A stretch of 64,000 nucleotides of DNA from a virus. A model generated the notes under the pieces. That model searched no databases. It had not been told where the DNA came from and worked only from the letters and a program-made list of their open reading frames with translations. The stretch spans positions 59,550 to 123,549 of the IMG/VR virus record IMGVR_UViG_3300025280_000023; one strand, 5' to 3'. A program made the translations under genes and the position numbers. Shown piece by piece: positions 1-64,000 of the stretch (its first letter is position 1; the number at the start of each line of letters is the position of its first letter).

Positions 1-8
1 GCGAAGAT

Positions 9-788
9 GTGTTTATCTCTGCGGAAGAAGCGAAGCTTCATCCCAATCAATTTGTGATGTTGATATCAAATTCTAATGAGAAAAAGACTGCTCTTGCAAG
101 ATTCAACCACCATTCAGAACCCCTTAAAAAAATAGTGGAGTTCAAGAATGGATTGTGGGGAATAAGACCTAGAAATAAAGAGCAGGCATTTGCCGCTAAT
201 TTACTCATGGATGAGTCGGTTCCAATAGTAACAATTGTGGGCAAGGCTGGGACCGGGAAAACGTTATATGCCTTAAGTGCGGCGCTAGAACAGGTAGTAG
301 AGAGCCAAAAATATACTAAAATTCTTGTCTCTAGGCCAGTGCAACCGATGGGTAAAGACATAGGGTTCCTCCCGGGGGATATAAAAGAAAAACTATTGCC
401 ATGGTTAATGCCGGTGCAAGATAATCTTCAATTTTTGATGGGTAACGACAAAACAACCCTAGAAATGTATATGGAGAACGGTACAATAGAGATTGAAGCC
501 TTATCATACATTAGAGGCCGCTCTATTTCTAACGCCTTTATAATCATTGATGAAACCCAAAACTTATCGAAGCACGAACTTAAAACAATCATTACCCGTG
601 TTGGAGAGGGGACCAAGATTGTCTTGACCGGAGATATTGAACAAATCGACAGCATGTACCTGGACTCTACATCAAACGGGCTATCCCATGCGGTAGAAAG
701 TTTTAAGGTATGCGATTTGTCCGGGCACGTAACACTATTGAAGGGAGAGCGGTCAAAGGTAGCAACTTTAGCCGCCAAGGTGCTGTGA
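9..788 (+). CDS. phoH: PhoH-family ATPase (probably 5'-truncated by window edge)
   Basis: Walker A GKAGTGKT, SRP, DIGFLPG, YIRGRSI, IIDETQN, GDIEQID motifs. Confidence 0.95.
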   Translation: MFISAEEAKLHPNQFVMLISNSNEKKTALARFNHHSEPLKKIVEFKNGLWGIRPRNKEQAFAANLLMDESVPIVTIVGKAGTGKTLYALSAALEQVVESQKYTKILVSRPVQPMGKDIGFLPGDIKEKLLPWLMPVQDNLQFLMGNDKTTLEMYMENGTIEIEALSYIRGRSISNAFIIIDETQNLSKHELKTIITRVGEGTKIVLTGDIEQIDSMYLDSTSNGLSHAVESFKVCDLSGHVTLLKGERSKVATLAAKVL

Positions 789-1054
789 TATCAAAAACAA
801 AATACAAAACTATAGGACACGACAATTATGAGGTTATTGTTGTGGACAAAAAAGGGGAAGAAACCGTCATAGGGAGAGTTTTTAAAAAGCTTGGCGAGAA
901 TAAATGGAAATTTAAGCCATATTTTAAACTTGCGAAAGAACAAATAATGTATATAATAAAAGAGCATCATAGTTTTGTAGAGGCGGGAAGAACCCTATCA
1001 AAGCTATGGGAAAATTCCCTATTCTTCAACTTCTTTGATGGAGAACTACTTTAA
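785..1054 (+). CDS. hypothetical protein
   Basis: GTG overlapping phoH stop; ORF track 710..1054; abuts next gene. Confidence 0.65.
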   Translation: MISKTKYKTIGHDNYEVIVVDKKGEETVIGRVFKKLGENKWKFKPYFKLAKEQIMYIIKEHHSFVEAGRTLSKLWENSLFFNFFDGELL

Positions 1055-2947
1055 ATGAAAAGGCTCCTACTTCTTTTTATTGTCCTGGTACCACTATACT
1101 CCTGTGCCGATAAAGTGACAGAGGGCGAAGACGGGGACATAGGGCTTACACCTATTATCCCAATTTATGATCCGTCATTGATAATGAACATCAAGGCGAT
1201 GACGCCGCACGAGTACCAGCAGGAGTGCATCAGGCGGGAATATTATTTTTGTGATCTAGACGCCAAGACAAAGATGGAAGTCGTAAAGGATATATGTTTC
1301 GATCCCCCCAAGATCCTAAGTGTCGGTGAGTGCGAAGAGTTTTTGGAATGCGATCCAACGCAATACCTAATAGGTACGATAGAATGCGTAACATGGGATG
1401 GATATCCAGGAACGCAGGACGAGGTTTGTGATAAAGGAACCATTAAGTATACGGAATGTGTAAGTCTGTGCGAAGAAGAGATATGCGATGGGGAAGATAA
1501 TGATTGTGATGACCAGATTGATGAAGGCCAGCTAAATGATTGTGGCCTGTGTGGGTTCTTGCCCGAAGAAGTATGCGATGGTGTGGACAATGATTGCGAC
1601 GGCTCTACAGATGAAGACCTGCTTCAAGAATGTTTTACAGCGTGCGGAACGGGCGTAGAATATTGTATTGGTGGGAATTGGGTTTCGTGTACAGCCCCTC
1701 CCGTCCAGGTGGAAATATGCGATGGATTTGACAATGATTGTGATGGACAAATTGATGAGGAACTCAACTGCGGATGTACCATCGGTCATGTGGGAGTTTT
1801 ATTCCCCTGCAACGAGTCGCCCCTTATATGTGGTAAGGGGTATAAGACCTGTGAATGCCTTGACCCAGGATGTACGTCTTTATCGATGACAGATTGTATG
1901 GCCGCCTGTGTCTACTTTCCTGATCCCGATGAACCCTGTGATCCAACGGTTGGACAGCCTCTCAAAGAAGAGGAATGCAACAACTTTGATGATAATTGTA
2001 ACGAGCTTATAGACGAAGACCTGTTCGGCCAATGCTATACAGGGGACCCCGCGACCCTATACGTAGGCATATGCGAACCTGGAATCATGACGTGTAAAGA
2101 GGGCACCTGGGGAGGGGTCCATGATGAAATACAAGAATTCATCCCTGGGTTCTGCGATGGTGAAATTGTACCACAAGAAGAAATATGTAATGGTGTTGAT
2201 GACGACTGTGACGGCGTTACTGATTCAGGAGAGGAGTTAGACCCTGTTGATATCTTGTTTATTATCGATTGGTCCGGTTCTATGTATATTGAAATAAATG
2301 CCGTCATGACCGCCCTTAATAAGTTTGCTAGTAATTACATTGACGAAGAAGTCCTACAATGGGGTACTATCATTGGTCCACTGGACTCCCCTGCTAACTC
2401 CTCAGGTAAAGAATACCTTAAGCTTCATCATAACCTATCTGGGTTTACTGATTTTATATCCGCAATGTCACAATTGAATTTAAACTCGTACACAATGATT
2501 GGTGCCCGCGAAATGATGTATGACGCAATATATTTAGCCATGCATAACTTGGTGGGTGCTTCTTCTTTGCCGGTTGCCATAGCAGATGTCGTATGGGATA
2601 CAATAAAGGGCGTTACTGAGTCGTCTCCTCCTAAAGAAGACTTTGTTATCGATTGGCGTACTGATTCAGACGTAGAAAGGGTTATCATTATCTTTACCGA
2701 TGAAACTCCGCAATCTTACTTCTTACCCAAGATAACTCAATTGGATCTGTTGGATTTGATTTCTAAGACGTTTAATACTAAGATATATGTGTTTACAAAG
2801 GACTGGCATAAAGAAAACGGCATGTATAACGATGGCTGGGAGCCTATTTGTATCGCTTCTGGAGGGAAATATTACGAGTTAACTTCTGATATGCTTACTA
2901 TGTATAATAACCTTGTGGAGATCATTGATGAAAATGCCTGCAAGTAG
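1055..2947 (+). CDS. Cys-rich lipoprotein with five MopE-like (EICDGxDNDCDG) metal-binding repeats and C-terminal vWA domain
   Basis: Lipobox LYSC; repeats EICDGEDNDCDD, EVCDGVDNDCDG, EICDGFDNDCDG, ECNNFDDNCNE, EICNGVDDDCDG; MIDAS DILFIIDWSGS and IIFTDE. Confidence 0.88.
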   Translation: MKRLLLLFIVLVPLYSCADKVTEGEDGDIGLTPIIPIYDPSLIMNIKAMTPHEYQQECIRREYYFCDLDAKTKMEVVKDICFDPPKILSVGECEEFLECDPTQYLIGTIECVTWDGYPGTQDEVCDKGTIKYTECVSLCEEEICDGEDNDCDDQIDEGQLNDCGLCGFLPEEVCDGVDNDCDGSTDEDLLQECFTACGTGVEYCIGGNWVSCTAPPVQVEICDGFDNDCDGQIDEELNCGCTIGHVGVLFPCNESPLICGKGYKTCECLDPGCTSLSMTDCMAACVYFPDPDEPCDPTVGQPLKEEECNNFDDNCNELIDEDLFGQCYTGDPATLYVGICEPGIMTCKEGTWGGVHDEIQEFIPGFCDGEIVPQEEICNGVDDDCDGVTDSGEELDPVDILFIIDWSGSMYIEINAVMTALNKFASNYIDEEVLQWGTIIGPLDSPANSSGKEYLKLHHNLSGFTDFISAMSQLNLNSYTMIGAREMMYDAIYLAMHNLVGASSLPVAIADVVWDTIKGVTESSPPKEDFVIDWRTDSDVERVIIIFTDETPQSYFLPKITQLDLLDLISKTFNTKIYVFTKDWHKENGMYNDGWEPICIASGGKYYELTSDMLTMYNNLVEIIDENACK

Positions 2948-2958
2948 GAGCGGTCTAA

Positions 2959-3126
2959 ATGGATTCGGAGAGCCTGATGTGCCTCATATGCGCAGATATA
3001 GCTAAGGGAAACATGAATTCTCTAGAGGCAAGAAGAAACCTTGGTGAAATACATTCTTCAATGAAAAAAGAGCATATTTTGGAAGTCTTAAGAAAAATAT
3101 GGGAACTAGAAGATGAAGAAGAATAA
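2959..3126 (+). CDS. small hypothetical protein (55 aa)
   Basis: ORF read by eye, MDSESLMCLICADI...EDEEE; AGGAG upstream; fills gap. Confidence 0.6.
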   Translation: MDSESLMCLICADIAKGNMNSLEARRNLGEIHSSMKKEHILEVLRKIWELEDEEE

Positions 3127-3130
3127 GAGA

Positions 3131-3736
3131 GTGACTTGGGCCTGGACAGAGTTTTTAACTGAACTAGCTATGAGTCAGATTGGAGATCTTAAATCGGAGT
3201 GGTCTGTTATCGTCACTAAAGACAAGGACCAGTTCGACGAGACCTTTCAGATTCTGATGGTCCAAGAAGATCCTAAATCTACTGCTATTAGCCTTCCACA
3301 AGGCAATTTTAATAAGGTGAAAGGGCAGGATGGGTCGTCTGCTCAAATAATACTTACTAAATACCATGAAGACACCGACTGTGATGCCTTTATTATCAAT
3401 CAGGTAAGCGCCCCCAAGGGCTTTGGGCCCCTGCTGTATGATATTGCTCTGGAACTATCGGAGGACTCAGGGGCGATGCCGGATAGGATCTACGTAACAA
3501 AGGATGCCTATAAGGTGTGGGAGTACTATATGAATAGCAGGGTTGATGTTGAAACAAAACAACTAGAATACGGTGTATGCCCTTGGGAGCCAGGTGAATC
3601 AGACGAACACGGCTCTGACCATGACCTCTGGTACGATTCACCCCTTTCGAAAATTTATTATAAAAGAGACAGATCAGTAATAAAAAGTTTGACAGGGGCG
3701 AACAAGATGATATATAGAGTCGGAGACTTATTATAA
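3131..3736 (+). CDS. GNAT-like hypothetical protein
   Basis: KGFGPLLYDIALE and AYKVW resemble acetyl-CoA-binding motif A/B; leader WTEFLTE; start uncertain (ORF from 3113). Confidence 0.55.
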   Translation: MTWAWTEFLTELAMSQIGDLKSEWSVIVTKDKDQFDETFQILMVQEDPKSTAISLPQGNFNKVKGQDGSSAQIILTKYHEDTDCDAFIINQVSAPKGFGPLLYDIALELSEDSGAMPDRIYVTKDAYKVWEYYMNSRVDVETKQLEYGVCPWEPGESDEHGSDHDLWYDSPLSKIYYKRDRSVIKSLTGANKMIYRVGDLL

Positions 3737-3749
3737 TAAGGAGAATCCA

Positions 3750-3986
3750 ATGCAGCCCGAAATGAGACTCAATGTGAATTTAAAACAATGTAACAATGTA
3801 GCGTGTGACGAGTGTGAGAACACGTTCTTTAATACGGCATTCTTGATTAAAGAAGTGTCCCCGGTGGTTTCGCCCACTGGAGAAGAGATGCTCTTGCCGG
3901 TTCAAGTGTTTTCTTGTTTGTCTTGTGGACATATCAATGAAGGCTTCCTTGAGCACGTAGAGAACGCCAGCCCCGCTGCTGGGTAG
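3750..3986 (+). CDS. small Zn-ribbon protein
   Basis: CDEC...CLSC pairs. Confidence 0.75.
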   Translation: MQPEMRLNVNLKQCNNVACDECENTFFNTAFLIKEVSPVVSPTGEEMLLPVQVFSCLSCGHINEGFLEHVENASPAAG

Positions 3987-4406
3987 ATGGATATTGTCAA
4001 AGACAAGGAATACCTAAAGAAGAAGTGCGATAAAGTAGAGCTTCAGCAGGGTATAAAAACAGGCAAAATCTTACTCGGTGTCCTTCAAAAGCACAAGAGT
4101 GGTATCGGTTTGGCTGCAAACCAAGTTGGAATCAATGAATCTGTCTGTGTTGTAAACGTGACAAGCCCCTTGATTCTGGTGAACCCTGGGATTACGGGCG
4201 AGTTTGGCAGCATAGTGACCGCCGAACGATGCCTTTCCTTCCCGGGTGAGTTTGTAATCACCAAAAGGCCCATGAGCATAGTCGTTGAGTGTGACTATAA
4301 TGGAACAAAGAGATTTGATTCTAGAGAGGATTTGTTAGAACTCGTTTGTGTTTGCCATGAAATAGATCACTTGAACGGCATTACTATGCACGAAAGAAAA
4401 AAATAA
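3987..4406 (+). CDS. def: peptide deformylase
   Basis: GIGLAANQVG, ERCLSFP, HEIDHLNG motifs. Confidence 0.93.
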   Translation: MDIVKDKEYLKKKCDKVELQQGIKTGKILLGVLQKHKSGIGLAANQVGINESVCVVNVTSPLILVNPGITGEFGSIVTAERCLSFPGEFVITKRPMSIVVECDYNGTKRFDSREDLLELVCVCHEIDHLNGITMHERKK

Positions 4407-4413
4407 CTTTTCT

Positions 4414-4441
4414 CTTGACTTTTAAAAATGCGTCCCCATTT
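4414..4441 (+). promoter_or_regulatory. sigma32 (RpoH)-type heat-shock promoter
   Basis: CTTGAC-N14-CCCCATTT directly upstream of the Hsp20 gene. Confidence 0.65.
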
Positions 4442-4473
4442 TATCTTTATCCTGTCATATAGGAGGAAACAAG

Positions 4474-4902
4474 ATGGGGACATATAATCTTATTAATACG
4501 CTGGATGGCTTGTTTGATAGCCTTGCCCTTGGTGAGCTAAAAAGCCCATATAATTCATTCAATTATTGGATAGGGCCAGATCGGTATCAACCAAAACAGA
4601 AAACCGGGGGATACCCACAGTGTTCCAAAGAGAAGCTAGAAGATGGGGCTGTTTGCATCAAGATAGCAGCGCCCGGAGCTAAGAAGGAGGACTTTAACCT
4701 GGAGCTTAAGGACGGCCTGATCACGGTTTCGTGTGATCCATCGGATGAGACGATTCTTCAGAAATTCAGCAGAGTATGGAGATTTGAGAAAGAGTTGAGT
4801 CTTGAAAACATAATCGCAAAGTATGACTCGGGAATCCTTACTCTAGAAGTAAAGAAGCCAGTTGCGGTTGATGAGGAGATCCTAAAGATTGAAGTCCTCT
4901 AA
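4474..4902 (+). CDS. small heat-shock protein Hsp20/alpha-crystallin
   Basis: IAAPGAKKEDFNLEL, FSRVW, AKYDSGILTL; AGGAGG RBS. Confidence 0.9.
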   Translation: MGTYNLINTLDGLFDSLALGELKSPYNSFNYWIGPDRYQPKQKTGGYPQCSKEKLEDGAVCIKIAAPGAKKEDFNLELKDGLITVSCDPSDETILQKFSRVWRFEKELSLENIIAKYDSGILTLEVKKPVAVDEEILKIEVL

Positions 4903-4904
4903 AA

Positions 4905-5219
4905 TTACATCCCTCGTTCAAAAAGTTCGTCTGCGACGGCGAGAGCGGTGGATACGGGGCATGTTGCACCTGTTTCCTCCATGAGTTCCTCGACAGAAAT
5001 TTCTTTTAACGACTCGTTGTCGTGTTCTTTTAAGATGCTTTTAACTGACTTGAATGATTCGGGATGATACCTTTCAACAAGACCATCAATAAGGTCTGCC
5101 TTTGGGGTATCATCTCGTTTTTCTTTTTTCTCTAATACGATTGATTCTATCGAACTCTTCACGAGTTGTTTTAGATCGTTTGTTTTTAGACTTAGTTCCA
5201 AAATCTTCTCCCTGCTCAA
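4905..5219 (-). CDS. hypothetical protein
   Basis: 104 aa ORF convergent with Hsp20. Confidence 0.65.
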   Translation of the reverse strand: MSREKILELSLKTNDLKQLVKSSIESIVLEKKEKRDDTPKADLIDGLVERYHPESFKSVKSILKEHDNESLKEISVEELMEETGATCPVSTALAVADELFERGM

Positions 5220-5456
5220 CGCTGATCTTTATTAATCTCAAACACATGTATAAGTATTTTATTGAAAGCTTTTTCGGCCTTTTAAATATTTGAAAAAAAG
5301 CGTAAAAGAAGGATACAAGGGAATAAAATAATAAAACAAGAGAAATCTTTATGTTATAAAGAAAAACCCCAAGGAGCGTATTGGGTGGTATTTTTAAAAA
5401 ATGAAAAATCATCCGATTGCCCATGACTTGTTTGATAATTCAATGCTATTTAAAAT

Positions 5457-5612
5457 ATGGAGCCAAAGGAATTAGTTCAGGAAACAAGAAAAAAAGCCAG
5501 CGAAATGGCTAAAGATAATGTGTGGCGGACGGATTTTCGAGTTTGTGAGCTTTTAACGGAACTGGCCGATAAGATTGAAGAGCTTGTCGCTAAGACAAGT
5601 GAGAAGTCTTAA
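5457..5612 (+). CDS. small hypothetical protein (51 aa)
   Basis: MEPKELVQETRKK...; ATG 4 nt after CTATTTA motif. Confidence 0.55.
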   Translation: MEPKELVQETRKKASEMAKDNVWRTDFRVCELLTELADKIEELVAKTSEKS

Positions 5613-5625
5613 TTTTACGGATTGT

Positions 5626-5991
5626 TTACTTGTCGTCTCCGCGCAATTTTTCCATGGCTTCAAGAGTCTTTTCTAATACGCTTAGACCAAGAGCCAGCTT
5701 GGAGGTTTTTTCTGACATCTCTTTCATTGTCTCCAAGGCCTTGCCAATTTCGTTTATGTTTTCTTTCATTTTAACGATTACTTGATCTAAAATAGCGAAG
5801 GGAGAGTCTTCCGCGCTTCCCGTCCTAAGTGTGATAAACCCTTCTGTATTTATTGGCGAATCTCCTACACTCCCAATTGGCGTGGCCTGCTGACCGGCGC
5901 TAGTGGGGCTGTTTTTGGAGAGCGCCATGGCCTCTTCTCTTCTCACCTGCAAGGGCGAAACCATTCCGCTTGCGATTGGTGCTATTTTCAT
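5626..5991 (-). CDS. hypothetical protein, coiled-coil C-terminus
   Basis: 121 aa ORF with GAGG RBS. Confidence 0.7.
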   Translation of the reverse strand: MKIAPIASGMVSPLQVRREEAMALSKNSPTSAGQQATPIGSVGDSPINTEGFITLRTGSAEDSPFAILDQVIVKMKENINEIGKALETMKEMSEKTSKLALGLSVLEKTLEAMEKLRGDDK

Positions 5992-6061
5992 AATATCCTC
6001 TTATGTGAAAAATCATCACGTATCTACATGATTCAAACTAATTATTACAAGGGGTACAATT

Positions 6062-6997
6062 ATGTCTAATTATAAACTTTCAGAAAAGGGTATGGGTGGG
6101 CGGACTTTTCAAAAGAAAGAAGATGATTTTCTTGCTTGGCTAAATAAGGCTTCTGATTGGACAAAGGAGCACAAACCAAGGTTCAAACCAAAGCTGCCCT
6201 CTGGATCCCCCTCATTCAAAGGCCCATTTGCCTCGCTACAATTCTCGTTTAGCCGAGACGACTATCAGTATCCGGAGTCCCTGGGAATATCCGACTTCGT
6301 TATGCAAGATGAACTTGAACCAAATTTCTGGGTAAACAACGCCCTTAAACCACCGATTCTTCAGCGCCTGATGGTTATTACTGCCGATTTTGTCAACAGC
6401 CTGGGGCTAGACAATGTGCATATAGATGATATTATTATAACCGGCTCGATAGCAAACTATAACTGGTCTGAGTATTCCGATATTGATGTGCACATTTTAT
6501 TAGACTTCGAGGATGTTGACGACAATACTGAACTTGTTAAGAAATTCTTTGATGCAAAGCGGATGTTATGGAATAAACACCATGAAATTATGGTAAAAGG
6601 CCATGAAGTCGAAATGTACCTTCAGGATACGAAGGAAACACATGTTTCTTCCGGGGTCTATTCGCTTTTAAATGGCACGTGGGTTAAATTCCCAAAAAAA
6701 GAAGAGCCAGCGATTGATATGAAAGCAGTAGAAGAGAAAACTCTTTCGCTAATGAAGCTAATCGACGAAGTTGGTATGTTATTTTCGAATGGGCAACACA
6801 AATCTGCCCTCGATCTTTCCAGTAAAATAAAAAATAAAGTAAAAAGGATGAGAAAAACTGGGTTGGAGAGTGTCGGCGTATACTCTTCTGAAAACTTAGC
6901 GTTTAAGGCCTTAAGAAAAAATGATTATTTGGCAAAACTCCATGAACTGTACACTAATTCATATGATGAACTAATGTCCATGAATGGGGATGGGTAG
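6062..6997 (+). CDS. Pol-beta-fold nucleotidyltransferase
   Basis: ITGSIANYNWSEYSDIDVH (GS...DxD) and third acidic residue in EVEMYLQD. Confidence 0.82.
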   Translation: MSNYKLSEKGMGGRTFQKKEDDFLAWLNKASDWTKEHKPRFKPKLPSGSPSFKGPFASLQFSFSRDDYQYPESLGISDFVMQDELEPNFWVNNALKPPILQRLMVITADFVNSLGLDNVHIDDIIITGSIANYNWSEYSDIDVHILLDFEDVDDNTELVKKFFDAKRMLWNKHHEIMVKGHEVEMYLQDTKETHVSSGVYSLLNGTWVKFPKKEEPAIDMKAVEEKTLSLMKLIDEVGMLFSNGQHKSALDLSSKIKNKVKRMRKTGLESVGVYSSENLAFKALRKNDYLAKLHELYTNSYDELMSMNGDG

Positions 6998-7177
6998 ATG
7001 TCACGAGCGCCCTTTGAGAAACCTAGCAAGGAACAAGTTTTAGAGTGGTATAAAAAGGCGTGTCTTAAAGAATTAAATATTTTTGATGATCTAAATTTAA
7101 TAATTCTTACATTAACAAAAATGGTATTGAGATCATGGGACATAATTGAAAAAAATGAAGATATCGGTAACAAATAA
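6998..7177 (+). CDS. small hypothetical protein (59 aa)
   Basis: ORF read by eye, MSRAPFEKPSKEQVLEWY..., abutting previous stop. Confidence 0.5.
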   Translation: MSRAPFEKPSKEQVLEWYKKACLKELNIFDDLNLIILTLTKMVLRSWDIIEKNEDIGNK

Positions 7178-9359
7178 AAAAAGGAAAAAACATACGGTAC
7201 TCACGGAGGTCACCGAAAAAGAGATCGAGCAGATCTCGGATTTTGTAACGGACGTTGACCCGGAAAAGCTAGCATTTGGTAATTTGTTTGGTGATAAAAT
7301 GCGTGTACTTTTAAAGTCGGATATCTCTGACAACAACAGTGTTAATACTTTATTTAAAATCTTTAAAAAGAATGGCTATTTCGTTGATTTTATTGGAGGA
7401 AAAGCGGAGAAAACCATTAGGACCCAGCGAGGCCTCGCGAAGAGGTCGATGAAGATTGGAAAAATCTTAAATCGTGCGTCTGAGTTAATTGGGTCGTTAA
7501 ATGATATAGATCCCGGGGGTACTTCCGGAGAAAGGTATCGCCTGCATGACAAACTAAAGGAACTTTTCCCAAAAATAAGTGGAGATGATTCAAGGGAAAT
7601 CTTAGGGCTTAAGGATTTTTGGGAAAGCGACTCGGAAAAATACAGGAAGGAACCAGACACACTATCTTCCAACAAAAACTTTGTCATTATTTCGAGGCAT
7701 CCAATTGACATTGTAAGAATGGCTGATTTTGATGAACTTGAAACATGCCATTCTCCGCCTTCAAGGGCCGATCATTCGTTTTTCAAATGCGCTCTTGCAG
7801 AGGCGCGAGGGATGGGCGCGGTCGCTTATCTCATGGGTGCGGAGGAGCTTTTTGAACTTACCGGCGCCTCCGATAGTCTCGAAGAGCTTCAATCAAGCCT
7901 ACAGGATTATGACAATGATGAAATCTTTCGCGATGAAAGCAGGGGCGTTAAGGGTATTGAACCAAAAGCAAGAGTAAGAATACGTAGGTTTGATAGATTT
8001 GATGAAGATGAAAACCTCTCCTTTTCGCTCGCCGTCCCAGAGGTGAAAGTATATCCGTATACCCATGGCATTCTTGGAGACAAGGTTGCTGATTGGACAC
8101 GAAGTAAACAAAAAGACCTTATTGATTGGCTTAAAAACACCAAACATGGCCACGACACCCTGTATTTGAGAGGGGGTAGCTATTCCGACAGCCCGGCAGG
8201 GGAACTCGTTGAAGACTTTGTGGGAGCCGATTTACATAAATTTAAAATTAAGCATTACGAAAAAGACGAGGATGATTTAATATCGCCACATAATCTAAGT
8301 GAAGAAAGAGTCAGAGAGGTCGTAGATGAAGTCAACGGCCGCCTAAGAAGGATTCGTATAAACGCAACTATTTCTCTTCGCGCTAATCATCCGGATATTA
8401 ACGTAAAAGCAAAAGCCTATTTTGATTTTGAAGCTTCTGAATTTATAAAACCACTTTCAAAAGATGTGCCTCAAGACTGGCCCGGCTTCGGCGAGTTGGC
8501 GGAATTATTAGAAGAGTACAGCCTGGGGGCCGATTCCTATGCGGAAGATATTGATAGATACGCTTTTGGAGGACAAGGCGGCGGTCAAAACCGCTTGTAC
8601 GACACCAGGGAGTTTTCAGGCGCCAAAATACTGGACTATACCCCGGTTGGAGGTGGCACAGAAAAGATCTCTATTGCTCTACCACTAGTAGTGGATGGAG
8701 AGTATTTGAATACCATGGAAGAATTTGAAGAGCTTGCCGTTAGTTTTTATGATAAAGATCTAGAAATAGAAAAGCACACCCCAATTATACGAGAATGGCT
8801 GCTTCGAGAAGGCTTCCTAAGAGGCTCCGCAATGAAAAACCTGGAATCCGAACTTGGAAGTATTGGTATGTTTGATCTTGATTGGGATCATGCAATAGAA
8901 GAGGGTGAGTTTGGAGAGCCGCCGTATAGGATATCATTTGAGAATATAACCCATATTAAGACGCCAAACCCTGAGTATGCTGGTAAATTTATTGAGGTCG
9001 TTACTGACGAGGGCTACCAGTACGACGCCACAATAAACATTAAAAAGGCTATCGTTAATAAGGTCTATGACAATAATAATGTTTTGCCGGGAGAGCGGTA
9101 TTATCCCAATTTCGACTTGAGCGCAATGGCATATAAAACAGACCCAGCGGCGGTAGAGGTCAAGATCACCATGAGTGTACCTGACGACGCGCCCGAGTCG
9201 CTTATTAAATATATTCTAGAAATGGCTCAAACTTGGGATGATGAGGACATAGAGAATCTTATTCTTACCTCCGTTCAAGAAAGCATGTATCAGTATGTAG
9301 AGGCCAGACAAGTTAGAGAAAACTTTAATCGGTTTGACAAATTTTTTAAAAGGAGGTAA
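7155..9359 (+). CDS. large hypothetical protein, paralog of 17646..20576
   Basis: ISRHPIDIVRMADF..TCHS..FKCALAEARG..EIFRDESRGV..GGSYSD shared with paralog. Confidence 0.85.
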   Translation: MKISVTNKKRKKHTVLTEVTEKEIEQISDFVTDVDPEKLAFGNLFGDKMRVLLKSDISDNNSVNTLFKIFKKNGYFVDFIGGKAEKTIRTQRGLAKRSMKIGKILNRASELIGSLNDIDPGGTSGERYRLHDKLKELFPKISGDDSREILGLKDFWESDSEKYRKEPDTLSSNKNFVIISRHPIDIVRMADFDELETCHSPPSRADHSFFKCALAEARGMGAVAYLMGAEELFELTGASDSLEELQSSLQDYDNDEIFRDESRGVKGIEPKARVRIRRFDRFDEDENLSFSLAVPEVKVYPYTHGILGDKVADWTRSKQKDLIDWLKNTKHGHDTLYLRGGSYSDSPAGELVEDFVGADLHKFKIKHYEKDEDDLISPHNLSEERVREVVDEVNGRLRRIRINATISLRANHPDINVKAKAYFDFEASEFIKPLSKDVPQDWPGFGELAELLEEYSLGADSYAEDIDRYAFGGQGGGQNRLYDTREFSGAKILDYTPVGGGTEKISIALPLVVDGEYLNTMEEFEELAVSFYDKDLEIEKHTPIIREWLLREGFLRGSAMKNLESELGSIGMFDLDWDHAIEEGEFGEPPYRISFENITHIKTPNPEYAGKFIEVVTDEGYQYDATINIKKAIVNKVYDNNNVLPGERYYPNFDLSAMAYKTDPAAVEVKITMSVPDDAPESLIKYILEMAQTWDDEDIENLILTSVQESMYQYVEARQVRENFNRFDKFFKRR

Positions 9360-9366
9360 TATGTAA

Positions 9367-17645: not shown

Positions 17646-20576
17646 GTGATGAAACCAATATTAGAAAATTGGAATAGATTTGTCCATAGGCAATCTAAGT
17701 TGGTGCCTCTCCAAGATAAGCGGAAAAGGCTCTTAAACGAAATCAGCTATAAGAATGCAGAAGCTATCAACGATTGGTTTGGTGGCGATTATAGCAAACT
17801 TGCGCTCAGGAGACTGTTTGATGATAAGCTACGGTATTCTTTTCCTCTTCAAACCCAAGACGAGAGGTACCTGCTTAGAGCGATCAAATATCTCATAGAC
17901 GACAATTGGATGCCACCTGAAAACGAAGACGACGCTTCTTGGGCGAAAAGGCGCTTCTCTACTAAAGTTGTCAAGCAAAAGCTTCGAAAGCTCGATACCG
18001 GAGAAGAGTATGAGGTCGATGTTGAAGTTCCTGATTTAAAATTAGAGCGTTCCGTTGAGCGTGAGATCCCGAAAGGCCCCAGGGCAGGCGAGATTGTTAA
18101 GAGCAAGGAGGTTGCCAGCTTTGCAAAGGCGATGGCAAAGGCGGGCGTTCCAAAGCCATTGATGCAATGGTGGGAGCGAGCCCAAGGTCACTATACTAAA
18201 AACAGTGGCTGGAAGGCCATTGAAGACGCATTTATTAGCGGCGGCGGCAATGCTGGAATTGAATATTCTGTTGTTGTATCTCGTCATCCCATGGATGTTT
18301 TGAGAATGAGTGACATTGGAAATATTAAATCGTGTCATAGCGAAGGCGCGAGTTATTTCCAATGTGCCGTTGCCGAGTCAAGAGGGCATGGCGCTGTCGT
18401 ATATCTTATTCCCACGGATGAGCTAAAGGAGTTCTTGCGTGTTAAAGGCGAGGATGAGGAGATGTATGGTAGCGATGTAGACATGGCAAGCAGCGAGGAG
18501 ACGGAGTATAAGAAGCTGTCTGATTTTGATGATCAAGAGATCTTTAGAGACTCCGCTAGAGGAGTTGATGGTATCGTTGCCAAAGCAAGAGTTCGTCTAA
18601 GGCGTCTTGAGCTTGAAGGTGGCTACATGGCTAAAGAGTTTGCTATTCCGGAGCTTGCGACATATGGATCGCACCCCGCTGGCTTTGTTCAGGCCGTTTC
18701 AAAGGATACATGGGAAAGGCAAAAGGATCTCTTTGTAGCCAAAAGTGGACGCCTTCATTTGCCGAGCGATGACGAACTAAAGATAACAGGCGGAACCTAC
18801 AGAGATACAACTCCCGCTAGAATGTTAAACAACTTCTTTTCAGCGTCTGGAGAAAAGGTAGACAAATATCACGGCTTTATTGAAACAGAAGGTGGTGAAG
18901 AAGAACTAGAGAACCTATGGGAGATGTATGAAACAGAAATAGAAGAGCATAATGCTAGAGCTAGCAATGAATTAGAACACGCCTGGTTCCATGGGGAAGT
19001 AGATGGGCATGATGAGCCCTACGTAACCGTTTCTGCCGGTATGTCTATTACTGTTCCCTTGTCCTGGGAGGGCGCTATCGATGTTTCGGGAGGCGCACAA
19101 GCCGCCACCAAGGGTGATGTCCACGGGCAAGAGAAGTGGGTTCCTAACGACCAGTATAACTTAATACCCAACACACATGGGGATTACAAGGCGTCAGGAG
19201 CATTTGAGTCGCTTATTAAAGACATATCTGACTACCCGGAATCAATGGAGTGGAGTATTGGCTCTGGAACAGAGACGCCATGGGAAATAGAATTCCAATT
19301 GTATTATAATTGTGACGATTGCTACAATCCGGACAACGCCGGTTATTTTTTAGATTATATCCGCGATGATATTGACAAAAAACATGACGTAATCAAAGAA
19401 AAGATTCGCAAGGTCCTCATAGAAAATGGCTACATGCCTGCCGGCTACTTCGATGAATTGGAAAAAGAAGAAGAGAACAGAGAAGAGGGCACTATTAGAT
19501 TTGAAAACTTTGCCTTCATGGGTGATGAAAACAAGGATGGCACAATTGAGTTTATTTTAAGATATGCCGAACATGACCAGACTGAGAGTTTTTTACCCAC
19601 CGGATTAAGAATCCCATTGGTCCTGGCCAGGTCTGCTCCCGGCGAGCCCCCGATATACGATTCTCTAGCCCTAATGAGGGCTGGCCTTGGAACTAAAAAA
19701 GTTCAATTAAGAAGCGCTTATAGCGCGATTGCGCTTTCTCCACTTGCAGAATCCGAAGTAAACAAAAGATTGGCATCTCTAGAAAAGGCGGCCAATGAAC
19801 ATATTAGCAGGCAATTTCACCTGGATCTCGGTGACGGCTGGGAGCCCAAAGTATTCTCCGGCGTTGAAAATCTTAATCGTGCCGTGTTCTCAGTTTATTT
19901 TATGAACCAAAGCTGGCGTGGTTCGCCCACACCTAGTGAAGAAAGAGAAATCGGTTTTAATTTAAGAATTCAAATCCGATCTACCGACACTAAAGAAGAG
20001 ATTAATATTGCTTTAGAATATATTAGCTTTATTGATAGACACGTAGAAGAAATTAAAAGAACAGTAGCCGATGTCTTTAGCACTATTATGGAGTCCAAAG
20101 CTAAAGAAGTAGAAAAAGAAGAAAGGGAGTTCTTTGACGGCACCACAGCGAAAGGACTTATCATGCAAATATACCGCTCCAACGCCACCCTAATGAATAC
20201 TGACGAAGGTAAAGGCCGGGTCAAGATCGCTAAGTGGGTCGCTGAAAACTGGAGTACGATGAGCGATGATCAGAAGCGCATTTCAATTAATCAATATTTG
20301 GTTCCGATTGTGAACCGTAGTTACGGTGATAATTACGGGATCAACTTGTCTAGTCGAGCAAGTGATGAGCCGACCACCCCCTCGTTTTTTAGTGGATATC
20401 TTCCAGTGGGCCATGGACCCTGGGCTGGAACTGACTATAAGACCACCGAAATACCCTCCTGGGACGAAGATGAGGACATTGAGCAGGGTAGGGGCCTAGG
20501 CAAGGTGTTTGAATGCGTTCTAGGCCCCAAAACGGGCCTTATACGGTTAAGATTTAAGAGGGCTTTATTAGGATGA
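17646..20576 (+). CDS. large hypothetical protein, paralog of 7155..9359, with leader motif
   Basis: MKPILENWNRF; VSRHPMDVLRMSDI..SCHS..FQCAVAESRG..EIFRDSARGV..GGTYRD. Confidence 0.88.
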   Translation: MMKPILENWNRFVHRQSKLVPLQDKRKRLLNEISYKNAEAINDWFGGDYSKLALRRLFDDKLRYSFPLQTQDERYLLRAIKYLIDDNWMPPENEDDASWAKRRFSTKVVKQKLRKLDTGEEYEVDVEVPDLKLERSVEREIPKGPRAGEIVKSKEVASFAKAMAKAGVPKPLMQWWERAQGHYTKNSGWKAIEDAFISGGGNAGIEYSVVVSRHPMDVLRMSDIGNIKSCHSEGASYFQCAVAESRGHGAVVYLIPTDELKEFLRVKGEDEEMYGSDVDMASSEETEYKKLSDFDDQEIFRDSARGVDGIVAKARVRLRRLELEGGYMAKEFAIPELATYGSHPAGFVQAVSKDTWERQKDLFVAKSGRLHLPSDDELKITGGTYRDTTPARMLNNFFSASGEKVDKYHGFIETEGGEEELENLWEMYETEIEEHNARASNELEHAWFHGEVDGHDEPYVTVSAGMSITVPLSWEGAIDVSGGAQAATKGDVHGQEKWVPNDQYNLIPNTHGDYKASGAFESLIKDISDYPESMEWSIGSGTETPWEIEFQLYYNCDDCYNPDNAGYFLDYIRDDIDKKHDVIKEKIRKVLIENGYMPAGYFDELEKEEENREEGTIRFENFAFMGDENKDGTIEFILRYAEHDQTESFLPTGLRIPLVLARSAPGEPPIYDSLALMRAGLGTKKVQLRSAYSAIALSPLAESEVNKRLASLEKAANEHISRQFHLDLGDGWEPKVFSGVENLNRAVFSVYFMNQSWRGSPTPSEEREIGFNLRIQIRSTDTKEEINIALEYISFIDRHVEEIKRTVADVFSTIMESKAKEVEKEEREFFDGTTAKGLIMQIYRSNATLMNTDEGKGRVKIAKWVAENWSTMSDDQKRISINQYLVPIVNRSYGDNYGINLSSRASDEPTTPSFFSGYLPVGHGPWAGTDYKTTEIPSWDEDEDIEQGRGLGKVFECVLGPKTGLIRLRFKRALLG

Positions 20577-22492
20577 AAATAAAAATCACAAACAAAAACC
20601 AAATGCTGACTGAAGCCAAAGGCGATCCAAAGTTGCCAATTATCGGGTATAGAAGAGATGCCAAAGGTAATATAATTCCAGTTCGTGCCTCCTGGGAAGG
20701 CCTTAAGCAGCGCAGAAACCCTCTCTTCAAAGGAACTCCCCTTGGCAAAAAGGGAATGATTTCAAGAAGTGAGGCGGGTGGGGTGCTGCGTGGGGTGGAC
20801 CCAAACATCACATGGCTAGAATATATGAATAAGGATGTGTCCAGAGGCTACCCGCAGTCTGCCGTCTATGATTTAAAGCTTCCATGGAAGAGATCAGAGC
20901 AGCTTCGCGCTGCCGGCGATATGGCCAGAGATGTATTTTTCGCAGCTAAACAAAATGTCCTCGCAAGAATGAAAATGATGGCAGACCAATATGGTGCCGA
21001 GCGAGCACTTGAGATGATTGGTGTAAAAAAAGCGGAGGTGCGCAACCTCCGGCCCGTCGAGGCTCCAGGCCTGAAAGCAGTAAACGTCAGGTTACACCGG
21101 ACTCCTCAGGGCCCCGAACGCGCCAAAGCAATTGCCGCAGTGGGATACGATGCACCGGTTATGAAGAGATTTTACGCGCCGCTGGTTATAGAAAACCATG
21201 CTATACCTAGAGAAAACTGGGCTCTCTTGATCAGTGACGAGTTTGAAAATCTCTTTGGGCAACTATACGTTACCGGAAAATATGAACAGGTAACGTATGA
21301 ACCAAAACAGAAGTACGAAACCGTGACTACGAGAACTCCCGGTAGGGACGGAAGGATGGTCGTTGGAACAAAAAATGTAAGTCGAGATGTAAACGAGCTT
21401 GGTAAGTACGAGACCAGAACCGTAGATGCATTTGAGCTTTTGGAACCGAGGACGGGACGGGAAATAGACCAATATGAAAAGACTGGCCAGTGGCCAAAAG
21501 CAAGGCCAGGGCAAAAAAAGTCCCCGCGACAAAGGCTTAGCAGATTCGGGCTCCATCGAGCATTATGGGATTTGGCACCGGTATACGGGGTGCGCGCTGA
21601 CTCACTTGTAAACGCTCGCACAAAAGCAGTACAGCTAGCTCAGGTAGCCGCAGCTAAAACTAATACTAGAAAGTTCGGTTTGGTTAATCGCCTTGAACAC
21701 GATTCTAGTCTTGCACAAGAGGCTGCCGAACACTTAGAATTCTTAAAAAATACTGCTCCACCGGGCATGACCATGGAAGAGTGGGACAAGGAGTTCAGGG
21801 GGGTCCTGGCGGAGCTTGACGACGAATTAGCGCGTCCCGACTTGTCTCCAAAACAGAAGGCTCAAGTTGAGCTAGACCTCCAGGATATGAAAGCTCGCTT
21901 GCGAGGCCTACCGCATAAGCCAGATGTAGCGGCCACATATCCTGCCTCTGGATCTCCCCGAGTAAAGATGGGCTCTATTAAGCCAGCGATAAAAGTAGGT
22001 GCGGTAGGGGCAGTGGTTGCGACAATTTTATCCATACCTGACGTTGCGTATGCCTACGAATCAAATGGGTCACGGGCGGCCTTCGATAAAGCAATTGAGA
22101 TTCTACCAAGTGTTGTAGACCCAACTGGTTTTTATGATGTGGTCGTTGGACTACATACAATACTTTCCTCACCGGATCCCAAGAAAACATCAGAGATATA
22201 CGGCAAAGCAATTGGCCAAGGCCTTGGCGCATACCCGGAAAAGTTCCCAGGAGGGACAGATATAACCGGAGAACAACTGCCGCAGTTGCAGCTTCCGCTA
22301 GGTGAAAAACCGGAGACTCGTGAGGATCTTAAAACGCAGATAGATCTTGGAAAGACCTATGAGCCTCATGGCAATATACCGGAGCCTTCCAAAAGAACCT
22401 CGTCTCCTATACCAAAGGCCCACCGGCCCCTATATCAACAAGACCCAAGAACAAAGGAATGGATCGTAGATCCAGAGAGTTTAGAAAAATGA
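20573..22492 (+). CDS. large hypothetical protein with leader motif
   Basis: 639 aa ORF; MKIKITNKNQMLTE; hydrophobic segment near C-terminus. Confidence 0.85.
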   Translation: MKIKITNKNQMLTEAKGDPKLPIIGYRRDAKGNIIPVRASWEGLKQRRNPLFKGTPLGKKGMISRSEAGGVLRGVDPNITWLEYMNKDVSRGYPQSAVYDLKLPWKRSEQLRAAGDMARDVFFAAKQNVLARMKMMADQYGAERALEMIGVKKAEVRNLRPVEAPGLKAVNVRLHRTPQGPERAKAIAAVGYDAPVMKRFYAPLVIENHAIPRENWALLISDEFENLFGQLYVTGKYEQVTYEPKQKYETVTTRTPGRDGRMVVGTKNVSRDVNELGKYETRTVDAFELLEPRTGREIDQYEKTGQWPKARPGQKKSPRQRLSRFGLHRALWDLAPVYGVRADSLVNARTKAVQLAQVAAAKTNTRKFGLVNRLEHDSSLAQEAAEHLEFLKNTAPPGMTMEEWDKEFRGVLAELDDELARPDLSPKQKAQVELDLQDMKARLRGLPHKPDVAATYPASGSPRVKMGSIKPAIKVGAVGAVVATILSIPDVAYAYESNGSRAAFDKAIEILPSVVDPTGFYDVVVGLHTILSSPDPKKTSEIYGKAIGQGLGAYPEKFPGGTDITGEQLPQLQLPLGEKPETREDLKTQIDLGKTYEPHGNIPEPSKRTSSPIPKAHRPLYQQDPRTKEWIVDPESLEK

Positions 22493-22710
22493 AGCATTTA
22501 AAAGAAAATAATGAAACGTACTTCAGTCATCTTAAATTCGCTTTAAGTATTGGAACAAGCCTGATGATAAGAGGAGCACTTCTTATTCTTCATGCCTTTC
22601 TGCCCATGGTAACGATTCCAAAAAAATGGAGTCTTGACGACACCCTGAGAACAGTATATCGGTGGTCTGTTTATGCCAACAAAAGAAAGAAGGGGACCTT
22701 GAATGAATAG
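22489..22710 (+). CDS. DUF6356-like small membrane protein
   Basis: HLKENNETYFSHLKFA...LLILHAFLP pattern. Confidence 0.7.
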   Translation: MKHLKENNETYFSHLKFALSIGTSLMIRGALLILHAFLPMVTIPKKWSLDDTLRTVYRWSVYANKRKKGTLNE

Positions 22711-24838
22711 CGGTTGGAAAAGCTTCATCAACGAAGCAAAGCAAGATAAGAAATTTATAAAGAAATTTAATATTACTGTCTTGCAAAAGAATACGCCGAT
22801 GCCCGCAGAGGCAAACCCCAGGGAATACCATCAGCAGATCGCCCAGCAGGCAGAAGAAGGGCCAATGTTCAGTAAGGATATTCTTGAGATCATTGAAAAC
22901 TTAGAAGACAGATTCTTTCCAAGAGAGAACAGAAAAGTATACACAAAGTGGCTTGCAAATATTGTTCGAGAACACCACGGAAGGGTAGGAGGATACCTTC
23001 ACTACATGAAAGGACCGGAGGGTCTTCCCTATATAGTTGATTTTCTTAATGGAACCAGGGAATCAACGGAACCACTGTGGTCCCTGAATTGGGGCGGCAT
23101 GAAGGCCGCCGCTGAAGACTGGCACGAACAGTTTAAAGGAGTCGAGGATACCGGGCATTTTGAAAGCAAGAACGTTCTTCATGACTTTGGAAATGGGTAT
23201 ACAATAGTTGATGTGCCATCCGAAGACCTAGCGGCGGAAGGCAATAAGATGGGGCATTGTGTTGGTGGCTATTGTCCCGAGGTCGAGAAAGGCAAAATCA
23301 AGATCTACTCTCTTAGGGATCGCAATAACAATCCGCATGTGACAATAGAGTACTCTCTTGAGGGCGATGGGATTTATCAAATTAAAGGTAAGGAGAACAA
23401 AGCTCCTCATGAAAAATATGCTAAAATGATTTATCCATGGATTATTGAAAATTTTACCGCCGAGGAATACGCCGAAAGTGATGACTTTATAGCAATAATA
23501 CCCACAGAAGAAATCAAGTCCTTTATGAGGTCCGGGAAGCTGTCGCTGCCACGGGTTGCACGGATGGCGAGACAGGATGATGAATTAAATTCTTTGATTG
23601 TTGACACAATGATCAAACTTAAGCCCGTCGTCCAGGATAATACGCTTAAGCAGACTATAACGAATCTAAGATATAACAGTTCTTTTGACGACAAGCACCT
23701 TCTTAAACTTGTTGATACTATTGATGAAACAAAGGCTGATAAGAAGGATCTATTCATACTTAGATTGGCCGATTGGCCGTCACTACCTATGGATGTTTTA
23801 CTAAGGCTTTTTGAGAAAACAAAACATTATAGTGAATCTGGGCTTGGCGGCCCGAGCCGCCAGGGGCACGACTTATGGCGCACAATGATTAAAAACCTTT
23901 CAGAACGTAGTGACGCTCCGCCAGAATATTTGGAACAGATTTATGATATCGTACATCAGTTGCCTAATAATGCCTTTGGAAGCCGAGTAAGAGACAGGCT
24001 ACTAAAAAACGAAACCACCCCCGACAGCGTGATTAAAAAACACTTAAGCCAGTTTATTGTAGGAAAAAAACTATTATACCATGCCGACTGGAACGACTGG
24101 CGGGGTATGGACAGTGAAAAGCGCACCGACTTATATGATAAGGGGGACCGAGCAGAGCGCACGTATCGTAGCTTATCTTCTAGAGAAAATACGGATCCGA
24201 GGGTGCTGGACTTGCTGCTAGTGACTGCGTTAGAGAAAGACAGGGCGTTAGACGACTTTTTTAAAAAGGAAAAAGAAGAGCTTGGTGACGCTAGGATAGT
24301 GCAAGGCTCCCCATTGAGTATTGCCCTCCGGGAAAAAACCCGCAGCGCCGCTCAGTGGAAGATCGAGCTGTTTCGGAATCCCTCTCTCTCGGAGGCGAAC
24401 AGGAAGATCTTAACTAATAATTTAGCCCCTTACGAAATTCAACTATTGGCTGGCTCCCTAGAAAGCTTCAAAGTGTCAGAAGATACGGCTGTCCGACTAT
24501 TGGAAAAATCGCTCTCCGATTATATTGAATATTCTAAAGAGCTTGCAAATGCACGCACTAGAAAAGACCGTGTAGGAGAAAAGTTATCCAATTACAACTT
24601 GGGCGCGTTGGAGAGGGTTTTACAAGATATCCTCAACAGAAAAACCAGCAGGAAAAAAACAGAAGAATTCAATGATAAATTGTTGGCTGTGTCGTTAGAC
24701 GACTCCCTGTGGGGTAGAGATCCAAACCACCGCGACATAAAAAGGCAGAGGAGGATTTTAAAGTCGTTCTATAATAAAAACAAAAACAATATAGAAAATT
24801 TTAGAAACCACTATTGGCCTGAAGAACAAGAAAAGTAA
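22703..24838 (+). CDS. PcfJ-like domain protein with helical-repeat C-terminus
   Basis: LAAEGNKMGHCVGGY, IYSLRD..PHVTIE, QIKGKENKAP; leader WKSFINE. Confidence 0.8.
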   Translation: MNSGWKSFINEAKQDKKFIKKFNITVLQKNTPMPAEANPREYHQQIAQQAEEGPMFSKDILEIIENLEDRFFPRENRKVYTKWLANIVREHHGRVGGYLHYMKGPEGLPYIVDFLNGTRESTEPLWSLNWGGMKAAAEDWHEQFKGVEDTGHFESKNVLHDFGNGYTIVDVPSEDLAAEGNKMGHCVGGYCPEVEKGKIKIYSLRDRNNNPHVTIEYSLEGDGIYQIKGKENKAPHEKYAKMIYPWIIENFTAEEYAESDDFIAIIPTEEIKSFMRSGKLSLPRVARMARQDDELNSLIVDTMIKLKPVVQDNTLKQTITNLRYNSSFDDKHLLKLVDTIDETKADKKDLFILRLADWPSLPMDVLLRLFEKTKHYSESGLGGPSRQGHDLWRTMIKNLSERSDAPPEYLEQIYDIVHQLPNNAFGSRVRDRLLKNETTPDSVIKKHLSQFIVGKKLLYHADWNDWRGMDSEKRTDLYDKGDRAERTYRSLSSRENTDPRVLDLLLVTALEKDRALDDFFKKEKEELGDARIVQGSPLSIALREKTRSAAQWKIELFRNPSLSEANRKILTNNLAPYEIQLLAGSLESFKVSEDTAVRLLEKSLSDYIEYSKELANARTRKDRVGEKLSNYNLGALERVLQDILNRKTSRKKTEEFNDKLLAVSLDDSLWGRDPNHRDIKRQRRILKSFYNKNKNNIENFRNHYWPEEQEK

Positions 24839-24840
24839 CA

Positions 24841-25437
24841 ATGAAGATAACATTGAATAAAAAGAACAGATCCCTATTAACCGAAGAGACCGAGGTACTC
24901 TGGGGATACAAAATACCCTCGCATAAAAAAACATTCATCTCTTCCGAACCCTACAAGGGATTTAGAGACATGGAGCAAGAGAAAAACCCATTTACTTCCG
25001 AAAGCAACAACAAACCCAGGGGCCTGTGGTATGCATGCGGAGATGACTGGGTGTCGTGGTTGCGATATTCGGGGATGGCGTCTTGGGTAGACGACGCCCA
25101 CTACCTGTATGAAATAATTCCCGGAGATGATATCCTAAAGATCTCGTCGGGACTAGGTTTGAGGTGGCTTGTAAAAAACTTCCAAGACCAGAATTATTCC
25201 GGGTGGAGGAAGCTCAATTGGAAAAAACTCCAGGACGCTGGTTATACCGGAATAGAAATCTGCCCTTATAGCAAAGAATGGGAGTTCCAAGAGATCGATG
25301 GCAAGAACAGAATGATTCCTGGTCTCTGGTTTGGCGACTGGGATGTGGCCTCTGGGTGCATTTGGGATAAAAGAGGTATAAAAGACATCAAACTACTTAA
25401 GGCAAGGGGCGAGTTTCCAGATGAAGCTGATGATTGA
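24841..25437 (+). CDS. hypothetical protein (KPxGLW...WDxxS family, possibly ART-like fold)
   Basis: NKPRGLWYACG and DWDVASGCIW; leader MKITLNKKNRSLLTE. Confidence 0.75.
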   Translation: MKITLNKKNRSLLTEETEVLWGYKIPSHKKTFISSEPYKGFRDMEQEKNPFTSESNNKPRGLWYACGDDWVSWLRYSGMASWVDDAHYLYEIIPGDDILKISSGLGLRWLVKNFQDQNYSGWRKLNWKKLQDAGYTGIEICPYSKEWEFQEIDGKNRMIPGLWFGDWDVASGCIWDKRGIKDIKLLKARGEFPDEADD

Positions 25438-25729
25438 AAAATGGAGAAAGCACATAGTGGAACTAACACAGTTTGAAATATCGGACTACACGGATCCAGA
25501 GTCTGAAGTTAATCTTTTTAAGAACAGGCTGGGAACCGCTCAGCGCCTTGGCAAGGTCTTGGTAATGCAAAATAACATGAAAGAGAGTTTCAAAGTACTT
25601 TATAAGGCCCCATATTGGCTAATAATACGCAATGGACAGTTAGCTGAAACACTAAAGGACGTTCCAGATGTGGTTGATTATCTGGCCGGTGAACATGTTC
25701 TTTTCGACACAGTGGAAATTATAGAATGA
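25421..25729 (+). CDS. hypothetical protein with leader motif
   Basis: MKLMIEKWRKHIVE. Confidence 0.75.
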   Translation: MKLMIEKWRKHIVELTQFEISDYTDPESEVNLFKNRLGTAQRLGKVLVMQNNMKESFKVLYKAPYWLIIRNGQLAETLKDVPDVVDYLAGEHVLFDTVEIIE

Positions 25730-26502
25730 AATTACTATTTGAAAAATTCGATAGATTTTTAGCGTCCGTCCCCGGCAAGGATCTCGAAGGCAAAACCATT
25801 GTTTTATTTGGAGATTCCCAGATGATAGGCGCCCCCAAAGAAGGCAGAGATTATGCGCATCAGGCGCGAGTATTCGGCGTCCCGAAGACATTCAACTTCA
25901 GGAAAAAGGAAGGCTGGGTACGAAATGAGCATATGGGATCGAAGCTAGAATCCCTACTAAGGGCCCGTGGCGCTAATGTAATTAGAATTGCTAAGGGCGG
26001 GACAGGCTCTAGGTTTTGGAATAAAACCCTCACTAACCGGACGGCGGAGTACCTTAAGACGTTAAAACCAGATCAGGTTATTATAAGCTTAGGTGAGAAT
26101 GACTCTTGGCGTGGTGGTTATGGCAGAGATCAAAAACATATGACAAATTTTTTCAAAGACAACGCCCTGCCTCTTATGCAAAAATTAAAATCTATTTCTC
26201 CTAACGTCACATGGTTTGGACCAGCGCACAGACATAGTTCAACAAGTGGAGAAAAGGGCCTCAAAGTTAAGCGTGGAAGATTCGAAACAGATCGCCACCT
26301 GAGTGAATTCGGAAAGCAGGCAGGAGTTAACTATGTCTCAATGTTGGATTGGCCAGAAAGGGAACCGACGTTCCAGGGCCTGAGACCCAAAGAGATCCGG
26401 TATGATAAGATTCACTATAGAGGGCCAGCGGCTCAAGCATACGCCGATGAGATTAATCGAAACATTGCGCCAATTAAACCTTTGGACTCTACACTAGAAT
26501 AA
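25726..26502 (+). CDS. SGNH/GDSL-family hydrolase
   Basis: FGDSQ (block I), G (II), LGEND (III), DKIHY (V). Confidence 0.85.
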   Translation: MKLLFEKFDRFLASVPGKDLEGKTIVLFGDSQMIGAPKEGRDYAHQARVFGVPKTFNFRKKEGWVRNEHMGSKLESLLRARGANVIRIAKGGTGSRFWNKTLTNRTAEYLKTLKPDQVIISLGENDSWRGGYGRDQKHMTNFFKDNALPLMQKLKSISPNVTWFGPAHRHSSTSGEKGLKVKRGRFETDRHLSEFGKQAGVNYVSMLDWPEREPTFQGLRPKEIRYDKIHYRGPAAQAYADEINRNIAPIKPLDSTLE

Positions 26503-26812
26503 TATTTATTTCTAGCGCTCTTCGTGCATTTCATGGTATTAAAGGATAATAATAAATCCTGGAAAATATTATGGAATTTGAATTGTGGATGTTATTAGAG
26601 TTGTGCAAAGTAATGACCTTATCTTTGATTATTGCCATTATAGCGAATGCTTTAATCCCTCAACAAAACAATGATTAGAAATGCCATAAAAGAAATACTG
26701 ATTGGATGTGTATTAATAGCAATGTTTACCCTACTTATGAGAACTTGCGTGTTTATGGCTTATGAGCATGTAGATAAAACAGCAGAAGCTTTTATAATCA
26801 AAGGAGAATAAA

Positions 26813-27316
26813 GTGAGAGTTTTAAGAAATATTATACTGGCGGCCTTTCTTATGGGAACGCTGTCATTTACTGTCAATGCGGAGTATTCGGTCGGCTTTG
26901 CGGCGGGCGGCACACGAGGTGCTGGCGCTACTTTTAGAAGCCTGCCAGAAGACACCTCCTGGGGATGGCAAGTAACTGGGCTTCCTCTGGTTCATCCGGA
27001 CGGCGGAGTAGTGTCCCTGGGCGCACAAGCTGTCTACGTACTGCACAAAAGCCAGACAGGCATGGCTTACGCCACTCTTGGCGGGGGGACAGTAGCAATG
27101 TGGGACAACTGCACAGAGGAAGATTCAAAAGATGATATCTTTTGCGAAGATGAAAGTAACTGGGGTGTTGGCCTGGGACCGGGCTTAGGATTTGAACTAA
27201 GAATGGTAGACAACCTTGCGTTTGCACTAGATGTGCCGTTGGCAGTTCTGTTTGTCAATGAAGAGTTTCATGGTATCCTTCCGGTTCCCAATCTATCATT
27301 GATGTATTATTGGTAA
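26813..27316 (+). CDS. outer-membrane beta-barrel protein
   Basis: Signal peptide ending VNA, alternating amphipathic strands, aromatic C-terminus LMYYW. Confidence 0.7.
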   Translation: MRVLRNIILAAFLMGTLSFTVNAEYSVGFAAGGTRGAGATFRSLPEDTSWGWQVTGLPLVHPDGGVVSLGAQAVYVLHKSQTGMAYATLGGGTVAMWDNCTEEDSKDDIFCEDESNWGVGLGPGLGFELRMVDNLAFALDVPLAVLFVNEEFHGILPVPNLSLMYYW

Positions 27317-27320
27317 GAAC

Positions 27321-27935
27321 TTACTTCTTAGGACGTCTTAAAAGGAACCTCTTTTTGGGTTTCTTTTGTTCGTTAACATATCCACCAAAGTCGTCGTGGT
27401 CCATTTCATTCGTATAGAACTCTGCGGCTTTGCGACGCTCTTGTGTTCTTCGTTCTTCTTCGGCATCTTCGAGAGAATTAAACCAATCTTCACTCTGGCC
27501 GTCGGCGTCGATTTTGCCTGTTCTAGAATGAAGGTCCCACAAAGAGATCCCAAGATCTTGAGCCCAGCTTGTGTCTGACTCGCCCTCTCGGCGTGTAGAG
27601 TATGGCTTGCCTTGCCACTTAAACTTTGCTTGGCCTCTCTCCCTGGCCAAGCTGTAGGCGTCGTCGAAATTACCCACAACGTCCTTGTCGGGCGCTACGG
27701 TCTGCTGAATTTCAGGAGGTGCCACGCTGCGGGCTCCGGCCTCTTCACCGGTTGGCAGTGTCATGGGTCCTGCTGTTAGCTCGTCTTCTCTGGCATACGC
27801 GGGCTCTTCCAAGCCACAGCCACCGTCTCTACCAAAGGCGGATTCCCCAGTGCCGTGGCCGCCACCGTCTTCGTCGTCTCGTGTATACATTATATAACGA
27901 GCCCAATTTTCTAGCAAGGGCTTCATTTTGCTCAT
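27321..27935 (-). CDS. hypothetical protein with leader motif
   Basis: MSKMKPLLENWARY; FDDAYSLARERGQAKFKWQGKPYST motif; ATG 4 nt after CTATTTA. Confidence 0.8.
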   Translation of the reverse strand: MSKMKPLLENWARYIMYTRDDEDGGGHGTGESAFGRDGGCGLEEPAYAREDELTAGPMTLPTGEEAGARSVAPPEIQQTVAPDKDVVGNFDDAYSLARERGQAKFKWQGKPYSTRREGESDTSWAQDLGISLWDLHSRTGKIDADGQSEDWFNSLEDAEEERRTQERRKAAEFYTNEMDHDDFGGYVNEQKKPKKRFLLRRPKK

Positions 27936-27977
27936 GACATAAATAGGGTATAACAAAAAGAAAAAGCTATATATTAT

Positions 27978-28397
27978 ATGAAGTTAATACCAAGAATAAA
28001 ATATATATCCGTCGTGCTTTTAATGTTTTTAATAGCGGCGTGCTCCTCCGTGTGTCCCGAAGTAACGGGCACTACCTACATTAAAGAGTATCCTGTCGTT
28101 CTCTATTCTGCTTCTTGGTGTCACTGGTGTGGCGTAGCAAAAGAATTCCTTGATGACAATGAGATTGCCTATATCGAAAGAAACCTTGAAGATCCTAAAG
28201 AATACAAAAAACTTAAAGAAGTAGCCAAGGAGTTACAGTATGGGGGATCGCTAAATGTTGTTCCAATTTTTATTGTAAGGAACAGGATAATAACAGGCTT
28301 CAGACCAGAAAAGATTCTGTATATTTTAGATAAAACCAACGGGGTCGTAAAGAAGCTGACCAATCATGAATCTCCCAGAAGTATTATTTTTAAATGA
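27978..28397 (+). CDS. glutaredoxin-like lipoprotein
   Basis: Lipobox IAAC; YSASWCHWC; cis-Pro VVP; ITGF. Confidence 0.85.
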   Translation: MKLIPRIKYISVVLLMFLIAACSSVCPEVTGTTYIKEYPVVLYSASWCHWCGVAKEFLDDNEIAYIERNLEDPKEYKKLKEVAKELQYGGSLNVVPIFIVRNRIITGFRPEKILYILDKTNGVVKKLTNHESPRSIIFK

Positions 28398-28546
28398 AAA
28401 TAGATATAAAAACGCTGATTTCACTCTTTGCGATGGTTGCTGCCTTGAGTGGCATATGGTATACTACACAAGATAGGCTACACCATTTAGAAGAAGATGT
28501 TACACAATTGCAAAAACAGGTTAACCGTTTACTTAGAACACGATGA
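28394..28546 (+). CDS. small membrane-anchored coiled-coil protein (50 aa)
   Basis: ORF read by eye overlapping both neighbours with ATGA. Confidence 0.6.
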   Translation: MKIDIKTLISLFAMVAALSGIWYTTQDRLHHLEEDVTQLQKQVNRLLRTR

Positions 28547-30693
28547 AACACTTACTTAAAAATTGGCATGAGTACTCAAGCAAGTCCGTAAGCCAGATCC
28601 TTGAAGAAGGACAAGCGGAGAACTTAATAAAAAAGTTTCCCGAGCTTGAACTGGCATATGAGGAAGGGATCAAAAATCCCCAGTATTTGATGTGGATTGC
28701 AAAGCGCCGTGGTGGAGAGCCCGTGATGGATATCGTTGATATCATTAGGGTTTTTGATAAAAACAAAAACAGAATAAAACAGAAGGGGTTGAGTCCGGAC
28801 ATTTATTCATACAAAACTCCCGGCTCTCTCAGGACTATGCTTGAGGAACTAGGCGGCTCAAAATCCAAAGAAAGACGCAGACTCAAAGAAGAAGAAACAA
28901 CCCATCTTGGTGAGTTTGGCCCATGGGTGGTTGTGATGCCACACACCAAGGAAAGTAGCTGTCAGCTTGGAAAAGGGACCACTTGGTGTACAGCCGCCAC
29001 TGAAACACAAAATCTTTTCTTGAGTTATGTAGGCAGGAAAGAACATGATATCGTCCTTTATTATATAATAGAGCGTGGTCAAGATCCCAGGAAGAACCCA
29101 GATGCCAAGCTGTCCGTTGGATTCATCAACGGAGAACCAAGGCTAGAAGGTGAGCATGGGGGCGTTTCTGTAAATGCCGCTAACGATGGCCTACAAAAAT
29201 CAGACTTGCAAAGAATCCTAGTAGATAGATTCCCGCCCATAATGGATGCAATGCGTGCACACGCAAAATCCATTAAGGGTCTGCATCCAGCCAAGAAGCA
29301 AGTACGAGATGCTGCCAAAAATGTTCAATTATATCAAGAAGTTATAAAGAACCTCGAAGGCGACGAAAAGTTTGATATGATCAAACAAGTCTTAAAATAT
29401 GAGCCGGCACAGGAAGTAATGTCCGCGATGTTTGATGATCTCTTTACAAGCGTATCGGATATAAGAGAGAGTATAGGTGCCTACGGACAATCGCGTGGTA
29501 TTGTATATAACAAAATCGCTGGAGCAGTTCCGAAGAAGACCGAGGAGTTTATGTTTCCGGAAAAGTTATTCAATGATAAGGAATACTTTAGATGGAACCA
29601 GGACGATGTTCGCGTTGTTCTCGGATCTATGCTTGCGTCCCAAAGACCACTTGAATACGCCTTCCCGGTTTCATTCTTAAGAAAAGCATATGACTTTACA
29701 AGGATAGAACCAGACGAGTCGGGTATTGTATTTAGATATGTAGCCCAAGAGGTTGTTGCCTCACCAAGCGTAACCCCCGAGTTGCAGAAAGCGATCCTGG
29801 ACGATAGCTTTCACAGGGCGCAGCATGGTAATAATATGTATCGCTTTGGGACGCACAGTGAAATTGCCAAGGTTATCGTTAAAAAGCCCGGAACCCCCAT
29901 CGAACTAATCATAGACGCCTGCAAAAAGAACCCGACAGAGTATACACTTAATGGCGCTATAAACAATTTATACGGAACTGGACGAGTCCAGAATGATAAG
30001 CCCCGAATTGAAGATTTGCGAAAATTTGTTTCGGAGGATTGGTCAGAAATAGTGTACGATGGCGACCATATGTACAGGATGGCAAGGGCACTGTTCCTCG
30101 GAAAACAAGATTTAATGACACCCGAATTGCTCAACGATATCTATAGTATGATAAAGCAATGGTACGGTGCACAGACGTATGCGCCAGCGAAAACGAAAAA
30201 AGTCCTTTCTGAGCTAGTCGCTTCGATGATTAGGGAATACGAATCCCGACCCTCTAACCTGGGGGTTATAAAAAGAATCATTAACGACATTGAGGGCATG
30301 GAACACGACCTCTCTCATGGCACTCTCAATAGGTTACGGAGACTAGCTGGCCTGAAACAAAAACCAGATGATGTTTTCCATTTTAGGAGATACAAAAACG
30401 TAGAAGATGTAAAAGACGATTATGCAGCTTGGGCCCTAATACGACAAGACCAAATGGAGAAGTATTTATTCCCATTAGTTGAAGTAATAGTTGAAGAGAA
30501 TACCGAAGCGCACCCAACCTGGGTATCCAAAGAAGTCCCGCTGATATCAGACTTTTTTGATGCCGATAAAAGCTATCCCAAGGAACACCAAATATACATG
30601 AATATGACACCCGAAGAGCGTATAGCCGCTGTTCGACTCACCATGTACATGCAAGGAACACTTAGGATTAACCCGCAGGGGTATGTAGAATGA
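28543..30693 (+). CDS. large hypothetical protein (GTxWCTA motif) with leader motif
   Basis: MKHLLKNWHEY; SCQLGKGTTWCTAA. Confidence 0.85.
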   Translation: MKHLLKNWHEYSSKSVSQILEEGQAENLIKKFPELELAYEEGIKNPQYLMWIAKRRGGEPVMDIVDIIRVFDKNKNRIKQKGLSPDIYSYKTPGSLRTMLEELGGSKSKERRRLKEEETTHLGEFGPWVVVMPHTKESSCQLGKGTTWCTAATETQNLFLSYVGRKEHDIVLYYIIERGQDPRKNPDAKLSVGFINGEPRLEGEHGGVSVNAANDGLQKSDLQRILVDRFPPIMDAMRAHAKSIKGLHPAKKQVRDAAKNVQLYQEVIKNLEGDEKFDMIKQVLKYEPAQEVMSAMFDDLFTSVSDIRESIGAYGQSRGIVYNKIAGAVPKKTEEFMFPEKLFNDKEYFRWNQDDVRVVLGSMLASQRPLEYAFPVSFLRKAYDFTRIEPDESGIVFRYVAQEVVASPSVTPELQKAILDDSFHRAQHGNNMYRFGTHSEIAKVIVKKPGTPIELIIDACKKNPTEYTLNGAINNLYGTGRVQNDKPRIEDLRKFVSEDWSEIVYDGDHMYRMARALFLGKQDLMTPELLNDIYSMIKQWYGAQTYAPAKTKKVLSELVASMIREYESRPSNLGVIKRIINDIEGMEHDLSHGTLNRLRRLAGLKQKPDDVFHFRRYKNVEDVKDDYAAWALIRQDQMEKYLFPLVEVIVEENTEAHPTWVSKEVPLISDFFDADKSYPKEHQIYMNMTPEERIAAVRLTMYMQGTLRINPQGYVE

Positions 30694-31031
30694 TTATAAT
30701 AGAGAACAGCAGGATACCGGGGTGGTTATCAAAAATAGCGCCAATAGACATAAGGGCCGTAACCATTTGGCCGTTTGTCCTATCTAAAGAGCCAATGGAC
30801 ACCAGAACGAAGCAACACGAAATGATTCATGTGGCCCAGCAAAAGGAACTCTTGGCAATCCCGTTCTTTCTTTTATACGGGATATTCTGGTTGATTGGGT
30901 TAGTCAGGTATGGAGACGGACACGTTGCGTACAGAAGGATCCCCTTCGAGCAAGAGGCATACGCAAACGAAATGAAAGAAGATTATCTGGGATATCGTAA
31001 GGCGTACAACTGGATTAAATATAAAATATGA
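30690..31031 (+). CDS. small HExxH Zn-peptidase-like membrane protein
   Basis: HEMIHVAQQKE, TM segment, IPFEQEAY. Confidence 0.75.
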   Translation: MIIIENSRIPGWLSKIAPIDIRAVTIWPFVLSKEPMDTRTKQHEMIHVAQQKELLAIPFFLLYGIFWLIGLVRYGDGHVAYRRIPFEQEAYANEMKEDYLGYRKAYNWIKYKI

Positions 31032-31660
31032 AACTCCTACTTGAAAACTGGCGCGCGTTTTTGACAGAAGGTAAAAAAGTAAAGTACTATAGAGCCCAGC
31101 CAGCGTCCACTGATGTCATCAGGACAAATGATTATATAACTATGTCTAGAAGGTTTGCTATCGATCACGCAACAACGTCAGCAACGTTTCACGATGAAAA
31201 CTTCCACGTTGTCTTTACACTGATTAATCAGGACGATGTTAAAGAGGCAGATAATCCCGGCGAGTATCGTTATACCGGGAGGCCTCTGAAGGCGGTGCCA
31301 GTGTTGATGGCGGCCCCAGACGGAGATGTAAAGCCCATCAAAGTTAGATTGGAAGAACTCCACTATCCACTGGCTGATCGCAATGAGTGGTATGGGGACG
31401 CAGACTATAAAGCCAGAGGCGGCCACATGGCCAATATGACCCCAGATGAATACCTAAGAAGGGTCAGGCCACTAGACGTAGATGAGGTGGCAAGAGAAAA
31501 TATCGATGACCTAAAGAACCATATCCTATCCGGTCGGACCCTAGATCCCCTAGCTATCTACGAAGATGGAAAAGAGGACGGGAGACACAGAGCACACGCA
31601 GCCAAAGAGTTGGGCATCAAGCAAGTTCCAGTAATTCTTTTCGAGAACCAAAGCAAGTGA
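31028..31660 (+). CDS. two-domain protein: ART-like N-terminal domain plus ParB/Srx-like C-terminal domain
   Basis: MKLLLENWRAFLTE; YYRA...YITMSRRFA...GEY; EDGRHRAHAAKELGIKQVPV. Confidence 0.65.
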   Translation: MKLLLENWRAFLTEGKKVKYYRAQPASTDVIRTNDYITMSRRFAIDHATTSATFHDENFHVVFTLINQDDVKEADNPGEYRYTGRPLKAVPVLMAAPDGDVKPIKVRLEELHYPLADRNEWYGDADYKARGGHMANMTPDEYLRRVRPLDVDEVARENIDDLKNHILSGRTLDPLAIYEDGKEDGRHRAHAAKELGIKQVPVILFENQSK

Positions 31661-31759
31661 ACAAAGTACAAGGCCTTGCTTGACTATTATCAGCTTACGT
31701 TGACCATTGTCAAATTACTCTAAAAGCTTGTAATATAAACAAAATTATACTATTTATAG

Positions 31760-31886
31760 GTGTCCCCTAAGGTAGGATAATCCATGGGGGACACTGGGAG
31801 AAGTTTCCAAGGCTCCACGGCAGACACGCTAGGGTAGCCCATGAAACGCCCTAGCCCGCCGAAAGTTTGCCGTGGAGCCTCTTTTT
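31760..31886 (+). ncRNA. putative small structured RNA (~130 nt)
   Basis: Starts just after CTATTTA motif; 9-bp and 16-bp stems with nested 7-bp stem; ends in T-run; no ORF. Confidence 0.55.
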
Positions 31887-31957
31887 ATATAGTTCCCACG
31901 TTGGGAAGCTTGCCTTACCCTGCCTCGCGAGTTGTAACCAAAGGCCAGGTGCGCAAA

Positions 31958-32269
31958 CTACAGGTGGCTTATATCGTCAGGGTCCATCATGCGAGCCAGA
32001 TATTCCCAGTAGTCAAAATACAGGTCCTCAAGCTCATCTAGGTTCATCACGCGGTTCCCCTTCTGGGACTCGCTTTGCAGGTGCTTAATAAATAACTTCT
32101 TAGAAGAATCACCACCCTTACCAGGACCAGCGTTTGCAAACGGAGGCAGAGGGTGGTCGTAAGGAACCTCATCAAGAAACTGCAAAACATCATCCCGCGT
32201 TAGGCCCTCACGCACCAACCTCTTGGTTGCATGGTGAAAACCTTCCATAATAAGCTTCATATCACGCAT
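31958..32269 (-). CDS. hypothetical protein with leader motif
   Basis: MRDMKLIMEGF...LVRE. Confidence 0.75.
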   Translation of the reverse strand: MRDMKLIMEGFHHATKRLVREGLTRDDVLQFLDEVPYDHPLPPFANAGPGKGGDSSKKLFIKHLQSESQKGNRVMNLDELEDLYFDYWEYLARMMDPDDISHL

Positions 32270-32274
32270 GTTAT

Positions 32275-32622
32275 TTATACATCCTTAGGGATGAAATGAA
32301 GCGGATCGCCGCCTTGGCTCGCCGGGTCCATTATGCGACTTACGGTGCTAAAGGGGTTCGAGTCATCAGGCTTTTTGTGTCTTGACGGACCGGGCGGAGT
32401 TGCAGGCTCTCCATGAGTCAATGCCATCGCTAGCTCTCTGCTCTCGGCGGCGGACCCTTGCGTATCGGGGTCAACATCGTCATCCAGTCCCGTTGGAACC
32501 AAAGATTGCTGAGGATCAACAATGCCGGATGTGCCCTCTGCGCTAGACCCTTGTCGCAGCTTATACTGCTGCTCGTTTACGAACTGGTCCCATTTTCCCA
32601 ATATGAGTTTCATATCCCGCAT
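32275..32622 (-). CDS. hypothetical protein with leader motif
   Basis: MRDMKLILGKWDQFVNE; ATG 4 nt after CTAATTA. Confidence 0.75.
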   Translation of the reverse strand: MRDMKLILGKWDQFVNEQQYKLRQGSSAEGTSGIVDPQQSLVPTGLDDDVDPDTQGSAAESRELAMALTHGEPATPPGPSRHKKPDDSNPFSTVSRIMDPASQGGDPLHFIPKDV

Positions 32623-33216
32623 GCTATAATTAGGCGACAACATTAGAAAAAACACTTACACTTAAGTGGCAACGAAACTGATCAAAGCATAAAAGAGCAC
32701 CAAAGCTACGCCCCAAAGAAACGGCCCTCCAAGAGCTTTAGCCCCACCAGCTAGGCCCCCGTATAGAGCAGCCCTTTAAAAAGCCCCCTATACACCAATA
32801 ACCCTTGAACATAAAGATTGTCCGCCCCATGAACCTGTAAGTAATCCTTAATAGTTCAAAAATACCTTGAAAAAATTTTTCCCAATGCCCATAATAGGCA
32901 TTCCTTTAAGAATACATGGCTGGACATTGCCCACATTGAAAAACGCTAAACGCTGTACCCGATTAGATTCGTTCTAGACGCTGATAGCCAACAATGGGAA
33001 CATCCGGTAGCACCAAGGAGCACACGGATGACTTGGGTGCCCAAGGAGCACAAACCATGGGAGCGCCTGGGATCAAAACAAAAGGGAACATCTGGGAAAA
33101 TGGGGTCCATTATGAGCGCGTATTAGGGCGGTGCCCCCACCCATCGGCCCCCCCTGGGACATACTTTACCTAGGTTGTCAAGGGTTTTCTTTGTTCACCT
33201 GTTTTTCCTTGACACG

Positions 33217-33328
33217 CTGTGGTGTGCCTGTGTGGCCCTGTGTGGCCTTGGGGAGCCTGGGGCAGCCCTGGGTATGCCTGGGGTGCCTGGGGTGCGTCCT
33301 GGGGGCACTGTGGGCTACCTGGGGGGCT
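33217..33328. repeat. degenerate ~9-11 nt G-rich tandem repeats (CCTGGGG / CCTGTGTGG units)
   Basis: About 11 imperfect units read directly in a non-coding stretch. Confidence 0.7.
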
Positions 33329-33395
33329 TGTGTTTGATCCCCCTCGCATTCCCTGTGGTTATTGTTCACTTGATTCATAGTCGTTCCCTTGGCTT

Positions 33396-33468
33396 CCCTG
33401 TTCACCGGGTTCAATCTGTTCCAATTGAACCGAGTGAACAAGGGGGCACCCGGTTTCCCAGGTGCCCC
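33396..33468. other. two adjacent hairpins downstream of the last minus-strand early gene
   Basis: TGTTCAC..GGTTCAAT/ATTGAACC..GTGAACA and GGGGCACC/GGTGCCCC inverted repeats. Confidence 0.6.
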
Positions 33469-33475
33469 GCCTGTC

Positions 33476-34561
33476 CTAGCTCGCGAAGCCCAGGGCCTGC
33501 CCGGTCTGCGTCAGGTCCCCTGCGTTCTGAGTGAACACTCGGAGGAACTGATCGGCTTTCTGCGTCGGGCTCTTCTGGTTGAGCAGAACATTCTGCCACC
33601 GTGCAGCCTGCTGAGCCTCCTCGGTCCAGGCCGACTCTTCCATACCCTTCCGGCGCTTCACGCCAGCGTGGTAATTGTCGAACTCACTGAAAGCGTTGAG
33701 CGCTCCCCAGGCGGTCTGGCCTGCCAGTTCGGAACCGATGGATCCGCCGTCGAACAGTCCAGTCAGATAATCCCGCCGGTTGGCGAGGCGGCTGTTCGTC
33801 CGGGCTCCGTCCTCGACTTCCTTGACCTTCCCGACACTGAAGTCAAGCAGACTATTCCAAGCTTCCTCGTTCACCTGCACACCGGCAGCGGCTTGGTAAA
33901 AGTCCTGGACTCCCATCAGCACCCGGATCGCCTCGCCGATTGCAGTGCGGTACTCGGCTACGCGCTCATCGGTGACGCGCTTTGTGTGCTTCAGGTTCAG
34001 GCCCTTGCCCTTGGATTGCTGGTAGGCGTAGGTGATCGTGTTGGTACAGACGGCGCGGGTGGTGCACCCTCCGGCCGTGGCCTTCAGGGCTCCAACGTGA
34101 TTGTTGAGGAGCATGAAGTAGGGGTCCACCGCGTCTCCCTTGGTTACATCAAACCGGGTGCCGTCGATCTTGAACTGCACCCAACTCGTTGCGCCCCCGT
34201 CGAAGGTGCCAGCCGTGGCGATCTTGAGACCGAATTCATTAACCACTTCTTCCGGCGGCTGGAGCACACCGAACTCGCCCGTATCCTGAAGGATCCGATA
34301 GTCCGACTTGACAATACCGAGCGTGTTGTCTCCGCGAGTCGTCGCCATGAAGCCGGGGATCTTGGAGCCGCCCGCGACCATGACAGGGCGCTTACGAACC
34401 GGGGTGGAGATCCCAGTCTGATCGAACACATCCGCGAGAACCTCGGAGGGCTTGGCATCGGATTTGTACAATCCATCAATATTGATTCCCGCGCCGTGCC
34501 ATGGCGTCCGATCGGTGTAAGCGATCGAGTCGGGCATCTGGTTGTTTGTAATAAAGGACAT
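33476..34561 (-). CDS. DUF932/DUF945 phage-plasmid protein (TIGR03299-like)
   Basis: IAYTDRTPWHG, YRILQ, TAGTFDGG, LLNNH, RAVCTNT, TAWGALNAFSEF. Confidence 0.88.
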   Translation of the reverse strand: MSFITNNQMPDSIAYTDRTPWHGAGINIDGLYKSDAKPSEVLADVFDQTGISTPVRKRPVMVAGGSKIPGFMATTRGDNTLGIVKSDYRILQDTGEFGVLQPPEEVVNEFGLKIATAGTFDGGATSWVQFKIDGTRFDVTKGDAVDPYFMLLNNHVGALKATAGGCTTRAVCTNTITYAYQQSKGKGLNLKHTKRVTDERVAEYRTAIGEAIRVLMGVQDFYQAAAGVQVNEEAWNSLLDFSVGKVKEVEDGARTNSRLANRRDYLTGLFDGGSIGSELAGQTAWGALNAFSEFDNYHAGVKRRKGMEESAWTEEAQQAARWQNVLLNQKSPTQKADQFLRVFTQNAGDLTQTGQALGFAS

Positions 34562-34592
34562 GCGCTAGCTCCTTGGGGCGGTGCCCCGGTTT

Positions 34593-34631
34593 GGAATGAT
34601 CCAACAGTACCAAATGGGTCAGTTAAGTCAA
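34593..34631 (-). promoter_or_regulatory. sigma70-type early promoter
   Basis: TTGACT-N16-TACTGT with TG extension, upstream of DUF932 gene. Confidence 0.6.
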
Positions 34632-34653
34632 CCCCTTTCTTTCAATCTCTCGA

Positions 34654-35100
34654 TTAGTCCAACTCGATCCTACGGAACCGCTTGGAATCATTCAGATTAT
34701 CTTGGGGCGGTGCCGGGGCCGTGGTGGGCCGATCATCAATCTCGATCCGCCGTGGGCGGCGGGCCAGGGGGTCACGGGTGGGCCGGTTTCCTTTGACTGC
34801 ACTATCCACCTGGGCGGCCTCTTGGGCCTCGTCCTCCCGGCGGCGCTCGTTCAGTCTGGTCAGGTAAATCCCCCGGCAGATCCCCACCTGCTGAACCAGT
34901 GCGTTCAGAGTGTTCAGAACATCATCGGGCAGGGCTCCGTACTCGCCGATTTCCTTTAGTCTACCTGAAACGTTCTGGATCTCCTCGTGGGCCATCCCCA
35001 GGAGACCGGTGACCCGACCCGTGCGGTTTAGTTCGATGTCCTTATCCGCTGCGGCCTGGACCTTTAGAACAATTGGGTTGTCGTGCTGGTAGGTGCTCAT
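34654..35100 (-). CDS. hypothetical protein
   Basis: 148 aa ORF, GGAG RBS, own TTGACT-N17-TACTGT promoter. Confidence 0.8.
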   Translation of the reverse strand: MSTYQHDNPIVLKVQAAADKDIELNRTGRVTGLLGMAHEEIQNVSGRLKEIGEYGALPDDVLNTLNALVQQVGICRGIYLTRLNERRREDEAQEAAQVDSAVKGNRPTRDPLARRPRRIEIDDRPTTAPAPPQDNLNDSKRFRRIELD

Positions 35101-35202
35101 GGGGCTCTCCCGGTTGGTTCTTCTTCACAGTAATCGAACCTTTTGAAGAAGTCAACGCCTTTCTTTTTTCTGACTCTTTTTTGTTTTTCCGCCCTTTTTT
35201 CT

Positions 35203-35391
35203 TTAGTTGCCTTTTTCTTTGGCAGGGCAGTTGCCGGTTAGTGCAATCATAGCAAACTCGATTCCCTGTCGGCATCCGGCCTCACGGGAATAGTTCAATC
35301 GTTCTTTTGCCGTGTTCCTCTCTTCGGGAGTCAGCGCGTGCTGAATAAGGCACTTGCATCTTTTCGGCGTGGTGTTCGGGCTTGGCATCAT
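35203..35391 (-). CDS. hypothetical protein
   Basis: AGGAG RBS before MMPSPN; ORF track 35203..35493. Confidence 0.6.
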   Translation of the reverse strand: MMPSPNTTPKRCKCLIQHALTPEERNTAKERLNYSREAGCRQGIEFAMIALTGNCPAKEKGN

Positions 35392-35504
35392 CGGGCTCCT
35401 TTTACTTTGATTGTCTTGATTCCCGTGCATCCCTCGTAGTGCCGTCGGATGCGACCCGGCACGGCAGCGATCTGCTTCCCGCATTGTGTACACTTGTAAT
35501 ACAT
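35388..35504 (-). CDS. tiny Zn-finger-like protein (38 aa)
   Basis: MYYKCTQCGK...RHYEGC; GGAG RBS; read by eye. Confidence 0.5.
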   Translation of the reverse strand: MYYKCTQCGKQIAAVPGRIRRHYEGCTGIKTIKVKGAR

Positions 35505-35560
35505 GACGCTCTCCCTTTTATCCGTTTGACTCCTTCACAGTATCAAACTGAGCGTAGAAG

Positions 35561-36148
35561 TCAATCGTTTTCTGTCGCGTTCTCGGGATCCTCAAGGGTG
35601 CGCTTGTACTGCCTGACTACACTAATCCACCAGTCAGGCCTAATCAGAGTAAACGCCTTGTTGCGCTCAATGTAGGTAATCTCTCTAAACAATCCCAGCG
35701 CGTTCTGCTTGTCTCGCGCTACGGTTTTATATGCATCAGAGTATTGTCCGGGGAAGCCGTCGCAGTAGTCGGCGCTTTCGTATCCCCCCTGAGCGGCGTC
35801 TTTCACCAACTGGCAGACGTTCTGCTTACAGTAATCCTTGACCTCTTCCGCCGTGGCTCCCAGGGCGATGCACTCATTTGCAATTGCCCTAAACTCGTCC
35901 CGTTTTTGTTGGGTTCTTTCTTCTTCTTTCTTCACTTGCTCAATGGTTCTAAGCAAACGATCAATTGTGGTTTCCTTCCCCATCACACCCGTGCGTGTTT
36001 TACTTGTAGTATAGCGCAGGGCTCTGTAGGCGCGATCGACTTTGAAGTGATTAGGCAATCCGTTCGGTGCGTACTTGCGGATCAGCCTGCCGTTCTCTTT
36101 GATCAGAGACTCAGCATAATCCATTTGCTTTTCAGTTAGCTTCTTCAC
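35561..36148 (-). CDS. hypothetical protein
   Basis: 195 aa ORF, GGAGG RBS, promoter upstream. Confidence 0.8.
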   Translation of the reverse strand: MKKLTEKQMDYAESLIKENGRLIRKYAPNGLPNHFKVDRAYRALRYTTSKTRTGVMGKETTIDRLLRTIEQVKKEEERTQQKRDEFRAIANECIALGATAEEVKDYCKQNVCQLVKDAAQGGYESADYCDGFPGQYSDAYKTVARDKQNALGLFREITYIERNKAFTLIRPDWWISVVRQYKRTLEDPENATEND

Positions 36149-36175
36149 CGGGCGACCTCCGTGCCATCTGTCACC

Positions 36176-36204
36176 ACACTAGCAAATGATTCAGTATGTG
36201 TCAA
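36176..36204 (-). promoter_or_regulatory. repeated early promoter copy 1
   Basis: TTGACA-CATACTGAATCATTTGC-TAGTGT. Confidence 0.75.
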
Positions 36205-36497
36205 CTGACTCTTGTGAACTCATCCTCGGTTATCACATAGGTCTTGGATTTGATCAATCCTTTCTTTTCCTTTTCAACCACGTTCTTGACGAGGGCAACC
36301 TCGTTCAACTTGTTGATCTTCTCAGATAGTTCAAGCGCTTCATCCGTCACACTACGAAACATCCGATTGCTTCTTTCCGCGCAGTCAACCTCCAGGCTCA
36401 GAGTCCGCAAAGCGTGAAGGATTTGAGATACACTAAACCCGTAGACCTCTCGCTCGCCCTGGTACTCGGGTGCTTCGTTTAGATTGGTCACTTTCAC
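36201..36497 (-). CDS. hypothetical protein
   Basis: 98 aa ORF, GAGGAGG RBS. Confidence 0.78.
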   Translation of the reverse strand: MKVTNLNEAPEYQGEREVYGFSVSQILHALRTLSLEVDCAERSNRMFRSVTDEALELSEKINKLNEVALVKNVVEKEKKGLIKSKTYVITEDEFTRVS

Positions 36498-36528
36498 TTA
36501 GGGCCTCCTCTGGCGTCCATCTGCTCTC

Positions 36529-36557
36529 AACCTAGCAAATGATTCAGTATATGTCAA
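36529..36557 (-). promoter_or_regulatory. repeated early promoter copy 2
   Basis: TTGACA-TATACTGAATCATTTGC-TAGGTT. Confidence 0.75.
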
Positions 36558-36736
36558 TCAAAACCTGTTCCCTGCCGGTGAGAATCGAACTCACTCCGGC
36601 TGCCCTTGTACGAACCGGTTTATATCCGGGCCGTGTCAGCCGTCTCCACGAAGCCGGGTCCAAGCGCAAGCTGTCCCGATACTGCCCCGATGCCCCCCCG
36701 TTGCGCCAGAGGGCAGCAGGGAACAGGTTTTGATTG
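36555..36736 (-). ncRNA. tRNA-like structured RNA with 21-bp closing stem and T-arm
   Basis: Perfect 21-bp inverted repeat 36555-36575/36716-36736; GTGAG-TTCGATT-CTCAC T-arm stacked on the closing stem. Confidence 0.65.
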
Positions 36737-36752
36737 TCTTCTCCACTCTAGC

Positions 36753-37037
36753 TCAATCGTCTTCGTCGTCCCACTCGTCGTCGTCTGCCTCATCAAGGGC
36801 ACACTGAAAAGCTGATTCAAACGAACTCTCGTCCGTGAGTTCCCACTTGCACTTGTCCACGCCTCTATGGAGGGCTTGAATAACCCAATCGCCTGAAATG
36901 TCGTACTCTTTATTCAGGTCTTTCGAGTTGAACCACTCGTCCACCTGTTCATCCAGCCACAGGGCAAGGTCCGCCGCCATGGTTCCAATTGTACTATCAT
37001 CCGGGCGCTGCTTCTTGCTTTCAGTTGTTTCAAGCAT
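36753..37037 (-). CDS. acidic hypothetical protein
   Basis: 94 aa, Asp/Glu-rich tail, AGGAG RBS. Confidence 0.75.
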   Translation of the reverse strand: MLETTESKKQRPDDSTIGTMAADLALWLDEQVDEWFNSKDLNKEYDISGDWVIQALHRGVDKCKWELTDESSFESAFQCALDEADDDEWDDEDD

Positions 37038-37239
37038 TGTGTGTCTCCTTTCCGGTCAAGATGTTTGAATCTTTCAGTATTTCTAGACACTCTCTTAGAA
37101 CAAGTAGAGTATCCTTTGGAATCGGTACGAACATCGGTGTCGGGCCTGCCAAAAAAGCAATCAGTTCGTGCAGATCCTTTTGTGTAACTAAATTCACTCT
37201 TTCGCTCCTTCGCACTTGAAGGCTTCTTCCGTTTGCCAC
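37030..37239 (-). CDS. hypothetical protein
   Basis: ORF in operon; true start may be near 37197. Confidence 0.55.
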   Translation of the reverse strand: MANGRSLQVRRSERVNLVTQKDLHELIAFLAGPTPMFVPIPKDTLLVLRECLEILKDSNILTGKETHNA

Positions 37240-37448
37240 TTGAACAACCTTAGCTTGTTCTCTGCGATTATGTCAAGTGCTGTTTTTCTTTCATTGAACA
37301 GAGAAAACTCGCAGGGCCAGCGCTCCTTCGCCTGGAGTGCCCCGTGCTCAAGGTATACGTCAATTATTTCTTCCGCTACCGCTCGGACGTAACCTAACTC
37401 GATTACTTCTTTGACCGCGTTTTCTCTAGCTCTCTTGAACCGAAACAT
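37194..37448 (-). CDS. hypothetical protein
   Basis: 84 aa ORF, GGAGG RBS. Confidence 0.72.
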   Translation of the reverse strand: MFRFKRARENAVKEVIELGYVRAVAEEIIDVYLEHGALQAKERWPCEFSLFNERKTALDIIAENKLRLFKWQTEEAFKCEGAKE

Positions 37449-37702
37449 CAGCGGGCCTCCAAGACGGGCACGTTTATTGTGGTTACTCTCTTCGTGACCA
37501 CCGGGATCTCTTCGATGGTCCCGTAGATGATTCCTTCAAACGAAACAGAGTGACCACAATTAGAACACTTACAAACAGTCCGCAAGGCTGCCGTGATTGG
37601 GTAGGTGGTTACTCCTCGCCTAATTCGGTTTAGTCTGTTTCCCCAAACCGGGACCATCGCTTGCCCCTCAACCATCTCGGTGTCACATTTACGGCAATTC
37701 AT
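37448..37702 (-). CDS. Zn-ribbon hypothetical protein
   Basis: CRKC...CSNCG. Confidence 0.72.
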   Translation of the reverse strand: MNCRKCDTEMVEGQAMVPVWGNRLNRIRRGVTTYPITAALRTVCKCSNCGHSVSFEGIIYGTIEEIPVVTKRVTTINVPVLEAR

Positions 37703-37901
37703 TTGTCTGCTCCCTGTCTCTAAGTGAATAAAGAAGTCCTGACTCTCGAAGAATCCTCATGGCCTCTTTCATATAAGCCAACTCTCTCTTTCTCGCCGCT
37801 AGGGCTTCCACTTGTTCAATAGTTGGCAAAGGATTCATTTGGTCACTCCCTGTCTGAACCTGAGCATCAGTCTAGCCGATACTCAGGTTCATGTCAACTG
37901 C

Positions 37902-38429
37902 TTAGTAGCGAGTTGTTTGGGCCGCATTGAGACTAAGTGAAGCCTTGCAGTCCGGGCAGCCGTAGCGGTAGCCCTTCAGCATCTTTGTTTGCCTTGTCTT
38001 TGTGATCTGCCATTCTTTACAATCACAGTAAGCCGGCACCCGCCTGACCTTCCGGCGCAACCCATCCCGGTTGACAGTGTGGCAGCGGTCGCCCTTGGCA
38101 CCCGCCTGGGTCATGTACCGCTTCCAGATCGGCCCGTGACCTGCCGTGCGGCGGCCAAGGCGTCTAGCGTGCCTCTCAGCGACGACGTGACACGCCTCGT
38201 GGATGATCGTCTCTCGTCGCTCCTCCGGGGTTGCTCGGTTCCAAAGAACTGAACTAAACCGAACCCGGCCAGTGCCTTTAAAGTGATTGTAACGGGCGTC
38301 GCCCATGCGTCGGGTGAACCGGCTGTTCCACTGGATCTTAGTGCAATCAAAGAGATCCGACTCGCCACACACATCAAACGTCTCTTTGATTAGTTGAGAG
38401 ATTTCTTCTTTCGTTGTGTACTCAGACAC
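37902..38429 (-). CDS. SprT-like Zn metalloprotease domain protein
   Basis: TIIHEACH, GHGPIWK, C-terminal CDC...CPDC. Confidence 0.9.
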   Translation of the reverse strand: MSEYTTKEEISQLIKETFDVCGESDLFDCTKIQWNSRFTRRMGDARYNHFKGTGRVRFSSVLWNRATPEERRETIIHEACHVVAERHARRLGRRTAGHGPIWKRYMTQAGAKGDRCHTVNRDGLRRKVRRVPAYCDCKEWQITKTRQTKMLKGYRYGCPDCKASLSLNAAQTTRY

Positions 38430-38456
38430 TTGGTGCCTCCTGTGAAGTTCTCAACT

Positions 38457-38485
38457 ACGTTAGCAAATGATTCAGTATACGTCAA
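38457..38485 (-). promoter_or_regulatory. repeated early promoter copy 3
   Basis: TTGACG-TATACTGAATCATTTGC-TAACGT. Confidence 0.75.
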
Positions 38486-38500
38486 GTGCCAAATACTAAA

Positions 38501-38887
38501 CTATTCACACAGGCTGGTGATGGAGGGGCGATCCCTGAAGTACGAATGATGCTCAACCAACTTAAACCAACCGGGACAGTGGAAGTCGCCTGAGTCCCCG
38601 TTTGCCACTACAGGGCGTAGGTTGATTCGCTTATTCTTTACAATGTAATAAGCAATCAACTTACGATGCGGCGTGTCGTACCCATATGCATCCGTGAATA
38701 CCTTGCCTGGACAAAATGACCAATAGCCATTCTCCCGCTCATCCTCGGTTGCAAAATAAGGCAATCCAAGACTAGCACAAAGGCTCTCCGAAAAGTACAT
38801 TTCATCAATCAAGTCGGGTCCAATCAACTCAAACGAATCGGAGTTGACTGCGGGCCTGTCCATGTCTACTCGTGTTTCTTCAATCAT
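38501..38887 (-). CDS. hypothetical protein
   Basis: 128 aa ORF, AGGAG RBS. Confidence 0.75.
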   Translation of the reverse strand: MIEETRVDMDRPAVNSDSFELIGPDLIDEMYFSESLCASLGLPYFATEDERENGYWSFCPGKVFTDAYGYDTPHRKLIAYYIVKNKRINLRPVVANGDSGDFHCPGWFKLVEHHSYFRDRPSITSLCE

Positions 38888-39075
38888 TTCAACTCCTTAC
38901 CGGCTTCTTCCCTGTAGTCAAATACAAGTTCTGAATCAACAAACTCATAGTGCAATTCAACCACACACTTACCCTCAGTCGCCGCCAGGTCCTTGGCGTC
39001 TTTATACCAATCAAAGACACGCACGTCTTGACCATGCTCATCGGGGTCTGAGGTGACTACATACTTGTAGATCAT
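38884..39075 (-). CDS. hypothetical protein
   Basis: 63 aa ORF with ATGA overlaps. Confidence 0.7.
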   Translation of the reverse strand: MIYKYVVTSDPDEHGQDVRVFDWYKDAKDLAATEGKCVVELHYEFVDSELVFDYREEAGKELK

Positions 39076-39299
39076 CTTGAACCTCTCTGTTCTTTGCAGT
39101 TAGAACATCTCTGGCATGTTCCCCAGATGCATGTTCCCATTGTTTGATTAGTTTCTACCTTGCGGTACTCCTTTGCAGCGAGCACAGTATTCATTGCTTT
39201 ATCTAAAAGCACCGCAGCCTCACTCTTACCAGCCCCATGGTTCACTTCGATTGAATCCCGAAGGCTCTTGATACTTTGAACAATCTTAGTAAACTGCAT
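39072..39299 (-). CDS. hypothetical protein
   Basis: AGGAGG RBS before MQFTK; ORF track 39072..39365. Confidence 0.65.
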   Translation of the reverse strand: MQFTKIVQSIKSLRDSIEVNHGAGKSEAAVLLDKAMNTVLAAKEYRKVETNQTMGTCIWGTCQRCSNCKEQRGSR

Positions 39300-39466
39300 G
39301 GTGGTCCTCCTACGCTTCGGCCACTGGGCATACCTGAAGATACCAGAAGGTTTCAAATATGTCAACTACTGTCGGCTCCGTCCCGTATGCCAGGGTTGCC
39401 AGTTCAACTGGATCACAGTAATAGAGCCACTCGGGCATCTTTCCTGGGTTATTGGTGGATTGCATT

Positions 39467-39670
39467 TTACTCGTCCTCCTCGTCCTGAAAGACACTCTCG
39501 CTCTTCAGATTCATCACTCCCATGATATGTCTCCCGCACAACTTGTTGTAGATTACAGGAAACTGATACATGAACGTATGCCTCTCCTCGCTTTTCAAGT
39601 GATGCATAAAGAAATCAATTACAAGGCGAGTTTCGTATGAGTTCAGATTATATTCAGTAGAATTAATCAT
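39467..39670 (-). CDS. hypothetical protein
   Basis: AGGAG RBS before MINSTEY; ORF track to 39706. Confidence 0.65.
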   Translation of the reverse strand: MINSTEYNLNSYETRLVIDFFMHHLKSEERHTFMYQFPVIYNKLCGRHIMGVMNLKSESVFQDEEDE

Positions 39671-39683
39671 TGTCAACTCCTTT

Positions 39684-40007
39684 TTAGTACGGTTGCTTCG
39701 TACCATTCATGATAGCAAACAGGTCTTTGAATTCGTTACGCGAAACCTGCCTGAGACCGTGGTAGCGATTCGGGTCCTGTCCAACCGGCGCAACCTGTTC
39801 AGAGTAAGCCCAGTTGCCAGAACTCAGGCCGAAGTTAACCCGATTCTTTTTTACCAGATCCCAGGTTACTTCATTCACATCTTCCCCATACTTCTCTCTA
39901 GGATAGACGGTTGTTTCCAGACTCATGACCTTCACTGTCTTTGGTTCATCATTACCAAAAGAACCGCGCCAGCTAACCTCGTCACCCACTTTGATTGTCT
40001 TGCTCAT
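39684..40007 (-). CDS. hypothetical protein
   Basis: GGAGG RBS before MSKTIKVGD; TTGACA-N16-TATACT promoter. Confidence 0.72.
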   Translation of the reverse strand: MSKTIKVGDEVSWRGSFGNDEPKTVKVMSLETTVYPREKYGEDVNEVTWDLVKKNRVNFGLSSGNWAYSEQVAPVGQDPNRYHGLRQVSRNEFKDLFAIMNGTKQPY

Positions 40008-40060
40008 TGCAAGCCTCCATCGCTTAGTTCTCAATCAGTATACAGACGTGAGCCTAGATG

Positions 40061-40468
40061 TCAATAGTTGTCGAAGGGAGGGGTTAGGCTCTGGACAAAA
40101 GAAACGTACAGTCGTCCCTGCGTGTCCCTGAAGTCATTGTCGCCGGGGTCCTCTCCGAGCCTACCGTAGGCTACTTCAATTGACTCCTCTTCCTCTGCCT
40201 TCTCAAAGATACAATCAATCACTCTGTCCCACGGCTGGTAGCACTTGGTTGAGTCGTATCCAAAGGCAATCCCGATTGTGTTTTTATCGAGTTGCTCTTT
40301 CTCTTTATGTTGTACATCGAGAATCGCCGCCCAGACAGACTCCTCAGAAAAAGAATAGGGTGATTGCTTTGTGGTGACTCCTTTCTTCTCTTCCATCCAT
40401 TTTGTGAATTCATTTACTTTGTCCTCGGGGCCTGCAATCAGCAGTTGCCACTCGCTTCGATAACCCAC
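40061..40468 (-). CDS. hypothetical protein (MGYRS-type phage family)
   Basis: 135 aa ORF, AGGAGG RBS. Confidence 0.78.
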   Translation of the reverse strand: MGYRSEWQLLIAGPEDKVNEFTKWMEEKKGVTTKQSPYSFSEESVWAAILDVQHKEKEQLDKNTIGIAFGYDSTKCYQPWDRVIDCIFEKAEEEESIEVAYGRLGEDPGDNDFRDTQGRLYVSFVQSLTPPFDNY

Positions 40469-40501
40469 CGGTCGCCTCCTGTTCGTGGTGCTTGACCCAT
40501 G

Positions 40502-41434
40502 CTATACGGCAAGTGCGTCGTTGTCAAGGGACTCTAGCTCGTTACCCGTAAGATTAACCAAGTAACAGCCGGGGTTCTTTCCATTCGGCCAAAGTTCAAT
40601 GCCGTAACCGGGTCCGTTCAGAATCTTGTCGCGTCGGGTCCAACAATCATCATCTGAACAATCCGCAGAGGGGTTGACTGAATCGTAATAACGAGTCTCC
40701 TCCTTCAGATACTTCAGATTGCCATCAGGCACTTTATCACAGATAACAGAAAGGTGCCTATACCCGTGCATAACAAACTGATTAAGCACAACTCCCTCAA
40801 AGCCTCCTGAGTAGACGCGCTCCCCAGGATTGGGGGGCGTGGCAAACTCATCCCGACCAGTCCAGCGAGCATCCGTTCGCCAGTTGAAATTGGGATCCTC
40901 GTTCTCTTTAATGTAGTTACTCTCTGGGAAGAACTCCGACTGAGGAAAAGCAATCAGATAAAGATACCCATGTGAAGCGTTGGTGTTAGCCAGCACCTTG
41001 ATTGCATAATTCTCATACAAAGTAAACGTACAATTTACCGTGCCATCCATCGCACGCCTGTCTGGTTCACTTGACTTAGAGACTGCTGTTTCATCCCCGT
41101 AGTCTTTTTCATTCAGAGTGCCCCAAAGCACCTGCTTCGCCCTCGCCTGGAGAATCGGGATAACATAATTATCCAAATATTGACAGAACGGCTTCCGCAA
41201 AGCCTTTGATTCACAATAAATCGTCTGGCGATCCCACAATAGATCAATCGGGGTATCACGTCGCGGGTTCAGGATCGCACGGGCTCCCCATGCAACTGGA
41301 ACATCCGGCAATGGAAGTCCACCAGAGTAAACGGTCTCGCCCTCACTGTTTACTTCGCGTGGACAGTGAGACCAAAGGCCGAACGGGTGTCCAAACGAAG
41401 TATTGCTCCAGTAGTTATTCGGATCGCTTTTCAA
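40502..41434 (-). CDS. hypothetical protein
   Basis: 310 aa ORF, AGGAG RBS. Confidence 0.82.
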   Translation of the reverse strand: MKSDPNNYWSNTSFGHPFGLWSHCPREVNSEGETVYSGGLPLPDVPVAWGARAILNPRRDTPIDLLWDRQTIYCESKALRKPFCQYLDNYVIPILQARAKQVLWGTLNEKDYGDETAVSKSSEPDRRAMDGTVNCTFTLYENYAIKVLANTNASHGYLYLIAFPQSEFFPESNYIKENEDPNFNWRTDARWTGRDEFATPPNPGERVYSGGFEGVVLNQFVMHGYRHLSVICDKVPDGNLKYLKEETRYYDSVNPSADCSDDDCWTRRDKILNGPGYGIELWPNGKNPGCYLVNLTGNELESLDNDALAV

Positions 41435-41656
41435 TTTCGTTCTCCTACAGCAAAGTAATCAATGGAAACATAAGGGCCACAGTGGTAACAGTCATGTACA
41501 CATAAAAGCCAATCGAAGTAATGCTGCCATCCTTCTCGTGAAGCGTACACACTGTTTCAACAATATTCTTAAACAACTTCTTCTCCTGATGAACACTACT
41601 TGCGTTCATGTCGATACGTTAACAAGCCATAAGTAGTTTGTCAATGGGAAAACGAA

Positions 41657-41732
41657 TGGTGGGTCGGGTGGGACTTGAACCCACAACCTTCAGATTAAGA
41701 GTCTGCTATTCTGCCAATTGAATTACCAACCC
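41657..41732 (-). tRNA. tRNA-Lys (CTT)
   Basis: 76-nt cloverleaf, loop CT-CTT-AA, TTCAA T-loop, encoded CCA. Confidence 0.93.
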
Positions 41733-41735
41733 AGA

Positions 41736-41978
41736 CTATTCATTGCAGATTACTTCAACAACATTAAAGTTCTCATCGCTCTTCTCTTTGATTATTCTCC
41801 ATGCTTTCGTTTTGGTTGATTCTAACCAAATAGAATCAGTGCCCTCGGGAAACACAGAGAACTTACCCATCTTATCTTGTCGTAGCACCTTCCACAAGGC
41901 CCCCTGCTCCCTCACGCGGTTCTTCCCGTGCAAGGTCTTGCCCTCTAGCCGCAAAACGTCTCCTAGGCTCACTCTCAC
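41736..41978 (-). CDS. hypothetical protein
   Basis: 80 aa ORF; LEGKTLHGKNRVREQG motif. Confidence 0.75.
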   Translation of the reverse strand: MRVSLGDVLRLEGKTLHGKNRVREQGALWKVLRQDKMGKFSVFPEGTDSIWLESTKTKAWRIIKEKSDENFNVVEVICNE

Positions 41979-42445
41979 CCGCCTCTCCTGTCTCGCTCGT
42001 GGAGCGTTGCTAGGCTACAACGTGAATCTTGCCATCCGTCGTCCTCGTTGTCAACTGTTTCTTCTCTCTCCCAGAATACAAGACGAACAGGCGTGTCCTT
42101 CTTAATTCTAATTGACATTGGGCTATGGTTCAATGCAAGGAACGGAACAAGTACAACGTGGTCATCGTGGACAAACGCTTTAGTCCAAGTAACCCCTTCT
42201 ATCTCCTCCCGTGCCAGCTTGCCACCAGAGTCTTCAGTCGGATAAGGATACGTTGACTGCTTTGAGCTGATTACATTATTCCCGTCAAGAACTTGGACTC
42301 CTCTAAACCCTCTTGTCTTGTTATCGATTAATCCGTTTTCCTCACAGAAATCTCGATATGAATCAAGTGGGCTAAAACTGCATCCCATTGCAATGAGTGA
42401 ATCGAAGGTAATTACGGCATTGTTATTTAGTTTGCTCTTTTCCAC
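41975..42445 (-). CDS. hypothetical protein
   Basis: 156 aa ORF in operon. Confidence 0.72.
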   Translation of the reverse strand: MEKSKLNNNAVITFDSLIAMGCSFSPLDSYRDFCEENGLIDNKTRGFRGVQVLDGNNVISSKQSTYPYPTEDSGGKLAREEIEGVTWTKAFVHDDHVVLVPFLALNHSPMSIRIKKDTPVRLVFWEREETVDNEDDGWQDSRCSLATLHERDRRGG

Positions 42446-42891
42446 CAGTCGTCTCCGTGTTCTGTTTGCATTTTCTGGACGTACTCAGCGCGTGCCTTAC
42501 TCTCTGCCACGTCTCGCGTTGCAAGCGTGACCGCAATCGAGCGGAGTACCGTGGACGGCAAGAAGGGGACCTCGGGCAGCGCAGCGGGCCACCAGGGGTC
42601 GTCGTCCTCTGACTTCCTCCAACTACACACTTGGTCAAAGGCTTTACGGTACTCCGAATGAAAGTAATCATATGCTTCCTTCTTGCTTTCAAAGTAAATA
42701 ATACCTTTGACTCCCTTAAGGTCAGCCCACCCTCCATAGGCGCTAATTAGATGACCTACAATATCCGTGTACTCTTCTCCTTCATTCTCTTTTTCAGACA
42801 CACACACCATTGAAACAATCTGATCAAACAGATCGGTGTTCTCCGGCATATCAGTATGAAAGAACCATTCAATTCCAGTTGCCATCATCAT
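42427..42891 (-). CDS. hypothetical protein
   Basis: 154 aa ORF in operon. Confidence 0.75.
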   Translation of the reverse strand: MMMATGIEWFFHTDMPENTDLFDQIVSMVCVSEKENEGEEYTDIVGHLISAYGGWADLKGVKGIIYFESKKEAYDYFHSEYRKAFDQVCSWRKSEDDDPWWPAALPEVPFLPSTVLRSIAVTLATRDVAESKARAEYVQKMQTEHGDDWWKRAN

Positions 42892-42922
42892 TCTCCCGGT
42901 GTCCTTGTTTACTTACACAACC

Positions 42923-43279
42923 CTACAGGTTTTGAGCGATGTCGTCAAGCAAGTTCGACGCCATGATGAGGTCGTTACAGTGCGGTGAATCAGTGAGTTC
43001 GCCGCCAGCCTTGAGCTTGGACAGGGCCTTATCAACAGCCTCCTTGATTCTTTCCAGATGCCTAATATTCTCTTCCATGTCGGGATCCTCCCACACTGCA
43101 ATTTGAATGCTTCGTGCGCCTTCAGGGTAATTATCACCCGGACTCAAGAGCGGCTCGCTTGGCGAGTTAGACGCAGCATCCAGGGCCAAACAGAGGGCAC
43201 CGAGGTGATCCTCTGCATCTACATTAAACTGGTTCACCGCAAAGGGGCCGTTCATTACTTCTACTTTAAAACTACTCAT
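42923..43279 (-). CDS. hypothetical protein
   Basis: 118 aa ORF, GGAGGAG RBS. Confidence 0.75.
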   Translation of the reverse strand: MSSFKVEVMNGPFAVNQFNVDAEDHLGALCLALDAASNSPSEPLLSPGDNYPEGARSIQIAVWEDPDMEENIRHLERIKEAVDKALSKLKAGGELTDSPHCNDLIMASNLLDDIAQNL

Positions 43280-43300
43280 CGTCTTCTCCTCCCTGGCGTC

Positions 43301-43594
43301 CTAGCCGAGATCAACCAGTGACATGGTGATAGCCTCTTCTACCATGGCGCTCTGCACTTTGACAACAGAAAAATCGACTTTCTCCCCTTGTGACTCAAAC
43401 AGTTCATTTAGTTTGAGTACAGCGCTCTTTGCCTCATGCCGGTCAGCGAACCTCGCAGACTCTTTAATCGGCTCTAGTGTACATCCGTGGTCCAGTATGT
43501 ATTCCCAGTCCGCAAATTGACTATCACTATTCCAAGTAAACTTGCAGAGTGTCTGGGTAGTAACGTTGTCTTTAATTGCGTAGAACTCACTCAT
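43301..43594 (-). CDS. hypothetical protein
   Basis: GAGG RBS before MSEFYAIK; ORF track to 43648. Confidence 0.7.
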   Translation of the reverse strand: MSEFYAIKDNVTTQTLCKFTWNSDSQFADWEYILDHGCTLEPIKESARFADRHEAKSAVLKLNELFESQGEKVDFSVVKVQSAMVEEAITMSLVDLG

Positions 43595-43616
43595 TTTGTT
43601 CCCCTCTTGCCTTGTG

Positions 43617-44216
43617 TTAATTGTAATCACTATCGTAGGGCAGGGCATGCATAAAAGATTCCCTGTATCCCTCCCTGGAACCGTACTCCGCCTCGTATCG
43701 ATCGACTAGGCGTTGCGGCTCCCTCAGTGCAGCAGTAAACTCTTCTTCTCCAAGGCCGATCACATGGGCTCTCAGGTCTGACCAAGAGTCATCCCCGCAA
43801 TCAAGTCGATTATTCGTTTTCTCCTCCCACACCCTAAAGGTTTCGTATAATTGATTCATTAATCGGTTTACAAAACAGCGCAGCGCCTTGCTCTCCTCTC
43901 TTGAAAGAGAATTACAAAGTTGGTCGCTCATGCGATTATAATCATAGGAGCGCCCCCACCCCAAACTTTGAATGATTGCCCAATGTTTAGGATCATTCTT
44001 TTCCCGATCAATCCGTTCGGACTCCACCTTTTCTAGTTCGACAGTTTGAGAAGCACGCTTCAGCGCTGAGACAAGTGATGCAACCTCATCCTTGGTCAGG
44101 CTAATCGAAACATGGTTCTCGTCTTCTGTTACATCAATTACATTAGCATCCAAACTAAGTTGAGCAACCAAGTCGGGGTGGCCGTGAAATGTACGAACTT
44201 TAAAGTGTTCAGTCAT
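43617..44216 (-). CDS. DUF4240-like domain protein
   Basis: HWAII...GDDSWSDLRAHVIGLGEEEF. Confidence 0.65.
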   Translation of the reverse strand: MTEHFKVRTFHGHPDLVAQLSLDANVIDVTEDENHVSISLTKDEVASLVSALKRASQTVELEKVESERIDREKNDPKHWAIIQSLGWGRSYDYNRMSDQLCNSLSREESKALRCFVNRLMNQLYETFRVWEEKTNNRLDCGDDSWSDLRAHVIGLGEEEFTAALREPQRLVDRYEAEYGSREGYRESFMHALPYDSDYN

Positions 44217-44217
44217 T

Positions 44218-44574
44218 TTATCCTCTTGGGTTCAGGGCGTAAACACCGCCATCAACATTCATAAACACACTATCAGCAGCGTACACAGGATCGCCGCCCA
44301 TGTCAACAAACGTTTCGTACTTGTAAGGATTATACTTAACCTTCTCCCAAAGCTCTCCCGACTCGGGTTGAACCATTGTACCCCTTACAAAAGCGTGGAC
44401 ATTCTTTCGTTTCTCTTCTAGGACTCGCTTGCGCCCAGCGGGCTGGACTACGAACGTAACGTCTTCTAATTCAAGGAACTTCGAGTGACCAATCACTCGG
44501 CCCTTTGGCTCACCCTCCAAGGCAACCACAGACCAGCATTCCTTGTGAAGATTACGATATACTTGAACTCTCAT
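44218..44574 (-). CDS. conserved phage hypothetical protein
   Basis: VYRNLH..WSV, GRKRVLEEKRKNVHAFVRG, YNPYK pattern. Confidence 0.8.
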   Translation of the reverse strand: MRVQVYRNLHKECWSVVALEGEPKGRVIGHSKFLELEDVTFVVQPAGRKRVLEEKRKNVHAFVRGTMVQPESGELWEKVKYNPYKYETFVDMGGDPVYAADSVFMNVDGGVYALNPRG

Positions 44575-44627
44575 TTGAACTCCTTCAGACTATCGCTTCG
44601 CTCGCATCGGACAGTGAATATCCTAAC

Positions 44628-45257
44628 TCAGGGAAGCGCAACCCATGATGAATCCGGATCAAAGTAAATTAGAACATCCGTTGCATCATCAATAGCATAT
44701 CCAACAACTCTAATAAAGGCGCCCGATGTGATTGGTGCAGCGAAATTAAAGTGGCCGCTGGTCTCCGACACATACACTGGCAGTCCGTCAACAGCACCCC
44801 CAGCAGGAACATTGTCTATCTCCGTAGAAGGCACTCGTACAAAACCCTTGATCACTAGTCCAAGGTTACGAGCGCTGCCTAATCCAACACCTAGCATTTG
44901 ACTAGCCCCAGTGGCAGCGGCAGAAGCATCAGCTTGATTCCAAGTGCCATCAGTATGTAAATAATAAAGCTGTCCAGGAGTCAAGGTTTCGTCCGCTCCC
45001 GGTGAATACCTTAGTATCTCTCCTCCGCCCTGTCCATCCGATATTTGGCTTTCAAAGACTACCGTATTGTAATCATGTACTACGGCAAGCGAAGTATGAG
45101 GTGTGTCTGTTCCAATGCCCACCCTGTTGGTGTCAGCGTCAACAAACAAAGTATCATTATCCATGTTTATATCGTCATCGCCGGAGCCTAGGGAAATGTC
45201 CCCATCGACTGTTAGCGAGCCAGATATTGATGCATTTGCTCCATACTCTGTCGGCAT
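44628..45257 (-). CDS. virion structural / fibre-like protein
   Basis: ISGSLTVDG, TLFVDADTNRVGIGTDTP fibre motif; C-terminal beta-rich domain (PVYVSETSG, RVVGYA). Confidence 0.7.
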   Translation of the reverse strand: MPTEYGANASISGSLTVDGDISLGSGDDDINMDNDTLFVDADTNRVGIGTDTPHTSLAVVHDYNTVVFESQISDGQGGGEILRYSPGADETLTPGQLYYLHTDGTWNQADASAAATGASQMLGVGLGSARNLGLVIKGFVRVPSTEIDNVPAGGAVDGLPVYVSETSGHFNFAAPITSGAFIRVVGYAIDDATDVLIYFDPDSSWVALP

Positions 45258-45539
45258 CGTTCAGGTGCTCCTTGGCTAGTTGTTTTATATAGCCAACGTA
45301 AACAAAATCTTGACCACTGAAGTTAACTTAAGTGCGACCTCATTTGTCTAGTCCTTTCTTGGCTTCTTCTGGTTCTTCTTTGGTTGCCTTATACTTGGAG
45401 TGATTCAAGGCACCTGTCACTACAGAAGCCGTGGAACTCTGGATGATCATCCACCATTCGTTCTTCATTCAATTCATCTCCACAGTTATAACAAATTGTA
45501 TCATCCGGGCAGTCCTCTTGCGGATTCCAGCGGCTTTTA

Positions 45540-46088
45540 TCAAACCTCATACCGATTTTCCTCATCATCATCATAATTCTCTTCTTCAACGAAGTCAATA
45601 GAGAGATCGGTAAAATTACCATTAGAATCCAGCCTAACGCGAAGAGGATAACAACCATCACCGTACCCAGTAGAGCTACACGCACCCATACCATCCCCGG
45701 TGTCAAACATGCCCGCTCCGTGCTCGTTGTTGGTTGATTGGCAAGCTGCTTCGTATCCGGGCTTGGGAGCCTCTTCGTTGAATCCATAAAAATCTCCACT
45801 TAGAATATAACACGGGTCCGCTATTACGACCTTTCCACTGTTTGAGGCTTCAAAGCTCCCCACCCTATTACCACTCTTGCTAAAGCGCCCTACCTTGGCG
45901 AAGAGCCTGGCAACGCGGCCCTGATCATTGTATTCTACGCTCACACAGACGCGAGCACCGGGGGCTGCTTTAATCAGTTCAAAGATTCCATCGATGTGAT
46001 TGTATTTTGTTAAATCAACTGCACCCCCAAAGGGAACAATGGACATCTGACCGCTATCTACTCCCAAGTTACAAACGCGCATCTTCAT
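45540..46088 (-). CDS. DUF4241-like protein
   Basis: GVDSGQ, VIADPCY, STGYGDGCYP. Confidence 0.7.
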   Translation of the reverse strand: MKMRVCNLGVDSGQMSIVPFGGAVDLTKYNHIDGIFELIKAAPGARVCVSVEYNDQGRVARLFAKVGRFSKSGNRVGSFEASNSGKVVIADPCYILSGDFYGFNEEAPKPGYEAACQSTNNEHGAGMFDTGDGMGACSSTGYGDGCYPLRVRLDSNGNFTDLSIDFVEEENYDDDEENRYEV

Positions 46089-46091
46089 CTC

Positions 46092-46322
46092 CTATTTTTT
46101 GATTAATTCAAGGTAGGAAACCTTCCCGCCATCTTTAACCTCTAAGAAATCTACCTTATCTCCCAGGCTACGACGTTCTTCGACTATAGCGTAGACTTCG
46201 CCGGGTGTCAACTCATGAAAGCCAATCGGCTCCACCCACCCATGGGCTTTGTCATCTGATTCCACTATGAATTGGCCTAGGACTTCGCCTGATTTTCCAA
46301 TTATAGCATAAATCTTCATCAA
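46092..46322 (-). CDS. hypothetical protein
   Basis: 76 aa ORF in operon. Confidence 0.7.
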   Translation of the reverse strand: MMKIYAIIGKSGEVLGQFIVESDDKAHGWVEPIGFHELTPGEVYAIVEERRSLGDKVDFLEVKDGGKVSYLELIKK

Positions 46323-46564
46323 TCCTTCTTACGTTTGTTCTTGCCCTTCTTCCTTGATTTCTTTTCTTTTTCCAAGCCGCGAACCTTGACAATAAATGTA
46401 TCGTCCGCCATTCGCTTTACTTTGACCTGACCAGTGGATTCCTCTAACTTATCAATCCTTGCCTGGATTGATTTGCGGAGCTTGTCTGCTTCTTTAAAGG
46501 TTGCAAACCGTGCTTCGTTATACCAAGATTTACCATGATTTGATTCAGACATTATTACTCCCAA
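46319..46564 (-). CDS. basic hypothetical protein
   Basis: ORF in operon; start may be 46552. Confidence 0.7.
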   Translation of the reverse strand: MGVIMSESNHGKSWYNEARFATFKEADKLRKSIQARIDKLEESTGQVKVKRMADDTFIVKVRGLEKEKKSRKKGKNKRKKD

Positions 46565-47001
46565 ATGATTGTTCCATTTTGTTCCTTTACCTTTCCATCG
46601 GTGAAGAGGTAGCGCCAGTGGTGTCCATCCTCACCACGGTACTCGATATGACAACCGGTGTCAATAGCAGGGGCGAGAGCTTCCCAGAGTTGGGCGTCGT
46701 CACCCCACTTCTCTCCTCTAAAGTAACTAAAAACGAGGGCTCCCGTGCCCTTGTCCGTATAGAATTCGTATCTCCACTCAGCCAAGGCGGCCACCAGATC
46801 GTTTTTCTCTAAGGCATTGATAACACTATCGGTTCTTATCCAAGAGTAATGGGAGCTTAGGACCTCTTCCCCATTTGAAACCTTGCCGCTGCCCTGTTCC
46901 TCTACCTTGGTCATCAAGGCACGCACGCCGTCTACCGCGACTTGGAAGTATTCTTCTTTAATTGTGATATTCCCGCCACAATGTTCAATATAGTATCCCA
47001 C
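46555..47001 (-). CDS. hypothetical protein
   Basis: 148 aa; GEKW...LAP...IEYRGEDG..WRY. Confidence 0.8.
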   Translation of the reverse strand: MGYYIEHCGGNITIKEEYFQVAVDGVRALMTKVEEQGSGKVSNGEEVLSSHYSWIRTDSVINALEKNDLVAALAEWRYEFYTDKGTGALVFSYFRGEKWGDDAQLWEALAPAIDTGCHIEYRGEDGHHWRYLFTDGKVKEQNGTIIWE

Positions 47002-47250
47002 TTAAAACTCCTCTTTGTCATAGATAAGTTCTTCTAAAGTCCTGCTCCACAGGACAGGCCAAAAGAGCGCCCAACCGGTATCCTCGCTATTGAACTCTTC
47101 CTCTGCCATCTTACGAGCATTGGACAAAATCCCCCCACTAAACCCAGCTATAAAAAAGTAACAAAGTACGAATACAACAGGCTCTAGGTGGGTCATGATT
47201 ACCGCACAAATGATCGGCAGGGCGCACGCCAACGGTCTAAAAAACCCCAC
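47002..47250 (-). CDS. small membrane protein (tandem paralog A)
   Basis: MTHLEPxVFxLCYFxxAGFSGGIL...WALxWP. Confidence 0.78.
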   Translation of the reverse strand: MGFFRPLACALPIICAVIMTHLEPVVFVLCYFFIAGFSGGILSNARKMAEEEFNSEDTGWALFWPVLWSRTLEELIYDKEEF

Positions 47251-47508
47251 TTACTCCGACCCCTCAATTTCTTCCGAATAGACTAGCGTTTTTATTGCGC
47301 CACACCACAAGAGAGGCCAACAAAGCGCCCATGCGGCATCATTTACCCTGAATGCATCGCCTTTCGTTTTATGACCACCAAGTAAAATCCCCCCACTAAA
47401 CCCAGCCGTTAGAAAATAACAGAGCATAAACACAGCAGGTTCTAAGTGGGTCATAAAGGCCGCGCCGATAAACGGTAAGCTACACACTATCGGTTTAAGG
47501 AGTCTCAT
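47251..47508 (-). CDS. small membrane protein (tandem paralog B)
   Basis: Same motif as paralog A. Confidence 0.78.
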   Translation of the reverse strand: MRLLKPIVCSLPFIGAAFMTHLEPAVFMLCYFLTAGFSGGILLGGHKTKGDAFRVNDAAWALCWPLLWCGAIKTLVYSEEIEGSE

Positions 47509-47509
47509 C

Positions 47510-48121
47510 TTACTCTGCCTCCGTCGTGCCCGTGCTGTCTTGTGGCTCGGGGAGAGAAGGATCCAACAGGAACCCTTCCTTGATCTTGTGGGTCTCGTTA
47601 ATCAAATCAATGTTCACAACTTCACAAAACGTCAGGGAAGGGTAGTCGTGCTCCTCCTGAAGATCGCCCATCTCCAAGAATGTATCAAGGGCGGACGCAC
47701 CACTTGACGCCCTTATCCGCGTCCTATGCTTTTCAGTCCATTCAACAACAAACGTCACCTGTCCGTCACCAACCCCAAGTTCTCCCGCAATCCAATTAAC
47801 AAACGAATCACAACAGGTGCGACCGCCCACATGAAACTCATATGGATCCTTGCTTGCCCACAGGTCCGCTGGTTCAGGATAGCCAGGATCGTAAAGCCTA
47901 GTTGACTTCCAGTCATATACGGTGAACACATTGTTGTGCTCATCGGTGAATACCCATTCTTTGCTTACTTTATCTACACCCTCGGCTCCTGGGCCGAACT
48001 TCTCAATCATCTGCGGAAAGGTCGCCGTAAAGGTTCCCTTGAGAGAAGTCATACTAACATTTGCTCCAAGATCAAGCTTAAACACGGTTCCTCCTTGTGT
48101 CTTGCTCGTACCGTAGTACAC
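47510..48121 (-). CDS. hypothetical protein
   Basis: TSLKG...KVSKEW...FTVYDWK...FHVGG motif; start uncertain. Confidence 0.75.
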   Translation of the reverse strand: MYYGTSKTQGGTVFKLDLGANVSMTSLKGTFTATFPQMIEKFGPGAEGVDKVSKEWVFTDEHNNVFTVYDWKSTRLYDPGYPEPADLWASKDPYEFHVGGRTCCDSFVNWIAGELGVGDGQVTFVVEWTEKHRTRIRASSGASALDTFLEMGDLQEEHDYPSLTFCEVVNIDLINETHKIKEGFLLDPSLPEPQDSTGTTEAE

Positions 48122-48144
48122 ATTCCACGCCTTGTCAAGCGCTT

Positions 48145-48417
48145 TTAACTAAAAAACAATCTTTCTAAGTGTCGCTGGATTGGGACGCCTTCTTTTTCAA
48201 CCAAGTCTGCGAACGGGGTGCTAATGGTGCACCAAGAGCCGTCATCTCTAAGGCCCAGCCGAACATGCTGTCGTGTCTCTTTATTCTGAATGCAAACAAA
48301 CCCAAGGTCATCCACCCAGACTGATTCAGTTGGCAGATAGTGATATGCGGTACTCTCCGCGTCAGTTTGATTGTCAATCATTTTAAGTTGATTGCAGAAT
48401 ATTTCAACGGCTGTCAT
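48145..48417 (-). CDS. hypothetical protein
   Basis: 90 aa ORF in operon. Confidence 0.68.
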   Translation of the reverse strand: MTAVEIFCNQLKMIDNQTDAESTAYHYLPTESVWVDDLGFVCIQNKETRQHVRLGLRDDGSWCTISTPFADLVEKEGVPIQRHLERLFFS

Positions 48418-48611
48418 TCTTTATCCCAGTCCTCTTTAATCTTCTTCTTGTGTTTCGCTTTTCTATGTGTCTTCTTGACCACATCTTGATCGCGGTTGTG
48501 GTGCGGACCTGCGCGGTTGCTTGTGCGGTTCTCCGCATCCCACCGAGCAGCAGGGCTTCGTCGCTTCGCCTTCTTCTTTTTTGCGAATGAAACCCTCACC
48601 GTTCTCTCCAA
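48414..48611 (-). CDS. small basic protein
   Basis: Lys/Arg-rich, RAGPH...RKAKHK. Confidence 0.68.
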   Translation of the reverse strand: MERTVRVSFAKKKKAKRRSPAARWDAENRTSNRAGPHHNRDQDVVKKTHRKAKHKKKIKEDWDKE

Positions 48612-49010
48612 TTAGTTCTTGATCCTCTTGGTGCTCAAGGGGTTATTCATAACCACCTGGGCTTGAAACGCTATCATGGACGCCGCCGCCTCGTCAAGCT
48701 TCTCCGCCAAATACTGGTTTTCTTCAACCAACGATACAAAGATCTTGTTCAGCTTGGTTAGTGTTCGCATGTGTTCAATTTCACCACGATCACTTAAGAA
48801 GTTCATGACGCCAACCAGCGAATCTTGGAATTCATCCTTAAGCCTCTCGTTCTCTTCCTCTCGAAGCTTTGGATCAAATTCAACCATGTTGTAATTAGTG
48901 TTCGTAATCATAACCATCTGGAATTTCCGGCCACCTCCATACCATAGTTCCCGAAGGGAGTTTGTCAACCCCAAGCCACATTCGGGCCTTGCTTCGTGCG
49001 TTTTTCTCAT
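48612..49010 (-). CDS. hypothetical protein
   Basis: ORF in operon; true start likely near 48888. Confidence 0.6.
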   Translation of the reverse strand: MRKTHEARPECGLGLTNSLRELWYGGGRKFQMVMITNTNYNMVEFDPKLREEENERLKDEFQDSLVGVMNFLSDRGEIEHMRTLTKLNKIFVSLVEENQYLAEKLDEAAASMIAFQAQVVMNNPLSTKRIKN

Positions 49011-49077
49011 TGTTACAGTTAGTTACGCAAAAGGCGTAGACACCATCTTCCAAACAAACATTCCAAGTGGTACTCAT
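48895..49077 (-). CDS. hypothetical protein
   Basis: 60 aa ORF with AAGGA RBS. Confidence 0.6.
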   Translation of the reverse strand: MSTTWNVCLEDGVYAFCVTNCNNEKNARSKARMWLGVDKLPSGTMVWRWPEIPDGYDYEH

Positions 49078-49087
49078 TTTTTTATCC

Positions 49088-49375
49088 TTAATATTCCTCA
49101 GAGAATTCTCTGTCTAAGTAAGAATTGTTGCCATTCATATTCGGAAGCATCCGAATAAACGATTCACCATAAATAAACTTTCTGCCGACGCTGTGTTCAT
49201 ATGTCCAGTTGTCACCTGTCCATATAGGGCTTAAAACAATCACCCTGTCTTCTAAATCAGTGTCCACTAAATATGGAGTGTTTAAGGCATCAACATGTTT
49301 TCCCTCCATACGATAGCCTTTTTGCGATAACTTTTCAACAAAAATATCCAGGCTCGATGTTGCGTTATTGTTCAA
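49088..49375 (-). CDS. hypothetical protein
   Basis: 95 aa ORF. Confidence 0.65.
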   Translation of the reverse strand: MNNNATSSLDIFVEKLSQKGYRMEGKHVDALNTPYLVDTDLEDRVIVLSPIWTGDNWTYEHSVGRKFIYGESFIRMLPNMNGNNSYLDREFSEEY

Positions 49376-49399
49376 AATGCTTTCCTCTTCGTATTAATG

Positions 49400-49472
49400 T
49401 CGGCCCGGTGGGAATTGAACCCACGGCTTCGACTTTATAAGAATCGCGCTCTAACCCCTGAGCTACGGGCCA
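49400..49472 (-). tRNA. tRNA-Ile (TAT)
   Basis: Cloverleaf with loop CT-TAT-AA, TTCAA T-loop, U1-G72, CCA not encoded. Confidence 0.88.
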
Positions 49473-49490
49473 TTAACAATTGTCCTTCGT

Positions 49491-49697
49491 TCAGTCTTGT
49501 GGCCTATATGCTGTGTCCACAGCGTTCACGATACGATAGGTCTTCGATGTGCGAGACATCAACGCCTTCTGTTCAATATAGGCGCCGCCTACCGCTTCCG
49601 GAAACGTCATGGCCTCCGATTTAACAACCTTTCTGTCACCGGACTCCGGCTCCCACAAGAGAAACTTAAACGTTCTAATCAAATGCGAGTTACTCAT
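49491..49697 (-). CDS. hypothetical protein
   Basis: 68 aa ORF, GGAG RBS. Confidence 0.68.
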   Translation of the reverse strand: MSNSHLIRTFKFLLWEPESGDRKVVKSEAMTFPEAVGGAYIEQKALMSRTSKTYRIVNAVDTAYRPQD

Positions 49698-49914
49698 TGC
49701 TCCCTCCGAGCCCTACCATCCCTGGATCCATACCTAGCCTATCATAAAAATGGGTCATGTCAAGGATGGAGACCATGTGCCACTCATCGCCAAGCGCCTC
49801 CGCGTGTCCACTGGCAATCTCGCTCACCTCATCAAGAGTGTCAGCGTGCTCCTTGAACACTCGCTTGCCTTCTCCATCCTCATTAACGAATTGAAAACTG
49901 TATACGTTACTCAT
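49690..49914 (-). CDS. hypothetical protein
   Basis: 74 aa ORF, AGGAG RBS. Confidence 0.7.
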   Translation of the reverse strand: MSNVYSFQFVNEDGEGKRVFKEHADTLDEVSEIASGHAEALGDEWHMVSILDMTHFYDRLGMDPGMVGLGGSNE

Positions 49915-50161
49915 TGTTATTCTCCTTGTTTTTATTGGCTTCTTTTAAGTTGTTAAATGTTAGTCTATAGCCAACCCAAATACAGACTAATCCTACTATT
50001 GCTGCTGCCCAAGGCATTTTAATCCTTCTTATCCTGCTTAGTTCCACAGATACGCTCTATATGCCAATCAAATCGATCGGCCAAGATTTTGTATCCAAGC
50101 CAGATACAAGATATTCCTACTACTGTCGTAATCCAAGACATTCTAATCCTCCTTTGATATT

Positions 50162-50251
50162 TGGTAGGGATGGCCGGGATCGAACCGGCACGAGAACAAA
50201 GTCTCAGAGGCTTTTGAGGCCACCGCGTATACCAAATTCCGCCACATCCCC
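50162..50251 (-). tRNA. tRNA-Leu (CAA)
   Basis: Class II cloverleaf with long variable arm, loop CT-CAA-AA, encoded CCA. Confidence 0.9.
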
Positions 50252-50254
50252 ACA

Positions 50255-50446
50255 TTATTCACCCACACAAAACACTCGCTCACAATAAAGATTCACAGTG
50301 TCGTCTTCAACAGAAACATCCGCCGTGTCATTATGCACCACATCGGCTTGATGAACCGTGTTGTGGTGGTACACCGTTTCACACCCCGCCATCAGCAGGG
50401 CCGCTAGTACTAAAATCTTCATGCCTAGCCATCCTCCTTTGTTCAT
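50255..50446 (-). CDS. small putative lipoprotein
   Basis: MKILVLAALLMAGC lipobox; start likely at internal Met. Confidence 0.6.
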   Translation of the reverse strand: MNKGGWLGMKILVLAALLMAGCETVYHHNTVHQADVVHNDTADVSVEDDTVNLYCERVFCVGE

Positions 50447-50679
50447 CTGTTCAATTCATCCTTCGACCAGCCTCGTGGCTTATAAATGTGCTCCTCCAGA
50501 GTATAGCTGCTGCTATCTCCAAAGATCGCCGGGGCATAGTCACGGACTTCCGACTTATAGGAATTCTTATTCATTGGCCCAAATCCAGCATGTGCCAGTA
50601 ATTCATTAATCTTCTTAAGTGATAACCCCAGGTGTGCACCCACCATAGTTATCGCTCGTTCCTCAGGAACTTTCTTCAT
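50443..50679 (-). CDS. hypothetical protein
   Basis: 78 aa ORF, GGAGG RBS. Confidence 0.7.
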   Translation of the reverse strand: MKKVPEERAITMVGAHLGLSLKKINELLAHAGFGPMNKNSYKSEVRDYAPAIFGDSSSYTLEEHIYKPRGWSKDELNR

Positions 50680-50706
50680 AGCACCCCCTCCTTTTATTGG
50701 TTTCTT

Positions 50707-51078
50707 TCATCTTACCTTAAACTCTTCCCAATCGCCATTTCGATTGGTGTAACGAATCTTTTTAATCCCAGCTTCCTTAATATACCTCATACAATGCTCA
50801 CAGGGCCTCGCCATTGCGCGTCCACCGCCCTTTAGGAACCTAAGCACTTCCAGGGTATCGCCAGGCTTCGCAAAGCGTATAACGTTCATTTCTGCGTGCA
50901 TGTGGCTCCCGCTGGTTCCGTCGGGGTATACCCTCTCAAACCTGGGGTGTGTCTTGAAGGTGTTTTCACCTATTTTGACTACACTCTTTCCGCGTCTGAG
51001 GATGGCTGCCAAGTGATATACTCGACCATTCCCCATCGCTTTCTCTCTAGCTGTATAATACACCGGACATAAGTCCAC
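50707..51078 (-). CDS. cytidine/dCMP deaminase-superfamily Zn-dependent deaminase
   Basis: HAE...RPCEHC...GIKKIRY. Confidence 0.85.
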   Translation of the reverse strand: MDLCPVYYTAREKAMGNGRVYHLAAILRRGKSVVKIGENTFKTHPRFERVYPDGTSGSHMHAEMNVIRFAKPGDTLEVLRFLKGGGRAMARPCEHCMRYIKEAGIKKIRYTNRNGDWEEFKVR

Positions 51079-51090
51079 TCCTTTGCTTGC

Positions 51091-51327
51091 CTATATCTTT
51101 TTCGGCCTTCCAAACATATCGTAGATCATAAACCCCTCATTGTCAACAGGTGTTTTCGTAAAAATTGCCGGGGGGCCAATGGGCATCCTTGGAAGTAATC
51201 TTTTGCGTTTACCCCCTCGTGTGTGGTATGTTTGCGAACTTTCACTTTCAACCCTATACGCAGGATGGATATACTTCCCATCCGGGCTCTTCGCATTAAC
51301 CATCTCATGATAATGTTTGATGTCCAT
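51091..51327 (-). CDS. hypothetical protein
   Basis: 78 aa ORF in operon. Confidence 0.65.
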   Translation of the reverse strand: MDIKHYHEMVNAKSPDGKYIHPAYRVESESSQTYHTRGGKRKRLLPRMPIGPPAIFTKTPVDNEGFMIYDMFGRPKKI

Positions 51328-51728
51328 TAGAGTTCCTCAAAGGAGTCGTCTTTAAAGGGATCGTCTTCAAAGGAATCCTCACCATCCTCGGCTGGCTTAT
51401 CGTCATCCGCTGAATTAAGCAGTTGGACTCTTTTTATACTAATGTCTTCGGCCAGTTCGGTGTATTCAAACCACCAACCAAGCAGTTCGTCATCAGCCAT
51501 CCTAGAATACTGTAAGTCGTTTTCGGTCGGTCTGTCTTCTGGATACTCATTAAACCGATGTCGGTTTTCGTTTACAAGCATCAAAACCTTCTCTCGTGCC
51601 ACCTCTCCTGTGCTACACGCGTACAGAACGTCTCCCAAAACCTGGTTGTATTTTATAACCCAGATATACTTCAAGCTATCCATTCTATTCTCCGTTGAAA
51701 GAGCTTTCTTCATACTCACTACACTCAT
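51327..51728 (-). CDS. acidic hypothetical protein
   Basis: 133 aa ORF with DSFED/DPFKD/DSFEE tail repeats. Confidence 0.7.
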   Translation of the reverse strand: MSVVSMKKALSTENRMDSLKYIWVIKYNQVLGDVLYACSTGEVAREKVLMLVNENRHRFNEYPEDRPTENDLQYSRMADDELLGWWFEYTELAEDISIKRVQLLNSADDDKPAEDGEDSFEDDPFKDDSFEEL

Positions 51729-51925
51729 CGTGCTCTAGATAATCATCATGCTCATCATTCTCACCTCTCGCTGACTCTCGGAGTCTTTCGCGCTCTTGAT
51801 ATTCGTCAAATAACTCTCTCAATGATATGTCCCCCATACAATTTCTCCTTGTCCTCGTATGAATAACAGGCTAATCCCGCACTGTCAACGAAAAATTTCA
51901 CAAAGCCTCCCTAATTACTTATAGG

Positions 51926-52759
51926 ATGCTAGCATACGCAAAAAATCTCTTGTTTTCCGCTGTTTTCTTTCTAGTGTGTATTCTTTTAATGGTGTCTTGT
52001 TCCACACCAATCAAGCACAAAGGGGCGGCGTTTGAGTGGCCTAGACAATCTTTTGTCAAAGTGCAGCATGAAGTCTTCTCTATGACATGCTCGCCAGCAG
52101 ACCCAAATGATATTTATTCTAAGTGCTACGAATCGCAAATTACTGGCGAGGGCTCCGGGGCTATAGTCGGAAGATCCAAGTCCGGTTCTTATATCATTAC
52201 TGCTGGTCATGTGTGTAGCAAGGAGGGCGTTGAGCCAAGGATGAACGTCCCCGTTTATCCAATTGATGAAACGTCGAAGCGCGCTTTCTTTGTCTATGAT
52301 CTCGACTATAATAAACATCACGCAGAGGTTCTAGCCTATGAAGATCATGAAGACCTATGTGTACTTCATGTATGGGGTTATATTGGCGAACCTCTCAAAC
52401 TAAGTAGAAAGTCTCCTGCGCCCGGCGATCTCGTTTATAACATTGCTGCCCCAGGCGGCCTGTTCCAAAGGGAAATGGTCCCATTGCTTGAGGGCCGCTA
52501 CTGCGGTGAGTATAATCACTACGAACATGGCACGAAATCACTTTATACTGTTCCAGTTATGGCAGGCTCTTCAGGCTCGCCCATTCTAAACGAAAGAGGG
52601 GCACTTATCGGCATCGTCTCCGCTGGCAACTTGAGGTTTCACCACATTATGCTGGGCACCCGGCACTCCGAAACAATTGATTTTATTCAACACCAAATTA
52701 AAATCGATATCAAGATGCGCTCGGGCAAGCTCATGAGAAACCATATCGAGCTTGATTAA
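51926..52759 (+). CDS. trypsin-like (S1) serine protease, lipoprotein
   Basis: Lipobox MVSC; ITAGHVC, EDLC, GSSGSPILN..GALIGIV. Confidence 0.92.
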   Translation: MLAYAKNLLFSAVFFLVCILLMVSCSTPIKHKGAAFEWPRQSFVKVQHEVFSMTCSPADPNDIYSKCYESQITGEGSGAIVGRSKSGSYIITAGHVCSKEGVEPRMNVPVYPIDETSKRAFFVYDLDYNKHHAEVLAYEDHEDLCVLHVWGYIGEPLKLSRKSPAPGDLVYNIAAPGGLFQREMVPLLEGRYCGEYNHYEHGTKSLYTVPVMAGSSGSPILNERGALIGIVSAGNLRFHHIMLGTRHSETIDFIQHQIKIDIKMRSGKLMRNHIELD

Positions 52760-52760
52760 T

Positions 52761-53315
52761 TTAAGCATGTTGCCCGCACCAGGAATTCATTATAATCCCG
52801 CTGGTCGTTCCTACGTTAAGGCTCCTAACTGAGCCGAACTGTTTGATTTCTACTATGTCGTCTGCCAACGCCAATAGCTGGGGCGATACTCCCTGGCCTT
52901 CTTCTCCGAAAATCATCAGGGAATTTTTTGGCCACTTGTAATCGATTAGATTATATGGCCGCTTGCTATCGACTGAGTTGTTTTCAATTGCAACAATGTG
53001 GTACTTCTCTTTTAATTTCAGGAGGTTATCAATGCCCTCTGAATCATCGCCTAGATAATTAATGTTGATGTAGTGGTGTGTCCCAACGGCTCCTCTACGA
53101 TCCCACTTCTTTCTTCCAAGATAGAATACTTCTTTAGCATTGAACGCGTTGGCATTCCTGACCAGAGTAGAGAAGTTAAAGTCGCCTTGCCACTGCTCCA
53201 TTAAAACCGCGAACGAGTGCGCCTTGGACTGTAGGATCTCTTTAATTTGTTCCGTTGGAATGTCCTTGTATTCATCAATTACATTCCTAGTCCACCCAGT
53301 CCACTGCTCACTCAT
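52761..53315 (-). CDS. SpoU/TrmH-family RNA 2'-O-methyltransferase
   Basis: NFSTLVRNANAF, IFGEEGQGV, VRSLNVGTTSGI. Confidence 0.9.
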   Translation of the reverse strand: MSEQWTGWTRNVIDEYKDIPTEQIKEILQSKAHSFAVLMEQWQGDFNFSTLVRNANAFNAKEVFYLGRKKWDRRGAVGTHHYININYLGDDSEGIDNLLKLKEKYHIVAIENNSVDSKRPYNLIDYKWPKNSLMIFGEEGQGVSPQLLALADDIVEIKQFGSVRSLNVGTTSGIIMNSWCGQHA

Positions 53316-53601
53316 TTTCTGTTTGCTCCTCTTTAAACAATTCTCGGTGTCTCTCAAGGATCGCGTTCGCCGCCTCTTCCTTGTCCTCGAATCTACCAAC
53401 CATGGTGTTGCTTGTCAAGCGTGCCGTATAGGCACGACACCAACGTTCGCTATGAGGCAGGCGCAGGGTCTTGTCGGCCCGGAGTGCTTGCCAGTCGATA
53501 CCGGGCCTCTCAGTAATGCGTACTTGTATTTCTCCAATACACACGCAATTCCACCAGACCTTCTCTGCGCCTGTGTGCTTTTTCTTCGTATATTGAAACA
53601 C
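53308..53601 (-). CDS. hypothetical protein
   Basis: 97 aa ORF in operon. Confidence 0.65.
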   Translation of the reverse strand: MFQYTKKKHTGAEKVWWNCVCIGEIQVRITERPGIDWQALRADKTLRLPHSERWCRAYTARLTSNTMVGRFEDKEEAANAILERHRELFKEEQTENE

Positions 53602-53775
53602 TTCCCATCTCCGGCCATTTACTATCCGGCTTCCGATCTTCCGGATCTTCCACCACCATAAGACACATCAGACAAAAAAGCAAGACAAATAGCAACATCA
53701 TCAAGAGCAAGAGGACCCGTTCTATAGGCCCGTCCATTATCGGGGTCATGCAAGCGGGTTCCCATTCTACCCATT

Positions 53776-54261
53776 TCACTTCGAGTACTTATTCGCCACG
53801 CTTGTTGCAGCATAGGCATCTGGCTTGATCTTGCAATCAAAGCCACTTCCCTTTGCGTATCCCATTAATGAATCAGAGAATCTACTCGTCTTTGTTCCCT
53901 TCCCGGCACCACTCACATCCAAGTGCAACTCAATCGACACCTGCGGGCAATGGCTCAAAAGAAGCAGCCCCATGTGAACAGAGCGCTCCACCTCCACAGT
54001 AATCCTTTGAATAACGTTTTTGAACCGGCTCGCCTTTATCTTGCTTTTGCTTACAAAGAAGCGCCCGCCCATCTGGTCATCAGCGAAACAAAGACAAATA
54101 GAAGTTGCAAAATAACAGATCCCTTTCCTGGTGAAGCTATCCGTCCCCACTGATATGGTGCCGTTCTTCTCACTGTGTGCCGCGACCTGCTCAACAATCT
54201 GTTCGAATGTTATCTCATCCCCGCCACCAGTAACCCAACGCCGTTCTTTGAGATGCTCCAC
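53776..54261 (-). CDS. RNase H-like YkuK (DUF458) family protein
   Basis: VGTDS, EVERS, ELHLDV, IKPDAYAATSVANK. Confidence 0.85.
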   Translation of the reverse strand: MEHLKERRWVTGGGDEITFEQIVEQVAAHSEKNGTISVGTDSFTRKGICYFATSICLCFADDQMGGRFFVSKSKIKASRFKNVIQRITVEVERSVHMGLLLLSHCPQVSIELHLDVSGAGKGTKTSRFSDSLMGYAKGSGFDCKIKPDAYAATSVANKYSK

Positions 54262-54270
54262 AGATGCTCC

Positions 54271-55059
54271 TTACTCAAATGGAATAGTTGGTACATCGTT
54301 ATAAAGAACCAGCATAATCTTGTTCTCTATCAAGGCAGACCAGTAACCCTCTTGGATTAGTCTAATTCCCATATCTTTGGTCGTTACCAGCATCGACAAC
54401 GGCCACGAGTGGTTAGGGAAGTATTTAATGAATTCCCTATTGGGATCCGCATAGAGTTTATAATTCAACTTCTTGTCTGCCAAGTCAGAAGCCATCATTG
54501 CCCAAGCTTCCATGAATTCTAAATCAATATGAAATCCAGCCGAACCCGGCTCCACATTATCAAATGGTGCATCACCAATAATGTTGGTATTGCCCATTGT
54601 ATAAACAATCTCTAAGCCATCCTCATGATACTTCTCATATATCTCTATTAAAGCAGCCGTCTCCTTAAGACAAGGACCACACCAGCCCGCGCTGCTGGCT
54701 ATCAGAAGGGCTTTGTGCTCCCCGTGTGAGAAGTAGTCCGATAATTCAATCCAAGTGTCTTCCCAGGGGTCGTAGAAGCTCATATTTGGTATTACGCCGA
54801 ATAGCTCTAGTGCATACGGTCCTTCCGGGTATGTCTCTTCAGGCTCAGGCTCCACTTGCTCAGGTGCAATATCCAGCACATCAACAACGGGAACCTCAAG
54901 GACCTCAAGAGTCTCCGGCTCCGACTCCGTGGGCACATCATTTACTACATCACTTACAGCAGATACTTTAACACCAGGGGTGCCTAGATCATTCGTGGTG
55001 TCAGGGGGGTGTCCCATGCATCCAAATAGAAAAAATGGCACAATGGCGTAAGCTTTCAT
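54271..55059 (-). CDS. thioredoxin-like (TlpA/redoxin) lipoprotein
   Basis: Lipobox LFGC; YPEGPY; SAGWCGPC; TTGACA-N16-TACAAT promoter. Confidence 0.85.
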   Translation of the reverse strand: MKAYAIVPFFLFGCMGHPPDTTNDLGTPGVKVSAVSDVVNDVPTESEPETLEVLEVPVVDVLDIAPEQVEPEPEETYPEGPYALELFGVIPNMSFYDPWEDTWIELSDYFSHGEHKALLIASSAGWCGPCLKETAALIEIYEKYHEDGLEIVYTMGNTNIIGDAPFDNVEPGSAGFHIDLEFMEAWAMMASDLADKKLNYKLYADPNREFIKYFPNHSWPLSMLVTTKDMGIRLIQEGYWSALIENKIMLVLYNDVPTIPFE

Positions 55060-55116
55060 AGTGATTCCCCATGTAGTTTATGCCATTGTACCAAATTAGT
55101 ACGCGTTGTCAAATTA

Positions 55117-55692
55117 TTAGACGTTAGAGAACGCAATCGTACCGGCTGAGGAGCCATTACCCTGATTAAGAGTAACGGCTTCTACGGCCCAGCCATTAAG
55201 GGCTCCGGTCATATTTACAAACTTTACAGTTGTACCCGCTCCGCCGTCACCATTGGTGGCTCCAGTAATCGTAAGAGTATTATCGGAGGCGGCTGCCAAG
55301 TCGCCAACAGATGCAACCACTGCGCCGACTCGAACCGCAGTGGATCCAAGCGCAAAAGCCGTGTCCGTGGTCGTCGTATACGTATGGGCAGCCGCGTTAT
55401 TAATCGCTAGGCCATAAAAAACGGTAATAAAATCACCGATATCTCCCGCAGCAGCAGATGGAATCGTCATCGCCGTCGCGGCAGCGATTGATTTATAATG
55501 GGTGTTGACTGATAGTTCCGTAGCAGAGATGTCGGTCGGATTGACACCGGCTGTGCCTGCCGCTCGGAGGGTCTTGGCGTCACGTAGTCCTGCGGTATTC
55601 GTTACCTTTAAAAGCCCGCTTACATTTGTTGCGGCTTTAAGATTAACGGTGTTTTCAAAATCAGCTATCGCTCTTTCTCTTACTGTAGGCAT
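55117..55692 (-). CDS. putative virion structural protein
   Basis: Ala/Thr/Gly-rich beta protein; CTATTTA motif upstream. Confidence 0.65.
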   Translation of the reverse strand: MPTVRERAIADFENTVNLKAATNVSGLLKVTNTAGLRDAKTLRAAGTAGVNPTDISATELSVNTHYKSIAAATAMTIPSAAAGDIGDFITVFYGLAINNAAAHTYTTTTDTAFALGSTAVRVGAVVASVGDLAAASDNTLTITGATNGDGGAGTTVKFVNMTGALNGWAVEAVTLNQGNGSSAGTIAFSNV

Positions 55693-55801
55693 TTGAATCG
55701 TCCCCCTGTCTATAATAAACGTTCAGTCGTATGCTTCCCTATAAATAGCTACTTATAAAAGTAAAAGCACGAAAATACGAATCATTTAATTTCTATTGGG
55801 T

Positions 55802-56059
55802 TTACTCATCAACATGAATCTCCCTGGTGTTAACCCAGGCAGTGATATTACGGGTGCCAGTCCACCATACACCTACAGTGAAATCAGGTGGCCTCTTTCT
55901 ATCTCGGTTATCGTAGCTATATGTAAAGATAACTAAATTATGCTGGCCTGTCTTCCTGTCTTTGAAGTCTGTTTTAAACTCTCCGACAGCACGCAGGGCG
56001 ATTCCAGCCTCCTCGTTATCCCTGGCGTTCATGATTTTAATATTCGGTCTATCTTTCAT
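55802..56059 (-). CDS. hypothetical protein
   Basis: 85 aa ORF. Confidence 0.68.
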   Translation of the reverse strand: MKDRPNIKIMNARDNEEAGIALRAVGEFKTDFKDRKTGQHNLVIFTYSYDNRDRKRPPDFTVGVWWTGTRNITAWVNTREIHVDE

Positions 56060-56062
56060 TGA

Positions 56063-56326
56063 TTATTCAGTTGTTTCCAAATTGGACATAACTGATTCAG
56101 CTATGGCATGATACCGGCTGTCCTTTGGCCATCGATGCCACGCGCCTGGGCAGTCAGGGCACTTATAATAAAGACCAACGTCATGCTCACGGGAAGATAC
56201 CAGGACCTCACGTCTAAAGTGTGTATGCCCGCCGTAGAACTCTTGGCTTTCTCTTGGGATAGGTTCCCCTTGGAGATCCGCCTTGCAGCGGGGGCATTGA
56301 CTTAGCTCTGGTTCAAGCTGACTCAT
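56063..56326 (-). CDS. Zn-ribbon hypothetical protein
   Basis: CPRC...CPDC. Confidence 0.72.
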   Translation of the reverse strand: MSQLEPELSQCPRCKADLQGEPIPRESQEFYGGHTHFRREVLVSSREHDVGLYYKCPDCPGAWHRWPKDSRYHAIAESVMSNLETTE

Positions 56327-56371
56327 GCCGAAATCTTAACTTACCCAGGCATCGAAGTCAAGGAACTTATG

Positions 56372-56785
56372 CTATCCAACCCCTTGTGACCCAGACCAGT
56401 TAGCTTGCAAATGGCCATGGGGGATATTTGTTAATCCAGCTACTACAGAGGCAGAGCTTTCGGCTGCTGTATTACTTAAGAGGAATACTTTTACAACCCG
56501 GAACTCCCCTTCAAAGCTCTCGCCATTGTCCAAGACAGCAAAATTATTATTTATTGTTCCCTTGACTCCTGCTTCCGAAAAGCCAAATCTTAAAGGAGAA
56601 GATGGATCTGTTGTAGATAACGTATTAGTGACCACGACAAACCTTGACACCTGGTTAAATGAAACTATCAATGGCGTGGCCGAAGACACCGGAACCGTCA
56701 GTGAAGAGGTCAAAAATGGACGTGCAGACGCTTGGTATGAGGCGACTTTCCCCAGGCCTTGTCCATAATTAAAGCTCGACGGCAT
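56372..56785 (-). CDS. putative virion structural protein
   Basis: GLGKVASYQASARPF...VVAGLTNI...WSGSQGVG; CTAGTTA motif upstream. Confidence 0.7.
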   Translation of the reverse strand: MPSSFNYGQGLGKVASYQASARPFLTSSLTVPVSSATPLIVSFNQVSRFVVVTNTLSTTDPSSPLRFGFSEAGVKGTINNNFAVLDNGESFEGEFRVVKVFLLSNTAAESSASVVAGLTNIPHGHLQANWSGSQGVG

Positions 56786-56900
56786 TATTCATTTCCTTAT
56801 TTTAGGTTGACAAAAGGCATCTTGTCTTGTTCCCAACCCAAACATGTCACTCTGTGTGTGTAATAACTAGTATAAATCATTGCAAATATCCGCAAGAAGC

Positions 56901-58455
56901 TTATTGCTCTTCGAGCCACGTAGCAGAGAAATTCCCTGCCTGGTGGCCTTTCGTGGTCTTCAGTGTGAAAACATAGTAAGAACCAGCGTTTAGACATAGG
57001 TTCAAGCGTTCCATGTCTTGCTCTGCCGCCCCGTCCGCGCCTATGCTGAAAACATAAATGGGTTCCATATCAGCTATGTCTATTGAGTTGGCACCATCTC
57101 CCGAGCCCGGTGTTAAAGAGGAGTATGAAACATTACTTTTGGTTTCATCAAACCATTGAAAATCGACATCACCATTAATTTTCGGATTCTTATATACGGC
57201 GATGGTCATGACGCCACTCAATCCACTGGTGCTGACATCGTTAGACGCATGCAGCCTCAGTAGCCTCACCTGACCAAACGAAGAGACACCGTTGAAAGTC
57301 CGATTAGCTTTTAATGCCAAAAAAGGCCCGTTAGCAAAATCAGAATTGGCAGACTGAATTTCACCAAAATTATGATATTTGGTATGAAGCGGGTCAAGGA
57401 TGGGGTTTATACCTTCTAAATAAGCAGACATATGAACGCATTTTAATGTTGCGGCGGTGGCCCCGCCATTGTTTGAACACAGGGATTTAACAGAGAAAAT
57501 TGGGTTGGTGGAATCGACTCTATCTAAAAAATTAGAAAACTGAAATTCGTGGATTTTAATCAGATCGCCGGTTTGGGGATCTAAAATAGAATAACGTATA
57601 TCTCCGCAGCCATGCTGATATTCGACTTGATAACTATTGATTTTTTCGGGGTCTAGAACCATGCCAGAGGGACCAGTGTCGTCCAATGGGTCATGATTAA
57701 AATCAGTTTGTTTAACAAATGTAATGTCTCTGTTGACGCCTGCCTGAACCTGGGCGAATGTTCCGGCAAAGGAAGTCCCTGCGGCGGTATAGGAGCCAGT
57801 GAGCGTGGTTTTAGATCGCAAAGACGAGTAGTACACCTTATCGCCGATAGCATCGGCGTTCCAGCCTAAGCCGACACCAGTATAATCCGCTATAGATAAT
57901 TGGTATGCTGTTCGAGTCACATCGTTGCCTCCCGTAACGGGCACAACCAAGGAATCCCCCCGAGAGGGTCACTGTGATTTCTGTAGTGGCGCAGGGATCG
58001 GTCACCTGTAGGGACCTTATCTCTGTCTTGCCTGCCACGCCGTGTAGAGCGCCGAAGTCCAGGTTTCTATAACCAATAAGGAAAGCATTTTCGCTATTTT
58101 CCGCACCGAAAAATTGGACGGTCCCAGCGGAAGCGCTACCATAAATCATAGCGCCCCGGACGGCACCGCCTTCGCCCGGGGCATGCTTGATCTTTCTTTT
58201 TGTTTGAACAAACGCCGTGGCGTCTTTTGTTACACCACTTGTCAAAACAACAAGGGAGGCGCTGGTCGCCACCGTCCCGTCAAGCGTAACCTGTTGTTCA
58301 AAGATATCGTTGTTGATCCCATGAACAAAGTTACCCTGGACAACCGGTTCCATAGAAGCCACAACCAATTCATGTCATGCCGTTGTGGGGCCTTTAATAT
58401 AAACGCTATCAGCACCCTCTGTCGCGTTTCTGTTCTTTAGATTGGTAAACGGCAT
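56901..58455 (-). pseudogene. disrupted virion/tail-type beta-protein gene (in-frame TGA plus +1 frameshift)
   Basis: ATG 58455 with RBS; TGA at 58375-58377; ORFs 57838..58368 and 56901..57950 join if one G is removed from the G6 run at 57956-57961. Confidence 0.65.
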
Positions 58456-58523
58456 TGCGCATCTCCCGAACCTTCAGTGGGCTCTACGCAGTAATTAGTA
58501 TAAATTATTACAAATAACCGTAT

Positions 58524-59402
58524 TCAATCCTCTATTTCGCCATCAATAGAAATGACAAACTCACCCTTGTCGGCCCACTCCATTGTACACTTGTTATTTG
58601 TCAAGTGCATGTATAGTCCATTTGGACCAAGCTTGCCGTCTCGATCTCTAATATAATTGGCTATTGCCTGCTTCAGTTCTTCCTCTGTAAGATAGATTGT
58701 TTTAAGGCTTGTTGTCCTCATTGTGTTTTCCATCCAAGTAATCTGCTCATCTATTCTTTCTGGTGTGTTGCCGCCGCAGATAGGGCAGCTATCATCCTTA
58801 CAAGTTGAGTCGCAGTAGCAGTCAGGACAGCCAATTCCGCCTTCTTGGTAGGCAACGCAGTTTTCTTTAACGTGCCTGTGGTCTTTCGTTATATTGTCTA
58901 AACAGTCGTCCATAAACTCATCGCCAACAAGAGAATAAGTCAATGGTTGGACACTTTTTATCTTTACCTTTACGGCTCCAGCTTTTTCCAATTGCATAAT
59001 GTGTTCTTCTCCCTCGGCATAAAGACCCGGGTTCCCCGACCGATAGTGGGTTTCAAGTATTTTTGATCTAAGAAGAAGAATATCGCGTTCTTTCTCAAGT
59101 CCCTTCGTTTTCTCTTTCAGTGTCTCGATCTCAAGCCGAAGAAGCGGGACGCAGGAGCAGTGTATCTCGTCGGGAGCACATTCTTCACCAACCGTGCGAC
59201 GGTAATCCTCGTAAAACTGTTCTATTTGTTCTTTGGTCATATCGTTTAGCAAATAAGATCTGTTATCCCAGGCATAATTATATCCTCTGGAGTTGTCCGT
59301 TTGTCGAACACCGTTCGTAGATGTTCCTTTATAACCCCAATTTGTTCTTTTGTCAATGTATCCTCGGTCGAAAGCTCCCAGTATCCCCGGAGCCAATAGC
59401 AA
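58524..59402 (-). CDS. hypothetical protein, mosaic with Cys clusters
   Basis: 292 aa ORF; start uncertain. Confidence 0.7.
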   Translation of the reverse strand: MLLAPGILGAFDRGYIDKRTNWGYKGTSTNGVRQTDNSRGYNYAWDNRSYLLNDMTKEQIEQFYEDYRRTVGEECAPDEIHCSCVPLLRLEIETLKEKTKGLEKERDILLLRSKILETHYRSGNPGLYAEGEEHIMQLEKAGAVKVKIKSVQPLTYSLVGDEFMDDCLDNITKDHRHVKENCVAYQEGGIGCPDCYCDSTCKDDSCPICGGNTPERIDEQITWMENTMRTTSLKTIYLTEEELKQAIANYIRDRDGKLGPNGLYMHLTNNKCTMEWADKGEFVISIDGEIED

Positions 59403-59415
59403 AATTCTTTCTCAG

Positions 59416-59727
59416 TCATTTTTTATCCCCGTATAGTTCATTGCAAAGCCTATTGCATGCTCTTTGGTCTTCGCTCACATCTTCAAATCCCGCCGCCTTG
59501 AGCCGTTCCTCTGTCGTGGTGGTTTGTTGCTTACCCTTGCTTTTCTTCGATTGGGGGCATAAAACCTTGCAATCAAACTCTTCTTCAAACTCTCGCCACT
59601 TTGTTTCATTCTCAATAGTTGTGAAGTTGGCATAAATCCACTCTAACTTGTCTTCCATCTGGCTGTATTCTTCGAATATTTCTTTGAGGTCGTCTACGAT
59701 ACTATCATGGTACGAACTAAATGCCAT
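59416..59727 (-). CDS. hypothetical protein
   Basis: 103 aa ORF. Confidence 0.72.
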   Translation of the reverse strand: MAFSSYHDSIVDDLKEIFEEYSQMEDKLEWIYANFTTIENETKWREFEEEFDCKVLCPQSKKSKGKQQTTTTEERLKAAGFEDVSEDQRACNRLCNELYGDKK

Positions 59728-60250
59728 CTTCTCTTTTCTCCTTCAGGAGCCGCTCTTTTTCCACTTCCCACTTGGCGCTCCTGATGTCGTCCCAATCATT
59801 GAAGCAAGGGTCGCATAGTGTTTTGAACCAGCCGGTTGGTTGCTCTTTGCCGGGGTTTCCACAGTTCTCGCAGGTGTGGCCAGTTATCGCTTCGGCCATA
59901 TCAACAAGGCCCCTGATGTAATCGTCACCGCCGTAATAGTAGAAGCGGCCTTTGGCGAACTTTTCCTTAATCTGCGAAAAGAAGAAACGGTTCATCCACT
60001 TGCCTTCTTCCGGTGGTTCTTCATAATCCGAAACGATGACAACCCCGCCCTTCTCTTGCCACTTGACATAGTGTTCAATCATCCCACAAAGAGTGTCAAG
60101 CAAGGGAAGCCAGCCGTCATTTACGGAAGGCCAGGCGTGCTCAAGGAGTTCAGGGTATTTTTCAATCAACTGTTCTTGTGGTGTCTTTCTTTCACTCATC
60201 TTCATTCTCCAGCATATCATCCAAGCAAGCGTCCATGAACTCATCGTCAA
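59717..60250 (-). CDS. conserved phage hypothetical protein
   Basis: DGWLPLL, QIKEKF..RFY, TCENCG...TLCDPC; true start near 60200. Confidence 0.75.
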   Translation of the reverse strand: MTMSSWTLAWMICWRMKMSERKTPQEQLIEKYPELLEHAWPSVNDGWLPLLDTLCGMIEHYVKWQEKGGVVIVSDYEEPPEEGKWMNRFFFSQIKEKFAKGRFYYYGGDDYIRGLVDMAEAITGHTCENCGNPGKEQPTGWFKTLCDPCFNDWDDIRSAKWEVEKERLLKEKREDGI

Positions 60251-60725
60251 TATGTGACTTCTTCAGCATCTCGGTGTCTTCCAAGTCCTTTAAATAATCA
60301 AACTGATTCTTTTGCAGGTTGCATGTGAAAAAAGGATCCGCCTGCTCAAACTCTTGTAGGTATTGTTTGCTCATAATGGGCTGCAAGGCGAGGATCCCGT
60401 AGTCCTTTACGTAATTAACGTAAAAGGGATTATCATCATAATAGACGCGAATGTTGTTATCTTGCAATAGCTTTAGTTTATGTTTTGCCATTCGTTTGAA
60501 ATGCTCTAAACTCATGTCCGCTTTATCATATTCGTACCCAGTCAGCACATCCTTAAAGTCAGATCGTACAAGCCCTAAGCTCTCCAGGGCCATTTCGACT
60601 TCTTGGATCTTAGACGGCGGTGTGCCCGTAACAATAAACACATCTCCAGGCCAACTTTTAATGAGCTTGACAAAAAACTCCGGCTCATATGAAATCGTAT
60701 CATGGAAATCTAGCCCTAAATTCAT
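60192..60725 (-). CDS. HAD-like hydrolase
   Basis: LGLDFHDTI, IVTG, K, YYDDNP. Confidence 0.75.
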   Translation of the reverse strand: MNLGLDFHDTISYEPEFFVKLIKSWPGDVFIVTGTPPSKIQEVEMALESLGLVRSDFKDVLTGYEYDKADMSLEHFKRMAKHKLKLLQDNNIRVYYDDNPFYVNYVKDYGILALQPIMSKQYLQEFEQADPFFTCNLQKNQFDYLKDLEDTEMLKKSHIDDEFMDACLDDMLENEDE

Positions 60726-60728
60726 AGC

Positions 60729-60923
60729 CTACCTGTAGGCCCTTGTGTCAACGTTTACTTCCCACTCGCCATCCTCCCTCTTCTCCCAACGATAATTAAC
60801 AATATTAATATGCTCCGGAAAATCATCCTTTCCAGGCTCATGTTTGTTAATATGGAGTTGGACCATTGATATTTTTGGAAAATGCTTCACAGAAAATTGG
60901 TTGTCTTTTATTTCTTCAGTCAT
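60729..60923 (-). CDS. hypothetical protein
   Basis: 64 aa ORF in operon. Confidence 0.65.
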   Translation of the reverse strand: MTEEIKDNQFSVKHFPKISMVQLHINKHEPGKDDFPEHINIVNYRWEKREDGEWEVNVDTRAYR

Positions 60924-60925
60924 CT

Positions 60926-61210
60926 CTAATCCGTATAGTAAGCGCCCCAGAAGCTCTTGCCGTCATCTGATTTAGTGCAATGGCCTCCAAAGCAAAGGTT
61001 ACCGTAATCCGCTATAAGAGCAATATCCTTTTCTGACAGCGCCTGACATTCCTCATCAAGAAGTTCGCCTTTAAACTGCGTCTTGGCATACATGGAGACC
61101 TTCTGAAGGTGTATCCTCGATACAAGGTGCTTAATTTCCCCGTACCTATCTATGTTCTCTTGGTGCTTCTTCTCTTCACCCTTAGTATATGCATAGCCAG
61201 CGATATTCAT
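60926..61210 (-). CDS. hypothetical protein
   Basis: AGGAG RBS before MNIAGYAY; DYGNLCFGG..YTD. Confidence 0.7.
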   Translation of the reverse strand: MNIAGYAYTKGEEKKHQENIDRYGEIKHLVSRIHLQKVSMYAKTQFKGELLDEECQALSEKDIALIADYGNLCFGGHCTKSDDGKSFWGAYYTD

Positions 61211-61587
61211 GAAAATTCTCCTGTGATCAGATCCCAAGTACCCTCACCATGTTCAATACAATGTTCGCCATCAAGTTCATGTCTTCGCAAAGCCCTCCCG
61301 GTGTGAGGCTTCCGCTGTGTAATGCGCTCTATCATTTCTTCGCAAGGCACCTGCTCTCCATATTCATTAAAGATTGCTACTTCGGGTTTCTCCAAGAACT
61401 CTTTCCAAGTAACAAGCGACCTCGGCGTTGCACATTCATAGAACTCATCATTCCAGTCATCACGCTCTACGACGTGCAAGCTAAACATCCAGCCACTCGA
61501 ACTCTTTCCAATATGGAAAGTGTTGTAATCATCCCCTCTGTGACAGTGCTCGCAGATATTATATTTAGCGTAATAATTAGTTCCCAC
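61207..61587 (-). CDS. conserved phage hypothetical protein
   Basis: MGTNYY, HIGKSSSGW, NEYG, GEFS pattern. Confidence 0.8.
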   Translation of the reverse strand: MGTNYYAKYNICEHCHRGDDYNTFHIGKSSSGWMFSLHVVERDDWNDEFYECATPRSLVTWKEFLEKPEVAIFNEYGEQVPCEEMIERITQRKPHTGRALRRHELDGEHCIEHGEGTWDLITGEFS

Positions 61588-62238
61588 TTATGACACCCCA
61601 TTCGAAAAGTCAATTGCCATTTGTTTGGCGTCCTCAAGCGTCTCGGCCTTCCACTCTCCCCGACCCCAGTCTTCAGGATAATCAGAGAATACTGCGCCCT
61701 CTTGACCACGCCTTTCTTCATTAGGCTCGTCGTCAGAGTATATCCAGCGTGTCCACACACCCTTGGCACCCCCAGGTATGATCTCTCCATGCTCAGAAGT
61801 TATATTCCTTTTATGTCCATCGAGATATCCCCAAAAATTATGGCAATCTTTAAGGAACTCGTCTTCGTTCTTGGGAGTGAACCCGCAGTCTCCAACCTTA
61901 ACTTCGGAACCTACACCGAATCCATACATGGCTCGATGGGACCACCCATACCATTTCTGCTCCTCCTCATTGAACCCAATAGAGCAGACACTCGACCCGT
62001 TGTCAATAAGTTCCGGCTTGATGCCGCATTTGTTACACAGGAAGTGCGCATCTTTGCTACCGCCCATATAATCTCCATCATGATTATAGGCAACCGTCAT
62101 GTCCAGGGGCTTGTTGTCATTGCGGTAGCTGGTTACGCGTTCCTTCTGGAGGATATACCCTGTCTTGAACTTCTTGGTCCACAAGACTTCAACTGTATCG
62201 CCGTGATTCTCGTACACACTTTTAATTGGTTCAGTCAT
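61588..62238 (-). CDS. hypothetical protein
   Basis: 216 aa; CSIGF..EQKWYGWSHRA. Confidence 0.8.
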   Translation of the reverse strand: MTEPIKSVYENHGDTVEVLWTKKFKTGYILQKERVTSYRNDNKPLDMTVAYNHDGDYMGGSKDAHFLCNKCGIKPELIDNGSSVCSIGFNEEEQKWYGWSHRAMYGFGVGSEVKVGDCGFTPKNEDEFLKDCHNFWGYLDGHKRNITSEHGEIIPGGAKGVWTRWIYSDDEPNEERRGQEGAVFSDYPEDWGRGEWKAETLEDAKQMAIDFSNGVS

Positions 62239-62933
62239 ACTTCTCCTCCCAGAGCAGTCTCAATGAGGCATTTCATATATGCATCAAACTCATTTCCCGT
62301 TGTCTCCCAAGTGTCCAGTCTCCATTGTAAATACGCCCGGTACTTCTTTTCATCATCGGGTGAAATGTCCCCGGTGCCATTGGCGTGCATATGAAGCCTC
62401 TCCGCTATTTTGTAAACCCCTTCTTTATACAATTCATCTTTAGTGTTTTTCGATAAGTGTCCTTCCGGTTTCGATAGGTTGGCAAGAGTGAACCCTCTGT
62501 GCTCGCCCCAAGGCTCACAGATCTCTGTTTCTTCAATAAGGATCTCATCTCCCTCTTCCCAGTCTAGCTCTTCCAACAGTTCATCCGGTATGGGAACAAA
62601 GCAATCGTCAGTGCCTTCAGCCTGCTCAATCGTTACTATGTGCTGGCCGCCCACGAGCCCGTCTCTTTGTTTATTTCGTTTCCAGTCCCACCAAGACTCC
62701 TCTGCGTCATATGTAAATTCTCCGTTCTCCCAAAACCACAAGTTGGTGCCGTCGCGCTCGATATCTCTTGTGGCCATATGTAAGTCTTCTAGGCTACACA
62801 TGCGGGCCCTGCAAAAGGTGTTATATTCCCCACTTGGACCAAGCGGATAAAGCTCCACGAGTTCACATACGTCACTGCCGTCTGCCTCGCCTATTTTTAC
62901 TATGGCGTATTTCCAGCCTTTATTGATCGTCAT
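62235..62933 (-). CDS. hypothetical protein with central AbrB/SpoVT-like segment
   Basis: FVPIPDELLEELDWEEGDEILI. Confidence 0.65.
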   Translation of the reverse strand: MTINKGWKYAIVKIGEADGSDVCELVELYPLGPSGEYNTFCRARMCSLEDLHMATRDIERDGTNLWFWENGEFTYDAEESWWDWKRNKQRDGLVGGQHIVTIEQAEGTDDCFVPIPDELLEELDWEEGDEILIEETEICEPWGEHRGFTLANLSKPEGHLSKNTKDELYKEGVYKIAERLHMHANGTGDISPDDEKKYRAYLQWRLDTWETTGNEFDAYMKCLIETALGGEV

Positions 62934-63180
62934 GTTCTCGTCCTTTTTCTTCTATTTTAAGAGTAATGCCGCCATGCCACTTGCTCCTGAAATAAGCACA
63001 GAAATGATCCCACAGTAGCTCTGCTAGAGATTCATGAATACCTAATTCATCTGTCTCTGAATCAGAGTATACATCGGTTAAAACATACGTTGGATCTGCC
63101 TCACTTATTGTTAAGGCCATCCATCCATTGTGCGCACGTTTAATTAAAACATCACCAAGCTCAAGATCGACTTTCATCAC
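62920..63180 (-). CDS. hypothetical protein
   Basis: 86 aa ORF in operon. Confidence 0.68.
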   Translation of the reverse strand: MMKVDLELGDVLIKRAHNGWMALTISEADPTYVLTDVYSDSETDELGIHESLAELLWDHFCAYFRSKWHGGITLKIEEKGREHDDQ

Positions 63181-63445
63181 CTGCCTCCTGGGATAACCTC
63201 TGGTTATTCAGATAGCACGCACAGGGTTTATTTGCAAGCCTTTCTTCTTTTAATAGTCGATAGGCCTCATCAAATTGTGCTCGTATTGTGTACACTTCGG
63301 AGCCCGGTGGGGCTTCCAACCAATCATCAACGTAGCACTCTAGTTCATCTAGGGCTATCTCTAGCATGTCTAGTCCAGTTGGCTCTTTCATTGGTCGCCT
63401 CCCATGGCCCATCCGGCCATCACCAGCACACAACTTATAACACAT
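63161..63445 (-). CDS. hypothetical protein
   Basis: ORF; start probably at MKEPTG after GGAGG. Confidence 0.6.
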   Translation of the reverse strand: MCYKLCAGDGRMGHGRRPMKEPTGLDMLEIALDELECYVDDWLEAPPGSEVYTIRAQFDEAYRLLKEERLANKPCACYLNNQRLSQEAGDESRS

Positions 63446-63469
63446 CCCGCAAAAAACGCTACCGTTGGG

Positions 63470-63670
63470 TCACACATTTAACAACTCCGAAAATAGTTCA
63501 ACTAATTCTTCCTTGTGTTCATCGTCATCCGCTAGGATCTCTATCATCTTATAAACGAAGGTGGTCATTGTCAATCTTTGCATGCCGATCTGTCTGAACT
63601 TGCCTGTTCTAACATACGACGCAACAAGCTCATCAAGCTCATCAAGCTTCTTTTGTTTTTCAGGTATCAT
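63470..63670 (-). CDS. hypothetical protein
   Basis: 66 aa ORF. Confidence 0.62.
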   Translation of the reverse strand: MIPEKQKKLDELDELVASYVRTGKFRQIGMQRLTMTTFVYKMIEILADDDEHKEELVELFSELLNV

Positions 63671-63726
63671 CCTTACCAGCCTTGTTGTCTAAAATACCCC
63701 CGTTGTCCCGTTCGGGCAACAAAAGG

Positions 63727-63798
63727 ACTCCCCTGTGGGATTCGATACCCACATCTTCCCGGTTACGATCCAGGGCTTTACTGTTAAGCTAAGGGGAG
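63727..63798 (-). tRNA. atypical tRNA-Thr (CGT), possibly degenerate
   Basis: 7-bp acceptor CTCCCCT/AGGGGAG, D-arm, loop AT-CGT-AA, 8-nt T-loop, ends CCT. Confidence 0.6.
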
Positions 63799-63819
63799 AG
63801 AAAACTACTTTCTTTTATA

Positions 63820-63898
63820 TGGTACTCCCGGCAGGACTCGAACCTGCAAAAAAATCACGGCTTAGAAGACCGCTGCCCTTCCATTAGACTACGGGAGC
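63820..63898 (-). tRNA. tRNA-Arg (TCT)
   Basis: Cloverleaf, loop CT-TCT-AA, TTCGA T-loop, U-rich enlarged variable loop, encoded CCA. Confidence 0.9.
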
Positions 63899-64000
63899 AT
63901 ATCAATACTCTTTATATGGTTCCAGTTGTTTCCTTGTTTCTCGGTCTACTTCATATATTTTAACGTTTGCTCTATCGGCACACTTCAACATAATATAGTA

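What the first reader, a model, noticed from the sequence alone, without database searches (positions are those of the whole stretch)
36555..36736. tRNA-mimic RNA: T-arm and acceptor-like helix, 21-bp clamp and pseudoknotted body
Seen (minus strand): perfect 21-bp terminal helix CAATCAAAACCTGTTCCCTGC/GCAGGGAACAGGTTTTGATTG, whose inner end continues as CCUGCUG/CGGCAGG directly onto a canonical T-arm GUGAG-UUCGAUU-CUCAC, the geometry of a tRNA top half. In place of D and anticodon arms there are about 120 nt with a hairpin whose loop GCGCAA (36701-36706) is complementary to UUGCGC (36664-36669), plus CCGGCU/AGCCGG and CCGG-AUAUAAA-CCGG stems. No CCA and no tmRNA ends. Known: bacterial Y RNAs and tmRNA are tRNA mimics, and defence nucleases target tRNAs. 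Inference: an undescribed early RNA decoy, or an RNase P/RNase III-processed RNA.
Basis: partly seen in the sequence, partly recalled or inferred. Interest (0 to 1): 0.8.

Follow-up and report, generated by a model that had tools for sequence, protein, structure and literature searches.

The report
Orphan tRNA-top-half RNA module in phage
A marine phage carries a single 182-base insert that looks like the upper half of a tRNA closed by a long perfect helix; the signal is real but has no relatives, so its function is still a guess.

Summary
The core observation holds. On the minus strand, 36555-36736 has a perfect 21-bp inverted repeat. It is 23 bp with one G-U and is the strongest inverted repeat in the window. 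Its inner end abuts a canonical T-arm, GTGAG-TTCGATT-CUCAC, giving the acceptor/T-arm stack of a tRNA.

The 119-nt "pseudoknotted body" is not supported. Alone it folds no better than shuffles (z -0.43). The loop-loop complement appears in 3.5% of shuffles. A "tRNA-Tyr(AUA)" cloverleaf appears only after relaxing ARAGORN or deleting 62 nt, and 104 of 150 shuffled bodies do as well.

Rfam gives only tRNA-Sec at 17.6 bits (cut-off 47). I found no tmRNA, Y-RNA motif, Ro, RT, RtcB, integrase or resolvase.

The element is single-copy in its 123.5-kb marine phage contig. Exact-word scans found no copy in IMG/VR or in 185,579 species genomes. The only two relatives found, both collinear metagenome contigs, lack it. 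There the two flanking genes lie 22 nt apart against 255 nt here. A sigma-70-like promoter cassette, one of three copies, starts in the last 3 nt of the repeat.

Best reading (0.4): an accessory, strand-specific, tRNA-derived RNA module, transcribed by read-through and processed. I found no expression or covariation data.

The parts
36714..36736 (-). 5' strand of the terminal helix (element positions 1-23). Positions 1-21 are the perfect inverted-repeat arm. Positions 17-23 (36714-36720, CCUGCUG) take the place of the acceptor 5' strand.
36555..36577 (-). 3' strand of the terminal helix (positions 160-182). 36571-36577 (CGGCAGG) is the acceptor-like 3' strand, directly after the T stem. No CCA follows, and the position of the discriminator is base-paired.
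36578..36594 (-). T-arm GUGAG-UUCGAUU-CUCAC (positions 143-159): 5-bp stem, 7-nt loop of canonical T-loop sequence, G53-C61-type closing pair.
36595..36713 (-). 119-nt G+C-rich body (positions 24-142). It holds the hairpin 36694-36713 with loop GCGCAA, and the hairpin CCGG-AUAUAAA-CCGG at 36615-36629. The fold is ambiguous and not better than shuffles.
36529..36557 (-). Sigma-70-like promoter TTGACA-N17-TAGGTT. Its -35 hexamer begins in the last 3 nt of the inverted repeat. It belongs to repeat copy 36517-36557 of a 41-nt cassette.
36498..36752 (-). 255-nt intergenic gap that holds the element. The matching gap in relatives L005 and L006 is 22 nt, so this is an indel of about 233 nt.
36753..37037 (-). 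Upstream ORF, 94 aa, ORFan. Its stop codon lies 16 nt before the element.
36201..36497 (-). Downstream ORF, 98 aa, ORFan, GTG start preceded by GAGGAGG.
36164..36204 (-). Second copy of the promoter cassette (reference copy of repeat family D1), after the 98-aa ORF.
38445..38485 (-). Third, more diverged copy of the promoter cassette (68% to the reference), upstream of the SprT-like gene.

Best explanation
The element is an accessory RNA module derived from, or copying, the upper half of a tRNA. A 7-bp acceptor-like helix stacks on a canonical T-arm. A 16-bp leader-trailer duplex lengthens that helix to 23 bp. The helix encloses a 119-nt G+C-rich body with no demonstrable conserved fold.

It sits where this phage also keeps tRNA-Lys: between co-directional small ORFs on the minus strand, directly upstream of a sigma-70-like promoter.

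The mechanism is inferred, not shown. The element would be transcribed by read-through from promoters upstream (nearest match at 37247-37276) as the 3' end of the 94-aa ORF message. The 23-bp perfect duplex is long enough to be an RNase III substrate. The acceptor/T-arm stack is the determinant read by RNase P, RNase Z, the CCA-adding enzyme, TruB and TrmA. Processing would then release a stable small RNA and leave the upstream message with a structured 3' end. The promoter cassette that came with the element, or stayed with it, would restore expression of the downstream gene.

What the released RNA does, whether decoy, sponge or nothing, remains open.
For: - The inverted repeat and the flush T-arm are both far beyond chance.
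- The T-loop sequence is correct only on the minus strand, the strand of all flanking ORFs and all 5 tRNAs.
- 6 of 66 predicted pairs are G-U on that strand, and it folds 6.6 kcal/mol better than the plus strand.
- The element is 60% G+C in a 43% G+C genome, as structured RNAs tend to be.
- tRNA-Lys is likewise followed within 12 nt by a promoter of the same type.
- The region holds 23 TTGACA-N16-18-TAnnnT matches against 1.75 expected, 19 of them on the minus strand.
- The element is present or absent as a unit together with a promoter copy. This is how accessory cassettes behave in phage hyperplastic regions (PeSL papers, passages read).
- M. smegmatis YrlA shows that a bacterial tRNA-like ncRNA with a 7-bp acceptor-like stem is cut by RNase P and receives CCA (Chen 2014, passages).
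Against: - There is no homologue, so no covariation.
- The only two relatives found lack the element.
- The body is thermodynamically ordinary.
- The helix has no wobble or mismatch across 21 bp. That fits a young or DNA-level repeat as well as a selected RNA helix.
- The helix runs on past the acceptor position, so there is no single-stranded leader, discriminator or CCA of the kind bacterial RNase P prefers (established knowledge, recalled).
- Rfam's tRNA model gives no hit even at E up to 10.
- There are no differences in the element among the contigs laid, but the laid strains are near-identical throughout, so this says nothing about constraint.
Confidence: 0.4

Rival explanations
1. It is a non-functional relic. 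A fragment of a tRNA gene (T-arm plus acceptor 3' strand) was caught in a recent fold-back or palindromic DNA rearrangement. The inverted repeat is a DNA-level scar that has not yet decayed.
For: - 21 bp are perfect Watson-Crick, with no wobble.
- The body is no more stable than shuffles.
- Both relatives lack the element.
- The region carries other gene-sized indels.
Against: - The helix is flush with the T stem and in exact 7+5 register, which a random breakpoint would rarely produce.
- None of the 185,579 species genomes has a tRNA with this T-loop, T-stem 3' strand and acceptor 3' strand. The one exact hit to the 20-mer lies in a Pseudomonas coding sequence.
- None of the phage's own 5 tRNAs shares the T-arm sequence.
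- The orientation agrees with transcription.
Confidence: 0.22
2. It is chiefly an RNA-processing or insulator hairpin in front of a promoter: an RNase III site or attenuator, an oversized counterpart of the stem-loop in PeSL-type terminator/promoter cassettes. The T-arm is incidental to its function.
For: - It abuts a repeated promoter cassette and marks an indel boundary.
- In T4-type phages PeSLs are composite stem-loop plus early promoter units that flank ORFan indels.
- 23 bp of perfect duplex suits RNase III (recalled knowledge).
Against: - None of the other 18 minus-strand promoters is preceded by a comparable stem-loop.
- No U-tract follows the helix, and the terminator scan reports nothing there.
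- A 140-nt 'loop' with a canonical T-arm in exact register is not what a simple hairpin needs.
Confidence: 0.17
3. It is a MITE-like mobile DNA element bounded by 21-bp terminal inverted repeats.
For: - Perfect terminal inverted repeats, small size and an intergenic site.
- Present here and absent in syntenic relatives.
Against: - It is single-copy in the 123.5-kb contig. Allowing up to 5 mismatches, the only other match to an arm is one 5-mismatch site at 53834.
- The arm 21-mer has 0 exact hits in IMG/VR and 0 in genome contigs.
- No target-site duplication abuts the arms.
- The indel (about 233 nt) is larger than the repeat-bounded unit (182 nt) and asymmetric around it.
- No transposase, integrase or resolvase is found in the contig.
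- Exact-word scans would miss diverged copies.
Confidence: 0.1
4. It is a working or recently working decoding tRNA, type II, Tyr-like with anticodon AUA, carrying a 62-nt insertion between acceptor position 7 and U8 or a 61-nt intron.
For: - ARAGORN at 70-80% of its threshold calls tRNA-Tyr(ata) at 36569-36658, or with a 61-nt intron.
- At the default threshold it calls tRNA-Tyr(ata) in 4 of 8635 in-silico deletion variants, for example with positions 24-85 removed.
- Rfam tRNA-Sec matches the same stretch weakly.
Against: - Control: with the helix and T-arm kept and the body shuffled, 104 of 150 shuffles also give at least one default call, and 82 give 4 or more.
- ARAGORN at default settings, with or without introns, finds nothing in the real sequence.
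- Rfam tRNA gives no hit at E up to 10, and tRNA-Sec scores 17.6 bits against a cut-off of 47.
- An A34-U35-A36 anticodon is essentially unused in nature (recalled).
Confidence: 0.04
5. It is a Y-RNA-like partner of a Ro60/Rsr protein, with the long terminal stem as the Ro site and the T-arm as the tRNA-like module, as drawn for D. radiodurans Yrn1.
For: It has a long helix formed by the two ends plus a T-arm. Yrn1 can be drawn with its terminal stem at the acceptor position (Chen 2014, section 6).
Against: - No TROVE protein is found in the contig, and no RtcB.
- No GNCGAA(N)G or GGUCCGA motif occurs on either strand.
- No Rfam Y-RNA-type hit at E up to 10.
- The contig is only about 68% complete, and a host Ro cannot be excluded.
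Confidence: 0.03

Closest known systems
tRNA (acceptor/T-arm 'top half' minihelix)
   Same: A 7-bp helix stacked directly on a 5-bp T stem, with a UUCGAUU loop and a G-C closing pair. Same strand and same kind of site as the phage's own tRNAs.
   Different: No recognisable D-arm or anticodon arm beyond chance. The helix continues 16 bp past position 1/72. No free discriminator and no CCA. Position 1 would be C. There are 119 nt where a tRNA has about 45.
Bacterial Y RNAs (YrlA; D. radiodurans Yrn1), Chen et al. 2014, PMC4201824
   Same: An ncRNA that pairs its two ends into a long stem and contains a tRNA-like T-arm. A phage-encoded case is known. One member is cut by RNase P and receives CCA.
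   Different: In YrlA the order is T, closed acceptor-like stem-loop, D, and the ends leave at the anticodon position. Here the ends leave at the acceptor position. There is no Ro-binding motif, no Ro gene nearby and no conserved D-arm.
tmRNA tRNA-like domain
   Same: Acceptor helix formed by the two ends, a T-arm next to the 3' strand, and a large insert in place of the anticodon region.
   Different: No G3-U70, no CCA, no tag reading frame, and only about 150 nt inside. ARAGORN finds no tmRNA even at a relaxed threshold, and Rfam has no hit.
PeSL regulatory cassettes of T4-type phages (Arbiol 2010, PMC2839356; Comeau 2014, PMC4122927)
   Same: A structured element next to a repeated sigma-70-like early promoter, in an ORFan-rich region, at the boundary of an indel between related phages.
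   Different: PeSL stem-loops are short G/C hairpins repeated with each promoter. Here only one of 19 minus-strand promoters has the structure. It is 182 nt and contains a T-arm.
MITEs (for example Correia-type elements; recalled, not searched)
   Same: About 100-200 bp, perfect terminal inverted repeats, intergenic, co-transcribed with neighbours.
   Different: Single copy, no target-site duplication, and no copy in any collection scanned.
T4 RNAC and RNAD
   Same: Small phage RNAs of unknown role transcribed from the tRNA region (Uzan and Miller 2010, PMC3014915, one passage read).
   Different: No sequences were compared here. Any structural likeness is untested.

Membership tests
tRNA (Rfam RF00005 / ARAGORN) | Canonical T-arm directly followed by the acceptor 3' strand, which pairs over 7 bp with a 5' strand | tested here: met
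tRNA (Rfam RF00005 / ARAGORN) | Whole cloverleaf (D-arm, anticodon arm) scoring above the detection threshold | tested here: not met
   ARAGORN default, with and without introns, finds none. Rfam tRNA gives no match at E up to 10. The cloverleaf after deletion is not better than shuffled bodies: 104 of 150.
tRNA (Rfam RF00005 / ARAGORN) | Single-stranded discriminator and a CCA that is encoded or can be added | tested here: not met
   The helix continues through positions 16/167. GAAC follows, with no CCA.
tRNA-Sec (RF01852) | Score at or above the gathering cut-off of 47 bits | tested here: not met
   17.6 bits, E 0.72
tmRNA | Detection by ARAGORN or Rfam; tag reading frame; CCA end | tested here: not met
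   ARAGORN -m finds none at default or at ps80. Rfam finds none. I read the frames by eye and saw no tag-like ORF.
Y RNA / YrlA | Encoded next to a Ro60 (TROVE) gene | tested here: not met
   No TROVE match in the 123.5-kb contig, which is 68% complete
Y RNA / YrlA | GNCGAAN0-1G (or GGUCCGA) motif near the 5' end | tested here: not met
   Absent on both strands. Motif taken from Chen 2014 section 6.
Y RNA / YrlA | Order T, acceptor-like stem-loop, D, with conserved D and T arms | tested here: not met
   The T-arm is the last element before the 3' strand of the terminal helix, and there is no conserved D-arm.
MITE | Terminal inverted repeats | tested here: met
   21 bp, 100%
MITE | Multiple copies in a genome or in related genomes | tested here: not met
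   These are exact-word or BLAST searches, so diverged copies could be missed.
MITE | Target-site duplication abutting the repeats | tested here: not met
   The flanks are AGA| and |ACA with no duplication. GGAG-type microhomology lies further out, at the indel edges.
PeSL-type cassette | Repeated sigma-70-like early promoter at indel boundaries in an ORFan region | tested here: met
   Sequence level only; promoter activity was not tested.
PeSL-type cassette | Short terminator stem-loop repeated with each promoter | tested here: not met
   No comparable stem-loop before the other promoters
Invertible promoter segment (inverton) | Inverted repeats plus a site-specific recombinase, with both orientations present in reads | tested here: inconclusive
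   The repeats are present. No integrase or resolvase is found. Only contigs could be laid: one spans the element in the reference orientation and no joints were listed.
Retron ncRNA (msr-msd) | Reverse transcriptase gene next to an RNA with a1/a2 terminal repeats | tested here: not met
   No RVT_1 match in the contig. The neighbours are ORFans.
Self-cleaving ribozymes (HDV-like and others in Rfam 15) | Match to a family model | tested here: not met
   No match at E up to 10 in 36450-36850. I did not check whether theta-ribozyme models are in this Rfam copy.

The most novel reading that the evidence does not exclude
The element is the first seen member of a class of phage RNAs that display only the tRNA acceptor/T-arm face on a foreign body. 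They would be excised from early transcripts through a long leader-trailer duplex. They would act as a decoy or sponge for a host factor that reads the tRNA top half: a tRNA-targeting defence nuclease, RNase P/Z, the CCA-adding enzyme, TruB/TrmA or EF-Tu.
Probability: 0.12. Interest if true: 0.75.

Novelty: new variant of a known kind. Interest (0 to 1): 0.42.

Why it matters
Phage tRNAs are now discussed as counter-measures to tRNA-cleaving defences. I saw only the search listing and the start of the abstract for van den Berg 2023 (PMC10264068). Bacterial tRNA mimics keep turning up; for Chen 2014 I read passages, and for Wang 2026 only the abstract.

A phage RNA that keeps only the enzyme-facing top half of a tRNA would be a new form of mimicry and a handle on early-infection RNA biology in uncultured marine phages.

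As things stand it is a single, well-defined sequence oddity. Its value is as a seed for a structure-aware search, not as an established family.

Tried and rejected
Homologue searches that found nothing useful:
- GenBank phages, blastn in distant mode with 501 nt: no match.
- IMG/VR with either flanking protein or the DUF932 protein: no relative.
- IMG/VR with alignment A3: none.
- IMG/VR exact words: the T-arm plus acceptor 24-mer gave 0 and the arm 21-mer gave 0.
- IMG/VR loop-anchored gapped pattern: 1 hit, L004. It lies inside a coding region, has no T stem and is a chance match.
- IMG/VR promoter-core 18-mer: 6 hits, all in coding sequence of phages with 32-40% G+C and none preceded by TTGACA. 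Only L008 had any tblastx match to this genome, and that lay far from the word match, so none served as a relative.
- Genome contigs: the arm 21-mer gave 0. The 20-mer of T-loop plus acceptor 3' strand gave 1 hit, in a Pseudomonas coding sequence with no tRNA.
- L005 and L006 hold no tRNA and nothing like the element.

Sequencing runs:
- No RNA holder was listed.
- Contigs of X12-X15 were laid. X13 spans 36547-37083, and X12 covers 36435-36585 and 36603-36806, all with 0 differences. X14 and X15 do not cover the element. The 5 differences seen lie in the downstream ORF at 36293-36356. Nothing can be said on covariation, ends or inversion.

Readings I rejected:
- tRNA with an insertion or intron (the control defeats it).
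- tmRNA.
- Y RNA.
- Retron.
- attP or host-tRNA fragment: no integrase and no matching bacterial tRNA.
- Integron attC: the ends do not fit RYYYAAC/GTTRRRY, judged by eye, with the motif recalled.
- A 64-aa ORF on the plus strand at 36539-36733. It is an opposite-strand frame in G+C-rich sequence and I did not pursue it.
- One search returned 0 hits because of an ARAGORN option (-ss). One search repeated it without that option.

Things I could not see:
- Supplements are closed. Chen 2014 Supplemental Table S2 (phage YrlA list) and the supplemental figures might bear on the comparison with phage Y RNAs.
- I found no description of such an element in the paper searches. This covers the held library only.

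Full report
**Where it is**

The window is bases 59550-123549 of a 123,549-bp IMG/VR virus contig. The contig has 43.3% G+C and is estimated 68% complete. Near-identical sequence is held by at least 13 marine-metagenome DNA runs.

The element lies on the minus strand at 36555-36736, in a 255-nt gap. Upstream is a 94-aa ORF (36753-37037) and downstream a 98-aa ORF (36201-36497), both on the minus strand. Neither ORF matches Pfam or PHROGs. All five tRNA genes of the window are also on the minus strand.

**Checking the observation**

- The 21-nt arms are 100% complementary. They form the only perfect inverted repeat of that size among the 15 pairs in the 64-kb window.
- On the minus strand the helix runs on through a U-G and a G-C pair to 23 bp.
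- The T-arm GUGAG-UUCGAUU-CUCAC begins at the very next base.
- A scan of the whole contig for 5-bp stems around T[TG]C[AG]ANN gave 14 hits: four true tRNAs, this element and nine others, mostly A+T-rich. A T-arm exactly flush with a given helix end is therefore a roughly 4e-5 event.

The helix and the T-arm together are real, and they reproduce the 7+5 coaxial stack of a tRNA.

The rest is weaker.

- The whole element folds at -91.9 kcal/mol, z -5.5. The opposite strand does as well, z -6.9.
- The 136-nt interior alone gives z -0.43, and 60 of 200 shuffles are at least as stable.
- The GCGCAA/UUGCGC complement arises in 173 of 5000 shuffles, and in 1367 of 5000 with wobble.
- The predicted inner stems have alternatives.

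I therefore treat the "pseudoknotted body" as unproven.

**Is it a known RNA?**

- Rfam at gathering thresholds finds only the five tRNAs in the window.
- With permissive settings on 36450-36850, the only match is tRNA-Sec at 17.6 bits (cut-off 47, E 0.72) over 36570-36658.
- ARAGORN finds nothing at default settings, with or without introns, and no tmRNA even when relaxed.
- At 70-80% of its threshold, ARAGORN draws a type-II "tRNA-Tyr(AUA)".
- I removed every internal segment of 15-124 nt in silico, giving 8635 variants. Four were called tRNA-Tyr(AUA) at the default threshold, for example after removing element positions 24-85.
- The control defeats this. With helix and T-arm kept and the body shuffled, 104 of 150 shuffles gave at least one call and 82 gave four or more.

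So only the top half is tRNA-like.

- The contig has no TROVE (Ro60), RtcB, reverse transcriptase, tyrosine integrase or resolvase match.
- The Ro-binding motif described by Chen et al. 2014 (section 6) is absent on both strands.
- In YrlA the ends leave the tRNA-like domain at the anticodon position. Here they leave at the acceptor position, as in tRNA, tmRNA and the Yrn1 drawing.

**Relatives**

Exact-word and protein scans of IMG/VR, GenBank phages and 185,579 species genomes found no second copy of the element or of its arms. Two gapped or short patterns gave chance hits in coding regions.

Each flanking protein has one diverged relative in the large protein collection, at 57% and 64% identity. 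Apart from that, each search returned only a near-identical sequence, at 98% and 100%. A scan of metagenome contigs with the alignment of the 94-aa protein returned two loci, L005 (3667 nt) and L006 (2274 nt).

By tblastx they are collinear with the window, from 37525 to 34209 for L005 and from 37898 to 35239 for L006. In both, the stop of the first gene and the ATG of the second are 22 nt apart (L005 424-426 and 449-451). The window has 255 nt there.

The ribosome-binding and start region aligns (CAGGAGCCCCACATG against GAGGAGGCCCTAAGTG), and so do the first bases after the stop codon. The difference is therefore an indel of about 233 nt that contains the element. With only two lineages, the direction, insertion here or loss there, cannot be told. 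The same comparison shows that the 84-aa ORF at 37194-37448 is also absent from both relatives. The region is mosaic.

**Context**

- TTGACA-N16-18-TAnnnT occurs 23 times in the window against 1.75 expected, 19 of them on the minus strand.
- One copy (36529-36557) begins in the last three bases of the inverted repeat.
- With its downstream leader it is an 83% copy of a 41-nt cassette at 36164-36204. A third copy lies at 38445-38485.
- tRNA-Lys is also followed within 12 nt by such a promoter.
- The other minus-strand promoters are not preceded by comparable stem-loops.

This recalls the PeSL cassettes of T4-type phages, which are composite stem-loop and early-promoter units at ORFan indels (passages). 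Here, though, the structure is unique, large and tRNA-like.

**Reading**

What is shown:
- a strand-specific tRNA top half on a 23-bp helix;
- single copy;
- accessory, since it is absent at the syntenic site of the only relatives;
- placed like a tRNA gene in a promoter-rich ORFan array.

What is inferred:
- It is transcribed by read-through.
- The duplex and the top half direct processing, by RNase III and by RNase P/Z-type enzymes.
- A stable small RNA results.

I found no evidence for or against a decoy function. No RNA run holding it was listed. The contigs laid carry no differences in the element.

The perfect, wobble-free 21 bp is equally what a young DNA-level repeat would look like. 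A relic reading and a plain processing-hairpin reading therefore stay alive, and I give the functional RNA-module reading 0.4.

**Novelty and score**

It is not a member of any family tested. It is closest in kind to tRNA-derived ncRNAs (Y RNAs, the tmRNA tRNA-like domain), but with its own topology and a long clamp. Without homologues or expression data it is a well-characterised orphan. Interest is 0.42.

Noticed in passing
window, whole (e.g. 36176-36204, 37869-37897, 41616-41644): TTGACA-N16-18-TAnnnT occurs 23 times against 1.75 expected, 19 of them on the minus strand between 36176 and 63574. This is a dense array of sigma-70-like promoters in an ORFan-rich, probably early, region.
   Followed up: partly
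window 36164-36204, 36517-36557, 38445-38485: Three copies of a 41-nt promoter-plus-leader cassette with core ATACTGAATCATTTGCTA. These are possible recombination linkers of the PeSL kind. The core has no true match in IMG/VR.
   Followed up: partly
window 37194-37448: An 84-aa ORF present here but absent from both syntenic relatives L005 and L006. Their gap there is 57 nt against 408 nt in the window. This is a second cassette-sized indel 450 nt from the element.
   Followed up: no
window 33000-35100: A stretch of about 2 kb at 57-64% G+C in a 43% G+C genome. It carries a DUF932 / phrog_1221 gene (33476-34561) that is 83% identical at the protein level in L005, and may have been acquired horizontally.
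   Followed up: no
window 37855-37891: A 14-nt inverted repeat (93%) overlaps the spacer and start region of the promoter at 37869-37897. It could be an operator.
   Followed up: no
window 41657-41732, 49399-49472, 50162-50251, 63725-63798, 63820-63898: Five tRNAs: Lys-CTT, Ile-TAT, Leu-CAA, Thr-CGT and Arg-TCT, all on the minus strand. Three encode CCA (Lys, Leu, Arg) and two do not. None has a leader-trailer helix.
   Followed up: partly
window 6062-6997: A 311-aa protein with a borderline nucleotidyltransferase (NTP_transf_2) match, E 4.5e-4, at the cut-off. I did not test whether it acts on RNA 3' ends.
   Followed up: no
window 36293-36356: Five single-base differences cluster within 64 nt of the 98-aa ORF in one run (X13). 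The adjacent 537 nt, including the element, are identical. This may be a small recombination patch.
   Followed up: no
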